From assembly GCA_029717555.1 (NCBI GenBank), contig JAMDHS010000016.1, positions 124,001-188,000 of the forward strand: a stretch of DNA of 64,000 bases, read 5' to 3'. The translations under genes and the position numbers were made by a program. This stretch comes from Peribolospora baueri (taxonomy: Eukaryota). Below the pieces are notes generated by a model. That model worked only from the letters and a program-made list of their open reading frames with translations. It did not search any database and was not told the DNA's origin. The stretch's first letter is position 1, and the number at the start of each line of letters is the position of its first letter. Positions 1-64,000 of the stretch are shown here, one piece after another.

Positions 1-255
1 TACTACTGCTAACTGCGTGACGACCACACTTTTTATCAGGAGAGTGAAATCCACAGGAGAATTTTGAACATGGGAGAAACCATGAAGGGAAAGGGGTAGT
101 GATGTAATGAATACATACGATGGCGTCGGATTGGACGAGGCGCGTCCGACGGAAGTAGACCTCCACGAAGGGTCATTCATTGAGCGAGCGCACCGACCGC
201 GGCTCCAACCTCTCACAACTGCACTCGCACGACACTCATGCGAGGAAGACCTCTC

Positions 256-2411
256 TCAAGCGCCCAGCCTGAGAAGCTCCCTGACGGCCATCGCGGCCTC
301 TCCCTCCTCCCCGACCGTGTAGCGCACCTCGCTCTTCTTGAGCCCATTGAACTGGGACGCGGCGCAGATGGTGTAGGCTCCCATGTCCTCAAATGCTAGC
401 CAGTCGCCCACGTCCAAGTCCGCCGGCAGGTAGGCGATCTCGCGCACGCAGTCGATCGAGTCGCACGTCGGGCCCCAAACGGAGCAGGGGATGAGAGCGC
501 CCGATGCGGTCTTTCCCGTCGTCTTATCCTCCCCTTGGACGTCTTCGTGTCTAGTCCAGCTGCTGTTGAAGCGACGGCGAGCGTCGAGGAGCTCCGGGGA
601 GAGACCGGGGGCGGCGATGGAGGGGTCGTAGACAAAATTGCCATGGAGTGTGAGCACTTTCGGGTGCACGACCTGGTGATCAAACATGATGCAGTTGAAC
701 GCGCCGTAGACTCCTTCGTTGGCGTAGTCTGATGAGGAAGGAAGATGACCAAGAAAGAGGAAGAAGCAGGGACGGGAATAGCGAGATGAGTTTGCGAGTT
801 GATGACCCATACGGCAGCGGAGACAGGCGGACAACTTACACATCACCAGAGGCTCTTCCTTCGCCTCGTCAGCTTGACCTTTGGTCTCGATCTCGGTCTC
901 GTCAACGAGAGCAGGAGGCTCAGGCCTCGCACTCTCCACGACCTCGATTTCCTCCGCTTCGGACACTCCTCCTCTTCCAACGTCCTCGTCGTCCTCGATG
1001 CCCAACACGCTCCTCCGAGCGATGATGTTGGCGGCAAGCGTGAAAGCCTTGCTAACGTAGTACCTCCCTGGTTCGGCGATGATCCTCACCCCGTCGGGCG
1101 AGTCGGCCTCCGTGCCCCCGGGGCCGAAGAGGCTGTCGGGGAAGAACTCCTGCAAAGCCGGACGGAGCACTTGGGCGATCTTCTCGAAGTTGTCGTGCCC
1201 GTATCCACCTCCCACGTCAAGGAGGCTGAATCGGTAGCCGGCGTCCTTACCCATGTCGAACGCAGCGCGAGCGCGTCGGAGAGCGTCGATGAAGCTCGTC
1301 GGGTCGTAGCAACCCGACCCAACGTGGAAGCTGACGCCCACGACGTCGAGATCAAGTTGCTTGGCGGCACGGAGGAGACGGGGCACGTTCTCGAGAGGCG
1401 AACCGAACTTGAGGCCGAGTTTGCAAAGCGACTTGGAGTCATCAGTGAGGATACGTACGACGAGCTGGGCACGAGGGTGGAAGCGTGCAATCTTGCGTAG
1501 CTCGTCGACGTTGTCGAACGTCGTCAGACGGACGCCCGCCCTGGCCGCGTGGCGGACGAAGGAACCCGCCTTGCAGGGGTTGGCGTAGATGATGCGAGAG
1601 GGGTCGACGCCGAGGTCGAGCACCGACTGGATCTCCCCGTTCGAGGCGCAGTCGAATCCGGCCCCGCACGCCGCGAGCAGGCGCAAAACATACGGGTCGG
1701 GGTTGCACTTGACAGCTAGTAGGAGAGAGGCCGACATTAGGCCAGTCATCCGATCAGCGGCGGCCCACCAGCACATCCGGCACATAATCAGCCTGCTCGA
1801 TCGAACGCGGGCTTACCATAGAAAGGCTCAACACGAGGGAGATGCTTCATCCACCTCTGATGCTGCATATACACCTCTCCGAGGTCAGCAATGAAAAATG
1901 CACTCTCGCCGTTCTCCTCACAGCTGTGGAGGTCGATGTCCCTCAGGTAGCTATGCAGTCGGTCGCGCACCGAGCCATCGTAGACTGGCTCCAGCGGTGG
2001 AGGAACTGGAGACCAGGAGGCAGCGCGTCCGACTCCAGGGCTCTTCGCGACAGGAGTCGCAGCGCCTGAGGTGAGCTCCAGCTTGGTCGGACTGAGACAG
2101 TCGGGAGTAGGAGGCGCCGTAGGCGGGAGGATCTGCTCGACGAGTTGCATAGTTGCGGTGGCGGTGCTCATGTTGAGCTTGGTCTGAGGTTCGTTGGCGG
2201 CGAAGTTCTTGTTCGTGGTTTGAATGGTTTTTGTAGACGTCGGCAAAGGAGACGAAGGCGGACGCGGCCTGTTCACCTCCTGCCCGTCATCAGAGCGAGG
2301 TGGGCAGAGGGGAGCCATGAGCCGGCCATGTTGGTTGTTCTGTTGGAAATTGGACTCGAGATGGGAGACGTGGATGTCAGGAGGAACGGCAACGATGTCG
2401 TCAGATCCCAT
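256..2411 (-). CDS. SPE1: Ornithine decarboxylase (3 coding exons; introns 1816-1716 and 839-729; start at 2411 or a downstream in-frame ATG such as 2171)
   Basis: Splicing gives the PLP-lysine motif PFYAVKCNPD, plus FDCAS, SFHVGSGC, LDVGGG, IAEPGRY, GVYGAFNCIMFDH, WGPTCDSID and MGAYT, all diagnostic of ODC. Confidence 0.96.
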
Positions 2412-2961
2412 CGGCTTTTCTGGAAGAAGATCCAAGCTGTGTGCTCGGTGGTGGATGGCGGGACAAGTAGAAGGGAATGAATGCCGAAGATGGAAGAAAG
2501 CTGGTCGGATCGATGTTGCTGAAGCCGGTTGCTATCGATACGAAGAAGAGACGTGTGTGACGGGTATGGAGAAGATGACAGATGAAGCGCGTAGGCCGAA
2601 ATGATAAACACTAGCAAGAGTAGGAGATTGGGCTGCATTGGAGAATCGGACAGACAACGATCGGTATGGAGGTCCGTCAGTTACGAGGTGGCCAAACGAC
2701 ACGAGCGGTACGGGTACACCAATGAAGAAGAGGCCGAGGGGTGAGATGACGCACTGATGACGAATGCTAAAGGAAGCTAGAGCTCCTCGAGCGAAGGCGA
2801 GACGCTGCGTGCGGACGCCCGCTCTTGAGCTCTTCAGTCGGGGGAGGGGGTGTTCCTCGCTTACGGATGCGAGGAACGAGGGCCGGAAGAGGGAATGTCT
2901 TGTTGAAAAGACGCCGTGGCGCGAAGAAGTCGTGCCGATGTTTTGGAAGATGTAGGCCAAC

Positions 2962-3134
2962 TTACGGCGGCCTGGAAAGGAGAGTGCAAAGGGGGTTATG
3001 AGGACTGCTCACACGTCCGCACGGGGACGGTGCTAGCGGGAGAGGAATAGGCGAGCGACTCACTTGAAGGATCCCGTCCGGGCGTTGGAACCGGCGGAAA
3101 GGAGATTGAGACGCAAGTTCTTCCGCGACGGAAT
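2962..3134 (-). CDS. Putative non-AUG (AUU) upstream conserved coding region of the ODC mRNA; 26 aa IPSRKNLRLNLLSAGSNARTGSFKPP-stop, with intron 3063-2972
   Basis: The minus strand reads GCC-ATT-CCG at 3137-3129 and stays open for 23 codons. A GTGAGT donor at 3063 and a pyrimidine-rich CAG acceptor at 2974-2972 then lead to AAG CCG CCG TAA. This matches the described architecture of ODC-homolog uCCs. Confidence 0.72.
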
Positions 3135-3673
3135 GGCGGGCGAACTGAAGTGAGCGAGAGGGAGGGGATCAGGTGCGGCGCGTGCGAGAGGGCGTCGGCG
3201 AAAAAAGCGAGGACTTCGACTACCGGGGTGACTTTTTGAGGAAGCGGGAAGAGGCTGAGATTGCGAGTGTTATCTGGATACCGCCTTCGGCGATCTGACT
3301 TGATCCCCGGTGCTGGAGGAAGATGCTGGAGGGAGGTGAGGTGGAGGAGATGAGGATGACGGGGCGACAAGAGAGCGAGTCGGGCAACGACGAGGCAGTG
3401 ACCGGCAAGACCATGAGAAGAAACGGCCATCGGCGGCCATCGGCGGCAAGAAAACGCCGCGTCGAAATGGAAGCGAATTTCACACGACTGTGGGCGCATC
3501 ACATGCAGTACTTGTGTGGTCCACGTAATCGGGCCACGTGACGTGCTCCACCCCGACGTTGCACCGCCTCGAACCGGACATGGCGCATGGATGATTGGAT
3601 TTCTCCAGCCTGAGCCTCATGAGCGTCGCTCCTTCTAGCCGTCGACGCCGCCACGGACAGGACGGCGGACAAG

Positions 3674-5630
3674 ATGGAGTCCATCGTCGACGCAAACGGC
3701 GTCTCACACACACCCGTGACCGCCAGCCGCGCTGATGACCCACGGTCGCCCCCTTCGCCCGCCCATGGCGGCGCTTCGACCGTGGACCACCCGTTGAGCT
3801 CCTCGTCGCCGTACGTCTATCTCTCCTCGTCTACCTTTCACCGCGTCTTCCACTGCCGCAGAACGGGATCCAAGGTCTCCTATGCCGACGTTGGCGCACG
3901 AGACGGCCCGCTCATCCTGCTCCTGCCGCCGAGCGGGTGCAGTAGGTGGGTGGGCGTCCTGATGGACGGGTATGCCAGGGCTCGCGGCGTCAGGTTGTGA
4001 GTCGGCCCGCGACCTGGCTCCTCCCGTCCTCCATGGCAGATCCAGCTTGGTAACACCAGGAAACGGAAACGGATTTATCTTGTTTCTCTTCAGACTCACC
4101 CCGGACCGGCCAGGACAGGGTGCGACGCCGCGGTGCCAGCTCGAGTGCCGCGTCGAGGTGGCCACGAAGCAGGCCCTCAGCTTACTCGAACATGTCTGCA
4201 ACGTTGAAAACGGCGATATCGGCGAGGTTTCCCTCATGACTCACAGCGGCGGCATATAGTGAGCACGGGGAACGGTTGCTTGAGTTGGCTTTCCGCGCCC
4301 TCTCACTTTGCCTTCCCCTCGCCTCTCGCTTTTTTACGCCCTAGCTTCCTCCTCCCCACCTATTTGGCCTTGCTTGGACAAGGTCCTGATGCCGATCCCT
4401 CGCTGCCTCGCCCTGCGCCGCGCATATTCCTTCTCAGCCCGTTCGTACCCACCTGCGTGTCGGGACAGCGATACTTCCCCCTCTTGCCCACCGCACTCGT
4501 CTCGAGCGGATACGTGGTCCTGCCGCCACTGTTATCCGCGAGCAAGGTCCTTGTGGACACGGGCAGGAAGCTTGGCACCGGCTGGACGACACTGAAGGGC
4601 GCCGTGGGCTCCGCGGGCTCTTTCTCCGGTTCGCTCCTCGGCAGTGAGGTGGACGAGGAAGAGGAGATGGCGGCGGAGGCGGAGCGACGGGCGCGGCTAG
4701 GCGAGAAAAGGCGGAAGGGAATCGAAGAGGAGAGGCGGAGGCGGAGAGAAAAGAGCGAGCGTAAATATCCCACCGCCGACCTTCACCCGCCATTCCGGTC
4801 TCAGGCTCGATTCAAGCTACGCGGTGACCTATTCGCCGCGTGGGCTCAGCGCCGCATGGCGGGGTTGGATCAGGATAGGCCGCCACAGACGTCGCTGTCT
4901 TTTCCGCGCCCGCCTTCCTCGACGACCTGGACGACTTCAGTAGGCTCAAACCGATCATCGCGGCCTTCGAAGCGGACGTCGACAACTTCGATCAGCCTGT
5001 CGCACTCCGAGGCGCCATCGACAGCAGCCAAAGAGTTTGCGGTGGACCTCCTCTTCTCTTTCCTCTCCGCCGAGGGGATGTGGGGCATCTCGCAGGAGCA
5101 CTTGCTCTGTTTGGGACGGGCTAAGGACGGCGGCCTGGGAAAGCTCGTGGAGCGCATCCGTGGAGGATTCGAGGACATTGCGGAGGCTTGGAGGGCCGAT
5201 CGCAGTGAAGGAACGAGTGGTAAGGGGAGCACGGATCATGAAGGGGGCGGAGAGCGGTCGGAGGGTGCAAGGTTGGAGGTGGAGATTTGGTGGGCTAGCG
5301 GGGATGGTATGATACCCAAGAAAGGCAGAGGTGAGAGGGACCTTGTCGTCTCCTCCAAGCATATGTGTCTCGCCACACGCTTGACATCTGTCCACTTTTG
5401 TCCCCCCCGCGGCCCCTCCCACAGATTGGCTCGACGACCTCCTCCGCTCCGCGAACCTCAACGACGCCATCTGCTTCATCCGCCACGAGCTGGGCGGGGG
5501 CGTGGCACACGACGTGCCGTTGAACACGCGAGACGTACTCGGTATGGCATACGACTGGGTTTTGAAGAGACAGGAGCGGAGCGAAGATACGGATTGTGGA
5601 GGCGGAGGGGAGGCTCGTCCGCCTTCGTGA
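3674..5630 (+). CDS. Uncharacterised alpha/beta-hydrolase-fold protein (multi-exon)
   Basis: VSYADVG...LILLLPPSGCSRW, PDRPGQG, a nucleophile-elbow-like THSGG, WWASGDGMIP and a C-terminal HD in the last exon (DWLDDLLRS...VAHDVPL...PPS-stop at 5630). Confidence 0.7.
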
Positions 5631-6363
5631 GGTGTGAGGTGAGTGGAAAGCTAGTCAACCCCTTTGCGCTGGCCGTCGTGGGGTTCACCTGGGCTCCTTT
5701 TCACCGATCAAGACGGGGGAAGGCGCCAGACGGGGTTTGGCCGGTGACGACGAACCCTCCATAGAGTGTAGTTGCAGTGCGCGTGTGTCCATCGTTGGTC
5801 GTGTATTTGCCGACATATGAGCCTCTAGATTTGCCGTTTGCTGCCTTTTACGCGGAGACGACCTATCCTCTGCCCCTGCCATCCGTCGGAGACAAATGGA
5901 GCCGATCCTTAAGGAGGTTCAGTAGAAGCACAGGCTGCTCGCCCGGATAAAAAGCCCACACCGAGCGAATTTCATTTGCAGCTCAGCCTGTCCGTGGCCA
6001 TAGCTATTAGTTCTAAGCGCCGGGCAAGTGTGCGGTCGACGTTGTCGAGAGTGTATCTGCCTGCCTACCTACGTTGGCAATTCCAGTTTCAGTCAGTCGA
6101 TGTTAGGGTGACGTCGTCCGTCTGTCCGTCTGAACTCGCCCGGAGTGAACGACCGGACGCAATCACGCGCGACCGGCCACTCGGCTCGCCGATCCGGTTC
6201 AGCCGCCGCCCCCGCACCGTCACTTGAAAAGCGCATCCCATCGTCCGTCCATCGTCAAAACCACAGTCTGTCCTTCCAGCATCCTTCTTCGCTTCCACAT
6301 CCACCTCCTTCAACCCGACACTTCCCCTCCCGCCACCTCGTTTGACCGCTTCGCTTCTCAACC

Positions 6364-8025
6364 ATGTCCCCCATTCCCCAAGGCAAGCAGGCCGTCCTCG
6401 CCAAGAGGGATGACGATGGTGAGCCGGATGTCGTGCTTCCCGTCGCCGTTCGATGGAACGAACGAGGGCCGTGCGCTCACTCTATCTTGCGCCGTTTCTC
6501 TCGCACGCCGTCTTGCCACTCACCCGTCAGTCGTCATCGTCTCTGCGCTCCGCACGCCCATCACCAAGGCCAAGAAGGGCGGCCTTGCGCAGGCGTGCCA
6601 GGAGGACATGCTTGCCGCCGTCTTCAAGGGCGTGATCGCGCAGTCCAAGGTGGACCCCAAGCTGGTGGAGGACGTCGCGGTTGGAAACGTCCTTCCTCCT
6701 GGTGGAGGCGCCACCGTCGCCCGCATGGCCGTCCTGTACGCTGGCTTCCCCAACTCGACCGCCGTTAACACGTTGAACAGGCAGTGCTCCAGCGGTCTCG
6801 CCGCCGTCAACCAGATCGCCAACGAGATCTCCATGGGCCAGATTGACATTGGCGTCGGCGCCGGTGTCGAGTCCATGACCATGAACGTGAGCAGACCGTT
6901 CGCTAGTGCTCGTGTGGTAAATATATCGAGAACTGACCGCCCCCCTTCCCCTGCCCCGCCCGCTTATTCCGTTCAGTACGGAGCCGGTGCCATGCCGGCC
7001 AAGATGTCCGAAGCAGTGATGGGCAACTCCGAGGCGACAGACTGCCTTCTTCCCATGGGCATCACCTCGGAGAACGTGGCGGCCAAGTTCGGCGTCACGC
7101 GGGACGCCCAGGACGCTTTCGCCGCCGAGTCCTTCCGTCGCGCCCTTGCGGCTCAAAAGGCCGGCAAGTTCGAGAGCGAGATCGTTGAGGTAGTCTATGA
7201 GGACGAGGATGGCAACACCCGCAGGGTGAACAAGGACGACGGCTTGCGCGAGGGCGTCACGAAGGAGGGCCTCGCCAAGCTCAAACCCGCCTTCTCCAAG
7301 GACGGCACCACTCACGCTGGTAACGCCAGCCAGGTCTCCGACGGCGCCGCCGCTGTCCTCCTCGCCCGCCGCTCTGTCGCCAAGAAGCTCGGCTTGCCCA
7401 TCATCGGCAAGTACGTCACCGCTGCCGTCGTCGGCGTGCCTCCCGAGATCATGGGGTGCGTATACGGTGCGGCGGAAGGGATGGAAAGCGATCGATCGAT
7501 CGAAGCTGACTTGTTGTCCACGTCTCCACGGCATTCCTTTCACTCATTCTCCTCGCATCTCGTACTACGACGACGACGACAGCGTCGGTCCCGCTGAGGC
7601 GATCCCCAAAGTACTCGCCAAGACGGGCCTGAGGAAGGAAGACGTGGACATCTACGAGATCAACGAGGCTTTCGCCAGCCAGGCGCTCTACAGCATCGAA
7701 AAGCTTGGCCTGGACAAGTCCAAGGTCAACCCGGTCGGTGGCGCCATCGCTCTCGGCCATCCTCTCGGATGTGAGCGGCGCCTTTCTCTTTTTTGTCCCT
7801 CGTCGTACTTGAATGCCCTTTGTCGAAGCCCGAAAATTTCAACTCGTCTCACGCCTCCAACCTTCCCTTCCACTCCACCTGTTCTTTTGTCCTTCTTCAG
7901 GCACCGGTGCCCGCCAGATCGCCACCGCACTCGCAGAGGCCAAGCGAGAGAACAAGAAGATCATTTGCACGAGCATGTGCATCGGAACCGGCATGGGCAA
8001 GGCGTCCATCATCGTAAATGAATAA
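6364..8025 (+). CDS. POT1: 3-ketoacyl-CoA thiolase (multi-exon)
   Basis: [19 protein letters not shown] (catalytic Cys), [32 protein letters not shown] and MCIGTGMG. Confidence 0.95.
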
Positions 8026-8374
8026 GCGCGTTCGTACCGGCCGGCCAACCAACCAACGCTTCTTGTACTTCGTACGTGCACGCACGCAGTTTTGGGAAAA
8101 TTGAAGATGCCATTGGATCATCGGATGAAGTAGCCCTGTGTGCGGTGATTAGCCATCGCGTTACGCGTTGACTCGTCAAAAATCGAATGACGGATGGCTC
8201 TACATCGTTCTAATTCGCGAAGGGGGAGGAGGAGTGGGGGGAGGGGGGAAGGGGGAAACTAAGTTCTACAGGGCGGGTCAAGCACATACATTTTTTCTAG
8301 CTGGAACACCTTGCGTTCCCCGCCCACGCCGGACAGAAGACACTCTACGCGTGTGCGGGACGGTGAGGCAGTGT

Positions 8375-10346
8375 TCAACCCAACCGAACGCCCTCGACCA
8401 TAGCAGCGGCCTGCGCGATAGCCTGCGCTGCCGCCACGGACTGAGAATCCCCAAAGTTCGAAGCGACGATCTGTTCTCGGTAGCAGCGGAGTCGGAGGCT
8501 TATTCGGCCGATCGACGGTGACGAGGGTCGCGGACGACAGGGTGAGCGAACAATGCGCTGGGGAAGAATTTAGTGGACGAAAAAAGAACGCATGCTTACA
8601 GATTGCGCTGGAGCATCGCCACTGTGACCTTGCCGATGGCGCCGATGTACATGGAGGCCTATCGAAGCGGCGGGCGAGAATAGCATGGCGTCGAGAGACG
8701 GGTCAATGAACGCATGGAAAGGACAGGGTGGCAGGCAACTTCGTCCCGTTCACAGACAAACGAACGCAGAAACCCCTTGTCGGACCCACCTTGTCCCTAA
8801 CGTCTGCCTCAAAATTCTTCTCGCTCGAAAAGTTGATGCACATGGCACCCTGCTTGATGTCCTCCGTATTGACCTTATACTCCTTGCTCGGCACCCCGCT
8901 AATCACCACGTCGCTCCTCCCCAAGCACTCTGCGAGACTCAATGTGCAGGGCGTCACTTGGTGGTGCGGATAGAAGCGGCTCACGGGAGCGCTGCCCGAT
9001 TCTTTGCTGGCGCTAAGGCCGGATTGGGTCTGCCGATCAGAGGTAGCGATACGGGAGCCGCGCCGGGCGAGATTAGAAGGTGCAGTGGTGGGACGCTTGT
9101 TGAACTCTTGGATGCCGTCCAGGTCTACCGAGAAGACGCGTGCGCCGTCGTTGGCAAGCAGCGCTGCCAGGGGTCGACCGACGACTTCAGAGCTGGTAGG
9201 AGGGCGAACGAACGACAAAGTGAGAAGACATTGAATGAGACGAATGCTAAAGCATCCAAGCTGACAAAAGGATGTTGACTTTCAACAGGGAGCTCGGATT
9301 CCTGTAACGATGCGCTCACCGGTTGATAACGGTGACAACCCGTCCATAGAGACGATCGCCAAAGGGCAGCTTGCTGTTGTACACGCCCAAATGCTCCAAG
9401 CACTTGACGATGGCCAAAGGCGTGCAAGGCAGAATGGACTTGACGAAGCCTTCAGGGATCGCGTTGGCATCCGACGATGCGGGAGACACGCTCGAGGCAG
9501 GATCAGAGAGATGGCGAGGGGAGGAAGAGAGAGCGGCTGCTGAAGCGCCCATCCCTCCCGTGCCGGCAAGCGTGCGAGGGTCGACGTAGCGGATATTGTC
9601 TGATCCCATAAACGCCAAGAGTCAGGTCGTGAGGCACAAGGTCAGGCCTTCCGGCACGCTGGACACGTTCTTCGAGCGGACTGGGAGACGGAGACGATGG
9701 AATGCAAGCTTACGGTAAAGGTTGAACATGTAGATGAAATTGAGTCCCTCCACGTCCTTGAGCGGGGACACGATCTGCTGCAGGTAGCCGTCCTGTCGAC
9801 CTCCAAAGATGGGGAAGTAGACCTGCAGCGTAGGAGAAGTTGTATGTCATTATTCATCCACCGCGAGCGTGAGAATGGGTCTCCAAGCACGAAAACAAGA
9901 CAGCTTACCATCATTCCGTCTACTGTGTCATCCTCATTCGCTTCAATGATCAGCTCTTCCACATCGTTCCCCGTATTCGGGTCGAGTGCCGCATCCCCCT
10001 CCGCACCCTCCGCATCGTCAGAGTAGGTCCTACGGATCTCAAACTCGATTCCAACAGCCTCGCAAGCCTTTTTCGACCACTTGGCGTAGGCAATGCTTGG
10101 AGCTGCACGCGTTGCAAGAATGCCTACAAGCTTGAGGGGACGAAACTCTTTGCCAAACGCGGAGGAGGAGGAGCGTGCGGCGGAGATGGCCGCAATGAGA
10201 GCCTCGTCGAACGGCTTGGAGACCGAATCGGCTTTTATGAGTCGGCCGCGGTAGTCGTGCGCAGGTGTGCCGTTGGAAACAGGCGCAGAGGAGGATGCCG
10301 AAGGCGCACTGGAGGAAGCCGCAGGGGCAGGTGCAGGTGAAGCCAT
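8375..10346 (-). CDS. MTD1: NAD-dependent methylenetetrahydrofolate dehydrogenase (multi-exon)
   Basis: KDVEGL, KSILPCTPLAIVKCLEHLGVYN, VTVINRSEVVGRPLAALLANDGARVFSVD, CINFSSEKNF and IGKVTVAMLQRNLLRL are characteristic of the MTD1 family. Confidence 0.93.
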
Positions 10347-10913
10347 GGTGGTACGGAGGCAAGGGTTGCTTCGGGACGCCCTGGCTGCTAAGCGCGAGGG
10401 ATGGAGACGAAGCGAGCGGACGAATATACTGGAACGGGGACCTGAGTAGAACTGTGTAGAACAAGAAATAAGGAGAAAGTGACAGAATGGAAGAGGAAGA
10501 AGGAGCATGAAGTCCAAGGAGAAAGACGGTCGACGGCGGGTAGGAGGAGAGCGGTTCATGTCAGCCTGCTCTCGTGACCGTCGTCACGCCGTTCACACCA
10601 AGCATGGGACACCAATCCATGCCGACTTGAAACCGGGCGTACACCCAAGGGCTCACCTGCCAGAGGCCAACAGCGGGAGGCGTTGTCCGTAGGTAGAGAT
10701 TGTAAAGCGTGCCAAGAAAGAAAGGCAAACGATCCCAGACGACGGCCGGACAAGCCTCTTTCTCAATTTATCAGGGCTACCGCAGCAAGTTCTAGGTGAT
10801 CGGTCGTGCCGCAGCACTAGTTTCTTCCAGGACGGTCCTGAGTTCGCATCTCACCCTCGACGTCGTCGTCCTCGACTCCGCACCCTCTCTCTTTGCGCGC
10901 TCCATCTCCCGCC

Positions 10914-13337
10914 ATGACCGCCGACGCTGACGCCGACGCCTCTATATCCGCCTGCTTTGCGCCCGGCCTTCTCAGCGCCGAGACGCGCGACGAAGTCAGA
11001 CACGCCTACGCCTGTTCCGAGCCCTACCTCCATGCCGTTCTCGGGGCGCTCATCGATGAAGACTTGCTCCGGGAGGCGAGGAAGGAAATTGTGGAGGAGC
11101 TCAGGTTTGCCGATAAGGAGACCGACATTTACAAGGTCAGAGGCGCCGCTGGTTTTGCCCTTGGTCCGCCTTCCAGCCTGGCCGGCTGTTGGTTCAGTCA
11201 GCAGTTAGTTGACCTAGCCCGTCCTTTCCTTGCTCTCTCTCCGCGTCCCTCGCGGCAGGTCAACCAAACTGGCGACCTAGCCAACCTGGACGGCCTCGAA
11301 TCCGCCGAGGCGGACCGGCTCAAGTCTCTTCTTAAGGTCCGCAATGCGCTCTACTCCTCCCAGTTCCGGACCTGGCTCGAGCAGGTGACCGGTTGCGGGA
11401 AGTTGAGCGGCAAGACGAAGGACATGAGCATCGCTGACTATCGCGCTGGATGTCACTTGCTCAATCACGAGTGCGTCCGCCTGGCCTTTTGTCGTGGGCC
11501 ATTCGCCGACGCGCGTCTCGCTTACTCCATCTTCTCCTCACGCCCTTCGCACCGGAACGGTCAGCGATGTCATCGCTACTCGCCGACTCTCCTACATCCT
11601 TTACCTTCCTGACCCAGCCGAACCTTGGAAGCCAGAGTGGGGCGGCGCACTTGAGCTGTACCCCGTCGAGAGCAAGGGCACGCCGAGCAACAAGCCGTCC
11701 AAGGTCGTCCCGCCTAGTGAGGAAACACCTGCCCGCTCCTGCTCCGTCAGAAGAGAGTGGCTGACCCGTATACGTCCACACTTATCGCTGTTCTTTATTT
11801 TGTATAGAGTACAACCAGTTCGTCTTTTTTGCAGTACAACCCGGGCACTCGTTTCACTCGGTCGAAGAGGTCGTCGCCGAAGGAAGGAGCAGACTGAGCA
11901 TTTCAGGCTGGTTCCATCGGCCCAAGGAGGGAGAGGAGGGGTACGAGCCAGAGGACGAGACGAAAGAAAAGCAGGAGAGCAGCCTAGAGATGCTCGTAAG
12001 TAGAGCGTGGACCCGCTTAAACGTCCCTCTGCGCCGGACAGCTGGAGCGATCACGGTCTGATTCGTGTTTCCATCTCTTCGTCTTCCATCCACAGTCTTC
12101 TAAGGCCTCAGCGCTACCTTTCGCCCCTTATCCCGATTCGCTCGCCCTTCCCATCCCTGGCACGCCTCTCTCTAAGGAGGACACGGCCTTCCTGTCACAT
12201 TTCCTCAACCCGGCCTATCTGACCATCAAGACACAGGCTCAGTTGTTTGAGCGCTTTGGCGATGACTCCAACATCCTTCTCACCGACTTTTTGCGCAAGG
12301 ACCTAGCCGACCGATTGGAGAAGGGCCTCTTGGAAACCGACGGTCGGGATGGGCTGCGATGGTGGGAACGAGGGGAGGGCGCTTCGGTCCAGACGCCCAA
12401 GCACGCGCTTGGGGAGGACGAGGAACGAGGATGGCGGATTGAAGGACCGCCGCACAAGCAACGCTTCCTTGCTCTCGGCTCGTCCTCACCGACCCCGGTA
12501 TCCGCAGCCGATCTCGCCGCTTCCGCTTCCGAAGCGGCCTCTTCCACGGACCCTTCCACACTGCTTCAGCTCCTCAGCCAGACGCTCTTCCCTTCCCCCG
12601 CTTTCCGATGCTGGCTCGCCAACGTGACTCAGCTCGTGCCCATGGCGCGACGGCCGACGCTCGCCAGACGCTTCAGGCCCGGCCTGGACTACACTTTGGC
12701 GAGGAGCGACGAAGAGGCGGTGCTGGACGTGACACTCAACCTCACTCCGGACGTCGTCAAGGCCGCCACGGCCGCGGCTGGTGAGGGCAAGAAGGGACCT
12801 CGGGGAATTGCCGGCAAGGCCGCCTCCAAGAAGCCCAAGCTGGACGGGGGTAAGGAAGGCGCCGGCGTCGGGGGCACGCCGTCTTTGAGCCGGAAGCAAG
12901 GCAAGGAGCTGCGGACCAAGTGGGAGAGCGGAGAGGTGGGCGGGTGGGAGTGCTACATGGCCCCTCACGAGGGGGCGGACGACCCGGCGGTGTACAGGAG
13001 CGGGAAGGCGGAGAAGAGGGTGGTGGAGGAGATGGAGGTGGATGGGTTGTTGGAAGACGAAGAGCAGGGAGACGAGGAAGGGAAAGAAGGCGAGGAAGAG
13101 GGCGCGAAGGAGGAAGATGAAGACGAAGACGATTCCGACGATGACTCGGATTTCGACGGCGTCCTTCTCAACCTTACGCCCGACTTCAACACGCTCGGCG
13201 TTGTCCTCCGCGATGAGGGCGTGATGCGCTTTGTCAAGTACCTCAGCGCCAGCGCTGGAGGGAGCAGGTGGGACGTTGTGGGCGAGTGGGAGGTGGGAAG
13301 TTTGGAGGACGATGAGAGCGGTGCGGAGGCCCAGTGA
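10914..13337 (+). CDS. TPA1: Prolyl 3,4-dihydroxylase / 2OG-Fe(II) oxygenase TPA1/Ofd1 (multi-exon)
   Basis: [20 protein letters not shown], spliced HLLNHDDVI (HxD), [49 protein letters not shown] and [14 protein letters not shown]. Confidence 0.93.
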
Positions 13338-13716
13338 GGAATTCGGCGAGGGAGGGAGAGGAGGAGAGAGTGGGTGGCGGTGGCATGGCGAAGCCGAGTT
13401 GAGATTTACAGTGACACGAGAAGAGAGCATCGCAGTTGCCGTACTCTGGGTCGAACGAACGTTACTCGACGGCAACGTTTTGGGATGATACGCGCGGTCA
13501 GTGGGCGCGAAGCCGAAGGGCTGGAGAGGGATGGAGCATCGCTTTCGTGTCAAAGTTGCACCCAGAGGGACCGTTCTGCGTGCTTCAACTCCACCTCCGC
13601 GTCAATTAAAAATTGTCCGCTCCAACTACTGCGCTGCCTTAGCTGCCTCTACGGTTCTCCAGTCATCCGTCAGAAAGCGCACTTCCTTCCAGCTCCGCGG
13701 CCTCATCGCGCTCCAG

Positions 13717-13937
13717 ATGGCGAGAAAGGATCAAAGAGAGGTCAGCCGGCCGGACCGCCAGAGCGGGTGGTCAGGGCCATGCGACACGCCCCCGTTGGTT
13801 TGGTGAAAGTGAGCACCCAAGGAGACGGTCAGCCGGCTGGCCCTAAGGGGTAACTCTCGCCGTTCTCGCATCGTCAGCGTTGAAGGAGAGAAACCTTCAG
13901 CGGGAGTCGACGCTCGTCTCGCTCACTCTATCTTTTT
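13717..13937 (+). other. Predicted structured RNA element: long irregular hairpin, then a short hairpin, then a T5 run; identity unknown
   Basis: Nested stems found by hand: 13717-13725/13855-13863, 13740-13750/13832-13842, 13753-13757/13826-13830 and 13765-13773/13810-13818. Second hairpin 13878-13886/13894-13902. G-U pairs favour the + strand. Confidence 0.35.
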
Positions 13938-14234
13938 CCCCTTCCTTCGGACCCAACCCAAACTAGATAGATGGTGTTCATCGCTACGCGCCGATTCTCT
14001 TGCATCTTCTGCTCACTGAGCGGACAGTTCCACAGTCGATCAGAATGGGGCAGGCGGAAGGAGAGATGTGGACTCGATGAACTCTGATTGCAATGTGATA
14101 TTCGAGGGTATTGCCGACCAACACGCCTTGCAGTAGAGTGATTCATGTTACGAAATCGCCAATGCCGGCCGCCCAGTCTGCGTACTGGCACGGCGCGGCG
14201 ATTGGGTTGAAAATCTTGACTGGAGTACCGGTGA

Positions 14235-17200
14235 TCAATGCTCGTCGAGATTGGCGAGGAACTGGAGCCATCGCTTCTTGTAGATGATGCCTTTGTCTGA
14301 ACGGGTCAAAGATCAAGTGCCAAGTCAACACGAGACGGTGAGGTATCCGGTGGGTCGACTGGCACACTCACAGAAGCCTCTCTCATCAGTGACAACGACG
14401 TAGCGGACGCCAAGCTTGGTAAACAGCTGCTGGACGAGCTCGAGGGACGAATTGGACTGTACGGTGATGGGCGCCTTGTCCGCGTAGCGGCTGAAGTCCT
14501 GAGGATCGCTGACGGCGAGGAGGGAGCTGTCCCTCAACTCAGAGCCATCAGCGCTAGAGCCCTTCAGGAAGGGCAGCTGCCGGAAGAAGACTGGTGACGT
14601 GGACGGGTGATCGGCAAGAGTAGCTACAAATGGCGGAATCCGGCGGTCAGCCAAGCGTCGTCTGAGTGCTCAAGCGCTTTCGCCGCGTAGCAAAGGACAC
14701 TCACCCAATCCGTGCTCGAGCTCATTCGCCGCAATATACCCAACCATTTTAAGCCCTGTGGCGATGCGTTGACGACTTCCACCCGAAGGAGCCGTTCCGC
14801 CCGCGATGCCGCCAGCTGGAACGATAAAGTCCTCCTTTACGATGATCGGGAAACCACCATCTCGGTATCCGCCCACCTTCAGGCGCTCGAGTTTGGCTCG
14901 CAAAGAGCCGACAGTGTTGTCTGCAGAGGGCCAAATAACCTCGGGAGACGAATCGACCTGACGAACAAGTAAAAGAGACAGACGATCAGCCCCAAGTCTC
15001 GTAAATGAGGAGTACAGATCATGAATTGGGCAGAACGAGCTCACAGCGTCTTGCATCTCAGCCCCTTTCCAAGTGTATTCGTGCTTGTTGTCCAGGTAGG
15101 GCAGGCCAGCGAATTCGATAACGAGGTCATAGATACCCCTGCGCTCCAGCGCGTCGGCCACGGTCTTGGCTACTAGGACGCTGAGCATGACGGGCTGGAC
15201 AAAAGAAGACGAAGGGCACGATGAGAACGTCTAGAAGAAGCAGTGTCCTTCGGCGAGTGGACCAGCCTACTCACAACGACATACGTCATTGTACCCGTAA
15301 GCTCAAACATGATGACGGCGAGCGACACCGTCGTCCTGGTCACGCCAGAAAGGGTAGCCGCCGCGCCGACCATAGCGTATACTCCTGGAATGATGCAGCT
15401 TCCGGGAGAAGGATCGGCGGGGCAGAAGCTGAAGAAGCTCGAGTCCGGATGAGTCCACCGCGCATACTGGACGAGAAGACCGACGATGCGACCGAAACAA
15501 GCGCCGACGCCGAGGGTAGGAATGAAGATGCCCGCGGGGACCTTAATGCCGAAAGTGATGATCGTGAGGATGCCCTTGACGATGCCGGCCCAAGCCACGG
15601 CGGCGACAAGAGGGCCAACTTGATCCGGTCTAGAAACGCATAGGCCGTCAAGATCTTCGTTTTCGTGGCATTCGGCGAAAAGGTTGGCGACGAGCTCGGT
15701 GCCGCCCATGCGCGTGTAGCCGTTCAGGAAGCTGACGACGACCGTCAGACCGGTGATGAGCACGACTTCGGAGACAGGGTGAGTTTTGAGCCATGTCTTG
15801 TTGCGGACGTGCTTGGCCCAGTAGATGTTCAGTTTGGAGAAATAGGCACCATAGATACCCTGTATAGACGCGGTACCGGAACGATTTATAGAGATCCCCA
15901 TGCTAAGATACCCGCCGGTCATAGCAGACTCACCCCAAACAAGCCGATAATGATGAAGAAGCCAAGCTCGTAGAAGTGCCAGTCCTGTCGAACGAGAGAA
16001 AACGACGGGAACGGACCCATGGTAAAAGAGGGCGAAACGACGGTATGATCCTAGTTAAAAGGATGCTCACCTTGTCGTACGTAACTTGAAAAAGGACAAT
16101 TTTGCCGGTTTGGAAGGGGTCCAGGAACTTGAGCGTAACGGCAGCGATCATGGCGCAGAAGAACCTAAATTCGAACGGAAAAAAATTGCTTCGCTGTCAA
16201 GATGGCCCGTCGCGAATAGAATAATGCTCGATCCGGTCGTTGCGAGCGACGCGTTCACTCACGATCGGAACATGACCTTCGCCGGGAAATAGTAGCTGAC
16301 CTCCTCGAGAGAAAAGAGCACTCCACCGACAGGAGCTCCAAAGGCTACCGCCACGCCTGCCGCGCAGGCCGCAGAAAGGATCTCGCGACGTTTACCTGAA
16401 ACACGTGCGTAAAGATAGAGTCTGAGCCTTCTGAGACAGGAAGCTCGGAAGCCAAAATTGGCCGATTTCCAGCACCTCGCCACTCACCTTCGTTGGTCTC
16501 GTACTTCCTGAAGCCTCGACATACGATGTTGCCCACGCAGCTGGCAATGTGTACAAACGGGCCTTCCTTGCCGAGACTGAGCCCAGACGCGACAGCGAGC
16601 GTCAAGCCGGCAGACTTGGTCAAGAGCGTCCAGAATCCGAGGTAGCCGTGAATCACGAAACCTGGCAGAAACAAAGTGGAGAAGGAAAAAGAGGCCGACA
16701 ATATTTTAGAACAGGATCGAACTTGCGCTAGTGGTGAGTTGACTCAACTCACCGCTCAGAATGGTCTTAATTTCAGGGATACCGCTGCCGCCGGCAAAAT
16801 AGAGCACCTTGGGAGGGTCCCTTTCCGCGACTTGGGCGCTCAACTCCCTCCTCAGGACCTTTGCTGGCAAAATGGTGGCATTGTCGCCCTCCAACGGCGG
16901 GGCACCTCTTGGCCCTAGGTACTCATTTTGGGCGCCGTCGACGTTATGGGCAACGTCAAATTCGTGATCGAGACGTCTTGCACCTTTGGGCGTCCGATCG
17001 TCGTCAAGGTGGCCGTTGGGCGTGAGCGGCTCGAGGTCGGGGAGGCCATTGAGCGTGGGAGGGGCAGGTGTGCTCGGAAAGTAAGCAGAGGGCGGTGGAG
17101 TTTCATTCTTCGTTTCGCTGAATAGGTAGGACGCTGTGAGGTGGACAGTCATGAGGCTTGCAACAGTAGCGAAAGCGATCTAGCCCAGACGAAGCATGGA

Positions 17201-18569
17201 CCATCGTATAAGCACGGAAACGGGACAAGGCGTCAGCTTTCCTCGACTCCATACGCCAGACTGGAAGCGCAACGGGCATACTCACTGCGATGACGACGAA
17301 AGTGATGTAATCGGTCCCCCATTTGTCAACCCCTTCTCTGCCATCTCGCATCCCGAAGCGCTCGCTCCAGGTGACCCAATCCTTGCATACTTCCTCATAG
17401 TCTTCCATGCCTCCGTGGGACCGACCCAGACTGACCTTGCCCCATACTGGCGAGAGCGCGACCGGCGCGGCCCACCCGACCAAGCGTGCGGGGGCCTTGC
17501 TAACGCCGCCGATGTTAAAGACAGAGAAAATGGACGCGGGTGGAGAAGCGGCGAACGTGCCTCCTGAAGGGAGGACGGCCTGAGGAGTTGGGGCTGGGCA
17601 ACAGAATCGCTTGGCGAGACGCCAGTCGCGAGCGCAATAACCCTCCTTTAGGTCGAAAAGAAGGGCTTCTGACGTGACAATGGCTCCGGCGATTAGAGCG
17701 GTAATGATACCGACGACTGTGACGATGACCCATCCTGGAAGGCCAGCGAGCCGCATGTCAGCACGACATGCCGGTTCAGAACGCCGTGGCGACGTAAAAG
17801 ACGCACCTTGCAAACGATCCCACATCCTTCTGAGGACTCCACGCAAACCTAGCACCTTGCTCAGACGTCGCTTGCGCGCGCTCTCCTTGATGGCATCGTG
17901 AATCCAGTCGATGGTAGTATACGAATCGTACCAGACGCTGTGGCAGGACGAACAGGGGCGGTGAGTCGAAACGAGACGATCGATCGATTAATCTTACTTC
18001 CTCCCTGAACACGCAATCGCAACCGAAGTTGAGCTCGCTCACCGTACACCGTTGTTCTGCTCGCCCATCTCGCCCTCCATCCCGCTGTCGTACTCTCTGG
18101 GCGCGGGCGTGCCAACGGCGCTGAGCGGTCTACCGAGATAATGCTTTGCCTTCCTGCCAAGCGTAAGGCCCTTGGCAGCCAAGCGGGGAATGCTACGGGA
18201 CTGCGAGAGCTCCCTTCGTGAGAGCAAGGGTGAGGTGGGGGTGCTGTATGAAGGGAAGGCGGGATAGGCCGGCCCATCCCCGTCTGTAGAAGAGCTATCG
18301 TTGCCACCTCTGGCGACGACCGCGGCATCAGAGTAAACGGCGGAGGGAACGGAAGAGGTAGAGGAGGCACGATGATTAGGCGGACGGCAGGGCAAGGCGC
18401 CGTAGGAATTGAAGGACGAAGATGGAGTGGTGCTGCCTTCTACCCTCTGCGCGCTGGCCGACGAACGGTCGCGGCGGAGGGCGGTGGAGGAAGAGGAGAC
18501 GAGAGGGGTGTGCTCATCGTCGCTTTCACTCGCATCTGCATCTGGGCCGCCGGGTTGCGCAGTAGGCAT
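14235..18569 (-). CDS. CLC-family chloride/proton antiporter with C-terminal CBS domains (many exons)
   Basis: [33 protein letters not shown] (gating Glu), [11 protein letters not shown] (proton Glu), [15 protein letters not shown] and CBS-type [14 protein letters not shown]. Confidence 0.95.
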
Positions 18570-19991
18570 GACGTGCAGTTGATCAGTCAAGTGAGTCGGA
18601 CCGGTGGAAGGAATCGAATGGTCTGCGGGGTAAGAGAACAGGTGCTGCAATGGAGAGAGCGCGAGGAAAGACAACGAGTGTGGGCCCAGGTCAGCGCTCG
18701 GTGGCGAGGAGCAAAAGCAAGCAGACTGTCCGGCGGATGGGAGACGACGCCTGGGGCCTTGGCAGGCGGTCAAGGAAAGGCTGAGATGTCGGACGAAAGG
18801 AAGAAGTCGTCGACGCAGGCACCTTATCTTATATCAATCAGCCCCTTACCGCAGCACCCGGCCCGCCCCAGCCAAGTCCGGCCAAGATCGCAAAAGGTCA
18901 TCCCGCCCAGCGAGGTTCGCCTTTCCTCCGCGCGTCCCTCCCTCCTGCCACCTTTTATTGCAATGAGCTCACATATTTTATCACACTCGTGCGCGTCGGA
19001 AAGAAGCAGAACAGCGCGGGTGCATGTTTAATCACCACGGTTCTCCATTTCATCTCCCTGCCGGTCTTCTTCGCGGCGGTTTGGGCGACGGAGACTGAAC
19101 AATCCTCCGTCAGCTGGCGCATTCCGCTGCCGCGGAGCACTGCGGAAGATGGCGACATGGACGCTGAGAGCATCCGACACAACTCCTGGAGAAATGTGTG
19201 GGAGCCGAGCTGAGCGATGATCATCTCTAAGAGCCAGGCCTGAATATACCACGACGCATCTGGTTGAAGTGACCATGATGGACGTGCATAAATCGCCTAC
19301 CGCTTTCAGGAACTCTATATGACTTGACGGATTGCGTTGCCGACAAGGCACAACAGTGCCTCGGAGCATTCACAACTATCTCTGTGATTCTGTTGTAGAA
19401 ATCCCGCCTTGGCGTTTTCGTGCAGACCGCCCAGGTCGCCAGGGGGCAACTTATGACAATGTTAATGAGCTCCGGCGACGAGGCCAGTGCACGGCATGGC
19501 TGCCTGCGGTGGTTAAAGGGCAAAGGAAAGAGATCGAATAGGGCGTGAGAGGAGGATGCTGAATAATGATCAGCTCGCCCACGTCGCTCTTCTCGCTTGA
19601 CTATCGCCGAATAGCCTTTGTCGAGATCGATCTGCGGGTAAATGGGGGCGCTGAACTTCGCACAGTGGCACGATCACAGCGAGCGGTGCCTCCCACGCCA
19701 ATCACTGCGTTATCTCTCCAGCAGGTGGCCTTTGCAGAGCGTTGGGCCCATACAAAAGGCAACGACACACGGCTACGAAGACGGTGGTGGTGCGGTGCCG
19801 ACCAAGTATGCGCAGAGAGCGGCGAGCGATCGAGTGGGCATCGCCGCAGCTCAGATGCGTTGACGTCATTTCAGCCGCAGCCCCCGCACCGCATTTATGA
19901 ACGTGCCAGATGAGACTCAAGGGTCGACTGGACTGCTTGGCTGTGCACCTTCATCAACCTCCTTCCCACACCCCAAGCGTCCACACAGGCA

Positions 19992-20797
19992 ATGGTCACG
20001 GTTACCGTCCAAGGCTCCCACACCCTCCACACAAAGGCCGAGCGTGCCCTCCTCCGCGTCACCGTGCGCGTCGAAGGCCCAGACAAGGACAAAGTCTCGC
20101 GCGACTGCGTCTTCGCCAGCAACAGCGCCGCCCGGCTCTTTCGGCGCCTCCTCAGGCCGCCCTCCGACGAAGGCGACAACAAAGGCAACGCAGAAGAAGC
20201 GGACACAAATGCGGAAGTACGTCCAGAAGTGAGCATGGGGAAGGAGGATGATGAGGAGAGCCAAGGCTCAGTAACTTGGTGGTCCATGGATTCGCTCCGC
20301 ACGCACTCCTACGAGGACGGCGGCATGGATAGAGACATCCAGATGCCGCCGCCACAGACTATCTACGTCTACGACACCTCCCTTCAGGCCAAGTTCCGCG
20401 ACTTTCACGCCCTCTCCTCCATCCTCACCGGGCCGGACGGCGCCCTCGTTTCGTTGCCCAACGTGGAGGTGCAGTCTGGCTCCTCACCAAGCGCACGCGG
20501 GCGCGCTTGGACGCACAGGCCAGGGAGGGCGCCGTGAGAGCCGCGATGGAGCGCGCGACCGACTACGCGAAGCCTCTTGGCCTCTCCCGCCTCCGAGCGG
20601 TCGAAGTGGCTGACGTGGGTTTGTTGAGTGCCAACTCCACCGCAGGCTTCTCTGGCGGGCCCGAGTACGTAGCGGTGCGAGGGAGGCAGTTCCCCGCCGC
20701 TGCCAGATACGCCTCGCACGGTTCGACCGCGCTTGACCTCACGCCTGAGGAGACCGACATTCATGCGAGCGTTCAGGTCAGGTTCGAGGCGACGTAG
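19992..20797 (+). pseudogene. SIMPL/DUF541-family gene with a frameshift at about 20475-20477 (pseudogene, recoding or sequence error)
   Basis: Frame A gives MVTVTVQG..AERALLRVTV..AKFRDF..LPNVEVQS. The family-typical continuation WLLTKRT..AQAREGAVRAAMERATDYA..LTPEETDIHASVQVRFEA lies in the -1 frame, with no room for an intron. Confidence 0.65.
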
Positions 20798-21175
20798 CGA
20801 ACTGTAGCATCCTCTCCCTTTCGCAATTTCTCTCCCTCCTTCCGAGCTAGCCCTCTCTAACCGCTACTGTCACCCACGTGCGCTTCTGCGAAGCCATGGA
20901 CAATTATTAGATTGCACAAGAACGTCACGTTGATGCCCTGGTAGAGACTCGGGATGAGAGTGGGGATCGTACCGGCATATCTTCGATATATTCTGTCGCA
21001 AGAAGCACCGTCGATACGGCGAGTCACGAAAAAGGCTGAAAGGACGTCAACGGAAAATAAAGATCACACAGGCGTCGTGGGCGTGATGGTTCCGACCTGT
21101 GGAAGACATGGGAAAGAAAAGAATGAAAGACGATGAGATGAGTATTTACTTTCGAGGGATTTCTGGTCCAAGTAG

Positions 21176-24100
21176 CTACATGACGGACGTGCTCACCACG
21201 AGGATCTGCACAGAGAATGGAATACGGCCGCACGATAACAAGCAAACAGCGTGAGCACCTCGTCTGCTACTTGGCTCATCAAGCAACGGCCGCCCACGAC
21301 TCAAACCCAGACGGACATCCTCACTCACCGGTACGCCATACTGGTCCATCTTGCAATCGAACGACACGAACACTCCCTTCCTGACCATCACCTCGTCCCC
21401 TCTTCGCTTCCTCTTTTCTTTCCGAGGCACATGCTCAGGTCTTTGTTCCCCTTCCGTCTCGGTCCATCTCCCGAGAGGCGGAGCATGTGCGGTTGCGCTC
21501 GTCGTCCTTGCTCCCGTCTCCTCTTCTCCACCTCCTTGTCGTTCGCCCTTTCTTCCCCCTTCCTCCGTTGGCCCCGTCACAGCATTCTCCTCACCCGCGC
21601 CCGTACCCTCAACCGGTCTAGCCTCCTCAGCCTTCGTGCTCTCTTCCTCCGCTCTCCCCAAAGCCCTTCCTCCCTTCCTACGCGACGGCCTTGTTCTACA
21701 CCGATATCCTGGATGAAGCTCCCGTAGGACCTGGAAGGTGGCCATGCTCGTCGACGGCGGCGGGATCTCGTTGGACGCCCGCAGGGCAAGGCGCTGGGTT
21801 AGCACGTGCGGTTGGTCGTGTGAATAGCGAGCAAGTGCGGAATGGAATTGGACGGATAGGCGGGGATGGGGAGAAACGACGGGCAAATGCGAACAGGCGA
21901 ATGAGACGTGAGACGCATATTCCTCATGTGCAGAGCAACGACGAAGGCCGGTCGCAAATCTGAGTTTCCCACCTCCATCAGGTCCGTAGCCGAGTCCTCC
22001 TCAAAGAGTTGGTAAATTGCCAGCTGGCCCTGTGGAGCGAAGCGAATGAAAGACAGATAGCGATCAGTCGCCTCCCTCAACCGTAAGCGAAAGTGACCCG
22101 ATAACCCCTGCTCCTTCTCTTGCACGACTCACCTCCTCAAAAATTTCGGGAGGCAACCCGCTCAACTTCCTCATCTCATCGTTCGCCGCATATATCTCGC
22201 CCGTCCTTCTCCAAACACACATGGGCACGGGCGTCTGCGGAAGGACTTTCCGCTTGTAGTACTCCACGAGGCTGAAGAAGGCTTGTTCGACGCGGACCAG
22301 TTGTGTGTCGGAGAGGCGTTGGGTCATCGCAAGGAAGTGGGGGCGGATGAGCGTTATGGCAGCGTTTACGCGCAGTTGGTTCTCCGGGGAGTAGCTGTTC
22401 CGGGACGGACGGGAGAGAAGAATGAAGAGGCGTTAAGTGTCAGCGAGTGGCGAGAGTAGCAGAAAGAGACAGACGATGATAAGACAGAAACAAGGCCCAC
22501 CGCTTCTTCTTGATCCAGCTGTAAATCTTCGCATAGCCTATCCGTCGCCAACACAGGAGCCAACGTGAGATTCTGTTACCAGGGCGGAACAATGTCCGGA
22601 CTCACCGTATGTATAGCTATAGGGCCTCAAGTGAGCCACCTTCTTCAGCCCGCCGTCTCCGTCTTCCTCCGAACCCGACTCCCCCGTGTCGACGCCACCA
22701 TCAAAACGTTTTGCCAACTGGCCACGCCCACCTCTCATCGGGCTTCCTTCTTCTCCCTCCCCAACGCTCTCCGGCCCACTCTCACTCCCACTACTACTCC
22801 AACTCTGACTCCCGCTCCCTTCTTCATCTGGACTCTTCACAGCGCCAATCTCCCGAGGCCCCGGGGCGGACGTGACAAAATCCTCGTGCGGGGGGCTCAC
22901 CGACGGGCTGATGGAATCGACGGAGGGAGTCTGGGAGGGACCGCAAGCGCGCGTGCGGCGAATGGAGGGCGGGCAGGGGGGCCAGGCCGTGATCGCCGGC
23001 GGGCGGGGCAGGTAGGCGGCCGTCGCCGACGTCGCCGATGTCGCTGTTGCCGCGGTCGAGGTGGACATAGGTACGGCTGCCAGAGATGGGGCTGCGGGCG
23101 CCGTTGTCGGCAGCAGTAAGGAAGTGTCGGCCGTGGGAGCGGGAAGGGAGGCAACCGCGGAAGCGGAAGTGGAAGCGAGGACGTTGGAGGGGGCGGAAGG
23201 GAGACTGCTGAAGGGTTGGAGCTCAATAGACGAGCCGCTTTTGGGCTCCAGAGGGGCCCAGCTCGAGCTCATCGTTGAAACCGAAGGAAGTTGAGCAACA
23301 GGAGATGATTGCGGTTGTTCGCCGGGGACGGACGCTCCACTCTCCCGCGATGGGGAAGTTGTCGGGGCCCTTCGCTCTTCGCCCGGGCTGAGGACCTCTC
23401 CGGTGTCAAGAGAGCCGCGTTCACCTTTCTCTTCATCCTGGCCGGCCCTACGATCGTCCACCTCCCCGCCCACCTCCTTACCTTTCTCCTCCTCGTCACC
23501 ACCCGCCGTGTTCTCCTCCAGGATAACGTCATTGAACATCGGGCTCGCCTCGGGCAAGCTTGTGGAACACGTCTGCCCGCTTCCGGCCCCTTCCGCGCTC
23601 TGCCCCGCAGTGGATATGGTCGAGATGTGATCCGGAGGACTGGACGGGCTACTCGGTACGTCGACCTTCCAGGTCGCTGAGGACGGGGGGCCGCTATTCT
23701 GTCTACCATGCACTTGCGAGAGCGGGGCCTGAGCCGACACGTCAGAGCCTGCGAGCATGGCGCCCCCGCCAACGTCATTCGAAGAGCCATGGAATGCGTT
23801 GAGAGCAGCAGAAGAGGAGAATGCGAGGGTTGCGCCATGAGATGCATTGTTAGGGCACGAGGCCTCTTCAATGTTAAAGAATGGGATCGGAGTCGCTGTC
23901 GAAGGCAGTCCTGGGGGTTGATACATGCCCAAATCACTGCCAAAAACGTCGGAAAGGAGCGCCGATGGACGTCAGCATATTCGCTCTCTCCCCTGCCGTT
24001 CGCTACTATCCTCTCCAACCGGCAGATATAAAAATGCGGATAAACGATCGACCCTATCTTCGCGCTACTCACTCGAACCCGAACAAGTTTCCCCTCTCTT

Positions 24101-25594
24101 CCAAAACATGGTGAAAGTGCATCTGATGGGCGTCCGCAGCGGCGGAGCCAGTAGGGAAGTTGCTCAAGTAGGTCTCGCACAGTTCCGCTGGGTCGAAGCT
24201 GAGCCCCGTGCCCGCTCCTCCTTGCACTTGAATACGGGCGTCGTGCGTACCATAGTTTCCGATGGAGGGTACGTGGAAGGCACCATCCCCTGGTCTTCCG
24301 GACCCTGCACCTGCGTGAGCGGAAAGGCGTTTAAGGGCAAGTTCGAGCGCTGAAGGTGCAGGTAAAGCTGGTGCTTCATGTTGCTCCTGCCTATAAGGTT
24401 GCTGCTGGTGTACGGTCTGCGTATCCCTCTGCGAAGCAGGCTCGCCATCTTTCCCTGCGCCACTCAGAGGTTCTTGTCTACCCTCCCCGTCGAATGACGT
24501 CCGTTCAATCGTGTAGGGGTTGAAAGGCTTTGGCCAAGAGCCGGAACTTGGCTGTACTGATTGGAAGTTGAGGTCCGTCGGAGTTTGCGGTACCGACGGC
24601 GATTTTTCCGAAGGGTGAACCGCCCGCACCTCATTGTCAGCGAGTCGCGACGCGACGGTCGTATCAATCCTCAAAGATGATGGCGGCCCTCGGGCGCTGC
24701 CGTCACCGCCAGCCGAGCTCGTGTCCTGCGTCGGCGCAATGGGAGCGAACGCCGGTAAGGTTCTGCTGGTAGATCCGAAAGCAACGCCGCTGGTGGTAGT
24801 TCGCTTCCCGCTCCCTCGTGGCCTCCCTCGCGGCTTCTTTGGGGGCGGGATGGGTGGCGCAGGTGGCTGTTGGTGTTGGTGTTGCGCATGCTCGGCGCTT
24901 GATGTACCCCCATTCGCAAGGCCGCCACCAAAACCGTGTTCGGGTGTTACCCGCTCGCGATCCTGTCCCTGTAACGATGCGACCCCGCCTTCGTCAATGC
25001 CGAGCGCGCCGCCTCCTTCCGTGGTGCCAGGGCTGACTTGCGGGCTGTTGGCGGCGGAGGTGACGGCAGAAGTGACGGCGGAGGTGGCGGATGAGAGAAG
25101 CGATGCGGATAGCTGGTCTGCCATTGCTGGACGATCGCCAGGTTCGTCGCGGCAGCGATGCCCGATGTGACGCTTGATACTTTGGGTCGTCATTAAACCA
25201 GGGACAAAAAAAGCGCAGGTGCGAAATGAATCAGGGAAAGGTATTTATTGTTAGTTTATAGAATGTGCTACGTGAAAATCAAAGGAAAAGCGGTTCCTGC
25301 TCACCATCGCTGACAAGGTCTCCCGTCATCACAAGGCATATGGCTCCTTTTACAATAGAGACAGGCTTTCTTGACCTTCTTCCTCTTCCCCTGAGCTGCC
25401 TTGTCCTCCACCGACGGAGCAGACGGGAGGTCGTCCTGGAGGTACTTGAATACACGACCAGAGCCAATGCTTGTGCCCGTCGCCGTTCCCGGCCCCGTAC
25501 TCGTGGTTGGGCCCGACGCCAATCCACCAGAGGGGCGTTGGCCGGCGGGAATGGAGCTGTCGGGGTCGCTGGGATTAGAGCCTTGATCCACCAT
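21176..25594 (-). CDS. Zn(II)2Cys6 transcription factor with C-terminal PAS-like domain, RDS2/AcuM (ERT1/GSM1) family
   Basis: Spliced KRKKVKKACLYCKRSHMPCDDGRPCQRCIKRHIGHRCRDEP; C-terminal PYSYTYGY and VPMCVWRRTGEIYAAN..LAIYQLFEEDS; very long low-complexity middle region. Confidence 0.85.
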
Positions 25595-26416
25595 GGTGGA
25601 AACCAGAAAAAGTTGCAAGATGAACTAGAAGAGAATGGCGTCTCCGAAAAGACAGGGATGATCCGGGATGAATGCCACTGCGAAGGCCCAACAAAAATCC
25701 TGTTGGAGAGCAAAGGAGACGATAAAGAGGATGGATGGAGCCAAGGACAGGAAGTTCTGTAAAGTGTCAGCACAATGATGTAGACGTAAGACTCCGACAG
25801 AGCGATGAGAGCGGGCTGGCGTCACGCGCTGGGAAGGTTTGTCATCTCGTTCTCAACTAGGACGGTGGCCCCGTGCATTCTTGTGTCGCGCGGCGCGCTC
25901 GAATGCGACTACAAAACGGCATGATCCAGAGCGCAAGATATCGTGACGAAGCAGTAAAGGCTTGTGCGTTGCTCGTTCAGCCGTCAGCGACCAGGCACTC
26001 AATGAGGATGGCGGGACAGATAGAACTTGCGCTGTGAAGGCGCGTGAAAGACGCCCGCTGCAAAGCGGTGCGAGGGATGCGGAGGAAAACGGCCACTTGC
26101 GACTAGACGAGGACGAACAAGTGATCGATGAGAATGAGACACTGGCCATCGTTGTCTTCATCATCCTTCGTCGTTGCCGTCGTCGTGGAGGTTGCCGTGG
26201 ATTCAAGTCGCTCATCCTCCTCCATCCTGTCCTTCTTGAACGGATCGGCCGACCACAACCGACAAGCACGTGACTGGGACCACTTCTTGAGGGCGCCGCA
26301 GTCCCTTGGCACATTATGTAAACTGGCCCGTTTTTTTGCCGCAGCAGATGGCATCCTACGCGGAGACTACGGACGCTGTTCGTCACGACGCCGACGAGGA
26401 AGCCGAGAGTGGAACG

Positions 26417-27468
26417 ATGGTGAGCACGGCCTAGACAGGCAATGATCGCTATGCGCTTTATGTTTAATGCGCGGCACTGGCTCCTCAGCTCATGGGTCTC
26501 CCACACGAGATCCATGTTCGCTTTCTTGACGCGACTGACTGAGCGAATTTGGCTGGGTCGCACAGCTCATCTTCTCGGTCTTCAAGACGCTGACGGACCA
26601 GACGGTCCAAGTGGAGCGTGAGTGTCATTATCAAGCCGTCCTCTGCTTTGATTCAAGGTGCTTTTTTACTTACCTCCTTGTGTCCCGCGTGCGCGCGTGC
26701 ATCTTGCTGCAAGTCAAAAACGACCTAATCATGGAGGGGCAGCTGAAGAGCGTGGACCAGTGAGTCGAGCATGCCAACATGCCATCCAGCTACTATACCT
26801 GGCTGTGTTGAGAGCACTGGAGAAAGGCTGCTCACTCTTGCTTACGGACTTGTGGTGTGCATGTCGACAGATTCTGTGAGTGGTAGGCTTAAGTGTCTGC
26901 TTCTACAGCTTCTCGTAAGATTCGTACGGGTTGCGTGCTGAAGCACTTCTTGAACCTTCCTGGTCGAATATTGTTGGCTAGTAAACATCAAACTGGACAA
27001 CATCAGAGTACTGGAGGAATACAAATATCCGCACATGGTGAGTGCGAGGCCTTCTCTCCCGTTACCCACGGGAAGAATCACATGGCCGACGGTTGACGTC
27101 CCGGATAACGAGTGTGACCGAGCTCTTCGGCGCTTCAGAATCAAGCAGTTGTTTAACTTGATCTTTGTCGAATTTTTATACGACGATCCCATATGTTGAT
27201 CCCTGCAGATGGCCGTCAAGTCCTGCTTCATCCGAGGCAGCGTCATCCGCTACGTCCATTTGCCTGCGGCGGCTATAGATACGCAGTTGCTGGAGGACGC
27301 TACTCGCAGAGGTGAGCTGACATTCCCTGCTTCTGAGTTTAACGTTCAAGCTCCCTTCATGCGTTCTGTAGTAATTCTTCTTGCCGTGTGGTGCCTTCGA
27401 CGTCTGATCATCACTCTTTTCGCTGGTTGTCCCACATTACAGAGGCGGCGGCAACGAGCAAGCGATAA
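26417..27468 (+). CDS. LSM2: U6 snRNA-associated Sm-like protein Lsm2, 96 aa, 7 coding exons (26417-26419, 26566-26617, 26714-26759, 26871-26875, 26982-27037, 27209-27311, 27443-27468)
   Basis: The spliced 291 nt translate to MLIFSVFKTLTDQTVQVELKNDLIMEGQLKSVDQFLNIKLDNIRVLEEYKYPHMMAVKSCFIRGSVIRYVHLPAAAIDTQLLEDATRREAAATSKR. Confidence 0.95.
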
Positions 27469-27609
27469 AGCATACGCCGCGCGTTCTTTTCACCCATGTA
27501 TTGAATAGCGTACGGCGTATCGGCGTGTACTACTGCAGCGAATGGTCAAGCCGCACTGGCTCTTCCCCAGCTCGAATGTCTCAGACTACAACAAGTACCG
27601 CGGAGAAGG

Positions 27610-30600
27610 TCAGATCTGCCTGGCATCGCTGAGATCAAAAAAGCTGAACATGTCCAAACGAATGAGCAGTGCGGTGATTGAGTTGTGCGAAACCAGCGCC
27701 GAGTCTCGCTCTAACCAAGCCAGATCCATCTCTGCCTCGTCATGCTCTCGCTCTCCGGTACGGCGTCTCCTTTCCTCCCCTGCATCCCCCCCGCTCTTCT
27801 CAGCACCCGTCCCGGTCCGTCCGTGTCGTTCGGCGTCCATACCGGCTCGTCTCTCTGCCGCTAGAGCTTCGGCGTCGCGTCGCTGGCGCTGCTGTAGGAA
27901 GCTCTCGACTCGACCCGCTCCACGCTCTTCGAGAATGCGCAGGCACTTGATCTGTCATTCAGAAACCACCATCATGATACGTTAAAGAATGAGCGACCAA
28001 TTGTAGTCCAAACGAAGGGCTCGGACGAGAGGCCTGAAAGGCCAACAACTCACGAAAGTGGAACTGCATTTGACCCAGCGCTCATAAAGTCTTCTCAGAC
28101 GATCCACCGCCTTCTCTTCATCTACGGTCGAGTTTCGGAGGGCTTGGATCAGCCTACCAAGCGCCAGGACGATGTCGAAGCAGGCGACTATGACCTGCAA
28201 TGAGCACGAGGAGCAATGACCAAGGTCGTCTTGAGCCAACCTGCTAGCTCACGCATACCACCTCAATCGGGAAACTGACCTTCATGATAGGCTCTTGCCT
28301 CTTCTTGAGGAAGCACATTTTGAGCATACGATCAAGAACACTCTCGTGATAGGCGACGAGCGAAAAGATGTCCTTCAGCTCGTACGTCGTCTGGCCCATC
28401 CCGCCGTCCTCGGTCTCTGCATCCTCCACTTCAGACCTCACGTCCAATTCAACTGTCGATGCTGTCTCAAAGCCGTCGCTTGTACCGCCGCTTAGGACCA
28501 CCTCGTCCCTTGCCTCCGCGTCGCGACGGAGCTGTTGCAGTCTGTTGAGGAAGCGTCGCCAGTTTACCTCGATGCCTACGTCCACCACAAAACCTTGGAA
28601 CGCAGACATCAACGTATGCGCGCTGAAGCGGAAAGCGTGAAAAAGTTTGAATGCCTCTTCGTTCGTCTCGAAAGGCTTGCTACCATCATTCGCGTCGCCC
28701 TTGCCTCTCGATTTTGACGTTGAGATCGAAGAGACTGAGAAGCCATCCGTGAAGAGCTCCCTGAGCACGACCTGGACACGCATGAGCCGGAGGAGGAAAG
28801 AGAACATGCGCTGATACTTCTCCAGTATCTGTGGCGGGAACAACACCGAGATGATGCCTTGTGGGCGATAGTATAGGCTGAGCCAGTCGAGCGCCTCGAT
28901 TGCCTGAGGATCGCGCCAGCGACCCGCTGCTCCCGTCTCTCCTGCTTCCAGCTCGTCGAGGTCCGGCACGCCGAAGGAGAGCCTCTCTTCGAGCTCTTCC
29001 AACGCTCGCGACGTTGGTTTGTCCCGCCGCTCGTCAGCAGCCCTGAGATCGGCGATGGTGTCGAGCAGAGTGGAACGAAGAGCTAGAGAGAGTTCTGCGC
29101 CGCCTGGAGGCCATTGATCTCGGGGCCGGCTACCGGTGAAGCAAGCAGTAAGAAACGATCAGTAAAGTGGAGGAGAAGGGAATGTGAAATCGAAGAGAAA
29201 TAAGGAAACGCACTTGTTGAGGTCCATCCCAACAGCCGCTCCCCATGCTCTCCCACGAGCGTCGAGGCCCATGGCATCCACATCGCTCGCCAGAATACTT
29301 CTACCGCCGAAAATGGCGAGCTCCAACCGGCTCCTAAAGGCTTCATGCCCCATGAGCAAAAAGCCCCGCAACAGATTCAGGTGGTCGAACAAGTCGAGGT
29401 CGCGAAAGAAGACGCTGAGCAGGGCTGAGTTGACGAGTCGGCCCCAGGAAAGCAGGGGTGTGAGCAGGGTAGCGTTGGTAAGGTGAGTCGGCGTGGGATA
29501 CGAGGGCGGGAGGATGGTGAGTCGCCGAGAGGAGGCAGACGACACTGCTGAAGTGCGTCTGGAAGGTTGTAGTCGAGAGCCGGGCAAATCGCAAGCGTCC
29601 TCTGGTGCCGACGCCGCGTTCGATGGGGGCAGCGAGGCCGGAAGATGGTGTTGCTTCATGTCCGTGAAACGAGCCAAGAAATGCAGCATGTCATTCCTGC
29701 TCCGCTCGCCCTCCGAGACCTCCGTCTCGGTGTCCTTGTCTGTTCTCGGTAGAAGTGAGGTGAAAACGCCCGGAGGAGCGTCGAAAGCGGAAAACATCTG
29801 GCGCAACGTTGGTTCATAGCGACCGATGTCTGGGTGAGCTGATGACACCTCCTGTCCAATGGTCTCTCCATCTTCGTCCTCCGAACTGTGCACAGAAGAA
29901 CTATCGTTCTCTCCCATGTCCGTATCTCGAATTTTGTCGCCTCTTTCATCCTTGAAGATGATCCCGGAATGCCGAGCCATGCCTCGGCCCTCCCGCTCCA
30001 ATTGACGCGCCCGCCGCCATCGTGTCATTTGCTTTCGCGTTGCTCGGATGACATCTTGAAGCCTAGCGTTTAAACTGTGTCAAATCGTATGAAACAAGAG
30101 GGTCAAACTCAACTGCCCGCCGGACCCTCCACAGTTCTCCACCGAAAGATCGCTCACCGCTCGGCTTCTCCCTCCACGAATAGCCATCCAGGAGACAAAC
30201 CTCTCAGCTGATGTGACCTGCTGGTTGCGGGAGCAAGAAGAGGATGGTCCGCCTTGGCTGCCCGCCTTAGAAGTCGCAGTCCTCGGCCCATTTCGATGAG
30301 GTCGCGAGCTTGCGGGATTGCAACGAAAGATGGAAGGTGTGCTGGACGAAGCTACCGTCCACCGAAGGAACGGTCCCATAATGAGAATAATGTGCCACGT
30401 GAGGGCGATAAGGAAGGAGCTTCACCAATAGATAAAGGCACGGCCAGACTCCTTTGCACTCACAACGTAAGCCACGCGCTCCTCCTTGTCGTCTTCATCC
30501 TGTTCGCCTGGCACGACCCCGAACCTCCTATCCTTGCCATCTCCCTTCTCAATCCACTCAATCTCCATGCCCTCCCATCCCTCTTCCAGCTCCATCCCGG

Positions 30601-32513
30601 CGCCCCCGGCACTGGTGTCGACCTCTGCCCCTGGAAACCAGATCCAGCGCTCAACTCGATTCACCCAACCTTTCGCCGTTTCGACGAACAGATAAGCGCA
30701 GACGGATTGGACTAGGATAGGCGAGCAGAGGGAGACGTGGGCGTTGAAATGGGAATAAAGGTGAGAGAGGAGGGCGGAGGAAGCGAAGGGGAGGGAGCCG
30801 GACGCTGACGGGGTCGAACCCTGGTTAAGGTGCAACAAACAGAAGGTATTGACGAAAGGTCAGGAAGAAAATCAAATGGGAGCCCACGACGCCGAAGCTT
30901 ACGTGTCCACACAAATCCGCTACCGCCTCCAGCACCTCCTGCACGGGTCGAAGCTCCGCCCAGGCCCGAAGCAAGCCCCGCTCCTTCTGCTCGTCGGCGA
31001 TTCTTGTCGCTGGTTCAGCATAGACGCCGACGCGTGCATTGGCTGTGTGAGATTCGGCGAAACGGGAGAGCTCAAGACGGACGTATGTTATGTAGACGGA
31101 GAGGGCATGAGCAAAAGAAGATATGGCGTAGCCGTGAGAGCTACCAATCGTTGACGAGGAGAGCGGACGGAGAGCAAGTCAAGTTGAGCCCTGGAGGTCC
31201 CTTCAACGAGACGGAACAGATGAAAGATATCAAGTAGAAAAGCTCGCCTTTCCTGAAGACGCTCCACGACCCTTTCAAGACGGCGCATCAAAGTCCCGAT
31301 CGTCAGAAAGCGGTTTACGAGACTGATAAGCGGGTAACCATGCATTAATGCCGTTAGAAACGAGGGCGGTCAGTAGCTATATTCTGTGGACTCGACAGTG
31401 TATAGTTTTGGCGAGATACGGAAGCAAGTGCACCCTGCGTTCTCACCTGTCGGAAGCCTCTTCACTCATCCCCCAAATCCTCTCCTTTCCTGACCACTCC
31501 ACAACCTCATCAATTTCACCTGTAACCTTGGCATTCCACTTTTTTCCAAGCTTGGCCGCACCATAGATCAGAGTGATGCGCCAGACGAATCGCTTCTGTG
31601 CCGTGTCCCAGCCAAAGAGCGGAGAGCTGAGGCCTGTACACGTGAGAAGGAGCGACCGGAGGACGGCTGCAGGAGGATGGATGGGCGGCCTTGTCGAATG
31701 GTCGGGATGGTGCATCCTGATAAGGGGCGGAGCGTGGGAGACAAACGACGGCAACAATTAAGACTAACAGTCTGGCAGTCGCTCAGAACAAAATATATAC
31801 GCCCTGGAGAGCAAATTAAATTCACTCACGTGTGGAAGACGGCTTCAACACCGGCGTCAGAATGATCATTGAGAAAGGGCGACTGAGACTCGAGGCCGAG
31901 CTCCTTGTAGTCAGGTCGCAAATTGTCCCAAGAAATGACGGCAGGCTGGCTCACCGGTATAAGCAAAAGCTTAGCAAAGTCAACGGTTGGACATGCGCGT
32001 GCCGGCCTAAATCAATTCTGCGCTCACCACAACATCGGCAATGTGCTTTAAAGGACCCCTTTGCGGGGTCTCATCCGGCCAATGAATTTCGTCCTTAACG
32101 GCCAGAACCTCGTCTTTACTATCTGTATCGCGTGTTGTGCAGCGTGGCGAGGGCGAGTGCTGGGGGAGCGGGGCTTCTCCAGTGCGATCGAGTGCGCCGA
32201 GAAGATCAGGCTCGAAGATGGAGTCGCCAGCCTCATCCTCGCTGCTGCCAATTGATCCTTCCTGCCCGCCCCGGATATTTCCGACATCGCCAGAAGCGGC
32301 GTCACCACTGACCGTAAAATCTTCGTGAGCACCGGCAAGAGGCGGCAGGTAGAAAGTGCCATCGGGGACAAGGCGTTCCAAGCGCGACTCGCGCGAAGGT
32401 CCAGGGTGACCGTGCTGATGGCCAAGGGGCGGCAATGAAGGCAGTTCCCAAGCTCGATCTACGGGCTGGAGGGTGTCCAGAGAAAAAAAGCGAGGCGCCT
32501 CTCTGTTGGACAT
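27610..32513 (-). CDS. Gamma-tubulin complex component (Spc97/Spc98 family, probably GCP6/Alp16-like; many exons)
   Basis: LVNSALLSVFFRDLDLFDHLNLLRGFLLMG, ALDWLSLYYRP..LEKYQRMFSFLLRLMRV, YHESVLDRMLKMCFLKKRQ and a C-terminal LLIRLD. Confidence 0.82.
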
Positions 32514-32751
32514 GCCTGTCGTCCTTGCTCGACCTGCCGACGTCCCACGGCGGGTTGATGATTGCGAATCTGTAGGATTGACGGTCGCGGCGATGCGCGT
32601 CTGTGGGAGCGCTTATGTAATCGTCCATTTCATCTACACGCCCCCCGTCGCGTTCGCGTCGACGAGAAATTCCTTTCCATCCGTATTCCAAACCATTCGT
32701 ATTATATTCCACACCATTCGTACACGCCCAACTGCCAAGTCCGAAGCGAAC

Positions 32752-35419
32752 ATGGTGTCGTCTACCGACTTCTCCGACGCTCTGTCCCATCCGCATGACG
32801 TCGTCCAGACTCTATTTGGTGAGCCCGTCTGACGAAATGAGGAAGGCTTGCGTGTACCGCAGGGAAGAGGGGCAGCTGACACACCTTTCTGGTCGTGGGC
32901 TTGCGCTTATGGGTCTGGCTGGCAGAAAAGCACGGTCGCTCGAACGATCGCTTTGAGGCTGTTGTAGCTGACCACTTCCGGAGAATATTTGGCGGACGGC
33001 CGGCGAACTTGGCCAAGGTGAGCGGAGGGAATAGGACAGCGGGGCAGCGCTAGCGGGTCGTTGGATTGTAACTTACTGAGCTCCCGGCTGGCACGTCTTT
33101 CGTTCTCCATCTCCCCACTCTGTCCGTTTCTTACGGTGTCGGTCTTCTTCAGATCCCTTCTCTCACATCGACCAGCTCAACACCAGTTGACGGCTCCCTC
33201 GTCCGCTTTCGATGCATGGTTCAAGACACCGGCGTAGGTAACGAAGTCTACCTCGGCCTCCTTGGCTCTGGCCCCACAGTCCGGTGTGGCATGTTTGGCG
33301 CAGGGGACGTGGAAGACGAGGAGGTGAATGGGGAGGGAACGATGGCCGGAGCGGCCGAGGCCTATGACAAGCTGAAGGAACGACAAGTGGTTTACGCCGT
33401 CGAAGTGCCGGCTGAGACGGAGTGGGCTAGAAGAGCTTGGGAGGCTAGGGACCTGGAGGAGGATGGTGGGTGTGCTATGTTCGCTCTACTTCTTACGCAA
33501 CCAATCGGGTCACGGGTCTTGTTGGACGACAGCCAAACCTCACTTTGATACTCCCCCATGATTGGTATCTAGAGGTCGCAAACGGCGTCGAGCATATTCA
33601 TTTGAATGGGTCCACAAGCCAGGCCGCCTCGGAGAGGAACCCCTCTTCATATGCCAAAAAGTTTCCCATCGCTGGCAAACCTCACGTCGGAGCCCTGGTT
33701 AAGGTCAGTCGTCTGCTGTTTGTCTCATGTTCCCCATCTCGTCGAATCTGGACGAGTCGCTCACATAAGGGAAGCCGTCTTCCTTACGCGTTCTCAGATT
33801 TACGACCTCGAAGCTGCGGAGAAGTTGCGAACGACGGACGTGGTCGAGTTTGTCGGTATCATGGGCCGATCAATGTGAGTACGAGGGACTAAGCTTGATA
33901 TGGACAAAAAGTTCTGGCTCGAATAACACCCTCTGGCCTCCTTCCTTCGCTCCTTTGTGCAGCATGCCAAACGCCAACTGGCAAGATGCCGGCCCCGTGG
34001 CAGCTCCATCAGCAAGTCAGCCCGGAGCCTCCACATCCGATCCGTCCCTCTTGCCCTGCGTGCATGCCATCTTCTTTGAAAAGCTACCGCCAGCCACGTT
34101 CCCTCCCGGTCTGGTCTTCCCGTCGTTGGACGAGCTTGGGTTTATCGAGGAGACCCGGGCTTCGCTGTTGGAGTACCTCAAGACGGCGCTTGGAGGTGAT
34201 GAATTGGCGGCCGAGTTTGTGTTATTGCAGTTGTTGTCGAGGATGTGAGTCGAGTCACCCTTAGCCGACGTTTGCGCCGACGTGTCTTTCTCTGATTGAT
34301 ACTTCGTTTCACGGCCCTCGCGTCGCAGTCACGCACGGCGAAGCGGTCTTGCCATTGGCCGAATGTCGCTCAATCTCTCCAACTTCCCGTCGAAGCCTTC
34401 CGCTGCGACGACGCCGACGTCTAGCTCCGCCTCTGACCTTGCTCCACCGTCGTCCGAGTCTCTGCCGACGTTGTCCCACGTTCTTTCCACTCTCCTCGCT
34501 TCCTTTCACCACTTATCCCTTTCCCTGTCGCACCTGAATCACCCCGACGTGTCCTTCTACCCGAAGAGCAAGGACGAGAGTCTTGACGCTGGAGAGCTGC
34601 AGCTCCCAGAGGGCACGACGGTCATCGTGGATGAGGCGGGAATGGACGAGGGAAACCTGCAAGACGGAGGTGAGTTGAGGCAAAAGGGGCTGGGGGGGAT
34701 AACGGCTTGGAGAGAGAATGTGTGAGAGAAAAGTGGCTGATGGGATCTACTTCGTTCGGTCCCATTTATCGAAGGCGTTCGAAACGTGCGGGCGCTCGCT
34801 TCCACCCTGTCGACGCAAAAGCTAGAGTACGCCTTCCCATTCTCCTCTTTCGAGTTCGACACCGACCTCGGCTTCATCGTGCTCTCCAACGGCAAGTCTT
34901 TTCTGCCCATCGATTGTCACTTGCCACTGTCGCCTGCGCACTCGTCCCTTGAGGCCTTGTTCGGACGGCCGTCAGCCGCTCTGCCGACGACAACGCAGCT
35001 GAACCGGTTCCGGGCCCTCCTTCTTGGCATGAGACACAAAGACCTGAGCATCCCTGATGACATCTCAGAGCATATTCAGCAGGACTTTGTCCAGCGCCGA
35101 CAAGCCGCGGCGGGTGCCAACGCTGGGAGCGGGACCGGTGGTACGGCCGTCACGCAGGAGGACCTGCTCTTCAGGATGACGTTGGCAAGGTGCGTGTCCG
35201 CTGTGTCGACCCTGTCCTGACCTCGCGCCCATGCGCTCACTCCTACTTCCTCTCCCACCTGCGCTTCGCATTCGCGTCAGGCTGCTTGCCTTTTCGTATT
35301 CCAAGACCGTGCTCGACATTCCGACCTGGGAGCGCGCGGTGCAGCTGGACGAGCTGAGGAAGGAAAGGATCAAGGCGGCGAGCACGTGGCCGACGGCGAC
35401 GGCAGGCGTGGCTCCATGA
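32752..35419 (+). CDS. MCMBP: Mini-chromosome maintenance complex-binding protein (MCM-BP/Mcb1; multi-exon)
   Basis: VRFRCMVQDT, LKERQVVYAVEVPAETEW, DVVEFVGI, LGGDELAAEFVLLQLLS, LDAGELQLPEGTTVIVDEAGMDEGNL and YAFPFSSFEFDTDLGFIVLSNGKSFLP. Confidence 0.88.
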
Positions 35420-35733
35420 GCGCCTTGATCGATTGTAAAATTGTAAAATCGCCCGACGGGCTCTGTATCGTATTCGAGAGCCGTTGATAGAGAAGCGAGG
35501 GAGGGGGACCCGATCCGATGCGGACGAGCGTAACTCAGAGTGCTGCGAAGAGGCACAGCGTTTCCCAAGGATCGCTGGAGCGCAAGCTGGAGAGTACGGA
35601 AAACGATGGCACACGAATAAGGGATGTCGACGGGACGACTTTCCTCAGAGGACACCATACCTAATGGCGAAAGCGATGGGAGCGAGCCGAGCTGATCCGG
35701 GAGGACGGGCAGGGGCAGGCGGAATTAGCGGTG

Positions 35734-36026
35734 ACGCGTCTCGACGCGACGGGTGTATTCACCGCGTCACCGCGAATGGTCACCGTTAAATCGCCCCTTG
35801 ATGCGCTCCAGTCGCTGTTTCTGATCCTCCCACTGATCCTCCGCGCATCTCCGCCTTCGTCCAGCTCGCGAAACTCGAGGTTGTGACTGACGCAGGCCGA
35901 CGTCGCCGCAGTCCTTCCGCTCCTCGCCCGCCCATTGTGCGCTGATTTCTGATCCTCGGCGACGGGCGAATGCTGCAGAGACGTCGTTCAGCTCCCGCCA
36001 TCCCGTTCCGCCGAAAATTATATATA
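35734..36026 (+). promoter_or_regulatory. Histone H4 promoter with MCB/SCB-like CGCG elements, a triplicated CTGATCCTC motif and a TATA box
   Basis: ACGCGT 35734-35739, CGCGAAA 35867-35873, CTGATCCTC at 35821, 35833 and 35949, and TTATATATA 36018-36026, all upstream of the ATG at 36159. Confidence 0.5.
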
Positions 36027-36158
36027 CTCGGCCCGCCGGCGCCCGTCTGCCTCGCCCAACCACAACGCAATCATCTCGCCGCCATCTTCCCGAGTCCATC
36101 TCGACGCCACCACAACACCCCGCTTCTCTCACACCACTCGTAACTCCATCTGATCAAC

Positions 36159-36563
36159 ATGTCTGGACGTGGAAAGGGCGGCAAGGGCCTCGGCAAGGGC
36201 GGCGCCAAGCGTCACCGCAAGATTCTCCGCGACAACATCCAGGGCATCACCAAGCCCGCCATCCGACGTCTCGCCCGCCGTGGCGGTGTGAAGCGTATCT
36301 CTGGCCTCATCTACGACGAGACGCGCGGTGTGCTCAAGCTCTTCCTCGAGTCCGTCATCCGCGACTCGGTCACCTACACCGAGCACGCCAAGCGCAAGAC
36401 CGGTGAGTCTTTCTCCGAGTCTTCTCCTTTCGTTCGTCGCGGCCACCAGCTGACCTTTAGTCGTCCCGCTCCCTGCTCCTTGATCGACGCAGTCACCGCC
36501 CTCGACGTCGTCTACGCCCTTAAGAGACAAGGCCGCACCCTCTACGGTTTCGGCTCTGCCTAA
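36159..36563 (+). CDS. HHF1: Histone H4 (intron 36403-36492)
   Basis: [49 protein letters not shown]...[27 protein letters not shown]. Confidence 0.99.
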
Positions 36564-37092
36564 TCGCCGGCACAGACCGACGATGAACGCTTGTTTGCTC
36601 TCCTTTCTTCATGTCCCTTTCCCCCATGTCTTCTCTACTGCTGTACTATTAGGTTCCCCCCATCGGCCGTATGCGGTTCGGCCGCGTCATGCAACTAGTA
36701 GCAAGTAGCGGTGCTGCCGAGGAGGCCGCCGCATGATCACCAGTTACACACGTCCGATGGCTTCACAATGGACTCTTCGATGATCGCGTCCGTATCTCAG
36801 ACTCTCGTCCTCGCACCTGGCGGCCAAAAAGACAAGGGCAGGGCTTCAAGGTCGGACCGAACCGCACCGGCGCAGTCCGCTTCCCTATCTATATATATTC
36901 GATAAAGACTCGAAGAGAAGATACGTGACCCACAGCTCTCGAGGACGACGACGACGACGACCAGCCGGCGCGTCGCGTCCCAGGCAGGCAGGCATGCGAG
37001 CGGAGGCGAGGCGACATAGCATACTTTAATGAACAGACACGCCGTGTGTGGGCAGGCAAGGGTGGCGGCCTCGACTCGAGAAGAGACGAAGA

Positions 37093-37116
37093 CGAACGAA
37101 CGAACGAACGAACGAA
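37093..37116. repeat. (CGAA)6 microsatellite
   Basis: Read directly from the sequence. Confidence 0.9.
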
Positions 37117-37145
37117 CGGAGGACGCGATGCGATGAAGGCGGAAT

Positions 37146-38823
37146 TCAAAGCCTCGACATATACTGAAGCGCTGTGCCTCCGTCGGAGGTGATCACCGTG
37201 CCCGTCGTGTGCGACGCCGCGCGCGAGCCGAGGTAGAGAGCCAGGCCGGCAATGTCTTCTGGCGTGCCGATTCGACCTGCCGTTCGTGCCCATGAATGCG
37301 GGGTGGAAAACCGGAGAGGAGCGGCTCGTGAGCGACAAGCTAGAGACAGGCCGAGGCGAACGAAGCGCTATAACTCACCGTTGAGGGCGCCAGCGCCATA
37401 GAACTCCTCTCCGTAGTTCTTGATGCCGTACGCGGTCATGCGGCTGGGATAAACGCCGGGGGCGATGGCGTTGGCGGTAACGTGCTTCTCGGCCAACGTG
37501 AGCGCGAGGGTGCGGGTGAGGTGCATGGCGGCCGCCTTGCTGGGCTGGTAGGAGTAGGTGCCCGAGCCTGGTGCGGAGAGGGCGCCTTCGGCCATGGGGC
37601 TGATGCCCGCGACGGAGGACACGTTGATCACCGAGCCAGGGTCTGCGAACCAAGGGGGTAGAAGACAAGGCGCCACCGCCACCGTCTAAGCACAGCCGGG
37701 CGGCGAGGTGGGAACGTGTGATGGCGTCGACAAAGACAGAGGGAACGCACTGATGTTGTCCTTGCCTACTTCCAACAGCGGCAAAAGCCTGATGAGAAAA
37801 AAGGGGGCACCGAAGAAGGCGCGACGAAGCAGGGACAGGCGGAGACAAGACAAGTAGGTCAGCCACAAAGTCCGCAATGGCATTCCTCTTACATCCGCGG
37901 GCAAACTTACGCCACGGTCAGATAGAAGAGCGCCTTGACGTTCAAGTTCATGATCTTATCCCTGCAATTGGCGAGAATGAAAAAGCTTCGTGAGCGTGGC
38001 CACCGCTCGGTCGGTTGGCAAGCATGTAGCCCGCGGAGACGAGGACGGGGACGCACCAGCCAGAGGCCTCGGGAAAGTCGGTGAGCGGCGCGCCCCACGA
38101 TGCGCCAGAGTTATTCACAAGGATATCGATCCTGAAGCGGAGGGAGAAAGGTGGTCAAAACAGGGAGTGAGCTCGGATCGCCGTCTGCACCACTCTCGCA
38201 GGACGGTCCCGGCACGATCTCCCTCTCGTAAGGCGAGCCAAGCACCCGCTTCTACCGAGCCATCCGACATGCGCACTCGACGTCCCCCTCGCTCACCTCT
38301 TTTCCTTCTTCTTGATCTCGTCCGCCAGATTATCGCAGCCGGACTTGGAGCTCAAGTCGCTCTGAATGGGAATACAAGCGGGGCCGTCGAACGCGGAGGG
38401 GGAGGCTGCGATCTTGGAGAGCTGGTCGGCCGTCTTTCGGAGTTCGTCCATCTTGCGCGAGGAGATGTACACTTTGGCCCCGTTTTGGACGTACGCCGTG
38501 GCAATCACTGTCAAAGGGCGCACGCAAGCAGGTCATGGAAGAAGGATGGAGTTGGATCAGGCTCAGGGGAACAGAACCGCCAGCGCACGGCCGTAGACTC
38601 GTCCAGCCGCCTGTACCTGCCCCCGTAGAGAAAGCGCAGAGGAGGGTAGGGCATGGACGGCGAACAAGGCGCGGGATACGGATACGGATACGGATACGAT
38701 GTACCCACTCTTGCCGATGCCGCTGCCTCCGCCGGTGACGACGGCCACCTTGCCCTTGACGGTAAATAGCTTGTCGAGGCCGAGGTCGGGGACCTTGTCC
38801 GGGAGGGACGCGTCTTTGGGCAT
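37146..38823 (-). CDS. Classical short-chain dehydrogenase/reductase (RhlG-like) with C-terminal PTS1 (SRL)
   Basis: [30 protein letters not shown] (YxxxK) and NAIAPG. The last exon reads [29 protein letters not shown]. Confidence 0.9.
38674..38697. repeat. (GGATAC)4 tandem repeat inside the first SDR intron
   Basis: Read directly from the sequence. Confidence 0.85.
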
Positions 38824-39502
38824 CGTTTGCGAGCGAGCGGCGAGGTCGTGTCTTGGAACGGGACAAGGAGACAGAGGGTGTGGTTGCGGTAATGAGAGAA
38901 AGGGAGGATATTTAAATGAAAGGGTGGGACGAAAGAAGGTGAACAGCTGGCCCCCGTCTCTCCGCACCCCCCGCAAGAAGCGGTGCCTGATCTTTGCCGT
39001 CTCCGGCTTTCGATCGGGCCGGTGGTGCTCGAGCGCTGAACATCCGGATCGCCGGCCGCGTCTCTTCTCTTAACCAGCATCGGCGCACACGGCTGGGCCA
39101 CCACTGACTTCCAAGGGCCCTTGTCGACATGTCTTTCAAGTTTACTTATCAAAGCGGGAGGTAGGGACGCACGGTAGGCAACCGAGACGCCGGCACATGC
39201 GATGCGAAAGAAGGCCCTACCGCGCACGCTGGCCGAGCCGGCGCGTGTGCGAGGGGGAAAGAGACGGCGGCGAAGCGAAGAATGGCCGACACGAAGAGAC
39301 GGATTGGGGGGGATGACGAGATTCTTATGGGCCATATGCGAGAAGGGAGACGGCGCGAACATGGCGTGGATGCCTTCGTCGTCTTCGCTTATGGTACCTG
39401 AACTCGCACGCACAGCCCTGGGACTCTCCAACCGGCTGCCAGATCGGTGTGGAGGTGTTCGTCGCTGCCAGTCATGTCATGGGACGCCGCGGTCTATGCA
39501 GT

Positions 39503-40830
39503 CTATTCAGAAGGCTTCTCGGCCTCGTCTAATGCGTTCCAGATCTCCTGGCAAGCCCGTTCGACCATGTCGTCCATGCTCATCTCCTCGGCTTGGAAAA
39601 GCACCAAGCGCTGCACCGGTCCGCCGTCCTCCTTCTCCGCGCCGGCGCGTGCGTCCGAAGGTATGCGCACACGACCCTTCTCGACGTCGCCGCCCTCAAG
39701 TATGCGAGAGTGGGCGATCTCATAAGCCGGCCACACGATGCGTTCGAAGTATTGGGGGGGATCCTGCGGGGTGTAGATAACACGGATGGTGAGACCCAAC
39801 TCGGAATCTTTCCTCTCTCACCCCTTCCCTCCTCGCTGCCACTCTCACCTTCCAAAAACCGCCCTCTGGATCGGATTGCACTCAAAACAGAGAGGAAGGG
39901 ACGGGCGCGGATCAGGCAAAGAAACGGCCGGGGCGGAGATGAGGATGAGAAGGGACTCACCGGCAGTATAGTACCCGCTCCGGTTCTCTCTCCGGCGAAG
40001 CAGCTCTTCCCTGCTGACCCGCAAGAAGAGTCGTACGTCCAGGTACTCGACGACCCTGCGATCCCAGTACAACAGAAAGCCGTCCGCCAGCACAAAGGTC
40101 GTCTTTCCTGCCCTGCGTCGACGGACCGCGAAACGTCGAGCAAACTTTTCGCGCCATCGCTCCTCGACATCGGGAGAGAGGGGCACGGTCTCGAGGACGT
40201 TGAGGTGATCGTGCGAGGAGAAGTCTGGTGGAAGAGAGTGATGAGACCGGATGTAGGAGAGCACTCGAACCATCCGGTCATAATCGATGCTGGATACGCG
40301 AGATAAGCCGAAGATGGCGACGATTGGAATGAGCCCATCCCTGTCTAGTCTTCACTCAAGCACGACCCATCCCACTGACCCCACCGCTCACCTTCCATAT
40401 GGCGTGTCCCAGTCCTCTACCTGCCACTTCTCGTTCCAGGGCACTTGACCTTCCGGCGGTGCAAAGTCGTCCTGATGGAGTATGAACGCAGCGTGCGATG
40501 GACCAGGACCGTTGGAAGACGGGTGAGGTCGCGTGACACTGCCGGTGTCGGAGTCACCCACTGGTGGTCGTCCAGCTGGCGGGAACGGCCCGGATCCATT
40601 GCCATCGGGAGAGAGGATTCGGAGGAGATGCTTGGAAAGTGTGGTCTTGCCCGAGCACGTCGCGCCGCTGCGTATGGGGGAATCCGTGGACGGTCAAAGC
40701 AAAGGAGCTCGGCCGATCGTGAGCATACGCCGGTCCGGTACGTTCGAAGGGGCAACGAAACGAGGAGCGGATTCGAGCTCAAGACGCACCCGACCCCGAT
40801 CACGAACGTCTCATCGGTCTCGTTTGGCAT
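39503..40830 (-). CDS. NRK1: Nicotinamide riboside kinase (multi-exon, includes 17-nt exon 39865-39849)
   Basis: Spliced VIGVG|GATCSGKTTL P-loop, ILHQDDF, DWD, DGFLLY and RRENRSGYYTA|EGGFWK|DPPQYFERIVWPAY. Confidence 0.88.
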
Positions 40831-42512
40831 TTTTAAAAGAAAGTGGGGACCGCTTTGCTGGACTGGTCTGGTGATCGCCTCTGTGTGTGCCGACTTGTGA
40901 TTTCCTTCCATGGGTGGGGTCGCTAGATGTTGGCACGGCCGCAGCTCGTCGCCGTTTGGCCCGTGCACGCCTTTCGCTCTCCGTCCGTCATCCGCGAAGC
41001 AACGCTTGGCTGGCTTCTTTGTTCCACAACGCCTCCATGAGGTAAGGAACAGTGCTTCACTTCTGTACATCGGCGCCGCTCAAGCACCAGGCGTCGACGC
41101 CTGCCGCCTGGCTATCGATATCGGACGGAAAGGCAAGCAAAGTTTTCCCCGAGCACATTGGTCGCCCAAACACGCTGCGTGAACGATCAGACCCGGGCCG
41201 CACCGGTGCAACTACAAGGTCGCATATACGGACTGAGTGTGGGATTTGGATTAAATAGGCAATGAAGAAACGCAACGGGTGGAAGAGGGTAATCAAGCCC
41301 ACCAAAACGTCGGGCACAGGCGCCGTAGGACACCGGAGAGAACAGCCGTGCGGGTCACCACGCTTTGCTAACCGACTTGCCTCGGGTCCGGGCCAAGACA
41401 CGAATACACTCGCCCCGCCGCCAGAAGCTTGGAGTGAAAGACGAAAGCCACTTGCGCGCTTGCCCTGTCTGGAGCGCCTCGATGGCGGATCCCACAGCAC
41501 ACCCTTTGGAAGCGGCCTTGGAACTGGGACGTTTCCGTCTCGTCTCATCAGGAGGCTTCGTCGTCGCCCCGGTCGAATTGGCTGAGCGCCTGAACAGGGT
41601 TCGTGAACGACTGACTAAAATTAAATTGTCACACTCGACCGGAGTGCCGGACCACATCGCTGGGCCGGACTGCTTCCCTAGAGGCCTGGCCCGCACAAAC
41701 GTGTCGAGGGTGCCTCTGATGTGGGTGGTAAATGGGCCTTTGAAGGCGATTTTGGGCAGTTTCCGGGTCTTCCTCATGACCTGCAGGGTGACGACTCTGT
41801 AATGAATGAGGCTTAAGGAAAGGCCCCCGCGCTGCAGACTGCGTCCTTGCCGCGCCTGCTCCGAGGCGTGCTCTTGGTCCCCATGGAATCCTTGGCCCGA
41901 TCGTAGGCGGGTTGGACGCGGCTCTATCCGCGGTCGGATGCACGTACTCCGAGCTGCTTTGCCTCCTTCGAGGCGTTAAAAACGGTTGCCTCTAGGAGGC
42001 CCCATCGCGATGGCCGTCAGCGCGGAAGGAAAGACGGTCTGAAACGAATGGCGTGGACGCCACGGTTGGCACGTGACCGCACGTGGACTGCCGCAGCAGC
42101 GACGGGACATCCGGTTTTGTCGTCATCGTTGCACGGGATGGCTGGACGGACCGGAAAGCCGGAGTCGAGGTGGGAGACGACGGAGGACTTGGTTGGATCT
42201 GTCCGTCCACTCACTTTTCCACGAAGACAGGTGTTGTGTGTGCTGTGTGCTTTGTGCTGTACAGACCCTGCACGAAGATACATACAGATCGTGCTGTACA
42301 TGTGAGTCGCACCGTCGGAGCGTGGCCGGATCCAGCCCGCCGGCGTCCGTCCGGATGCTTGTCGAGATCGCATCTCTTGTCGATCAACCCTCGCCCTGAC
42401 TCCAACCCTGACTGCCCGCCAGGGCATCTGCCCCCCCCCTCTGAACAATCCTTCAAGCTTTGCTTCTCACGTCCAACGTCCTGCCAGACGACGACGACGA
42501 CGACCCCCGCTC

Positions 42513-45379
42513 ATGTTCCGACGCGCTTCGTCCAGGCGCTTGCTCGTCGCCGCCGGCGTGGCGGCGCCCGTGCTCGCCACCTCGTACTACACCCTCACCT
42601 CCCAACGAGGCTCCTCGCGCCGGGGCGACGAAGAGCCCGTGTCGCCCTACGCTTCTCTCTGGCGCTCTTCGCCCATCTACAACGACGCCCCTCCCTCCTT
42701 CACCCCGCAGGACAACCGTCCCGACCCGCTATGGGTGCCTCCCTCGCGCGCACAGATGCTCGCTGCCCTTAAGGCGAGCACTAGCAAGATCCTCCGTCCC
42801 AAAGGCACCATCACCGATGGAGGCGATCACGGCGCTCCCGCAGACAAGGACGACGATGACGACGGTTTCGACCTCCTCATCGTAGGCGGAGGCGCCACCG
42901 GTGCGGGCGTCGCCGTCGACGCTGCCACTAGGGGTCTCAACGTTGCCCTGGTCGAGAGGGATGACTTTGCTGCCGGTGAGCGAATCTTTGATATTTCTCC
43001 GTTCTCTCGCCCGTCATGGTAGCGAGTGCGCTGACATGACCGATGGCACCCCGCCATTGCCCTCGTTGCTCAGGTACTTCGTCCAAATCGACCAAGCTCG
43101 TCCACGGCGGTGTCCGCTATCTCCAGAAGGCCGTGATGGAGCTCGACTACGAGCAGTACAAGCTCGTCCGCGAGGCGCTTCACGAGCGCAAGACCTTCCT
43201 TCACATCGCTCCTTATCTCAGCAGCGAGCTTCCCATCATGCTCCCAATTTACAAGTAAGCGCCCGCTTTGAGCCTTTTGGTTTCTTGCTGAGCCGCTTAT
43301 GGAACCGGCACGTTGTCCTGTTGTTCCCTTGCCAGATGGTGGCAGGTCCCGTACTACTTTGCGGGCACCAAAATGTACGACGTGCTCGCGGGCAAGCAAA
43401 ACATGGAAAGTTCCTACTTTATGGGCGCCGGAAAAGCTCTGCAGGAGTTCCCGCTCATTCAGAAGGAGAACCTCGTCGGCGCTGTGGTCTACTACGATGG
43501 TGAGCGGCCCCGTCGTAGAGCTTGGTATGGGACTGCGCTCCGATCCTTACTCCTTTCTTCTTCTCGTGTAGGCCAGCACAACGACGCCCGCATGAACACG
43601 GCGCTTGCGCTCACCGCCGTGCACCACGGCGCCGTCGTCGCCAACCACACCGAGGTCGTCAGTCTCATCAAGAACCCTGACACGGGAAAGATCAAGGGTG
43701 CGCGCGTGAGAGATGTGTTGACCGGAGAGGAGTGGGACGTCAAGGCCAAGGGCGTGATCAACGCCACCGGTCCGTTCAGCGACGGACTGCGACAGATGGA
43801 CGAGCCGACGGCGCGGGAGATCGTCTCGCCGTCTTCTGGCGTTCACATCACCTTGCCTGGCTACTTTGCCAAGAACATGGGTCTTATCGACCCGGCGACG
43901 TCGGACGGCCGCGTCATCTTCTTCCTTCCTTGGCAGGGCAACACGATCGCGGGCACGACGGACGCTGCGGCGCCGCTGGAGCCGCATCCGAGGCCCAAGG
44001 AGGAGGAGATTCAGTGGATCTTGGATGAAGTGCGCAAGTACATCACGCCCGACGTCAAGGTGCGTCGTGGAGACGTGCTCTCCGCCTGGTCCGGCCTTCG
44101 TCCCCTGGTGCGCGACCCGGCGGCGAAGAACACGGAGAGCCTGGTGCGGAACCACCTGATCAACGTCAGCCCGTCGGGACTGCTGACGATCGCTGGAGGC
44201 AAGTGGACGACGTACCGGGCCATGGCCGAGGAGACGGTGGACAGGGCCGTGGAGGAGTTTGGTCTGAACCCGGTGCGGGAGTGCGTGACGGCTCGGACGC
44301 GTCTGATCGGCAGCCACGGCTGGAACAAGAACATGTACGTCAAGCTGCTCCAGCACTTTGGCCTCGACACCGACGTGGCCAAGCACCTCGCCGACACGTA
44401 CGGCGACCGGGCGTGGAGCGTGTGCTCGATTGCCGAGCCGAGCGGGCAGCGATGGCCGGTGCACGGGACCCGACTGGACCCGAACTACCCTTACATCGAG
44501 GCCGAGGTGCGATACGCGTGTAGGAGCGAGTACGCCCAGACGGCGACCGACTTTTTGGCCAGGAGGAGCCGGCTGAGTTTCCTGAACACGCAGGCGTCGC
44601 TGGAGGCGTTGCCGAGGGTGATCGAGATCATGGCGTCGGAGCTCGGGTGGGACAGGAAGAGGCAAGAGAAGGAGTTTGACGAGACGCTGAGCTACCTCGG
44701 TAACATGGGCTTGCCGCCCAACAAGACGAGCGGCCTCAAGCTCAAGGACATGGAGGGCGTTAGGAAGGCGCGCCTCATGCGGGCCCCTGTTCAACAAGCC
44801 AACGACGACGCTCTGTTCAGGTGGGTAGGCGGGCGGGAAGAAGGCAGAGAGGCATGTTGACTGACGCGCCTTCGGATGTGTCCTGTTCCGACGGCAGTCG
44901 TGCCGAGTTCTCTACGGAGGAGATGGAAGCGCTGCGAGGCAAGTTTGAGCAGCTGGACGTGAACAAGGACGGCAAGCTGGACGCGAACGACCTGGAGAAG
45001 GTTCTGCTCAAGCTCGGCTACCGAGACGTGGGCGCATCGACGGTGGAGGGCATCATCAAGGAGGTGGACTACTACAAGCAGGGTGGTCTGCACTTTGAGG
45101 ACTTCCTAGACGTGAGTTGGGGGAGGGGGGGCGGTGGCGTCGTTGGTCATGGACGGCGTTGATCGAACGCTTGTCATTTCCGCTTTGTCACACACACAAC
45201 AACAGATCGTCGCCGGGCTGAAAGAGGTGTCGCTGGAGAACGCGTTTACGCGGATCCTGTCGTCGCTGCCGGAACGCCAGGGCGGGGTGGACGCGGTGGG
45301 CGAGTACGCGAAAGAGGAGAGCGAGCGGCGGAAGCAGGCGCGCACGATCCCCGTCGAGAAGAGCGGCGGTGGGTGGTGA
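42513..45379 (+). CDS. GUT2: Mitochondrial FAD-dependent glycerol-3-phosphate dehydrogenase with C-terminal EF-hand
   Basis: Presequence [77 protein letters not shown]-hand [12 protein letters not shown] and C-terminal IPVEKSGGG. Confidence 0.96.
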
Positions 45380-45471
45380 GCGCGTGAGGAAAGTGGCGAG
45401 GCAAAGCAAAGCGAAGCAAAGCAAAGCAGGCGGACGGACGCGCGTCGTCCGTTGAATATCATCACAGTGTC

Positions 45472-45496
45472 CGGTTCGGTTCGGTTCGGTTCGGTT
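45472..45496. repeat. (CGGTT)5 microsatellite
   Basis: Read directly from the sequence. Confidence 0.9.
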
Positions 45497-46819
45497 CGGA
45501 AACGCTGTTGTCATTTGTATCGTTTTGGCCTTTGTCCACTGCCTGTCCTTTCCTTTTTTTTTCTTTCTTTTTGTCCATTGCCGATATTGGAAAGGAAACG
45601 GAATTCAGAATTCAATTCATGTCGGCTGCCCGAAAAAAAGAGATGACGGGGTAACGACACCGGTCTGGTCTGGTCTGTCTGCCTGTCTTTCCGTCGGACT
45701 GACTGGCTGACTGACTGCTCTCGTGCGAGGCGATCCGAAGACAACTTCGGCGGTGCGCCGAGAAGAGAACGGCGGGATAGAATGGAATAGGATGGATTGG
45801 GTGGGGCGGGGGCGTTTACTGGCAGACGAGACGAGTGAGTGGGAAACGGAAGGTGCGCAGCCACTGACTTTACTTAGACTGACGCGGCGGGCGGCAGCAA
45901 AGATGGGCCGGGCGTACGTGGGCGGGTGGGTACACGAAGGGGACCGACCACGTCACAGAGAGCACGGAGAGCACGGTCTTGGGTGGACGACGTTGTTAGT
46001 GCGCTCCGCTCCGTGGGCACACGCACACGCTCGGGCACGGGCACGGCCACGCACTGTCAGTCAACAAAAGAAAGGGATCGATGCGATGATGCCATTCAGG
46101 ACGGAGACGGAGACGGATGTCGTTCGGTAGTTCGTTCGTTCGTCCGTTGCGCAGTCCCGCCGGAGAAGGACAGCACAGCACAGTACCGATCCGGGTGCGC
46201 GGGCATGGACGGCATGTGAAGAGGGTGTGAGCAGAGTAGAGAGAGAGAGAGACAGGAGCCATCTGACCGACAGTCGGCAACAGCGGCGAGCTGGCTCGCT
46301 AGCTTGCCTTGCTTGCTTCCAATAGGAGGACGGCGGCGATCCGGCGTCGCCCTCGTCTGGTCTTGTCGTTGGAGAGAAGCGTGTGAAGCGCGATGGTCCC
46401 GAAATTGGGGACAGCGACGTGGGCGTCTTTCTTTCTGTCTGTTGTCTATTCCCGGCTGTCTGGCTCGCCGGACCAAATGAGAAGGCACGATGACACACGC
46501 ATGCTCCATCCAGTGCTCACGGCGTTGATGACGACGACGTGCGGCTTAGGGCCGGAGGAAGACGAGGGCGGACTTTCTGGGCGGCATCCTTAGCCTCGGC
46601 GGGTCCAAGCGTTAGCAGCGTTAGTGGAGGAATATGGGAAAGCGTCCGTCTTCGTCGTCTTTTTAGCCATCAACGCCGACGATGACCCATGACCGCACCA
46701 CCATACGACACCGCGTCGACGGCGTGGTGGGTGTGTGTGTGATATAGGGCGAGGACCGGGGGAGCATTGTGTACAGGAAGCGAAGGACATCGGTGGATAC
46801 ATACATACGAAGGAGCGGG

Positions 46820-46902
46820 ACGAACGGACGAACAAAAGAACGAACGGACGAACGAAAGGAAGAACGAACGACGAACGAACGAACGACGAACGAACGAACG
46901 AC
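46820..46902. repeat. Imperfect CGAA/GAAC-rich simple repeat tract
   Basis: Run of cgaa and gacgaac units. Confidence 0.8.
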
Positions 46903-48187
46903 GGAGGCTCATCGCGGCGTCTTCCCCCCGCACTGCACCTCTGCAGCACACTCGCCTTTCATTCTGTGCTCTGCGTCGAAGGCGGCGACAACAAGGACGA
47001 TGACGATGCATGCCACGGAAGCGCCCACGTCCACATCGCGTCCGCACACGTTAGGATGTGGCGTGGAGTGGACCGCAATTCGGGTATAAGGGAGACGAGA
47101 TAAGGCCAGGCAAGGGTTAGGAGAAGGAGACTGAGGCAAGATTGCGAGCGAGCGAGCGGGAAGCAAGCAAGCTCGTCCATCCCGCTTGTCTGTCTGCGCA
47201 TCTGTGTCTCTCCCTATGCCTTGCTCACTCTCTCCTGTTCCTTGCCCTGTGTAAGGGCAGGCTTGCTCTCCCCTGACGATCTCGGACGATCACCAAGTGG
47301 CCGGCCAAGGCGCCGATTTGCTAGCAGACAGACAGACAACGAAGGGCGAAAGCACGGACGGAGTGAGCACAAGTTGGTTTTTACTAGGCCCGGAAGGAAA
47401 GACAAACTACATCCATTTGTCGCAAGCGACCGGCGGGTGAACCGAGGAAGCGTCACCGCCACGGCGGGCGTTGGCGTTGGTGGTCGCGCAGATGGCCGAC
47501 GCTAGAAGGTCGTACGAAAGAGAAGATTTCGTACTACGATCATCATCGCCCACCATCTATCTACCTCTCTCCCCGCCTTGCTTCCATCCTTCTCTCACGC
47601 ACACCATCCCAAGCCAACGCCCGTATCATGCCACGGACGGACGCCGTTCGCCAGTCCAAAAACGTTGATGGCCGGCACCCTCGGTTCGCCGACCGGACGC
47701 CTCCAGTGCCCCGCCGAACGTTCTGACGTCGTGTCGCCTCAGCTTACTGACCTCTTCTCTTCTCTCTCCCCAGCGTCGGCCGCCGACCGTCGCCCATGTC
47801 TCCCTTCTCCCTCCCAGTAGCCGCACGCTAACCCTCCTACTAACCAACCGCCTTCCCCCGCCTCATCGCCTCATCTCTCTTCCGACCTAACTAGAAGCCG
47901 ACGCTCGTATCGTCTCCTCATTGGTGCCACTCACAGTGCCCACAGCGGATACACATTCTCTCTCTCTCTCTCTTCCCCCTTTTCCCTCTCCTCTCCAGTC
48001 GCCCCCTTCAGCAGGACCCACATAAAAAGCTGGCAGACATCGTGGAAGCCTTCTCCTCCCCCTTCCTCACGTTCTACCACCCAACTGAACTTCGTCCCAC
48101 TCCCACCTACACCTAACCTTTCCTTTCGCTCTTTAGCGCCCTCACACTCGTTTAACTCAACTAACGACCCACCCCCCAACCAACACC

Positions 48188-49085
48188 ATGTACTTCAAGA
48201 GCCTCTCCGCTGTCGCCCTCGGCGCTCTCTCCCTCTCCGGCGCCGTCTCGGCCCGCATGCAGCCCCGCCACAAGGGTGCTATGCGTCGCGCTCAGGATGC
48301 CACCAGCCAGCTCAACGCTGCCTTCACCACCCTCCAGACCGACCTCCAGAACGCCCTCGGCCAGGTCCGTGAGTATCCGACCGCGTTTTCCTCTCATCAT
48401 CATACTACAGCGGCCGCCCTTCGCTCACCGACAGTACCCTATTGTCGTTACAGAGCAACTCGGCGCCGGCATCACCCAGATGACCCCTGAGCTCCAGACC
48501 GCCATCAAGGCCGTCGAGTCCGCCACCTCCCAGGCCAACTCCAAGGTCAACAGCGTCGTCAAGACCGCCGCCTCCAAGCGCCAGGAGGAGGAGGCCGAGG
48601 CCGACATCGACGTCGAAGTCCGTGATGCCGTCAACCCCACTGCCATCGTCAACAACGTCCAGAGCACCGTCTCCGACCTCGCCAGCAAGCTCGGTGCCTC
48701 CGGTGCCACCCAGGAGCTCAATGCCCTCGTCCAGCAGCTCCAGGGCCAGCTCGGCCAGCTGACCAGCCTCCTCCCCATCGGCCTCAAGCGCGACGCCTCT
48801 GACGCCGTCGTCAGCTCGGCCAACACCGCTCTCTCCTCCTTCAACTCGATCGTCACCTCCCTCGAGTCCAAGGCTACCGGCCTCCCCGTCCTCGGCCAGC
48901 AGCTCGCCCCCGCCTTCCAGAACTTGAACAACGTCATCGGCCAGAGCGAGAACGTCGTCACCGGCCTCGTCTCCCAGCTCACCCCCGTCCTCGGCCCCAT
49001 CACCCAGGTCGCCAACAAGCTTAACATCAGCGACGCCTTCTCCACCGTCGCCGGCCTCCTCCAGGGTCTCGGCCTCCCGCTCTAA
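48188..49085 (+). CDS. Secreted Cys-free amphipathic protein (~270 aa) with dibasic Kex2-type sites; intron 48369-48453
   Basis: Signal peptide MYFKSLSAVALGALSLSGAVSA; sites MRR, SKR and LKR; extreme C-ending codon bias; spliced length 813 nt, in frame. Confidence 0.85.
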
Positions 49086-49666
49086 GCAGAGCGACCCTAT
49101 CCCGTGATGGTGATGATGGTGGCGGCAGCCGTGATGGTAGAGCGGAAGCAGTAGTCGTCGTTGCTCCTCAGGCCCGCGTCTCGATCTCGACTCGACTCTG
49201 GGCGGATACCCCTTTGTGACCCCTCCCTTTCCCCATCTTTAGTTTCTCCACGCCTTCTATTCCTTCTTGTGTCAGTCGGTCAGGAAAAACCGTCGACGAC
49301 GACCAAAAAACCTATTGTTTTTTCGTTTCGTTCGTTGGCTGGCTCCCCTGTACTCCCCTTACTCCCCTTTCGCACTTCGTTCTGCCCTTTACCTTTTCGA
49401 CCCCCCTTTCTTAATGGAAAATTGCAACCGAATAGAATATGTGTGATTTGAGTTACAGAACAGGAGGTTGCGCGGACTGCGGGGTGGTGGGAGGTGCCCC
49501 TATCTATTCAGTCAGTGTGGTGTGGCTCGCGCTGGCTTGGCTTTCCTTCTTTACTACCTGGTACATACATACATACTATATACTGGCAGCGACGACTTGT
49601 CTGAAGAGAAGAGAAAATGCGACGCGGCAAGACGGCGGTCATCGGTTGTATGTATGTACATGAATA

Positions 49667-49690
49667 CGAACGAACGAACGAACGAACGAA
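49667..49690. repeat. (CGAA)6 microsatellite
   Basis: Read directly from the sequence. Confidence 0.9.
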
Positions 49691-49954
49691 ATCCATCTAT
49701 CACACCGCCGCCCTCCCTTTCTCCCATCTCAGGTCCCAAATCGTATCCCCCCCCTTTCTTATGTCGCTTTGTTTTGGGCGTCGGGAGGAGGTAAGGGAAC
49801 GGAAAGTTTGTCCGTTTCGTCTGACGGGGCGGGGCGAGTGGGAGAAAGGCAGAAAGGGAGGACGTCGGTCGCGCTCTTTCGTCGCCGCTTCCACCCTCTT
49901 CTCACGCGTTCTTCATAGGCACGCCGGTCGACAATCCCATCTTCTTTCTAACCG

Positions 49955-51624
49955 TCACCCTCTAGCTTTACATTTCGTCCGGTGAGACCCTTCACACAGC
50001 GATTGCGGTTGCCCCTCAGGCACCCCATCTCCCCGACTGTCACCCTCGCCTCCTCCTCCGCCGTTCCCCCTCCCCGCCCGCTCTAGTCGTTCGTCCTTCA
50101 ACATCCACGCCGGCCACCACTCTTCCCCGTTCTCATCCTTCTTCGGCGTCGGCGGAAACGAGGAGGAAGAGTGACGGGAGACAGAGAGCAAAGCGGCACT
50201 TCCGTCGCCGTCGCCATCCCCTCCCTCCTCGCCCCCAACCGGCCGCACGCGCAACACGGGGTTCCGGAACGTGTTGAACGTCGATCCGAGCGAAGTGTAA
50301 CCTAGGTCATAGAGCGAGCAGTACGGGATGCCTGGCGCCGGAAGCGGTCTGTCCCCCTCCCTCCCGTCGCCCAGAGGCTTCACCTCAGCCGACGACGGTT
50401 CGAGTCCGTTTGCGTTTGGCGCGATCGAGATGCCGTTCACGGCCGTCGAATTCGACGACGGCCGTTGTGTCGGCGAATCTGCTGCTGAAGAAGACGTGGG
50501 CGTGAGGTCGGGACATCGCAGGAACGCCCATACGTCCTCGTATGTCCAGTCCAGGATGGGATGGATGCGCTCCACCTGTGGCCAGTCCGGGTCCGTGAGC
50601 GCCCTCGGTGTCAGCGTCCCTGGTCGAACAAGTTGGATGGGCAAGGGGAAGCAAATCAACGAGTCAGGCGGGGCTGTGCGCTGGGAAGTGCAAAGTGCAG
50701 TGGAGCAAACTAACCGCCATGTGGATCGTTCCTTCTCGTCCCCACAAAGATTGCCCTCACCTCCCTCGCCCTGTCTCTGTCCTTCCCCAACTTTGCTCCT
50801 CCTTCCGCGTCGCTCGTCGCCACACCCCCTCCTGCCAAGTACGTCGCGAGACCAGGTTTCATCGGCCCGCTCACGCTGACGAGGTCCAAGTTGTACCGAG
50901 GAATCGACGAGCGGACGAATGCTTCCATGAGAGGGAAGGGCGAGAGACAAGTGACGTAAACGGAAGGCAGGAGAGGTAAAGACGATGGTTGAGGTTGCGA
51001 TCGAGAGGAGTCGACGGGGTTAGACGAGGCCGATGATGGTCGTGGTCGATGCATTCGGAGGAGGACGGCGGCCATGATGTGAACCAGGACGGTGCCTGGA
51101 TAGACGTCGTGCGTCGACGGCAAGGAACGCAGGAACGAATGGCATGTCAGAACCGCCGAGCGCCCGCCAGGACCAACCAAATGAGCGCTCACAGTCCTTC
51201 CCTCCGTTAAAGCTGAGAGCTATATGCTCCAACCTAGTCGCAAGGAGGACAATGTATTGGTTGCCGCAAGAGTGAGTACTTGTCGACAAGAGATCGTCAT
51301 TCGCTCAGGACACGGTCGCACTCACCCGTACTCCTCGATGACCTCCGCACACAGTCGCATCGCGTCCCGGACCTTCCTCCCGAGCTCTCTCTTCGCTACA
51401 TCTTCCTTCCTCTTGGATTCACGATCGCCCTCACCTTCCCTCCCGCTCTCAGGCGCTGGCGCATCAGCGTACTCGGCGAGCGCGTGCACCGCCATGAGAG
51501 AGGACATCCATGCCGAGTCCGGAGCCACCTGTATCGGCGCTGGCGGCACCGACGATGAAGTGCGGGAAGAAGAGTGGGAAGGGTCGACGGGAATAGGACC
51601 CTGGCGCGAGAGGGACGAGGCCAT
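49955..51624 (-). CDS. FAD1: FAD synthetase (FMN adenylyltransferase; multi-exon)
   Basis: ALSFNGGKDC|TVL, AIFVGTRRNDPHG, TDPDWP..RIHPILDWTYEDVWAFL, YCSLYDLGYTSLG and ERAGR. Confidence 0.94.
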
Positions 51625-52644
51625 CTCTGCTTATTCTGAGCTGCCTCGAGCGAGGCCGATCCTGCGCTTGGCGGTGCGAGCGAAGAACATGGACTACTCC
51701 GTCCACGCCTCATCAGTCCTTCTCGAATCGCTGGGCCGGCTCGGGGAGCGCCTGCCGGAGCACGTGACCGCCGATCACTCTCGCCCGTTGCGCCCTTGCT
51801 CGTCGTTAACACCTATCCGTCCTTTTTCCCGTCCTCAAGGTGTCGGGCGGATGTGTACCGCTGGGAACGAAGTGTCGACTGCACCCACAGCGCATCTGCT
51901 GTCTCGAGGAGAGCTGGAAAGTGTCAGTCTGCGACTGGGCCGAATGGCTTCGGTGCACCCAGACGCCCATTACTGACCTGCCGAAGCTGCCGAGTGGGAG
52001 CGAGTGCTACCTGTACCATACAGGTAGCCGCCGGCCGTCGTTCCCCTCCGCCTCCGCCTCCTCCTCGCCTCTCGTCATTTGTGCTGACCTCCCTTTAGCC
52101 CTTGGTGTCTCTTGTGTTTCAGGGTCTGTAGCCGGCCCCTGGCGTTGGCTTTGCGTAAGCCATGTCCGGACAAGTTAGCTTCTGTGGAGCTCCCTTCTGT
52201 TGAGTGCGACGTCGAGCAAGACGGGCCTGACCTTTGCCGATGATTGCAACAGTGATGAAGTCCCGATCTGTGATTGATCATCATATCCACTTGCACACCT
52301 ACTTGCGTACGCGGCGGTGGTTCAAGCTAGACGATGAGGTGTTTGACTGTCGCTGAGAACGCCTCCCATCGGTGGCCCGTCTCACTCTCTCTCCTCTTTC
52401 TCGTCCCGGTCGCATCTTTAAGGCACGATACATCTTGTCTTCCCCTCATACAGGCTCTATCTAGAGTGCACTGACGTGGGTCCGCTTATCTGTCGTCGGC
52501 TTGGCATCCGCGTCAGCCGCCGAGACTGGAGCCCCGCAACTTCCTCTTCCGCTGCCGCTATCAATATGAAGAGATCTATCTCTCTGCCCAGACCTCCTCC
52601 TCCACTTCACCTCACCGCCCAGCTCTACTTCACCTCGTCTCATC

Positions 52645-54276
52645 ATGTCCCTCTCGACCCATTCTGCTCTCCCTCCGTTCCCCTCAGACGTCGAGACCGT
52701 AGCTTTGCTCGTCATCGATCATGCCAAGCTCACTTGCCAAGACGCCGAGGTGAGGGAGGCCGAGGAGGAGCGCATGTGGCAGGCTTGCAAGCAGCTCGGT
52801 GAGTGTGCCCATCCTTATCGTCTTTCAACCAGTCGACGACCTCATTCTCGCTTTGACGGCTCGCGCTTTGGGCACTGTAGGCTTCTTCTATCTTAAAGAT
52901 CCTCCCATCAACCCGAACCCAATGTTCGACCTCGCCAAAGAGTGCGTTATTCCTCCAGCAGGGTCAACTGACGCTCGCTGTAGGTACACGACGCTTGTCT
53001 GACGTCTTCGTTTTATTGATCAGGACCTTTGACCTTCCCCAAGAAGAGAAGGATCGGTTTGACATGGGCGTCACTGGCCGCTACTTTGGATACAAGAAGC
53101 AGGGGGCGATGGTGGTGTGTACGTGCGCTCTTACCAGGCCCGTGAGCCTCGCTGCTGACGTTTGCTTCGCATTATACTTCCTTCTTCAGCTGGATAGTCG
53201 GGGAACGCTGGACCGCTCCGAGTTTTACAATGTGCGCCTTTCTCTCCCTTCCTCTGTTCACGCCATGGACGCACTGGCTCATGTCACGTTCTCCCACCAT
53301 TCTCAGACGTCGAAGGATTCCATCCTCTCCTCGTCTTTCTCCACCTCCCATCCGGCACCAATCGTTCAGACTCCTGACATTGCCACTTTCTCGAGGACCT
53401 CTCACTCGGTGGTCCAACTCATTCTCGGCGTTCTCTCGCGTAAACTGCTCATCCCCAACGACTCACCCATCTCGCTGCCCAAGCTCCATCGCTATGACGC
53501 TCCTTCCGGCGATCAGATTCGCTTCACCAGGGTTCCTCCCAGCATGGTGGAGGAGAGCCAGCAGGATTTGGCGTTGAAGGAACATACCGACTTCGGGAGC
53601 GTAACTATTCTGTGAGTCGCTCCACGTCCTCAGTCCCACTCCCTTGATTTCCTGCAACCGTTTTCAATGTAGACTGAGTGGGAATATGGTCTCTCACACC
53701 GCTCCACGATCAGCTTCAACCGCTTGGGAGGCCTTCAGATCCTGCCCCCATCGACAGCGTCCAGTCCAAAGCCCCACTGGACGTACGTTCGGCCCCTCCC
53801 CGGCCACGCCATCGTGAACCTCGGAGACGCGCTCGTAAAGTTGTCCGCCGGCATCCTGCGATCCAACCTGCACAGGGTAATTTCTCCGCCTGGGGAACAA
53901 GCTGGCCTCGAACGATTCAGCATCGTCTACTTCTCCAGACCCGAGAATGACATCCCCCTCAGGCCCTTGGCAGACGAGGGAGAGAGTCCCCTCGTCAAGG
54001 AGGGACTGCAAGCTGATAGCACATGGGGCCAGGGCGAAGTTCTGACGGCTCAGCAATGGGTTGCGAGAAGGGTCAAGAACACGATGGCAGCCAACTTCAA
54101 GGTAAGACGGTAGCCTCCTTTCCACGTACACGTCGTTCGGTCGGAGCCCTTTTTCCACTCTCCATTTCTTTGTCTGAAGCTGACACGAAATGGATCTCAA
54201 TTTGCATTCGTGCCTCCTCCGATAGGGCGAAGAGAGCTGGTTGCTGGCTCGGGGGACCGAAGGTATGCGCGTTTAG
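52645..54276 (+). CDS. 2OG-Fe(II) dioxygenase, isopenicillin-N-synthase-like (DIOX_N) family; 3' end uncertain
   Basis: ACKQL|GFFYLK, YFGYK, EHTDFGSVTIL|FNRLGGLQIL, AIVNLGDAL, LHRV and RFSIVYFSRP (HxD...H...RxS). Confidence 0.88.
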
Positions 54277-54545
54277 GCCACCCGTCATGCTCTGCTCCCC
54301 GCCTCTATCTCCGTGTATTTTAGCCCTACATATCTCCTTGTCGATCACAAGCAGCCTTGATTTGACGCGCCCGCCGGCGAGGAACGTGCTGCGTCGGGTA
54401 CAGTTTGCGCAACTCACTTGAGCAGCCGGTCATCGATCGTCTTCACACATTCTCGCACGCTCGTTTCCGTCCATGGCAACGTTCAGTATGGGTCGCCTTG
54501 GTATATTCAAACATCTATCCACGTCCAACAAAGCATTCTTTCCCT

Positions 54546-56721
54546 TTAGTCCTCATCACTCAGCAACTCGGCCAACTCGGCCTCTTCCTCCGCGGTCAAC
54601 GTCGAAGAGCTGTTCAACCCTGTCCGCGACGTGCTCGTCGGAGGGACGCTGTCCGGTCCAGCGGTGGCTATCGAGCTGTCGAGCTCGCTCTTTGAGAGTG
54701 CCGTCGCGGCGGCTAGGACACTCGTGTGGGTCGAAGAGGACGCGTGCAGTCGGGCCGTTGGTTGAGAAATGTCTGCACGACGGGCGGCGAGGGCAAAAAG
54801 GTGATGATTGGAGAATGTAGGAGAATTGCAAAGTCAGAGAAAGGGGTCAGCTCAGTTCCATCCGTCGATCCAAGGTCGGGGACGTCGCTCGACGAGGACA
54901 AAACACAGATGAGCGACTTCTGACCAGTCGCCACTCACCAGACAACCTCCACCTCCTGATCGTACCATCCAAACCCGCGCTGACGACCCACAGCTCTCTC
55001 CGCTTCTTCCCACCCGAGCCCTCTACCGAACGCCACCAAGCGCCGAGCGCGCCAATCTCGTCCCAATGTCCCTCCACCTCGCGCACCAACTTGGCCTGGC
55101 GCAGATGGATACCGCCCTGCGCTGGCTTTGACGCAGGGGTCGACTCGTCGAGCAGGTCTTCCACCCGGGACGAGGGGCTTAAATCCCAGACGCGGATATG
55201 CTCGTCCGTCGAACCCGTGAGGACGTAATTCGGCAGCGATGGCTCCAAGGAGGAGCGTCGAAGGTGAGAGAATACGAGAATGGAGCGAACGTAGTATGGG
55301 TGGGGAAGGGTGTGCTTGGGCGTGGACGAGAGCTGTCCTGATGGGAGCACGGATGCGGAATTGGATGATGATGGCGACTGGAGGAGGAAGCACTGGGCCG
55401 TCTTGTCGGCGGAGACTGTCGAATGCAATGTAAGATGCGAGGTCGTAAACATTTCGATGTTCTAAAGCCGCCTTCCATCTTTAGCAGTAGGGGGCAACGG
55501 CTATCTTTGTCGCACTGCGACCACACTTACCCGACCACAGCTCCACACCCCACTCGACAGGACCGTTCTCCTCATCTTCGTCCTCATCCTCATCCAAGAC
55601 CCACCCGACGCTCAAGTCATAAACCGCGGTCGCGTGTCCCTTAAGTTCCCTGCCAACCGTCCCCCTCACCCTCAGCTCATCCTTCTCTCCTGCGCTGCCG
55701 GCCACTTCCAGCTTCACTTCATAGATACGGCCCATCGAGTCGGCCGTGTAGATCAGCGGCGGTTGGCCCAAGAAAGCTCCAGAAGGAGGGGCAGCGAGCA
55801 CATCCACTGGCCTGGTGTGCTCGCGGAATACTCCCGCCACGGGGACCTGAGCCTCTTGGAGTGACGAAAGAGAGGAGGCACCATCTCGAAAGAGGGAGGA
55901 GAGATAACGAAGGTCCCAGAATCGCACGAGCTTGTCCGAACCGCCAGAGACGAGAAGGGGGAGCGAATTTTGGGATTGGGCGGGCGAAGAAGAGCCAACA
56001 GGCATAGAAGGAAGGATCAAAAGCGCCTTGACGAAGTCCGAGTGGGCGGAGGGCAGGGTGAGCAAGGGGCGCGGCCTAGAAGTGATGTTAGAGGAGGCAG
56101 GCTGGTGAACAAGAAAGCAAAAAGGTCAGGACCGGCCCGCACTTCACGACTTGAGCAGCTATACGGATACATATCATGCTCTCCATCACGCCTTATCCTG
56201 CACTCGTGAACCGACTCGCTTGCTCGTCACAAACAAAGACCCACCTCGACCTCCCAAACTTTGATACTCTTGTCCCAAGACCCGCTGAACAACACCGTCC
56301 TCTTCCCTTCCCACCCACCAACCTCCCAAAAGGCCAGAGCAGCGACGGGACCTGTGTGGCCCTTGAGCACCTGCAGAGTCTTCCCGCTCTCCAGGTCCAC
56401 GCGACGGATTTGGCCGCTGCTCTCGGCGGTCCAAGCCTCCCCATCGACGACTCGCATCGACAGCACTTTCGCCGGCGCCGCGGCTCCCTCCAAAGCCGAT
56501 TCCACATTGGCACTCTTCGCATCCTCCACGCTATCATCACTCGAAGGAAAGTTCACGGACGGCCTTGCGAGAGAGGTCGCGCCGGCCAGCACGATCGGAT
56601 CCCCGTACCTGTCCGGCTGGGAATCCGGTCCCGTCGTCCGCGCGGCCTTGGAGGCACGAAGGTCGGCGGCGCGGAGGGATGCGTCGGATTGGAAGAGGTT
56701 TGAAGGGTTCGTCGTTTGCAT
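54546..56721 (-). CDS. WD40-repeat protein (multi-exon)
   Basis: KGHTGPV, SGSWDKSIKVW, AHSDFVK, GGSDKLVRFWD, GSTDEHIRVWD, GHWDEI, AGLDGTIRRW; acidic tail LTAEEEAELAELLSDED. Confidence 0.88.
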
Positions 56722-57061
56722 GTTCGGGCGATGCAGAAGTTGTAGAGGAGGAGGATTGGCCGGAACTAGCACCTGGTTGGGTTCTTCAACACCTCGTGAC
56801 TGCGGCGTACGTAGTAGGTGGTCCGAGCGCTCATCACGTGATTGACTGGGCGTCATTCGTAATCCGCCCTCTTGCTCAGCAACGGTCGCCGAGGGGCCCG
56901 TAGACAAGGTCTGAGTCCTGTTGTTTTCTGTAAGTGCACACCAGGTCTTCTTCGTATACGCACAAGCTCTTGGCTCTGTCCGGTCTTCTTCGTATATGCA
57001 ACAAGCCCTTGGCTCTGTTTGTTTTTTTACTTGCCTTTCTCAAGCTCCCAGAGACACGATA

Positions 57062-58799
57062 ATGACGGCACGCGCAGGCCCTTCGGTCATCGGCTTCGAC
57101 GAGCTGGTGCCGTTCGACGTTAACGTACCCCCTTCCGACGTCACGCCCACGGAGACTATCATTCACGGTCGCAAGGGAGGGAGTGTTGGCCCGGTTGTCT
57201 TGCTGCTGCATGGGCACCCACAGGTGACTGTTTGGCTCTCTAGCAGTCTTGCTCTGTGCAATGCTGTCGTCAGTCGAGTTGTCCCCTGGGCCCGGGATCG
57301 AAATGAAAGAAATAACTAGTTGCTTTTCGCTCACTCAAAATTTTGTTCTTGACGCGCGCGGTGACAGACCCATTATTCTTTCCACCGCCTCGTCCCTCTT
57401 CTCACTCCTCATTTCTTCGTCGTTATACCCGATCTCAGAGGCCATGGCGGCTCGAGCAAGCCCCTCGGGGATCAAGAGCATGCGAAGTACTCAAAGAGAG
57501 AGATGGCCAGGGATATTATATATGTCATGTGAGTATCCAAGTCTGATGCGGAGCTTTGACTGGCGAGAGCCTTTTGGCGGATGTCAGGTGTGCGAGTGGG
57601 AAGCACCTTGTTCTCTTCGCTGCGGAACATCAAGTCGAAAAATCCGATGAATGGCGCTTAAGTGATTCTGGTTTCGCTGCGACTAGGGACTACTTTGGCC
57701 ATCCCCGCTTTTGCATTGTAGGCCATGATCGCGGTGGACGTGTAGGACATCGCATGGCGGTTGACTGGCCGGAACACGTGGAGCGCCTCGTCGTGCTCGA
57801 CATAGTGCCGACGGTACGTTTCCTCGCGTCCTCTATGTCTCCATCGTGCAACCTCGCCGCGCTGACACATTCGCGCGCTTTGAACCGCACATACTTTGGA
57901 GCAGCTTACCATGTATGAGAAGACGAACATAGAGTTCGCGACCAAGTACTGGCAGTGAGTCTCAACCCTGTCCCGTCCACGGCGGACGAGAGTCGTTTTG
58001 ATGCCCTAACTCCCACCTCATATATCCGTCGTCTCGCAGTTGGTTCTTCTTGATCCAAGATGCGCCCTTCCCTGAGACTTTTAGTGCGCACAAAATACCA
58101 TGAGCCAATCTATATTTGCGGTCCCGTCATGCTTACAGGCCTCCTGTTCCTCCTCCAGTCAATTCCCAGCCGATCGCCTACCTTGCCAAGCTCTTCTCGC
58201 GCCCCTCGTCGACCGTCGCTGCCACCATCCCTTCCACCCAGCCCTCCGCCCAACCATCTTTGATCGAACCCGTTCAACCTGACCTCTCTATTGATGCCGC
58301 CATCTCCACCCTCTCCTCCAAGATCCACACACCCGAAGCGGTGACGGCCTACTACTACAACATTCGTGACCCACGCGCCGTCCACGCCATGTGCGAGGAC
58401 TACCGCGCCTCTCGCACGATCGACCTCTCTCTCGATGGCGAGGACCGCACGACCGCTTTGGACGTGTTCACCCAGATCGCCGCCGACGCCGAAACAGATC
58501 TGGAAGACGAGGAGGCAGTGCAGAGGGCCGCTTGCGAGGTGGCCAAGTCGTCTGACGCAGCCCTGGCCAATCGCAAGCACAACGGACTAGTCCAGTGCCC
58601 CGTCAAGGTTTTGTGGGCGAGTAAGGGCGTTATCGAAGAGTTGTACGATCCCCTGGCTGAATGGGGGCTCGTCGTGCAAGGCGGCAAAGATAGAGTTAAG
58701 GGGCGGAAGGTGGAAAGCGGCCACTATCTTCCAGAAGAGAGGCCGGAAGAAGTTGCCGGTGAGGTGCTCACTTTCCTGGAGGGCGTCCAGGGCCTTTGA
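57062..58799 (+). CDS. Alpha/beta hydrolase, haloacetate/fluoroacetate dehalogenase-like (multi-exon)
   Basis: [50 protein letters not shown] (His codon split by an intron), AMCEDYRA and [10 protein letters not shown]. Confidence 0.85.
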
Positions 58800-60159
58800 A
58801 TGGACTCGACCTTTGGCAAAGCAGAGATGCACCGGCTTGCTGGCGTTCGAACGAGTGCAGAATGGGGCAAATTAGGGTAGCAAGCAAACGGTGAACCTTA
58901 ACCTCCCTATCTACGTGCAGAAGTCATTTCACATGTTTCTACGAGAAAGCCTTTGACAGGCTTACTGTGACGGCATTGCAATTGAAAACGGTCAAACGTC
59001 CACACGTCCTGACAATAGCGTGATCATTCCTTGAACGAGAGGTGAACGCCCCTATCCGTTTCACCATTTCAGGAGGATCCGTATCAATGGAAATGCTAAG
59101 TACAGGACGCTCCGAGTAAGGGACGGACCAAAGAAGCACGACGAATGAGAAGAGCGAATGGGTCGCCTAAGACTGGTGGCCACGAAGCGGCGCGGCGCGA
59201 CGCGACGCGACGCAACAGGTTAGCACATACAATCTTAACTCTTCGCAGACCAGAAAGAGGAGCCAAAGTCGACCTGCGACAGACAAACCAAAAAGGGCAA
59301 ATATGAAAAGGGGGCTGAGACGTTTGATCCGAAGCACTGCTATGGGTGAAGGTGAGAGGAGGACATGGAGAGGATAGACCTTACAATAACCTTTTAAGCT
59401 CTTTCGAGAGAGGGCGCACGTCAGAAAGGACGCCGCCTCTGCACCCAACGCCAACCGGCGCTTCGAAGCGAGGTCGCCTGCTTCATGTCCATCGTTGCAA
59501 TGTCCGATGGCGACAAAGATGGTCGCTACCCGCACACTTGGTAGCAAGCAACGGCTCGAGGACGACGGCGAGGCGGTGCTGTACGTTCTCCGAGCCGACC
59601 CGCAAGCTTCAAGGCGGAGCGAGGCAGCGACGGCGCAAGCCGAAGGAAGATTGCAGGGAGCCTGTCTCGGAAATAACTACGACGAGGAGGACGAGGCTGA
59701 AAGAGGTGCCTAGAACAACGGCCCATCTTTGTCCGATGCCGGCGGTAGTCAGGTGGTTAGTTACATCGACGCGTCGGGAGTTGTCCTGGCCAAGAACAAG
59801 CCAAGGAGTCCACCGTCGTCTCGGCATTCCCACGTCCCATGCCCGACCTAACCGGCTTCTCCACCCCTTTGCATGCCCGCCACTCTTCCGCTCAGTCGTC
59901 GTCGACGCATATTGCGTGGCGACCTATTCATGGTATTTCTCTTTCCTTTGTAAAGTGACCTATGTTGTTCTAGCATCTCGTTTCTTTTACTATGTAGATC
60001 TCATAGAGGCCGCGCAGTGCTAGCTTCGGAAGCTCGCCCGGCGTCGAGTCTGCCCTTTTGGGGTATGGAAGAGTCGTTCTTCTCCAAAAGAGTCCGCAAG
60101 CGAGGAGACAAGGACGGGTAGAATGGATGCGGGGTCTGCCAGACTGGACCTTGTATCGC

Positions 60160-60940
60160 TCAGCCTATGAAGTTGACGACGAAAAAGTGAAGGATGATCG
60201 AGCCGAAGATAAAGTCTCCGAATGCCCTGGTGCGCCATCGTGGGATGGAATGAGTGCCACGAAGTGGGACAAAGCGAGGGAGACAAGAGAAACGATGCCA
60301 TGAGAATTTGTCCAACGCCTTGGACCCTCTACCTCACGCCTTGGAACAATGGTCCTAGCCGCTCCTTGGTATAGTACAGAGAGACAACTAAGGGCCCACT
60401 CACCGCTCTGGGGAGATCTCAAACTCCTTGTTCGCCGGGTTGCTCTGAGAGCGCAAAGAGGCAGCGAGTACAAATTGGCCCACCGTTGAGGCAAAGCTGC
60501 AATGCATTCAATGTGGGCGCCAACCCGATGGAGATTGTTAAGCACCAGTTTCAGCGAGTGGTCACAGCGTCGCCCCATACACCACGCTCGGACCCATGGA
60601 GCGAGCGGACCTCCGGTGTACTCACCCAGCAAGGAAAGCGTTGAAAGGAAAGTTGGTGACGAGGACGCAGTAGACAAACTGAGCAATGCCGGAGAGGATT
60701 ATGAAAAGCAGATAAGCGTCGATGAGCTTCAGACGGTAGGAGGTCGTCGAGTAGTATGAGTTCCAGAGAGAGACGAAAGCGCGGGACGAGCTGCGCAGGT
60801 GAACGGAGAATGAAAAGGCGGTGTTCAGTATGTTTATAAAGACTGGGACGCCCTCTCGCGTGCACGGCCGCTCGAACGGATTGGAGAGGAATCCTTAGCT
60901 ATACTCACCTGTCCGCTGCTGAGGACGACGAGGGTGCCAT
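60160..60940 (-). CDS. OST2: Oligosaccharyltransferase subunit OST2/DAD1, 118 aa, 4 exons (60940-60909, 60790-60626, 60496-60404, 60226-60160)
   Basis: Absent from the ORF track. The spliced product contains [73 protein letters not shown]; start context CCACCATGG. Confidence 0.96.
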
Positions 60941-61140
60941 GGTGGTCGTCGCACTCTACTCTCAATGCCAACGCAACGAACCGCCCAAAGTGATCGAGCC
61001 GACTGGACCTTCGCGGCGCCGCAGCTCGCGCTCTTCCCACGGCCCGCTGGCCTTGAGAAGGACTGGAGAATACCAAGGCGAGCAAAGCACGACTTCTGTT
61101 CGGACCAGCTTTCGATCCTCCCCTCCCTCACGTTTTCATC

Positions 61141-62443
61141 ATGTCGTTTGCGCGAAGGCTGTCTCCTGCCCTGCGCTCGCTCTGCGCCTCTCATCCGAGC
61201 CCCTCCTTTTGCCGGGCAGCAACAACTCCAGCGGCGGTCCGGTTCGGTGCTCGGAGCTCCCGTGCCCTTCATACCCTCCCGCCTTTCCCGTCGGAGTATG
61301 AGCATGGTATACAGCCTTTCCTTTCGCGACGAGCCGTGGATATCATCGCGAGAGAGTGGCAGGGGGGGCTGTTGGAGAGGTTGAATGATGAGGTTCGAGG
61401 TGCGTTTCTGAAGGCAAGCGCATTTCCTTACTTCGTAGCACCAGCTCTGCTCACGCCACACTTTCGCCCATTCCACGGTAACGCAGGGACGGAACTCGAG
61501 GACGCTTCGGTGGCTGAGACGGTGATCGCTGCAGCTCAGGACAGGAGCAAGGCTTTGATGTTCAACTACGCCAGCCAAGCTCTGAACAACAGTTTCTTCC
61601 TGACCAATCTGGTGAGCGGTTTGCCTCGAGCTTTGTCGCCGTTGTCGCACCTTCTCTTCGCACATTTGGCGGCTCTCTCCGTTTACTGGTTCTCACACCC
61701 TTGCGATCTGCGCCCTCCCCACGTTACAGTCGCCTGAGCCGAAGGAACTCCGACCACCAAGCTCCACCAATGGCGCTAGGACCGCCAGTGGGAGGAATCT
61801 CCTCCAAGCCATAGAGCACACCTACGATTCACTTCCCAATTTTAAGTCTGCCCTCTCGGCCACCGCTATGGGCATGTCTGGGTCCGGGTGGGTATGGCTT
61901 GTCATGGACCAGGAGCGCAGGTTGGGCATCGTGGCTACGTACGGCGCTGGCACGGTGTTGGTCCAGTCGCGGGAACAGAGGGGTGGAAAGGCGGTTGGAG
62001 GGCTTGGAGAGATTGTGGAACTGAAGGAGGATGCAGCACCGCAAGATCAGGATGTCTCTCAGCCGCCGCCGAAGTCTTCGAGCGCGGCCTCTCCATCGAC
62101 ACCCAACCCCCCGTCTGGCATCAGGACATTCTCCACTCGCGCCTCTTCTCCTCCCTTGTCCTCGTCCACCCTCTCCCGCCCCCTGAGCACGTCCTCCGCC
62201 GCCTCTCAAGGACTCCGGCCCGTCTCGTCGCTTTTTTCAGACTCGCCTTCCGGCGCCTCCCCCGCTCCCCCCGTCACGACCGGCGACGTCCTCTACCCGC
62301 TCTTCAACGTGTCCGTCCACGAACACGCTTGGATGCACGACTACGGCGTGTGGGGCAAGGAGGAATACCTGGTCAACTTTTGGAAAAACCTAGACTGGAG
62401 CAAGGTAGAGAACGTGTGGATGAAGTATTCCGGCTCGGCGTGA
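61141..62443 (+). CDS. Fe/Mn-SOD-fold mitochondrial small-subunit ribosomal protein (RSM26/MRP1, mS42/mS43-like)
   Basis: Mitochondrial presequence, FNYASQALNNSFF, GSGWVWLV and VHEHAWMHDYGVWGKEEYL..WKNLDW; the canonical SOD metal-ligand pattern is degenerate. Confidence 0.8.
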
Positions 62444-62758
62444 TGGGGTCTAGTTCGCGAGCTCTGCCATCGAAGCAGAGTGCGTTTCGCTGCTGGATCG
62501 GTGTTGGGAGAGCTCTGTCCTCAGCTCCCATCTCTGTAATCTAACATTCGCATGCCTCCCGCATTGCACGCATAGCCCCGCCCTGGCCCACGTTTGCACA
62601 CCACCACCACGATTGACGAGCCGAGCGGAGCCGAGCTGGTGAACTGGGCAAAGAGCGGCCCTGATAGCGAAGGTGTTTATGGTGAAATGAGGGTGGGGTC
62701 GAACGAGTCTACAAACAAACGTTTCGGCAGACAGGCCCTGAAAACGTCCCAGAACCTG

Positions 62759-63280
62759 CTACTCCTCCCTTTCCGCCCTTGCCGCAGCCTTCTCAGCTTC
62801 CAACCGCTTAGCGTACTTCTCTATATCCGTCTCAGTAGCGATCATGCCCTTCTTGCTCAACTCCACCCGCGCCGCCCTTCGCACCTCTTCCTCCGCGTGA
62901 CGCTCTTGCGATTCGTGTGACAGAAGAGATTTGTCCGCGCCTGCGGGTAGCGAACGGGTTAGGGTGCATGAGGATAAGTGGGTGAGCGGAGAGAAGGTCG
63001 GAGGAAGCGGAAGCTCACTGGTTACGAGGCCAAAGATGGTGGCCCCAGAGACGATGTGGCCTTTGAGCGCCAAAGTCTGTCTACGGAAACCGGGGAAGAG
63101 GTGGTGGCACATGAAGACGGCGCTCGCGCCGATGACCGTCCATTGGAAAGCGCCCCAGATCGCCGCGTTCCTCTGCAACTTGTACGCCTTCTCCTGCTGC
63201 TCCGCGCGGTGCCTCTTGCGCTCCCGAGGCGTCTCCTGTACGAGAGCGGGAGTGTATGGTGATGCTTCGGCCGAGGACAT
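62759..63280 (-). CDS. Small conserved-looking membrane protein with two hydrophobic segments and a charged tail (intron 63018-62941)
   Basis: MSSAEAS..AIWGAFQWTVIGASAV..FRRQTLALKGHIVSGATIFGLVT|SADKSLL..EEEVRRAARVEL; function not recognised. Confidence 0.7.
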   Translation of the reverse strand: MSSAEASPYTPALVQETPRERKRHRAEQQEKAYKLQRNAAIWGAFQWTVIGASAVFMCHHLFPGFRRQTLALKGHIVSGATIFGLVTSELPLPPTFSPLTHLSSCTLTRSLPAGADKSLLSHESQERHAEEEVRRAARVELSKKGMIATETDIEKYAKRLEAEKAAARAEREE

Positions 63281-63554
63281 CGTGAAGGAGATGGGCAAGG
63301 AAGGGAGAGCGAGCCAGAGGAGAACAGGAAGACCAACACTGGCTGCTTCAATGTTCGGTGGGCCCCGATTTATAGCGCGCGTGCTTACCGCAGTTCTTTG
63401 CGCTTGCCGGCTGCTTCCGGGTGCTGAGGTTTGGAAGACATCGATTGCCGCAGCTCTTGCAGTCTTCGAGATGCCAATCCACTCGCTCCCTTCTCGCACC
63501 CTCCAACGGTCCGCACACTTCCGTTCGTGGCCCTCCTCCACCTCGCCCGCCAGC

Positions 63555-64000
63555 ATGCTCACGCTCGTCGGGCCCTCGTGCTTTTCCGAGGCGAAGCGCA
63601 CCCAGCTCGCCCAGCAGATCGCTGCTCGGTGCGCCCGCGTGAACGCCATCGACGCTGTCTATGTCCATTTTGTCGTCGCTACCTCGCCTGAAGCTGAGAG
63701 CCGACTGGCCGATGCGAAGGATGCCAAGAACGCAGTCCTCTGCAGCCTGTTGGCCTATGGCGACGACAACGCACTGCAAGGCACCCGCGACGCCATCAAC
63801 GCCGCGTCGTCCGATCGCGAGACCGTCCTCTTCGTCGTCCCGCGCCCGGGCTCCATTTCGCCATGGTCCTCCAAGGCGACGGACATCGCTCGCATGTGCA
63901 AGCTGGGAGAGCACGTCCGGAGGATCGAGCGTGGGCTGGCGTTTGTCCTCCGCACACTTGATGGCGCCCCTCTGACGACCGAAGAGGTGGCCTCCTTCGC
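63555..64000 (+). CDS. ADE6: Phosphoribosylformylglycinamidine synthase, N-terminus (truncated by the window edge)
   Basis: The frame from ATG 63555 is open to the window end: MLTLVGPSCFS..AVYVHFV..VVPRPGSISPWSSKATDIARMC..RRIERG. Confidence 0.93.
   Translation, partial: MLTLVGPSCFSEAKRTQLAQQIAARCARVNAIDAVYVHFVVATSPEAESRLADAKDAKNAVLCSLLAYGDDNALQGTRDAINAASSDRETVLFVVPRPGSISPWSSKATDIARMCKLGEHVRRIERGLAFVLRTLDGAPLTTEEVASF

Follow-up and report, generated by a model that had tools for sequence, protein, structure and literature searches.

A candidate AUU-initiated, intron-split upstream frame ending in Pro-Pro-stop in the ornithine decarboxylase leader of a smut-type basidiomycete

The presumed 5′ leader of an ornithine decarboxylase (ODC) gene contains a short frame that would start at AUU, cross one predicted intron and end in Pro-Pro-stop. 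It was found on the minus strand of the window, by which we mean the whole 64,000-nucleotide stretch of DNA under analysis. ODC homologues are autoregulated through upstream conserved coding regions (uCCs), and we think it likely that the frame is a divergent representative of this class in a host of Ustilaginomycotina type, with a function in the response to polyamines assigned by analogy. The frame shares the architecture of a family of upstream frames that was rebuilt from mushroom-type ODC loci, but its peptide does not place it in that sequence family.

The gene downstream had been identified as ODC from the DNA letters and this assignment is correct. It starts at ATG 2411 and its three exons (2411-1817, 1715-840 and 728-256, minus strand) give, when spliced, a translation of 647 codons plus stop with no internal stop codon. 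Both coding introns, of 101 and 111 nt, are canonical. Exon 2 matches Orn_Arg_deC_N clusters, the nearest of which is mostly basidiomycete, and its best protein matches, 68-73% identical, are all Ustilaginomycotina ODCs, from the genera Sympodiomycopsis, Jaminaea, Parajaminaea, Tilletiaria, Tilletia, Moesziomyces, Sporisorium and Ustilago. These matches indicate that the host is a smut-type basidiomycete with no close relative in the protein collection. The window and Ustilaginomycotina enzymes also have in common a P-P-T-A-P-P-[ST]-P motif within a long N-terminal extension. A fused copy of the upstream frame was not found at the N-termini of 12 related ODC proteins.

The upstream frame is on the same strand as ODC, 551 nt from its ATG, and opens GCC-ATT-CCG-TCG-CGG-AAG. 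The proposed AUU start is the ATT at 3134-3132, in the context GCC-ATT-C with a purine (G) at −3. The first coding piece (3134-3064, minus strand) comprises 23 codons and two bases (AA) of a Lys codon. A 92-nt intron (3063-2972, minus strand) is predicted from sequence signals alone, namely a GTGAGT donor at 3063-3058, a pyrimidine-rich acceptor reading TTTCCAG that ends at 2972, and a CTCAT/TAAC branch-like site about 27 nt before the acceptor. The last piece (2971-2962, minus strand) is G-CCG-CCG followed by TAA. It completes the Lys codon and adds the two prolines of the proposed stall site, CCG-CCG-TAA occupying 2970-2962 with a G after the stop. Spliced in this way the frame has 26 codons and ends Phe-Lys-Pro-Pro-stop. 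The original prediction had placed the start at ATT 3134, the donor at GTGAGT 3063, the acceptor at TTTCCAG 2972 and the stop at TAA 2962. These minus-strand positions are right to the letter, and translation reproduces the spliced 26-residue peptide that it gave, ending F-K-P-P-stop.

The prolines come to lie near the C-terminus only after removal of the 92-nt intron, or in unspliced RNA translated from 3072 or 3048. Were the intron retained, or only partly removed, the frame from ATT 3134 would stop at TGA 3062-3060, inside the donor itself, after 24 codons ending F-K and containing no prolines. The PP-TAA would then be reached only from two weak starts, ATC 3072 and ATT 3048, each of which is in frame with it through the unspliced intron. 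ATC 3072 does have a purine at −3, and ATT 3048 gives an unspliced frame of 28 codons. However, ATC is a poor initiator codon and ATT 3048 has a C at −3. Moreover the donor and acceptor are both canonical, the predicted intron is close in size to the two coding introns of ODC, and 31 of the 33 family loci described below have an intron at nearly the same place. Retention is, we judge, improbable. The TAA of the frame is overlapped by another canonical donor, GTAAGT (2965-2960). Splicing from it, which was judged unlikely, would reduce the exon to 6 nt and greatly lengthen the frame, with loss of the PP-stop.

The stretch around the frame is strongly depleted of ATG. The distance from ATG 3414 to ATG 2638 is 776 nt. 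Over the two strands of the window there are 1,682 ATG-to-ATG gaps, with a mean of 76 nt and a 99th percentile of 372 nt, and this one is the longest. When the intervening ATG-free stretch (3413-2639, minus strand) was shuffled, copies without an ATG arose in 0.15% of 2,000 trials. Such a gap is the signature expected of a long scanned leader, and the frame lies in its middle; ATT 3134 lies 280 nt after the last upstream ATG, and 324 nt separate the stop from the next one. Could transcription instead begin downstream of 3134, the frame being promoter DNA and the ATG-free, pyrimidine-rich stretch a fungal core-promoter tract? Pyrimidine-rich tracts often precede fungal transcription start sites, and the sense strand of 3412-2638 is 64% pyrimidine. 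In addition the 280 nt upstream of the ATT exceed the range found in the family. Against this, the depletion of ATG is unbroken throughout those 280 nt, avoidance of ATG on one strand is not expected of promoters, and the family frame always sits within such an ATG-free gap. We regard a downstream start as very improbable.

Past the upstream frame a single ATG (2638-2636, minus strand) precedes the ODC start, and it opens an out-of-frame ORF of 121 codons that runs beyond ATG 2411. If kept in the mRNA it would be strongly inhibitory, and would itself repress ODC unless spliced out. This ATG is directly followed by CAG, with a pyrimidine tract before it and CTGAC about 45 nt upstream, and on the strength of these signals it may stand at the 3′ end of a second, putative leader intron, which would end at 2633. 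Candidate donors are GTGCGT near 2753, GTAAGC near 2866 and the GTAAGT at 2965 already mentioned. Leader ORFs in other frames and on the other strand, including that at 2999-3616, belong to no Pfam family, and there is no Rfam match in 2300-3800; on these grounds a hidden protein gene or a known RNA in the leader was rejected.

The kind of element proposed here has precedents. The primary paper on the uCCs of ODC homologues, a Basidiomycota group among them, is said to be that of Ivanov, Loughran and Atkins in 2008, and Ivanov et al. in 2018 reportedly described the AZIN1 uCC as beginning AUU-CCG with a basic N-terminus. According to a review (PMC2811004), the uCCs of Basidiomycota ODC homologues initiate at non-AUG codons, usually AUU, in a good context and have a pair of neighbouring prolines close to the C-terminus, in keeping with the statement in the original prediction that non-AUG uCCs occur in ODC homologues of this phylum. 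As far as reviews treat their origin, the uCC groups arose independently (PMC2811004). A literature search for an ODC upstream ORF with an intron or an AUU start in Ustilago or Basidiomycota gave nothing specific beyond PMC2811004. One further paper, PMC5487733, deals with cpc-1.

Metagenome contigs were scanned with ODC exon 2, giving 80 fungal ODC loci that are 40-72% identical to it. The scan returned mushroom-type and more distant loci only. In many unrelated loci the conserved VKCNP motif is preceded, at a distance of about 650-910 nt, by Gly-Glu-Pro-Pro-stop, the end of a frame of 25 codons with the consensus I-[TSP]-D-Q-x-R-N-x-D-L-R-L-L-T-L-x-W-S-S-V-R-G-E-P-P-stop. A strict parser recovers this frame from 33 of the 80 loci, 27 of them with a length of exactly 25 codons, a near-constancy compatible with a constraint on spacing. 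With a looser search, exon pieces are also recognised in L008, L021, L022, L023 and L044, as well as in the truncated L012 and L033. The GEPP-stop occurs in 40 of all 80 loci. Of the 64 with 1,000 nt or more of upstream sequence, 37 contain it and 27 do not, so the frame is not universal. The family frame is missing from L006, L028/29, L067 and L077 and from the whole lineage L045-L066. That lineage carries instead a short AUG-initiated upstream ORF containing Leu-Leu-Pro-Pro.

In 31 of the 33 parsed loci, two introns of 52-78 nt divide the family frame. One falls after codon 15 plus two bases; the other interrupts the Gly22 codon in phase 1, with 11 nt remaining to the stop, and between them is a micro-exon of 17 nt. 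Two loci, L016 and L037, lack introns yet give an identical peptide, in confirmation of the splice reading. Conservation, as evidence that the family frame is translated, was assessed on the 22 distinct 25-codon versions from the 27 loci of that length, the six parsed loci of other lengths being left out. An ATT start and an A at −3 are present in 22/22, as are 15 invariant residues (Ile1, Arg6, Asn7, Asp9, Leu10, Arg11, Leu12, Leu13, Leu15, Trp17, Val20, Gly22, Glu23, Pro24 and Pro25). Across the 25 columns, third codon positions vary in 20, first positions in 12 and second positions in seven, and pairwise codon differences are synonymous in 1,749 cases and non-synonymous in 985. A C follows the stop in 33/33 loci. 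The frame is always inside an ATG-free gap, which extends 102-198 nt upstream of it and 159-434 nt (median 327) downstream. The rebuilt family matches what the review sets out for the uCCs of Basidiomycota ODC homologues in the section devoted to them (PMC2811004).

How closely does the window frame resemble this family? Both are located in an ATG-free stretch upstream of ODC, taken in the window as its leader, and both open with ATT and carry a purine at −3. The lengths are 26 and 25 codons, and Pro as second residue is shared by the window and three of the 22 family versions. A central Leu-Arg-Leu, an Arg followed by Gly before the end and the terminal Pro-Pro-stop are common to both. An intron just before the last codons is predicted in the window 7 nt before the stop, compared to 11 nt in the family, and the distance from stop to next ATG in the window (324 nt) is within the family range and close to its median. 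The differences involve the number of introns, one predicted in the window and usually two in the family, and their phase, since the window intron is in phase 2 of the Lys codon whereas the second family intron is in phase 1 of a Gly codon. The base after the stop is G in the window, as TAA-G, rather than C, and the spacing from the last upstream ATG is longer. The family upstream motif A[AC]CTCC[GA]C is absent from the window.

At the level of the peptide the similarity is slight. The residues of the window peptide that can be aligned to family invariants are Ile1, the Leu-Arg-Leu, a Gly near the end and the Pro-Pro. Asp, Trp, Val and Glu are missing from the peptide altogether, which leaves the invariants Asp9, Trp17, Val20 and Glu23 unmatched. 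A profile HMM was built from 18 distinct family peptides and searched with hmmsearch against 2,088 window sequences. The spliced window peptide scored 0.2 bits (E = 67) and ranked about 124th of the 2,088, with only LRL aligned. A tblastn comparison of the 24-residue first piece with the 80 metagenome loci gave noise only. Sequence homology of the window frame to the mushroom-type family is, on this evidence, not proven. The original prediction of a feedback element of ODC is supported in part. The identity of the downstream gene, the uCCs described in Basidiomycota, the ATG-depleted leader and the architecture shared with the family speak for it, and the HMM result and the four unmatched invariants do not.

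In an ODC tree the window falls outside the whole set of 49 basidiomycete-type metagenome loci (support 82/92 and 81/89). This position, which fits a different subphylum from the mushroom-type loci, would allow for drift of the peptide.

A further comparison was made of the interior of the peptide by global alignment, with the first residue and final PP removed so that the features by which the frame was discovered are not counted. The best score to a family member is 18, a value reached by 3 of 107 other ATT frames, by 229 of 5,000 shuffles and by 117 of 5,000 random 26-mers, corresponding to p of about 0.02-0.05.

The frequency with which a comparable frame would occur by chance was estimated from both strands of the window, 128 kb in all. 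Under a strict definition (ATT start, 20-30 codons, PP-stop at the end and at most one canonical intron of 45-150 nt) there are eight frames, two of which share the stop of the upstream frame. They occupy 6 of 128 one-kb strand-bins, reduced to 3 of 128 when a purine at −3 is required. A liberal definition, with seven near-cognate starts, 15-40 codons and PP or PPx at the end, is satisfied in 21 of 128 bins. Overall the chance occurrence of such a frame is 2-16% per 1-kb stretch, and these bin counts make the frame on its own unusual, not decisive. Strict frames are found in none of nine control ODC leaders, of 2.2 kb each, from other fungi that lack the family motif (L006, L028, L045, L053, L055, L059, L065, L067 and L077).

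These figures bear on the explanation in which the leader is real and the spliced AUU to PP-stop frame within it is fortuitous, ODC being controlled by the AUG-initiated ORF at 2638, by the length or structure of the leader, or by antizyme acting on the protein. The abundance of qualifying bins under the liberal definition is in its favour, as is the composition of the window, which is rich in GC and in proline codons and has 19 PP-stops in the 128 kb. The HMM similarity to the family is not significant, and over a third of ODC loci with enough upstream sequence have no family motif. The strict definition with a purine at −3 is, however, satisfied in only 3 of 128 bins, and the interior similarity is independent of the features used in discovery. 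The leader holds no PP-stop other than this PP-TAA, and a search for ten kinds of near-cognate codon between the upstream in-frame TAA (3272) and the end of the frame found ATT 3134 alone in that frame. Furthermore the length, start codon and intron placement mirror those of the mushroom-type family. The one other leader frame with PP near its end, at 2766-2677, was rejected for want of any near-cognate start preceded by a purine at −3. With a chance rate for the frame of 2-16% combining with a roughly independent interior similarity at the 2-5% level, a real element of uCC type is favoured. A fortuitous frame under one of these other modes of ODC control has, in our estimation, a minor share of the probability, and pure accident is an unlikely origin for the frame.

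Two other systems offer instructive comparisons. Three of the metagenome loci, L074-L076, whose ODC is 55-56% identical to window exon 2, have 22-codon, ATT-started frames ending T-Q-P-P-stop in their ODC leaders. A length of 22 codons is also that given for the ‘Zygomycota’ uCC group in the lines of the review that deal with it (PMC2811004), and the L074-L076 frames probably belong to this group. Like the window frame they are short, start at ATT, lie ahead of ODC and have Pro-Pro as the last two codons. Unlike it they are free of introns, and the peptide is unrelated. The second system is the vertebrate AZIN1 uCC, with which the window frame shares an AUU start in good context and a Pro-Pro at the end. 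Spermidine enhances initiation at the AZIN1 AUU and repression of the main ORF needs C-terminal residues, according to the account of this uCC in the review (PMC2811004). A further article gives a terminal PPW as the stall motif and eIF5A as the factor that relieves the stall (PMC9788402). AZIN1 thus stalls at Pro-Pro-Trp, while the two prolines of the window frame are its last codons. There is no sequence relation between the two, and the host genes differ in that AZIN1 is an inactive paralogue whereas the window gene is the ODC enzyme itself.

By analogy with the AZIN1 uCC we infer that transcription starts upstream of 3134, that the 92-nt intron is removed, that the AUU is translated and that the outcome responds to polyamines. 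Most scanning ribosomes would ignore the weak AUU at 3134 and continue to the ODC AUG. The few that initiate at the AUU would translate 26 codons, across one spliced junction, to the Pro-Pro-stop. At high polyamine levels the formation of the peptide bond and termination at the Pro-Pro-stop, both of which require eIF5A, would slow down. Since the prolines are the last two codons, the pause would have two sources, slow Pro-Pro bond formation and slow termination. The paused ribosome would block scanning ribosomes and a queue would form. The queue would raise initiation at the AUU, about 75 nt upstream, with less ODC made as a result.

A variant of this scheme gives splicing a regulatory role. 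The in-frame TGA within the GTGAGT donor means that retention of the intron yields an upstream ORF of 24 codons lacking prolines. The Pro-Pro-stop sensor would on that basis be present only in spliced RNA, and splicing would decide the sensitivity of ODC to polyamines. As the window peptide is unlike the mushroom-type frame, the AUU to Pro-Pro arrangement of the smut-type fungi would here have evolved separately, as a fifth origin. We consider this version improbable, and prefer to view the window element as a divergent uCC of the established kind.

The window frame illustrates how frames of this type escape annotation, for it has no AUG, is only 26 codons long and is split by a predicted intron. 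The rebuilt mushroom-type frame, with its invariant ATT, length of 25 codons, 17-nt micro-exon and C after the stop, can be used as a search model. Elements of the uCC kind have been known since 2008, with Basidiomycota included in the review's description of them (PMC2811004), and the gain from the present case would be one of breadth and not of principle. If the assignment is right, polyamine feedback through an upstream frame with no AUG start codon extends to the smut-type branch of the basidiomycetes, and the bare Pro-Pro-stop stall site would represent a minimal natural case of the interplay between eIF5A, polyamines and termination.

In the mushroom-type leaders of ornithine decarboxylase (ODC), rebuilt from fungal metagenome loci, the 25-codon ATT-started upstream frame ending GEPP-stop is divided into three pieces by two introns of 52-78 nt (L003, for example at L003:4083-4270, L009, L018 and 28 more loci). 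Of these pieces, the central one is a micro-exon of 17 nt coding for W-S-S-V-R. Both introns are absent from L016 and L037, yet the encoded peptide is the same.

The stop codon of this upstream conserved coding region (uCC) is followed directly by C in all 33 parsed family loci (TGAC in 20, TAAC in nine and TAGC in four), and AGGAC frequently comes next. Such regularity points to selection on the sequence context of termination. In the window, the stop codon and next base read TAAG. Further 5′, a motif A[AC]CTCC[GA]C lies 101-132 nt before the ATT in 10 of 27 distinct family leaders, recurring at a fixed distance from the frame among members of one sub-clade, and may represent a promoter element or mark a start site. 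A search of the window for this motif found none.

One lineage, L045-L066, is positioned within the GEPP-type clade yet lacks the ATT-started GEPP frame. Its members carry instead a short AUG-started uORF, M-I-Y-D-C-L-L-P-P-(L-L-P-P)-x-V-P-stop, located in L045 approximately 355 nt 5′ of the VKCNP motif of ODC. In one member, L059, the Pro-Pro has been lost from this uORF.

Pro-Pro-stop frames also occur at distant ODC loci. L074 (1589-1657), L075 and L076 (672-740), with 55-56% identity to exon 2 of the window ODC, have an ATT-started 22-codon frame ending T-Q-P-P-stop; 5′ of the ATT, indels that break the frame distinguish its two versions. The frame is consistent with the Zygomycota uCC of 22 codons mentioned in PMC2811004. 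At the low-GC locus L070/L071 (56% identity), an open frame 416 nt 5′ of VKCNP terminates in E-S-F-K-P-P-stop, with C as the next base; its final four residues, F-K-P-P, are identical to those of the window frame. A search of this locus for ATT frames 18-36 codons long gave none.

The window ODC has a poorly conserved N-terminal extension, which carries in exon 1 (approximately 2105-2130, minus strand) the motif P-P-T-A-P-P-T-P, shared with Ustilaginomycotina ODCs as P-P-T-A-P-P-S-P. Between the ODC leader and a plus-strand thiolase gene (6149-7594, Thiolase_N, E=8e-76), 2.7 kb hold long GC-rich open frames, for which no Pfam family was found.

The sole ATG of the window leader has CAG directly 3′ (the two together at 2633-2638, minus strand) and a pyrimidine tract 5′, with CTGAC approximately 45 nt upstream (2678-2686, minus strand). 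On these sequence features the site is a candidate acceptor for a second leader intron, and splicing there would take out the ATG. The TAA that closes the upstream frame lies within a perfect GTAAGT donor (2960-2965, minus strand). Were it used after the acceptor at 2972, a 6-nt exon would result, with Pro-Pro still encoded and the frame lengthened.
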